Shown: piece by piece, positions 1 through 64,000 of the stretch
Layout: the number at the start of each line of letters is the position of its first letter
Position numbering within the stretch: position 1 is the first letter of the stretch
Assembly (NCBI RefSeq): GCF_009914755.1
Contig: NC_060930.1
Source: the human T2T-CHM13v2.0 reference genome, Homo sapiens
Reading direction: 5' to 3' (one strand)
DNA: 64,000 bases
The notes under the pieces: model-generated
What the model saw: the letters and a program-made list of their open reading frames with translations, nothing else
What the model was told of the DNA's origin: nothing
Databases searched by the model: none
Translations under genes and position numbers: made by a program

Positions 1-37
1 GAGCTGGGATTACAGGTGTGAGCCACTGTACCTGGTG

Positions 38-343
38 TTTTTTGTTTGTTTTGGTTTTTTTTGAGATGGAGTTTCGCTCTTGTTGCCCAGGCTGGAGCGC
101 AATGGTGCAATCTCGGCTCACAGCAACCTCCACCTCCTGGGTTCAAGGGAGTCTCCTGCCTAAGCCTCCCAAGTAGCTGGGATTACAGGCATGCACCACC
201 ACACTCAGCTAATTTTGTATTTTTACTGGAGACGGGGTTTCTCCATGTTGGTCAGGCTGGTCTTGAACTCCCGACCTCAGGTGATCCACTTGCCTCAGCC
301 TCCCAAAGTGCTGGGATTACAGGCGTGAGCCACCGTGCCTGGC
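38..343 (-). mobile_element. AluS
   Basis: Full dimer in antisense with T-rich tail; an Alu end (1-35) and a FLAM/AluJ monomer (349-507) adjoin it. Confidence 0.95.
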
Positions 344-559
344 CCCCGCTTTTTTTTTTTAAGAGACAGGTTCTCCTTCTGTTGCCCACTGGAGTGCAGT
401 GACATGATCATAGCTCATAACAGCCTTGGACTTCCTGGCTCAAGCAATCCTCCTGCCTTGGCCTTACAAAGCACTGGTATTATAGATATGATCCACCACA
501 CCCAACCTCAATACACATTTAAGGATACTTGTATAGTAGAAAATTTTTGTGTCTGAGTC

Positions 560-765
560 TGAGACTTGATCACGGCTCATTCATTTAAAGCTACACAATC
601 CTGGGCAAGTTACTCTCTGAGCCTTATTTTCCTTATCTGTAAAATGAAGATAAAAACAGCCCTTACTTCAATTTTTTAAAATTCTTATTTCAATAAGATT
701 TTTGTGGATTAAGTGTGATGATGTATATAAAGTGCTTAGCACAAAACCTGGCTATTGTTACTATC
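560..765 (+). mobile_element. MIR
   Basis: MIR core ctgggcaagttac..tctgagcc..atctgtaaaatg..aaagtgcttagcac. Confidence 0.75.
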
Positions 766-822
766 ACGGAACACAAAAAAAAGTTTCTCTCTTTTGCATA
801 TTGCTAACAAGTAGATACTTAC

Positions 823-910
823 CATTTAACAAATTGTCTAGTGTGCCATAAGCATCTTCACAAAGTGTGGATTCATACTCATTTTCCCTTTCAAAATTCT
901 TTATTTCGTT
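823..910 (-). CDS. CAGE1: CAGE1 (cancer/testis antigen 1) second coding exon, [29 protein letters not shown]+G; gene continues beyond the left window edge
   Basis: Minus-strand acceptor ttttattaatacag|AAC at 910 and donor AATG|gtaagt at 823/822. In frame with the upstream exon (PQ|NE); the peptide matches the recalled CAGE1 N-terminus. Confidence 0.92.
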
Positions 911-1619
911 CTGTATTAATAAAAAAGGCATCAATACTTCAAGCAAACATCACAAGCTTCTTCTAAAGGTATTTGCACATTGTTACATAATTCTGCTATT
1001 AGAATATTTCATTACATAGGTAGAATGTGCTTTCTAGTATCTTTCCCCAGCATGTATTTGGCTCCCTTTTAGTAAAACTATGCTAACAGAGTCCCAATAT
1101 TAAACAACAATGTAACAAATAGCTTGTTATTTTAATATTTTGGTTTTTTGGTAAGTCAAATCATGTGACTATAAACTTAGGGATACGTGATAGCATATTT
1201 ATGTATTGATAATTATTTGATGTTTATTAAATCTAGTCTAAACAGCATTAAGATGGTTGTTATTTCAGTCTTTTAACACTGAAGATATATAAAACAGGCA
1301 TATATCTTTGATGTATTTTTATAAATTCCTATTTAGTGGAATCAGATGTCACTGACTATCAAACGTTTAGCACAACACTCATGAAGATATTGGGACATTA
1401 CAATCTTTTATTTTTTAATAAAGGGAGCTAGGCATTTTCATGAAGACAGGAAAGTTGTCATTTACATGCAGGGTGCTGTCAATGTCATTATGAATGACAA
1501 CTGAATCATTTGCATACTGATGTAAGTGGAAGATGCATTAGACTAGAAGTCAGGTTCCTTGGGCTCTTGTCCTGCCTCTGACTGAATTGGTCACGTCCCC
1601 TGGCTGCACTCCTGGCTAG

Positions 1620-1970
<351 letters not shown>

Positions 1971-2019
1971 TGAATTCTGAATACATCTGAGCCTCCTGGA
2001 ACTTATAAGCAATGCACAC

Positions 2020-2214
2020 CTGAGGCAAGTCACAAGTGGTGCCAGTGGTTTCCATACAGATTGGAGAATGTGAAAGCATTACACCTTGAGAAAGATTGCT
2101 GACATTCATGGTATCCGATTCTGACATGCTTTCTACTTTTTCATGAGAAGTATCCACTTCAAAATGTACAGGATCTGAAGGTGATGACCAAAATTTTTGA
2201 TAGTCCTTGTTCAT
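2020..2214 (-). CDS. CAGE1: CAGE1 first coding exon, [20 protein letters not shown]...TTCDLPQ (65 codons)
   Basis: ATG at 2214-2212 and donor CAG|gtgtgc at 2020/2019. Upstream T-tract plus AG acceptor at ~2238 gives a short 5'UTR portion. Confidence 0.93.
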
Positions 2215-2781
2215 AACTGTTGAACAATAGAAGACTTCTTTAAAAAAAAAAATGTGTCTATTAGTAGGTACAAACAAAAAGTTTTTTCCCTATCCCTCTT
2301 CTCATTAAGAAAGTAGCAAAGTTCACTGCCCTTATTTGAAATGTCATTTGTCAAGTTATTAGAAAAATTAAAAATTTTAGTCTGAGTATACCGTAATTTG
2401 GTATGGTAGTAAATACTGATTTGGAGAAAAACAAACAGTATTGGCTACTATCCAATAACTCCCTAGAAGGCTTTGGACCTAGAAGTGAAGGGATCTCTAT
2501 GTTATTTAATCAAGGATATTTACAAAATATTATCAGAGACCTAATAGTTTCCACAAAATCCTGGATTTTTATTTACTTGATACCTTCCACTTGAACACCT
2601 CACTACCAAGTCAAACCCAGCATTGTAACTCAGTTTTCCCTCCTCACTTTCCTATACTGCGCCTATTCCCTCAGGTACATGTGTTTGAAAACTGGACTTG
2701 TCTTGGCATCCCTCTACCTCATCATGCATGGCTATTCAGATACCAAGTCCCGTCCATGTCTCCTTTAAAAATGTCTTTCAG

Positions 2782-3099
<318 letters not shown>

Positions 3100-4240
3100 T
3101 CAGTAACCTGTGCTTTCTTTCCATCCCATGTTGCCACACTGGTCCATATTCTCCTGACTTCCTCAGGCCTGTCCAGAGCTCCAGAGCTGAGAGTGGAAAG
3201 GATGGCCACTCACATTGAGTCTATAAATTCTTGTCCTTCCAGGCCATCCATAGCCTGGAGTGACATCCCCTACCTGGTACTCCCCTGCTCTACTCAGATC
3301 AGGCTCATTTCCCTGCAGACAGATAATGTTCCTTACGAATTAAGCTTCAGTCATCTGCCCTGGCACGTGCTTCTCTCCTAAAACCTTCCCATCTACCCAT
3401 TCATCTGTTTTCAAAATTCCTACAATGTCTTCAGTCTCTAAATCTCTATCTTACAATTCAGCACTTGGTGATTTCGTTTACTGTTTTAGAGCTTCACCAC
3501 TGTTTCAAGGGTGTTAGTGTTTGTGTTTACAGATCATAAATGTCTTGAGAGGAGCATACTTAGGGCTTTCCGATATCCCCTACTGCAAATGGACCAGTGC
3601 TGTCTACACAGCAAATATTGATTGAATAAAACCTGCATTCCAATGACTTATTTCTATCAAGCTCTTTCAATTTATAGTCATTACTCATCTGCCTGGATTC
3701 TTTTATTGAATTTCTGAATGAATAGTTTATTGAAAATTAGTTGTTTTCAAACCTATGTCATCACTTGGTAAAATATAAAAAAGTAAGCCAAGCAGACCAG
3801 TCAGGATCAGTGAAAGGCCCAACTTTATGCTCACTTCTCCCTTGTCTTTCAAATAATGCTGCCTGGATTGTGGTGAGATCTGAAAAATTCTTGCTTTGTT
3901 TTCCCAATGCAAAAAAGCGCAAAGGCCTTGTTTCTTAGTTTTCTTGTTTGTGAACCCAGCACTTCCAATTACATTTCTACAACTTTGTTCATCCCTCATG
4001 TGGCACTGCACAATCTGCCAGTTTACCTTTTTAATTTAAAGTTAGACTATTTTTTCCATCTTTCATTTGTCCTTACAGGTTTATGTTGGATTTTTAACAT
4101 ATTTATCAAATGTTTGAATAGATGTTCCAGAGACATTCTAAAGCTGTTTTAAGATAGGAGTTAAAAGAGGTGTCACGGGAGTTACTCGCAAAAACTATAG
4201 TTTTGTTTAAAAGCTTTTTCAGTTGTAAGACAAACTTTAC

Positions 4241-4760
4241 CTTTTTAAAAAGCACTTATCTCATTCATTTTTCACCTCAAAACGAGACACCAAACTTTTT
4301 AAGACACAAAAGTGTGCTCACTTCCAGGATCCATAGTTTCTTGGACCCACGCTACGGACCTGGCTCTCCCTCCCTCTGCACCGGGTTTTGTGGGAGGGAG
4401 AACGCTTTCCAACCTCCTCCACCAAGGACTCTCACAAACTCGCAATCGGGCTCCCGGAGTGCTGGAACGCCCCTGTGTGACGTCCGCCCGCGCCGGGGGA
4501 ACTCCGCAGAGACAGGTGCAGCCCGCGAGGCCCGAGCGACCCTACTGTGGGTGCGGTGTCTTCCCAGAGAGTGGTGAAGTTAGGAAGGTACGACCCCCTA
4601 GGCCGAACAGCCTGTGGGCTAGCTGGCGCCTCCTGCCGCAGTAAACACAAAGTGGGGTACAGAAACGAAAACTCCGGGAAGAAACGGCCAGCACGGGCCT
4701 CGCCGTGCCGGCTACTCAACACGCCTTCCTGAGAGCACAGAACATCCACAGCCCTATACA
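4241..4760 (-). other. CAGE1: Probable CAGE1 non-coding first exon (boundaries inferred)
   Basis: The ATG exon has an acceptor, so an upstream exon is required. Best minus-strand donor at the CpG-island edge is AAAG|gtaaag at 4241/4240. The TSS cannot be determined from sequence. Confidence 0.45.
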
Positions 4761-5041
4761 GCGCGCCATCCAGAGAGCTCCGGACTCCCAGCTCGGCGCA
4801 GGGGCGGGACTTCCGCTCAAGTCAGACTTCCGGGCGAGGCGGTGAGGGGCTTCCGGTTGGGGTGGCAGGGTGGTGGATCTGTTGGTCCCGTTTTCCCGTC
4901 GCACGTGGTGGCCACTGTTGGCTTCTGAATGGTTTGCAAGGCGGATATCCACGCCAAGGCCTTTGGATCGGCCGTGGGTACATCCGTCTGAGCCGTTCCT
5001 TTCCATCGCAGAGCGGCGGCCTCCGGCGGCGCTCTCCAGTC

Positions 5042-32484
<27,443 letters not shown>

Positions 32485-32720
32485 AATGAGAACCATATTA
32501 TGTACAGTCATTTTCCTCAGTTCCTTTTCTCGCCTGAACTCTTAAGCTGCATCTGGAAGATGGCTTATTGGTTTTAACCAGATTGTCATCGTGGCACTGT
32601 CTGTGAAGACGGATTCAAATGTTTTCATGTAACTATGTAAAAAGCTCTAAGCTCTAGAGTCTAGATCCAGTCACTGACTCTGTCTGGTGTTGACAGAGGA
32701 TTTATTTAAGCTATTATTTT

Positions 32721-32726
32721 AATAAA
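32721..32726 (+). terminator. RIOK1: Proximal RIOK1 polyadenylation signal AATAAA
   Basis: Canonical hexamer ~240 nt after the stop, followed by a U-rich tract. Confidence 0.7.
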
Positions 32727-33058
32727 GAACTTTGTACATTTTTATTTTTATATTTTTTTCTCTTACAAATATGTTTTTGGAAGCATGATAAATGTTTAAA
32801 TGTAGTCAACATCTGTAACTCTTACATGAGTGTCCAGAGGCACTCATGGGAAAATTGGTTTTGCTTTCTTTGTACACACCAGAGACCCATCTGAGGTCAT
32901 CTGATTATAAGGCCATGTTTATATAAAGGGAATTTCACCCACAGTTCAGCTGGCTGTTGATTTTCACTGCAACTCTGCCTTTGTGTGTATTGGCGATCAT
33001 TTGTAATGCTCTTACACTTCGTCTTTAATGTTCTTTTTGGAGTTAGGACCTCTCAGTT

Positions 33059-33064
33059 CATAAA
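33059..33064 (+). terminator. RIOK1: Candidate distal RIOK1 poly(A) signal CATAAA
   Basis: Variant hexamer at the end of the unique 3'UTR-like sequence, just before an L2 relic. Confidence 0.45.
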
Positions 33065-33092
33065 GTTTTTTACAATTCAATCATTTGGCATA

Positions 33093-33860
33093 TTCATTCA
33101 TTCATCAAAAATTTGAGTATTTTAGTTGCTGGGGATACAGCAGAAAACAAACTAGACAAAAATTACTACCTTTGAGTAGTTTACATTTTGATAGGAAGAT
33201 AAGACATTAACCAAAGTAAGTAAAAAGCAGTGTATCAGCAGGTGATAAATTCTATGGAGAGAAATAATGCAGAGATGAGAGGGCGCCTATAGATGAAAGA
33301 GTTTGCAGTTTAAAATAGGGTTCTTGGAAAGGCCTTACTGAGGGCTGATATTTGAGCAAATACTTGAAGAAGGTGAATTGTTTGCATAACAAGAAGGAAG
33401 AACATGCCAGGCAGAACAACCAGCAGTTGCAAAGCCCTGAGGCAGGAGTGTACGTGACATCTTCCAGAAACAGGGCTGAGACATCATCATCAAGGGAGAA
33501 AGTAGTAGATGCAATCAGATAGTGTACGGCTGTGGGAGGGTTTTGGCAGGGGAGTGATATGATCTGACTTCTGTTTTAAAAGGATTACTCTGGCCTCTGT
33601 GGAGAATTGATCAGGAAGCAAGGGTGGGAGACCAGTGGGTATGTTCATTGAAGTAAACCCAAGCAAGAGACGCTGATGGCTTGGTATAGGATGGTGGCAG
33701 ACATGAGAGAAGTGGTTGCACATTCTAAGGGAAGAGATGAGATTGCGTGGAGTGAAGGGTGACTTCAGGGTTTCTGACCTGAGCAGCAACTGAGATGACT
33801 GGAGTTGCCACTTACTGTGATGGGAAAGACTGGACGGGAGCAGGTTTGGGGAGGGTAGGA
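33093..33860 (-). mobile_element. L2 fragment
   Basis: (attc)n terminus, gttgctggggatacagcag, L2 body motifs. Confidence 0.72.
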
Positions 33861-34964
33861 GGGTGAGATAAAACCTTACATCACAACATAGTACAGATAC
33901 TAAAAGAAATTACCAATTTAATTTTTTTAATGATATACTTTATGTTGGAAGTGACTCTTGTAGTCATTGCATTTAGAAATAATTTCTATAAATCAACCCC
34001 TAGTTTTCACTTAAACTGAAGCTTGCCCCTGCTTATTTGACAGTGGGTTATAGGGGGAAATCATTTGAGCTCTTTATGTTTATTTTGACTATAAAGTTCA
34101 AAATATGAAATATAATTTCAATGAAACACAAAAATAATCCCTCTAAAATAGTCTACAGTTAGCACAACAAAAGAAAAAGCAAAAGCAGATATCAATCCTG
34201 CACACATCTGGGGAGTTTATCTTCAGGATCTTCTAACTCTTGTGTTTGTTTTGATCTTACTCTCCGACATGGTATGTTTGCATTAGGAGGTCAAGCTGCT
34301 CAGTGCTGTCTTTTGCTGAATCTCATGCAGTTTCCAAGCTTGGAATCAGTGCCACTTGGCCAGATGTAGCAATAGCCAGATTGTGGGGCAGTTCATTCTC
34401 TTACATTGCTGCTGGGAGGAAGTGACTTGTAAAACATCAAGAGTTGGTAATGAAGATTCTAACCTGAGAAAAGCTTTTCTGATACCCCTCTTGCTCATGT
34501 GGCTGTATCCTTGTTTGGATTCTGGGTCATAAGGCTGTGGCTGGTTAATAGCCACTCATCGTATTCTTGCCAACCTTGTCTGAAATTATCATCCTCATCA
34601 GAAGGCTTAGAAGGAGCCTAATCTTAGGCAAACAACTAGCAGGGCTGCTTGCTGACTTTGATAACAATTGAGTTTTGATTGTTTGGCAGGTTTTAGTGTT
34701 AATGGATTATTGGTTGTACAGTTACTTTCTACTTGGAAAGGTGAAGTTTGGGTCTCTTGGCCCAAAGCTGGGGACATTATTTTGGTGGTTGTAGATATAT
34801 CTGATTTCATGTTTTGTTGTTTTTCTCATCCATCAAAATAATGCAGATGTTTCTAAAAGTTTACTATGAGAAATCTGGGTAACTTCTTTGAAGCACAAAA
34901 TTACAGCTGTTTCCTATGCTGCTGTCACTCTTATTCTTCCTTTGATAGACCTGTTCAGGAATAG

Positions 34965-35293
<329 letters not shown>

Positions 35294-36229
35294 GCACCAC
35301 CATTTGAAAGTGGTCTTTTAGTGAAGAAATGAGAATGGTGGCAGCTCTTTGCCCAGGTCTGGTCAAGTATGAATCCATGGTTCTTGGCTAACATCAAGTT
35401 TTCTTCAGCTTTATCGCTAACTTGATGAAGACAGACCCAAGATGTTGAAAAACTTTATAGCTTGGTACTAAGAGTTGTTTGAGATCTTTCCTTTTCATGA
35501 GTATTCTGTTTAATTCTGTGCTAGCAGCTTGTTTCTTGGCTGTGGGCCCATCCTGTTTTGTGACTGTGATTTCATTAACCTTTTGGCTCAGAAAAGGAAG
35601 AGATTAAATAAAAGTTCCTCCAGATGCAGGTAAAAATGAAATTTAAGGACATCTCAAATGTCAGGCTCTGAATGCTATCTCTAAAAAATCCTTTTCATTT
35701 TCAAAAGCTTGATATACTCTCTAATTTCTAGTGGTCTATACACATCGTAAATAAAGACCTTGACTGTTCAGAGCTTTACTTTGATTTCTGAGGTTTACTT
35801 TTTTGATGGAAGAGCTAAAAGGATTGGCAGCGTGAGCAGATTCTCCTCAAGTATAGTTTCCCATGAAGATTTCAAGCGCAGGGATCAAAACCAAGAACTC
35901 TCCACATTCTGTCTCCTAAATGGGATTAGGGTGTCACATTCCCTGCATTTTGGTTGGAGTATTTAACTTTCATATCCTTTGGGTTTGTGTTGCCTTGGAC
36001 ATGAAGGCTTTTAACTGTTTCAAGGGAAACCATAATATTGGTATGAAATCATTAAAGCCAGTTTTGTAAGGAAAGAAGTACTATCTTGCATCTATGCCTT
36101 CCAGAGATCTTAGTCCCAGTTGATGGTGTTGCAGAAGGTGGTGCAGGGTCTCAGACCCTGACACCATTAAGAAGGCAAATGCTGTAACCATTGTGGAAGT
36201 AATAGTAGCACCTCCCTCATAGATTATTG

Positions 36230-37240
<1,011 letters not shown>

Positions 37241-37752
37241 TAAGAAAAAGGTTTTTTAAAACAATTTTTAAGAGCGTCTCACTCTCTTGCCCTGGCTGGA
37301 GTGCAGTGGCACCTTCTTAGCTCACTGCAGCCTCGACCTCCTAGGCTCAAGTGATCTTCCTGCCTCAGCCTCCCTCGACCATCTGGGCTCAAGCAATCCT
37401 CCTGCCTCGGCCTCCCAAAGTGCTGGGATTACATCTACCACACCCAGCCAATAAAATGTTTTCTAAAAATATGTTTAAGTATATTGAGCACTCAACATGG
37501 CTTATCACGTAGTAGTGCTATATTATACAAGTGTCTATGTATTTGTTATTTTACTTACTACTTTCAAGTAACTTCTTTTGCCTAGGCATCAGGTTAAACC
37601 ATGTGAGCTAAGAAGATAGGTCTAGGCAGAATTATAATGCCAGTACTCACCTAGCTTGGTGTCATGAAATGCCCTTTTGGTTCTGAAATTTAGATTCTAT
37701 TAGTGGGTGCAGTAAGATAACTTGTATATTGAACAAATGCAGATAGAATTCA

Positions 37753-40212
<2,460 letters not shown>

Positions 40213-40352
40213 TTATTAGCTTGTACTCAAGCAAGCGGAGGACAGGCTGCTGAGGGCCAGAACTGTAGACTGTGCAGGACAGCAGGCATTCCCCTCAAAG
40301 AAGGATTACATCAACAGACCCTGGTGATAGTGGGGGCATGTTTGGTGGCTGA

Positions 40353-42356
<2,004 letters not shown>

Positions 42357-42473
42357 TGTTTAGTGGCTGATTTTAGAATTAATCCTCACTGAAGAACTCC
42401 TGAGGATCTAACTCCTCAGTAACATTTTTCAGAAGTTGTTCATCCAATCAGGATCTGGTTTACTTCAAAATAA

Positions 42474-46030
<3,557 letters not shown>

Positions 46031-48709
46031 GAAATAATTTTTAACTAGTCTTCGTTAAGCAACATTCTCAATACTATCAGTAAAAAGATCAAAGCCATTT
46101 AGAGGAAGGGAGAAGGTATTATAGCCAAAGCAAAATAGGCTGCCATAGCTGGTGCCTCGCTGAATTTCCTGAGTTGTTGAGCACAGGGTCAGTGAGCTTG
46201 GGGAAGTCATTGGACATTTCCCACCTGGCCTGGGTCCGCCCACCTCCACAGTGCAGTGGTTGGATGCCGCCTCCTGCAGTATTGACTAACTGGGCGAACG
46301 TGGGCAAATCCAACTTTCTGAACATACTCCCTTATCTGAAATGAGGACGGTGTGGAAGGTGAATGTGCTGCCAGTGAAAGCTCAGAGCTTGACACCAGGA
46401 AGCACTCAATTAATGCTGGCTTCCCCTACGAATTCTCAGAGTCTAATACAAATTCACTTGCGGTGTCATTCTGTCGTTCTGTTACCCTCTTCCAAAATGA
46501 GGAAGTGAGTGTTCTTGGACGAACAGGCTCCTTTGGATTTAAAATCACCACTCCAGAGCAAAGTGGTCTTTCTATCCTTAGCACAGCCCGTGGAGGAGGA
46601 AGGAGGATCACTGTGGAAATCGTCCTCACCTCCCACGCGGCTCCTGGGAATATGTCTCAAGAGCAGATGAGGGCCTTGACCTCAATGGCAGATCAGTTCA
46701 CCCTACATTGTAAATGGCTCATATGCGTAGAGCAAACGGTGATGGGTGGAGGGCAGTGGAAGGGGCGTGGTGGGAAGTCCAGAGAGAAGTCCAGAAAAGA
46801 GAGGATGGAGAAATCCAAAAGCCACTGACTTCACAGTTTTACCTGGGCCAGCCCTGCCCTGGCCTAAGCCAGGGGGAGGAGCTGGTTGGCTTTCAGGGCC
46901 TCCTCATCGCGTCAGGAAGCCACACCCCATTTGGGACAAGGGACCACAGTGCACAGCTTGTGGGCTCAGGTGGAGCTGGGATCGGAGCTGCGGCCCTCAC
47001 CGGGCAGCCTGAGTCCCATAGGGCGGGACAGCAGGGCGGGGGCTGTGGCACCAGCCGAGCTCCCGACCCTGCGCCACTTGAGACCCCAGATTTCCTCTGG
47101 CATGTAAGCCAAGTGGTCATTTGGATTCTGGAGGAGAGCCAGGTTGTTGTTTTGGGTGCTTATGTTTGTTTTGTTCGTTTGTTTTCGGTTCGTGGCAGCC
47201 TCATGGAGCATCTAGTTGCTCAGCTTGGTGCAGTGTGGAAAGCCCGGAGCTGCGGCTTTGCTGGAAAGCCAGATCCGGTTAGGATCTCTTCAGTAGCCTC
47301 TTTGCTGCGGTGGTTTCCGAGCAAGTACACCCGTGCTTGCTGCCTTCAGTCTGTGGCCGGGAAAGAAAGTGTCTTGACCACAGAATCAGTGGGCAGTTCT
47401 GAGGCATTCGCTGGATTGCTCTCCCAGCATCTCTCTAAAATACCGTGACCTTGGGAGCGGTTCTGAGTCCTGGGGTGGCCGAGTGGGCTTACATGCTTCT
47501 GCCTCTGGAGGCAGGGGATGGGGAACAAAGAGAAGATTCTCTGGGGACGGCTTTCCAGAGTGAGAGGCAATGTTTCCAGAGGTGTCACAGAGACAAAAGT
47601 CCAGCCCTCTGACTAGATGGGCTTGCTGCAGACAAGGCAGTTCTGGAAACAAACAAACAAAAAACTTCAAACAGGTTAACAATGGGAAAATATTTTTGCA
47701 ATGAAGAAAAAACAAGCCCCTACGAGAAGGCAGGTCCAGAAAAGATCGCTGCATGATTGTATTTTGGGTTTGAAATTTCAGCTGCTTCTATCTTCAAGCC
47801 AAAGGCAGACCCACCCCCAGCCTCGGCGGGCTCTCCCTGGTCTAGGGAGGGCCACACCAAAGGGGCCTCACCCCTTTTGGTGTGGGCTTTGTGCCAGCCA
47901 ATGTCAGCATCCCAGCAAGCCAGCATTTGTTTCCTAGAACTATGTGTTTTGAAGGGGAGAAAGATTATATTCGGCACATTATGGGGCCTTTGGATCCTGC
48001 GGGTGGACGCTGGGTGCGGGTAGGGCTGGCTGTGCTGTGGGACGCCAAGTGCTGCCCACTGGAGCTGCAGGGGTGTGAAGGCAGCACATGCACCGCCTGT
48101 GCTAGATGGAAAACGAAGTGTCTGCAAATACTAACAGATATGAAAGAAGGCTGCTCAGCGTGTGGAAACGGGTGGGTGCTGGAGCCATTGGAACCCTGTG
48201 GCTTTTAGGAATGTGGATGGCCAGTGCTTGCAGATGTTCACAGAGTGAAAACTGTGGATGGACCAAGAGGCCAGACTTCACAGCTTGGGTTGCCCCTGGG
48301 AGGGCAGGTGAGAATCAGGCAGCTCTTGGGTTTGAAGGCCCGGACCCTTGAAGGGCTGCTGTTAGTGTTTGTGTCTCTTCCTCAGTTAACACCTGGAAGC
48401 AGGACAAGGAACGCCCAGAGGAGCTCCTTTGGTAGTTCGCCAGCATAGGGGCAGGACTGTCATCTGATCTGTGGAAATGGGATCCACTTTCTGTTGGCCT
48501 ATTAGGGCCTTTCTCTGTCACACATAATTTCAAGAAGAGGAGGGGAAATTGAAAAGTGGTAGCCTTGACTGTCAGCATCCTGCCCTAGTTTGGAAGTCAA
48601 CAGTCTGTCCTTCTCCGGGAGTGGCCAGTGCTGCTCTGGGGCTGCTTCCTGCACCCCACAAGCTGCAGAACTGCAAAGCCTCTCAGCCTCCCATGAGTCT
48701 GGTCTGATT

Positions 48710-49066
<357 letters not shown>

Positions 49067-49069
49067 TAA

Positions 49070-49202
49070 CCCATGTATGCCAGAGGTTGCAAATTTTTTG
49101 TGTGTGTGAAAAATCAGACCTTAGCGATGACCTTGAGCAGTAGAGTATAAATAACTCCCATAAGCTTAGCATTCCGATAATGGAACACTAGGCATAAATG
49201 GG
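49070..49202 (-). mobile_element. MER85 piggyBac (PGBD3-derived) MITE
   Basis: TTAA (49066-69) and degenerate CTAA (49203-06) target sites; TIRs cccat(g)tatgcc / ggcataaatggg; internal cagacctt.gcgatgaccttgagcagtag and palindrome ttcc.ataatggaac. Confidence 0.92.
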
Positions 49203-50224
49203 CTAATGACCTCTTTCCTTCCTTGGGCTCTTTTTATGTAGCTTTTATGCTGCTGGTTTTTGTTTTTTTTTTTTTTTTTTTTGAGTCTTACTTTGTCACC
49301 CAAGCTGGAATGCAGTAGTGCAAACATGGCTTACTGCAGCCTCAACTTCCCAGGCACAAGAGATCTTCTCACTTCAGCCCCCTAAATAGCAGGACTACAG
49401 GGGCACACCACCACACCTGGCTAATTTTTTTTTTTTTTTTTTTTTTGGTAGAGATGGGGTTTTGCCATGTTGTCCAGGCTGTTCTCAAACTCTCCGAGCT
49501 CAAGCGATTTGTCCACCTTAGCCTTCCAAAGTGCTGGGATTACAGGCGTGAGCCACCGCGCCTGGCCTCATGCTGCATTCATAAAGAGACTTACCACACG
49601 GAGTCTGATTGGAGGTTGCAATAGAGGTTTGAAAGCTAGGAGTAAATGTTTACGTTAAACATAGACTTATGTGGCTTAGATTCTTTTCCCAACATCCCAT
49701 CCTCCTATCAAAATAAAATAAAACTTCTTCCCCAGCAAGTAGAAAGTTGATGAAAATCAAAAAAACCATATAGTTCATTCACTGTATTATTTTTCTAAAT
49801 TGAATATTATTCTAAGCCTATCAACAGAATGCTATTGGGGAATATACAAGGGTTATATGTTATCTCCTATCCTTAATATTGCTGTTTCTTATGCAATAAC
49901 ACACACGTGGACACACACACACTCACATGTTCACACTCACACACAAATGATTTGGAAAGAATGTGAGGTCTAAGTGCTAAATTGTGTGGCCCAGAGGTAC
50001 ATGCCATAGATGTACAGAGAAAGGAGCAAATTGCATGGATTGGAGTGGTTGGGTGGGACTGGTAGGACCAGAGCCAGACTGAGGGATGGATAGGTTTGGG
50101 TGGGGACTGGGAGGGTGAAAAGCTGAGCTACATGCCAGAGGTAGATGACAGAGAACCTGCTCTGCCTGGATGGAAGAGTGCACCAACTGGTGTGCTTCTG
50201 GTTGCAAGTAACAGTAAACCCTGA

Positions 50225-51260
50225 CTTGCACCGAGATGATCACCAGAAATATCCCAGAACTAAAATATGAAGATAAGACAGTTTTCAGGGCCACAAAGAG
50301 GTGAAAAAAACCCGAGAAGATGGTAAGATAATCAGATTTCCACATCTGTGACACCCCTCCCCTCGTTCTACCTGGCAGCAAGTGTGTGGAAAATTTCCCC
50401 CCAACTCACTGTTTCTACACTGGTGTAAGTAAGATCAAGGTCAACAAACAGCTCCCCCACCATCTTGGGTTCCCCGGCAGGAGATCCGTTCCTTCCTTAA
50501 CCCACAGGAAGCATAAAAGGAGAAATATCTCTGAGAACAGGCAGAGACAAAGGGAGGAGGCAGGACTACCATCCCCACCCTGGAAATTCTGTTCTGTAAC
50601 TCAACCAAAGGAGGCACCAAGTCAGAGTGACTATTTAGCAGTACGACACTGTAGGGGGTTCAGCTCACAGGTCCCCTGGGCACAAACTCCTAGCCAGGAA
50701 GGGCAGTATACTGATCAGTTACTAGAGTCAAAGTGAACCTGGGCTTTAAGGTGCCACCCAGAGCTGAAAAGGGGGCAGTGGCCTAGCAGTGAATAACTTC
50801 TAAGCAAATATATTCAATAAAAACCCAAACAAGCTAGAGAAGACTGGAATACATAATGTTTCAATGCAAAGACAGACGTACATCCAGAAGAAACAACGGC
50901 AAACAGGGAACAACAATCCTCCAAAATGGACAAACCAAGGAACCAGTAACTGACCCCAACAGGATGGTGATATGTGAGCTCTCTGACCAATAAGTCAAAT
51001 AGTAGTTTTAAGGAAACTCAGTGATCTCCAAGATAATACAGAAAAGCAATTCAGAAATTCATCAGAGAAATTTAACAAAGAGATTGAAATAACAACAAAC
51101 AAACAGAAATATTGGAACTAAGAAATACATTTGCTGAATTAAAATATTCATTAGAGGCTCTCAACAGCAGAATGGATCAAGTTGAGCCAAGAATCAGTGA
51201 GCTAAAGACAGGTTATTTGAAAACACACAATTGGAGGAGAAAATAGAATAAAAAGCAATC
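50225..51260 (+). mobile_element. Old L1 5'UTR/ORF1 fragment
   Basis: Decayed ORF1 coiled-coil coding pattern (aaggaaactcagtga..aaagagattgaaat..ctcaacagcagaatggatcaa..gaatcagtgagct). Confidence 0.75.
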
Positions 51261-51263
51261 AAG

Positions 51264-55677
<4,414 letters not shown>

Positions 55678-56162
55678 TCATTGCATTCTTCTTTTATGAA
55701 TACACTCTCTTTTCTCTATATTGCTGTCATCTGGCTTTAAAAACATGCTGTCCTGACTTGGTTTTGAGTCTCTAGCTAGAGACAGGTCAGTTTCCCTTAT
55801 TAATACTCGAGGGGGTTCTGGAAGTTATCTTTTCTCTGCAGTGTCCCATTTCCCCAAGTTGCTTTTCCCCCTTCCTTGCGTCTCCTTGATATTAGAGACT
55901 TTGGTGGTATGCTGCTGCATTCTTTAGGGTGTAAACATTCACACCACCCTCCCCACTGACTCTCGGGTCCTCCCCCGCAGCTGTGCCCCTGGTCCCCAGT
56001 GCAGAGACCTTCTCCTTTCCCCTCTCCTGAAAATACATCTGTCCCCAGGCTTGTGCTGCAGTGGGAAAGGGCCCGTCCAGGAGTCGGGGAGGGATCCTGG
56101 AATTTAAAAGCATCTTTAACAGCTCCTCCTCAGAAACCCAGTCACACTTCCTTCCCCGCTAG

Positions 56163-57774
56163 TGAGAGGTGCCAGCCTGCTGGCAGCCCCCCTTCGCTCT
56201 TGGCACCTCCTCGGCCTCGACGCCCACTCTGGCCGTGCTTGAGGAGTCCTTCAGCCTACCGCTGCACTGTGGGATCCCTTCCAGGGATGGCCGAGGCCGG
56301 AGCCGGCTCCCTTGGCTTGCGGGGAGGTGTGGAGGGACAGGCACGGGCAGTAACCGGGGATGCGCGCGGCGCTTGCGGGCCAGAGCGAGTTCTGGGTGGG
56401 CTTGGGCTCGGCCGGCCCCGCCGGCCCAGGCAGTGAGGAACTTAGCACTTGGGCCAACAACGGCTGTCCTCGATTTCTTGCCAGGCCTTAGCTGCTTCCC
56501 CATGGGGCAGGGCTCGGGACCTGCAGCCCACCATGCCTGAGCCCCCCGTCCCAACCCCGCCCTGGGCTCCTGCACAGCCCGAGTCTCCTGAGCCTCCCGG
56601 ACGAGCGCCGCCCCCTACTTCACAGCACAGAGTCCCATTGACCGCCCAAAGGACTAAACAGTGCGGGTCCACGGGCGGGACTGACAGCTCTACCTGCGGC
56701 CCCGCTGGGGAATACCACCGGGTGAAGCCAGCTGGGCTCAGTCAGTCTGGTGGGGACTTGAACAATCTTTATGTCTAGCTAAGGGGTTGTAAATACACCA
56801 ATCAGCACTCTGTATCTAGCTCAAGGTTTGTAAACACACCAATCAACACCCTCTGTCTAGCTCAGGGTTTGTGGCTGCACCAATCGGCACTCTGTATCTA
56901 GCTAATCTGGTGGGGACTTGGAGAACCTTTTTATCTAGCTAAGGGATTGTGAATACACCAATCGGCACTCTGTATGTAGATGAAGGTTTGTAAATGCACC
57001 AATCAGCACCCTGCGTCTAGCTCAAGGTTTGTAAATGCACCAATCGGCGTTCTGTGTCTAGCTGATCTGGTGGGGACTTGCAGAACCTTTATGTCTATCT
57101 AAGGGATTGTGAATGCACCAATCGGCACTCTGTATCTAGCTCAAAGTTTGTAAATGCACCAATCAGCACTCTGTGTCTAGCTCAGGGTTTGTAAATACAC
57201 CAATTAACACTCTGCATCTAGTTAATCTAGTGGGGACGTGGAGAACTTTTGTGTCTAGCTCAGGGATTGTAAACGCACCAATCAGCACCCTGTTAAAAAC
57301 GGACCAATCAGCTCTCTGTAAAACAGACCAATCGGCTCTCTGTAAAATGGACCAGTCAGCAGGATGTGGGTGGGGCCAGATAAGAGAATAAAAGCAGGCT
57401 GCCCGAGCTAGCCCCGGTAATTTGGTTAGTTTGTTTCATATGATGTGAGATATTTGTCTTTTTTTTTTTTGTTTTTTGGGTTCAGATTGTTGTTGGGAGT
57501 TTCAGCGGTTTTTTGCAAAAGTCTGTAGATTTTTCTGAATCTAATGTGGGTTGTGAGCCCTTGAAAAAGAACAGAGAACTTCAGATATGGTACTTTAAGT
57601 ATGATAACATGAACTGTGAAGGTCTGCAGCTTTCCTCCCGAACTAGTGAGACAGCGAACTCTGGGCAACGCTGTGTTTAACAGCTGGAACACTCACTATA
57701 CAGCTAAAACACTTTAAGTTTGCAACTTCGTTCTTGAAATTAGTAAGACCGAGAACCCGCTAGTTCTGGACACA
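56163..57774 (+). mobile_element. Solo LTR12 (LTR12C-like, HERV9/ERV9)
   Basis: tgagaggtg...ggacaca; TSD CTAG at 56159-62 and 57775-78; CCAAT subrepeat array ~56740-57360; AATAAA box at 57387-92. Confidence 0.95.
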
Positions 57775-58429
57775 CTAGTTCCCAGGGTTACCAGGTGCTG
57801 CCTCTTTATGAAAGGCTGAGGCTTTTTGGCTGTTAGCTTTTCTCTATCTAGTATTCGGCTTTTCTCAGGTTAGTTATTTGCCCTACCGCTGACGTTTGTC
57901 TTGTACGTTTTTCCGCAGTTTTCTTTTAAGCGCTCTATTCTTGTGGGTGGTTTTGTTTTGGTAATTCAGGAAAGAAAATGAGGTGTGTGCATTCGTTACC
58001 TATCTTTCCCCTGAACTACAGTTGAGTGGTGTGTTACTTATCTTTCCTCTGAACTACATGGTAATTTGTGGTTCAGGCTACAGGACTCTGAAAACATGAC
58101 TAGAAATCCTATTTCATTGGTGTATGCTCTTAAAATTCAAAAAAACTAAATGCCTAATTCTTTCGTGTCTATATTCTCAAAATCTTGTCAAGCCAAGGAA
58201 GGTAAAGGAGAAAGTAGTATTCAGTCATCGGTAGCTTTTTGTATTCAATCTTTCTCATTGATAAAGCTTTAAAGGTCGTACAGGTCCTCACTTCATGACA
58301 ATGATAAAAGGAATCACAAGAGGGCAGGTTTACTTGGTGAGCAGAAGGATTGGAAGCATTTTCTCTCTTGACATTGTTTGGAATTGCCAGCCCATGATAA
58401 TAAAAAGCAGAGTTTTGATCAATCGGTTG

Positions 58430-60010
<1,581 letters not shown>

Positions 60011-61633
60011 GAGAGATATCTTCTTAAAAACTGCAATACAGGGACAGCGTGATGAGAGGTACAGCAGAAGTTTTCTTGACTATGAGCTACAAAAGAAGCC
60101 CAAAGGAGGATGGAATTGATCTTGCCTGGGGGCATCAGGGAAGCCTTCGGTTGGAGAGGACATCAGATAGCACAACAGTTCATGCAGAGAGTGGGGAGAT
60201 GAAATCATTCAGTGTGTCTGAAGAGTAGGATATGTGGTGGGGAAGGGGCCTTTGAAGGGATCTGAAGATGATTCTTCAGGCAAGGAATTTTCAAAATCCA
60301 CTCCACAGCAGGAATAACCTCCTAAGACTCCCTGGAGATCCTGACTCAGCCCTTCTTGGGCCCTCGGAATCTCTGTTTTTTTTTAAAGCTCCCAGATGTA
60401 TCAATCAGACTTAGAAATCACTGCTCTGGGCAGTACGATTCCACTTTAGGAATTTAAGTAGGGGAGAACATAATCAGATTGGCATTTTAGCAATATCCCT
60501 TCAACCAAAATGTGGAAATTGGACTGAGAGAGAATGGAGGCAGGGAAGCCCCATGGGAAGCTTGTGAGAAAGTGGGGACAGGAGCCAAGGCCATGGGAGC
60601 TGGGGTGGAAAGGATAAGACCCGACAGCACACGGCGGTTGTGTAGCTGTAGAGAGGGGAGCAGAGTCGTCACATGGCGCCCAGGTTTCGACTGGGACAGT
60701 AACTGGGTAGGCAGTGGTCAAGATGGGAAATCAGTGGAGGGTCAGAACTGGAGACAGAATGAGATCCTTTGGGAAACAATGAGTCTGAGCTATCAGCGGG
60801 CAGATGTGGGAATGGATGTGAAAATTTGAGGTCCCCCTTACGGGGGTGCTACTGGACATCATAGGAATAAGTGAGTCACCCAGACAGAGGGTGAAGAGTC
60901 AGAAGGGAAGACAACGACGCTGTCAACCTTCAAGGTAGGTAGGACCGTGAGCATGGGGGTGGGTGGGAGAAGGTGGTAGGGTCAGAAAACTGGCAAGGAG
61001 GAGAGTCGGGAGGAAAAGGAAAACACGGTGTCCCCAAACTGGGGAGGAGGACAGCCTTAAAGAAGAAGGGTGTGGTCACCCAGGCCCACTGCCCTTCCTG
61101 AAAGCCACCTCCCACCCTGCACGGCACCTCCTGGGAGCAGGCAGCTGCAGCCCCGAGGGAAAGGCGAGGGGAGCAAAACTGAGGATCTCCCTCAATTATT
61201 TTTAATCTCTTTGCGGATTTCGTCAGTGCTCAGCAGCATTTTCTCCCAGAAACAAAAGCAGGAGGGTGCTGGGGGCCTGGGTGTGGCTCCGGGAGCCCTA
61301 ATTGCTGAGTGAGACACTCCTCGGTCCTCTGGTGTCCTGGAGAACAAGTTGGGGGAGCCGCCCGCCCCACCCTGCAGGAAGAGGCCAACTCAGAGCTGTG
61401 CATTACTTTGTACATTTCTTTGATTTTTCTTCTTATTTTTTGAAGCATATGCAGTACTCAGAGATCATTTTAGACACTGCAAGAAGACAAAGATACCTAA
61501 AGAGGAAAAATGAGTTTTTCTCCCTCATTCTGGGCTCTCCACTGCTTATATTTTGAGTTTAAAGGAGACATTATACACACATTAAAGAGATTCATGGAGG
61601 CCCTTATTACTGGGTGAAATATATTCTGTAAGC

Positions 61634-61967
61634 CAGCCGTCCCTAGCCTTTTTGGCACCAGGAAGCGGTTTGGTGGAAGGCAGTTTTTCCATGGATGGGA
61701 GGGTGGGGATGGTTTCAGGATGAAACCACCACCTCAGATCATCAGGCATTAGTTAGACTCTCATAAGGAGCACGCAACCTAGATCCCTCACACGCGCAGT
61801 TCACAATAGGGCTTGTGCTGCTATGAGACTCATGCCACCGCTGTTCTGACAGGAGGTGGAGCTCCGGCGGTAATGCTTGTTCACCCCACGCTCACCTCCT
61901 GCTGTGCGGCCCAGTTCCTAACAGGCCACACAGATACTGGTCAACGGCCGGGGGCTGCGGACCCCTG
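61634..61967. mobile_element. MER1B (hAT-Charlie3 MITE)
   Basis: 8-bp TSD ctgtaagc on both sides; TIRs cagccgtccc...ggacccctg; cctcagatcatcaggcattag, gcaacctagatccctc. Confidence 0.9.
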
Positions 61968-62442
61968 CTGTAAGCCTTTTCTTCACCCAGCAAGATTTAG
62001 TGTTGTTCATCCGAAGAGCTCAATTCTTATTATGGACACAAATGAATTGATCTAACCAGCAGCCCTGGGAAGTGAGAAAGACTAATTACCCCAGGTTGTA
62101 GTTATTTCTTGGATGGATGGCTTTGGGTGGATAGCCGGGTGCTGTGAGTACATTCATTCACTATTCATTCAGCAGATATTTTTATTGACTGCCTACTCTG
62201 TACAAATTAGTGTGGATGAAACTATGCCCTGCCCACAGGAACATGTCCAGCTGGGGAGCAAGATGGAACATGCATGCAAAGGTTTAGAAACACTGCAAAC
62301 AAGGCTACCTGCTGTCGTTCCTGGCCAAAGGAAACAGAACGGAAGAGCCTCTGTTCCCCAGAAGTGGTCACTTAGGGTTGCCCTGATCTGGGAAGGTTCT
62401 GTGCGGAGGTGGCCTCGTGAGGTGCGCTGTGGCACATAGACC

Positions 62443-63104
<662 letters not shown>

Positions 63105-63776
63105 TCACTCGCTGGCTGTCCGTGTCCTTTTCAGACCTTCAATATCTATTCCTAAATAACAGTTGTTAGAAAGTGCTTGAGAAGTGTAACTGAAGTTGCC
63201 TTTCTCTGTCCAACCCCCAACTCTGCTCTCCAGCCCCCAGCCCCATACCACTTCTCATGGGGGTCACAGCTGCCTGATTCCCGGTGGGCCGCCCTCATGA
63301 GCTGTCTCATTGTAAAGTCTGCCTCCTGGTACATAGTGAGGACTTTGTAAATGTTTGTTGAATGAGGCAATGAAGAGCCTTCTAGACAGAGAGTAGAGAG
63401 TGTGGGGCTAGCATGCGCTTGTAGTGTTCAGATGAAAGGGAGTCAGCCTGTTGGGTTGGAGTCAGGTGTGTGTGGGAGGACGGTGGAAAGATAGCCAGGG
63501 TCCTGTCTGTCCACACACGAGGCTGAGAATTGGAACTTTGTCCTGTTGGTACCAGAGAGTCACAGAATGTTCTGGAGCAGGGGATTGACAGGGCAATGTG
63601 GGGGGAAGGTCAGCTTGCGCCGCTGTGTAGGGTGGACTGGACTGGGTTAGATGAGAGGAGGAGAGGCCAATTAGGACTGTCCCAGTAGTGCAGGGGAGAT
63701 GACACTGCCGCTCCCAAAGCAAAAGATGCAGGTTAAAAAAATGTGTCTATTTTCCATTAAAGAATATTTTAGCCAC

Positions 63777-64000
63777 TGGCTGGGCACGGTGACACACGTC
63801 TGTAATCCTAGAACTTTGGGAGGCGGAGGCGGGTGGATCACTTGAGGCCAGGAGTTTGAGACCAGCCTGGCCAACGTGATGAAACCCCGTCTCTACTAAA
63901 AATACAAAAATTAGCCGGGCGTGGTGGTGGGTGCCTGTAATCCCAGCTAATTGGGAGGCTGAGGCAGGAGAATTGCTTGAACCCTCGAGGCGGAGGTTTC
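63777..64000 (+). mobile_element. AluS (truncated by the window end)
   Basis: Alu consensus. Confidence 0.93.

What the first reader, a model, noticed from the sequence alone, without database searches (positions are those of the whole stretch)
57400..57990. Abrupt, strand-skewed divergence starting at the LTR12 transcription start site
Seen: the core promoters of the two LTR12s (~41730-41895 vs ~57237-57403) align almost base for base. Just after the AATAAA box and gcaggctgcc, this copy turns into T/G-rich sequence (tttggttagtttgtttcatatgatgtgagatatttgtctttttttttttt...) that barely aligns to the other copy. The skew appears to run ~200 bp past the LTR end. Known: ERV9 LTRs initiate just downstream of this AATAAA-type box and are NF-Y-driven promoters active in the germline. 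Inference: a local, transcription-coupled germline mutation process (C>T, A>G/T on the non-template strand) acting at an active TSS. I do not know whether this is already described for LTR12.
Basis: partly seen in the sequence, partly recalled or inferred. Interest (0 to 1): 0.75.

Follow-up and report, generated by a model that had tools for sequence, protein, structure and literature searches.

The report
Promoter-anchored hypermutation in two LTR12 remnants
Two neighbouring leftover retroviral promoters (ERV9/LTR12 solo LTRs) are ordinary up to their transcription start and then carry an extreme, one-strand excess of C-to-T and A-to-G changes, an unusually strong example of mutation tied to where transcription begins.

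Summary
Copy 2 is a solo ERV9 LTR12 (LTR12C-type) at 56163-57774, flanked by CTAG on both sides. Its U3 is 92-95% identical to many genomic copies. From the published start-site motif (57407-57418) onwards, identity falls to about 50-57%.

The diverged stretch is still LTR12 R/U5, not foreign DNA. Recoded as purine/pyrimidine it scores far above shuffles. No other subfamily matches it.

Against single natural copies, 34-36 of 51-53 sense-strand C read T. Only 3-6 of 32-35 G read A. For A to G the count is 7-14 of 30-33, for T to C 2-6 of 37-41. The C-to-T share declines with distance from the start site.

None of 119 other copies reaches either one.

The two flanks of copy 2, adjacent before insertion, differ in the predicted direction. 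This and the neighbour coincidence favour damage after integration, tied to initiation at each LTR. Editing before integration is not excluded.

The kind of asymmetry is known for human start sites. Its strength and restriction to this locus are not. It does not generalise across LTR12.

The parts
56163..57774 (+). Copy 2: solo ERV9 LTR12 (LTR12C-type), 1612 nt, TG...CA ends
   Evidence: Read directly. 57000-57403 matches at least 39 genomic copies at 92-95%.
56159..56162 (.). Left target-site duplication CTAG of copy 2
   Evidence: Read directly. Identical to 57775-57778.
57775..57778 (.). Right target-site duplication CTAG of copy 2
   Evidence: Read directly.
56746..57293 (+). U3 enhancer array of about 41-nt CCAAT-bearing units (11.1 units, higher order 160 nt x 3.4)
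   Evidence: Tandem Repeats Finder. Matches the published LTR12 U3 layout (PMC11853044, passages read).
57379..57403 (+). Core promoter 25-mer with the AATAAA-type box (57387-57392); intact
   Evidence: Identical in copy 1. 1751 places in the genome at up to 1 mismatch.
57407..57418 (+). Remnant of the published LTR12C start-site motif (GCCAGCAGTGGC in print); 7 of 12 positions kept; first change at 57409
   Evidence: The motif is taken from a PMC11853044 passage.
57409..57563 (+). Strongly hypermutated R and start of U5: sense C-to-T at about 65%, A-to-G at 23-42%, about 25 nt missing
57564..57774 (+). Rest of U5: moderately hypermutated, with C-to-T 0.2-0.5 by bin and G-to-A also raised (GG context 0.56)
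57779..58050 (+). Unique host flank with G+T (mainly T) excess; possible continuation of the tract
   Evidence: Composition only; no ancestral sequence was available.
40646..42322 (+). Copy 1: solo LTR12 of the same type, 1677 nt, CTAG at 40642-40645 and 42323-42326
41896..42055 (+). Copy 1 hypermutated tract: C-to-T 16-17 of 49-50, A-to-G 11-15 of 32-33. It holds exon 1 of LOC102724234 (41883-41967) and its splice donor at 41968.
   Evidence: plus the RefSeq table.

Best explanation
Both elements are ordinary ERV9 LTR12C-type solo LTRs. After they integrated, each suffered intense mutation of deamination type, anchored at its own transcription start.

In the first ~160 nt the sense (non-template) strand lost about two thirds (copy 2) or one third (copy 1) of its C to T, and about a third of its A to G. 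Further downstream the C-to-T share falls, and changes at C on the other strand (read as G to A) appear too. In copy 2 the tract probably runs about 270 nt into host DNA.

What is shown: homology to LTR12 R/U5, the onset at the start-site motif, the strand bias, the gradient, the rarity, and the compositional step across the insertion site.

What is inferred: that the cause is exposure of the non-template strand during initiation or pausing in germline or early-embryo cells, and that something about this locus makes it extreme. The chemistry is not resolved. Candidates are spontaneous single-strand deamination, or an AID/APOBEC3-type enzyme followed by error-prone repair.
For: 1. Onset. Identity to 70 copies is 97% in -50..0 and 50% in +1..+40. 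The C-to-T share by 40-nt bin runs .60 .78 .64 .57 .49 .27 .38 .35 .20 .22.
2. Strand bias against four single natural copies. Copy 2: C-to-T 34-36 of 51-53, G-to-A 3-6 of 32-35 (Fisher p 2e-7 to 4e-5); A-to-G 7-14 of 30-33, T-to-C 2-6 of 37-41. Copy 1: A-to-G 11-15 of 32-33, T-to-C 2-3 of 43-47.
3. Homology. The purine/pyrimidine-recoded local score is 61.9, against 34.0 +/- 3.2 for shuffles.
4. Locus effect. Skew in +1..+160 is 72 and 50 for the two window copies. The 119 other copies have mean 7.3, sd 11.5, max 36. Copy 1 was not selected for this, so its rank gives about 1 in 120.
5. Independent events. The C-to-T sites of copies 1 and 2 overlap as chance predicts: 8-12 shared against 7.6-10.6 expected.
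6. Flanks. The two flanks of copy 2, once adjacent, differ by +94 in skew, which 0.17% of 2369 adjacent window pairs reach. C/(C+T) drops from .59 to .32, matched by 0.63% of pairs. Pyrimidine content is unchanged.
7. Transversions in the tract are about twice those of ordinary copies.12 against .04-.10.
8. No inverted LTR12 partner lies in the window. Copy 2 shows no TC or CC preference.
9. Print. A local excess of C-to-T over G-to-A in the first 1-2 kb of transcripts and a global excess of A-to-G over T-to-C, both on the non-template strand (PMC2927911, passages read). A start-site hotspot dependent on testis expression, also at lncRNA start sites (PMC13712754: abstract, sections 6 and 10).
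Against: - The size of the effect is far beyond what is reported for start sites in general. It would need a rate tens of times the local background for the element's whole residence.
- The published hotspot spans both directions from the start site (PMC12658150 abstract). Here the upstream side is clean.
- The 5 sampled LTR12 copies that are RefSeq gene starts are not more skewed: 34, 12, 4, 0, -4 (p = 0.50).
- No start site is annotated at copy 2.
- Ordinary R regions have more C than G on the sense strand, so they are not obviously prone to R-loops.
- The flank argument rests on composition. The flank's excess is T over A (0.45), with little G over C (0.06).
- Copy 1 shows no flank step (+22).
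- GG-to-AG in U5 is raised in both copies.56 and .42, against .149 in ordinary copies. That is the classical footprint of editing during reverse transcription.
Confidence: 0.55

Rival explanations
1. The changes were made before integration, in one replication cycle. On this view the 5' R-U5 of the genomic RNA was deaminated (C to U, A to I), and the minus-strand strong-stop DNA was deaminated as well (read as G to A). These are the only templates for R-U5 of both LTRs, so U3 stays clean and the step falls exactly at the U3/R border.
For: - The step lies at the U3/R border.
- The density is typical of one-step retroviral hypermutation.
- T-to-C is the only transition not raised. This fits enzymes that deaminate RNA A, RNA C and DNA C, but not DNA A.
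- GG-to-AG is raised in U5 of both copies.
- CC-to-CT preference in copy 1.
Against: - Two independent integrations 15.5 kb apart are both beyond all 119 other copies.
- The compositional step continues into host flank at copy 2.
- Sense C-to-T clusters are the rare control direction in surveys of edited ERVs, about ten times fewer than G-to-A (PMC4866542, passages read).
- A-to-G is least frequent before G, the opposite of the ADAR preference as I recall it.
- There is no dsRNA partner in the window.
- Transversions are also raised.
- The tract fades within U5 rather than filling R-U5 evenly.
Confidence: 0.25
2. An RNA-mediated route after integration. Transcripts starting at the LTR are edited and are then copied back into the locus during repair, so only transcribed sequence changes.
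For: - It would explain the sharp onset at the start site, the sense-strand C-to-T plus A-to-G, and the reach into the flank.
- Reverse transcription is mentioned as an alternative source of strand bias in the PMC2927911 abstract.
Against: - There is no direct evidence here.
- The A-to-G context is not ADAR-like.
- G-to-A in U5 is unexplained.
Confidence: 0.05
3. The R/U5 comes from another LTR12 subfamily, or from foreign DNA (a recombinant or an insertion), at normal divergence.
For: An ordinary four-letter local alignment of 57404-57563 to LTR12 scores barely above shuffles (9.5 against 8.0 +/- 0.6). Repeat masking stops at 57411.
Against: - A genome search with 57404-57790 finds nothing for its first 165 nt, and only 76-90% fragments for the rest.
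- Copy 1's R/U5 finds only 74-76% matches.
- The purine/pyrimidine score is about 8.7 sd above shuffles.
- The alignment is collinear with LTR12 R/U5 up to the LTR end.
Confidence: 0.02
4. Ordinary decay. R/U5 is simply the fast-evolving, CpG-rich part of every LTR12, and these two copies are the tail of that distribution.
For: - All copies drop from 88-93% identity (-100..0) to 75-88% (+1..+160).
- CC-to-CT is already three times more frequent than other contexts in ordinary copies.
Against: - Copy 2 lies 5.6 sd and copy 1 3.7 sd above 119 copies.
- Non-CpG C-to-T is .60 in copy 2, against at most .40 in the others.
- The changes are one-directional on one strand.
Confidence: 0.05

Closest known systems
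Transcription-associated strand asymmetry and the germline start-site mutation hotspot of human genes (PMC2927911; PMC12658150; PMC13712754)
   Same: C-to-T exceeds G-to-A on the non-template strand close to the start site. A-to-G exceeds T-to-C. All mutation types are raised just downstream of the start. The effect is also reported at lncRNA start sites, and exposure of single-stranded non-template DNA has been proposed as the cause.
   Different: Here the effect is seen in single elements, not in a pooled average. About 65% of C is converted in 160 nt. Nothing is changed upstream of the start. It is confined to two neighbouring LTRs out of 121 examined.
APOBEC3 DNA editing of endogenous retroviruses (PMC4866542)
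   Same: Dense clusters of transitions on one strand in an LTR element. There is some GG-to-AG excess in U5 of both copies, and a CC-to-CT preference in copy 1.
   Different: The main signal is sense-strand C-to-T, which that survey used as its negative control. It is joined by A-to-G. Copy 2 shows no dinucleotide preference. The tract seems to pass into host DNA.
Germline mutation clusters with an APOBEC3G motif in transcribed regions of hominid genomes (PMC4864454)
   Same: Strand-coordinated changes at C after integration, tied to transcription and 5' UTRs. Copy 1 and ordinary LTR12 copies share the CC context.
   Different: Those clusters hold a few mutations; here there are dozens within 160 nt. 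The A-to-G component is not explained by that enzyme.
Immunoglobulin somatic hypermutation (recalled, no call)
   Same: It starts just after a promoter and fades over some hundred nucleotides. C is hit on both strands, and A is changed more than T on the coding strand.
   Different: That is a somatic B-cell process with WRC hotspots, as I recall. No such hotspot is visible here, and these changes are heritable.

Membership tests
ERV9 LTR12 (LTR12C-type) solo LTR | U3 enhancer of 5-17 tandem ~41-nt units with CCAAT motifs (PMC11853044) | tested here: met
   Period-41 arrays of 11.1 units in both copies.
ERV9 LTR12 (LTR12C-type) solo LTR | Close sequence identity to many genomic LTR12 copies | tested here: met
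   At least 39 copies at 92-95% over 404 nt. The core 25-mer has 1751 places at up to 1 mismatch, and 0 for the reversed control.
ERV9 LTR12 (LTR12C-type) solo LTR | Start-site motif GCCAGCAGTGGC at the U3/R border (PMC11853044) | tested here: inconclusive
   It is present at the expected place but mutated: 7 of 12 positions kept in copy 2 and 9 of 12 in copy 1, by my reading.
ERV9 LTR12 (LTR12C-type) solo LTR | About 600-nt 5' extension, found in LTR12C/D/E (PMC11853044) | tested here: met
   A GC-rich stretch of about 580 nt (56163-56745) lies ahead of the repeat array. Total lengths are 1612 and 1677 nt.
ERV9 LTR12 (LTR12C-type) solo LTR | Solo state: one LTR between identical short target duplications | tested here: met
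   CTAG on both sides of each copy.
ERV9 LTR12 (LTR12C-type) solo LTR | Subfamily call (C, D or E) against curated repeat models | not testable with these tools
No Dfam or RepeatMasker was available here.
APOBEC3-edited retroelement | Sense-strand G-to-A clusters far above C-to-T | tested here: not met
   In +1..+160 of copy 2, G-to-A is 3-6 of 32-35 and C-to-T is 34-36 of 51-53. Only U5 shows raised GG-to-AG.
ADAR-hyperedited sequence | A-to-G clusters with the ADAR neighbour preference (recalled) and a nearby inverted partner able to form dsRNA | tested here: not met
   A before G is the least converted context, 1-3 of 9-13. Both LTR12 copies in the window are on the + strand.
Transcription-associated start-site mutagenesis | Non-template C-to-T above G-to-A and A-to-G above T-to-C, beginning at the start site and fading downstream | tested here: met
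Transcription-associated start-site mutagenesis | Acts on whatever DNA lies downstream, across the element's border | tested here: inconclusive
   There is a compositional step of +94 across copy 2's insertion site (0.17% of pairs). No ancestral flank was available. Copy 1 shows no step.
Transcription-associated start-site mutagenesis | Depends on expression in germline or early embryo | not testable with these tools
   No expression data were available. RefSeq starts LOC102724234 at copy 1 (41883) and nothing at copy 2.

The most novel reading that the evidence does not exclude
A heritable, promoter-anchored hypermutation process acts at particular loci in the human germline or early embryo. 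In layout it resembles antibody-gene hypermutation: it starts at the start site, fades over some hundred nucleotides, hits C on both strands, and changes A only on the coding strand. It can rewrite most of the C in a first exon within the lifetime of a hominoid retroelement. In copy 1 it created the splice donor of a new lncRNA.
Probability: 0.3. Interest if true: 0.8.

Novelty: new variant of a known kind. Interest (0 to 1): 0.55.

Why it matters
LTR12 has about 1750 near-identical promoters in the genome. The starting sequence of any one copy can therefore be read from its relatives without an outgroup.

That makes these two copies a rare single-locus view of what initiation-linked mutation does to DNA over millions of years. 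It shows which strand is hit, which bases change, how far the effect reaches, and with what result. In copy 1 the A-to-G changes turned the LTR's polyadenylation signal into the splice donor used by LOC102724234.

If the process acted after integration, mutation pressure at some start sites can be one to two orders of magnitude above the pooled averages in print, and it is locus-specific.

It also matters for practice. Such tracts escape repeat masking (masking stops at 57411 and 41899) and inflate divergence-based ages of LTRs.

Tried and rejected
- **Foreign insertion or other subfamily.** Rejected.
- **Subfamily-inherited T-rich R.** Rejected. The C-to-T sites of the more skewed copies overlap as chance predicts.
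- **Regional strand bias from read-through of LOC102724234.** Rejected. The 13.8 kb between the LTRs has a skew of only +1.3 per 100 nt, less than RIOK1 at +6.3, and U3 of copy 2 is clean.
- **Paralogues of the flank as comparators.** None exist; the flank is unique in the genome.
- **R skew against downstream-flank skew in 21 other copies.** No relation (rho -0.01). Those copies have little skew, and my LTR-end finder there was imprecise by a few bases.
- **U3 CpG retention as a proxy for germline hypomethylation, against R skew.** Weak positive relation (rho 0.44, p = 0.02, n = 28). It is confounded by the variable U3 structure, so I give it little weight.
- **RefSeq gene starts at LTR12 copies.** 5 of 119, with no excess skew.
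- **Selection bias in my first comparison.** Searches showed a step in every copy. Part of that came from picking comparators on U3 similarity. Sets chosen on the U5 end and in genome order corrected it.
- **Dating.** Only a rough estimate was possible. U3 differs from other copies as much as they differ from each other: 5-11% pairwise. So the age is that of the main LTR12 expansion, which print places between about 30 and 6 million years ago (PMC11853044, passage read). No ape genome was available.
- **Literature.** I found no description of this effect for LTR12. The searches were 'LTR12 + hypermutation' (12 papers), 'LTR12C + R-loop' (8 papers) and a DNA editing/APOBEC/ERV9 search; for all three I saw listings only. 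'LTR' and 'retrotransposon' or 'transposable' occur 0 times in PMC13712754 and PMC12658150. 'LTR12' occurs 0 times in the main text of PMC4866542. Supplements were closed; those of PMC4866542 may list edited LTR12 copies.
- **LOC102724234.** One paper mentions it, a GWAS review. I saw the listing only.

**Rows dropped**
- Set A: L049 was left out because its BLAST row failed my length filter. It was included (skew 6).
- Set B: of 29 loci, 5 lacked the promoter motif (L002, L006, L008, L011, L030), and 3 chr8 duplicates (L019-L021) were dropped, leaving 21.
- of 125 loci, 6 lacked the motif (the same five plus L056, whose skew was 8), leaving 119.
- One search used 25 of the 70 set-C copies, drawn at random, as comparators.
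Full report
**What is there.** The window holds two copies of the 25-nt LTR12 core promoter, at 41871-41895 and 57379-57403, both on the + strand.

Copy 2 runs from 56163 to 57774 (1612 nt) and has CTAG on both sides. Copy 1 runs from 40646 to 42322 (1677 nt), also between two CTAG. Copy 1 sits in what I read, from recall, as an Alu.

Both copies share these features:
- a GC-rich 5' part;
- an array of about 41-nt CCAAT units (11.1 units);
- the AATAAA-type box;
- then R/U5.

This is the layout given for ERV9 LTR12 in the review PMC11853044 (passages read). The review also states that a ~600-nt 5' extension marks LTR12C/D/E. I could not run curated repeat models, so 'LTR12C-type' is provisional. 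Identical 4-nt duplications around a single LTR make both copies solo LTRs.

**Check of the observation.**
- The two core promoters are identical at 158 of 165 aligned positions.
- Copy 2's U3 end (57000-57403) matches at least 39 genomic copies at 92-95%.
- Its R/U5 (57404-57790) finds nothing in the genome for its first 165 nt, and only short 76-90% pieces further on.
- Composition in 57404-57563 is A26 C18 G41 T75.
- Repeat masking stops at 57411, and at 41899 in copy 1.
- The skew past the LTR end is present by composition: +74 per 250 nt, in the top 0.27% of windows.

**Is it still LTR12?** Yes.
- The multiple alignment is collinear with other copies up to the LTR end. One gap of about 25 nt falls where other copies carry the R-region AATAAA.
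- Recoded as purine/pyrimidine, 57404-57563 scores 61.9 against 49 copies. Shuffles give 34.0 +/- 3.2. The four-letter score (9.5) is near the shuffle level (8.0 +/- 0.6).
- So the differences are mostly transitions.
- Copy 1's R/U5 matches other copies at only 74-76%.
- No subfamily with a matching R/U5 was found for either copy.

**Controls for the step.** My first comparators were chosen on U3 similarity, and with them every copy showed a step. Part of that was selection bias.

With 21 copies chosen on the U5 end, ordinary copies have 88-93% identity in -100..0 and 75-88% in +1..+160. Copy 2 goes 92.8 to 57.0 to 71.4 (the last for +161..+380). Copy 1 goes 91.1 to 67.6 to 73.7.

With 70 copies taken in genome order from 1751 promoter matches, the G+T minus A+C skew in +1..+160 has mean 5.3, sd 8.7 and max 30. 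Over 119 distinct copies the mean is 7.3, sd 11.5 and max 36. Copy 2 has 72 and copy 1 has 50.

**Spectrum.** The table gives counts in +1..+160 against four single natural low-skew copies.

| Change | Copy 2 | Copy 1 |
|---|---|---|
| C to T | 34-36 of 51-53 | 16-17 of 49-50 |
| G to A | 3-6 of 32-35 | 3-7 of 29-30 |
| A to G | 7-14 of 30-33 | 11-15 of 32-33 |
| T to C | 2-6 of 37-41 | 2-3 of 43-47 |

- U3 of both copies is ordinary, at about 4% per transition class.
- Against 70 copies, copy 2's C-to-T share by 40-nt bin is .60 .78 .64 .57 .49 .27 .38 .35 .20 .22. Identity is 97% in -50..0 and 50% in +1..+40.
- The first change (57409) lies inside the remnant of the start-site motif reported for active LTR12C.
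- Transversions are about doubled.

**Sequence context.**
- Copy 2 shows no 5'-neighbour preference for C-to-T. It may be saturated.
- Copy 1 prefers C after C (p <= 0.01 with 4 of 4 references).
- Ordinary copies show the same bias at a fifth of that level.159 against about .05. So copy 1 looks like an amplified version of a family-wide spectrum.
- A-to-G is least frequent before G.
- In U5, G-to-A is raised in both copies, most of all before G.56 and .42, against .149 in ordinary copies (max .316).

**Before or after integration?** Three results favour after.
1. Copies 1 and 2 are independent insertions with different flanks, and their changed sites overlap only as chance predicts. Yet both exceed all 119 other copies. 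Copy 1 was not chosen for this property.
2. The flanks of copy 2 were adjacent before insertion. Their pyrimidine content is about the same, but C/(C+T) is .59 upstream and .32 downstream. The skew step is +94, which 0.17% of 2369 adjacent window pairs reach.
3. The tract fades with distance from the start site rather than filling R-U5 evenly.

Against this reading:
- The flank test uses composition only, and the flank has no paralogue.
- Its excess is T over A, with little G over C.
- Copy 1 shows no flank step.
- GG-to-AG in U5 is the classical editing footprint.
- The density resembles one-step hypermutation.
- The 5 sampled copies that are RefSeq gene starts are not more skewed.
- The region between the LTRs is not skewed. 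So read-through transcription is not the cause, but initiation at each LTR could be.

**Relation to print.**
- Polak and colleagues report a local excess of C-to-T over G-to-A in the first 1-2 kb of transcripts and a global excess of A-to-G over T-to-C, on the non-template strand. They ascribe the first to single-stranded non-template DNA near the start site (PMC2927911, passages).
- Two recent papers describe a germline hotspot at start sites. It peaks about 25 nt downstream, depends on testis expression, and is also seen at lncRNA start sites (PMC13712754: abstract, sections 6 and 10). It shows a coding-strand C-to-T excess (PMC12658150, passages).
- Neither paper mentions LTRs.
- Surveys of APOBEC-edited ERVs use sense C-to-T clusters as the negative control (PMC4866542, passages).
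- Germline clusters with an APOBEC3G motif in transcribed regions have been proposed (PMC4864454, passages).

So the kind of asymmetry is known. The single-locus intensity, the clean upstream side and the restriction to two neighbouring LTRs are not described in what I could search.

**Age and family.** This is ERV9 LTR12, LTR12C-type. U3 divergence from other copies equals that among ordinary copies. So the insertions belong to the main expansion, which print places between about 30 and 6 million years ago (PMC11853044). Divergence of R/U5 must not be used for dating. Orthologues could not be examined.

**Verdict.** This is a real feature, not a recombinant and not an insertion. The most likely cause is mutation of the non-template strand, linked to initiation and acting after integration, at extreme and locus-specific intensity (0.55). 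Editing before integration is the main rival (0.25).

Noticed in passing
window 41960-41975: In copy 1 the place where other copies carry the R-region AATAAA signal reads GGTAAG. RefSeq exon 1 of LOC102724234 ends at 41967. So A-to-G changes of the hypermutated tract removed the polyadenylation signal and created the splice donor that the lncRNA uses.
   Followed up: partly
window about 57455-57470 (gap in the alignment): Copy 2 lacks about 25 nt that in other copies hold the same AATAAA signal. Both window copies have therefore lost the LTR's polyadenylation signal, each in a different way.
   Followed up: no
window 40642-40645, 42323-42326, 56159-56162, 57775-57778: Both solo LTRs have the same 4-nt target duplication, CTAG. 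In 4 of 4 other copies shown the LTR end is followed by ATA plus one base. This hints at a target preference with a central TA.
   Followed up: no
window 57888-57987: The T-rich host flank keeps 4 CpG in 100 nt (observed/expected 1.14 at 40% GC). This would fit long-term hypomethylation just downstream of copy 2.
   Followed up: no
119 LTR12 copies genome-wide: Copies lying inside a same-strand RefSeq gene have a higher sense-strand G+T skew in +1..+160 than the rest (n = 15, mean 13.2, against n = 99, mean 6.3; p = 0.019). RefSeq gene starts at LTR12 copies lie +16 to +164 from the end of the 25-mer.
   Followed up: partly
all LTR12 copies sampled: Family-wide, R/U5 is more diverged than the core promoter. 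In +1..+160, sense C after C reads T three times more often than C in other contexts (.159 against about .05).
   Followed up: partly
window 40618-41119: RefSeq lists an 'H3K4me1 hESC enhancer' over the 5' part of copy 1's U3. Nothing comparable is listed at copy 2.
   Followed up: no
L018-L021 (chr8): Four near-identical LTR12 hits on chr8 with the same scores, most likely one locus copied by segmental duplication. Three were dropped from the counts.
   Followed up: no
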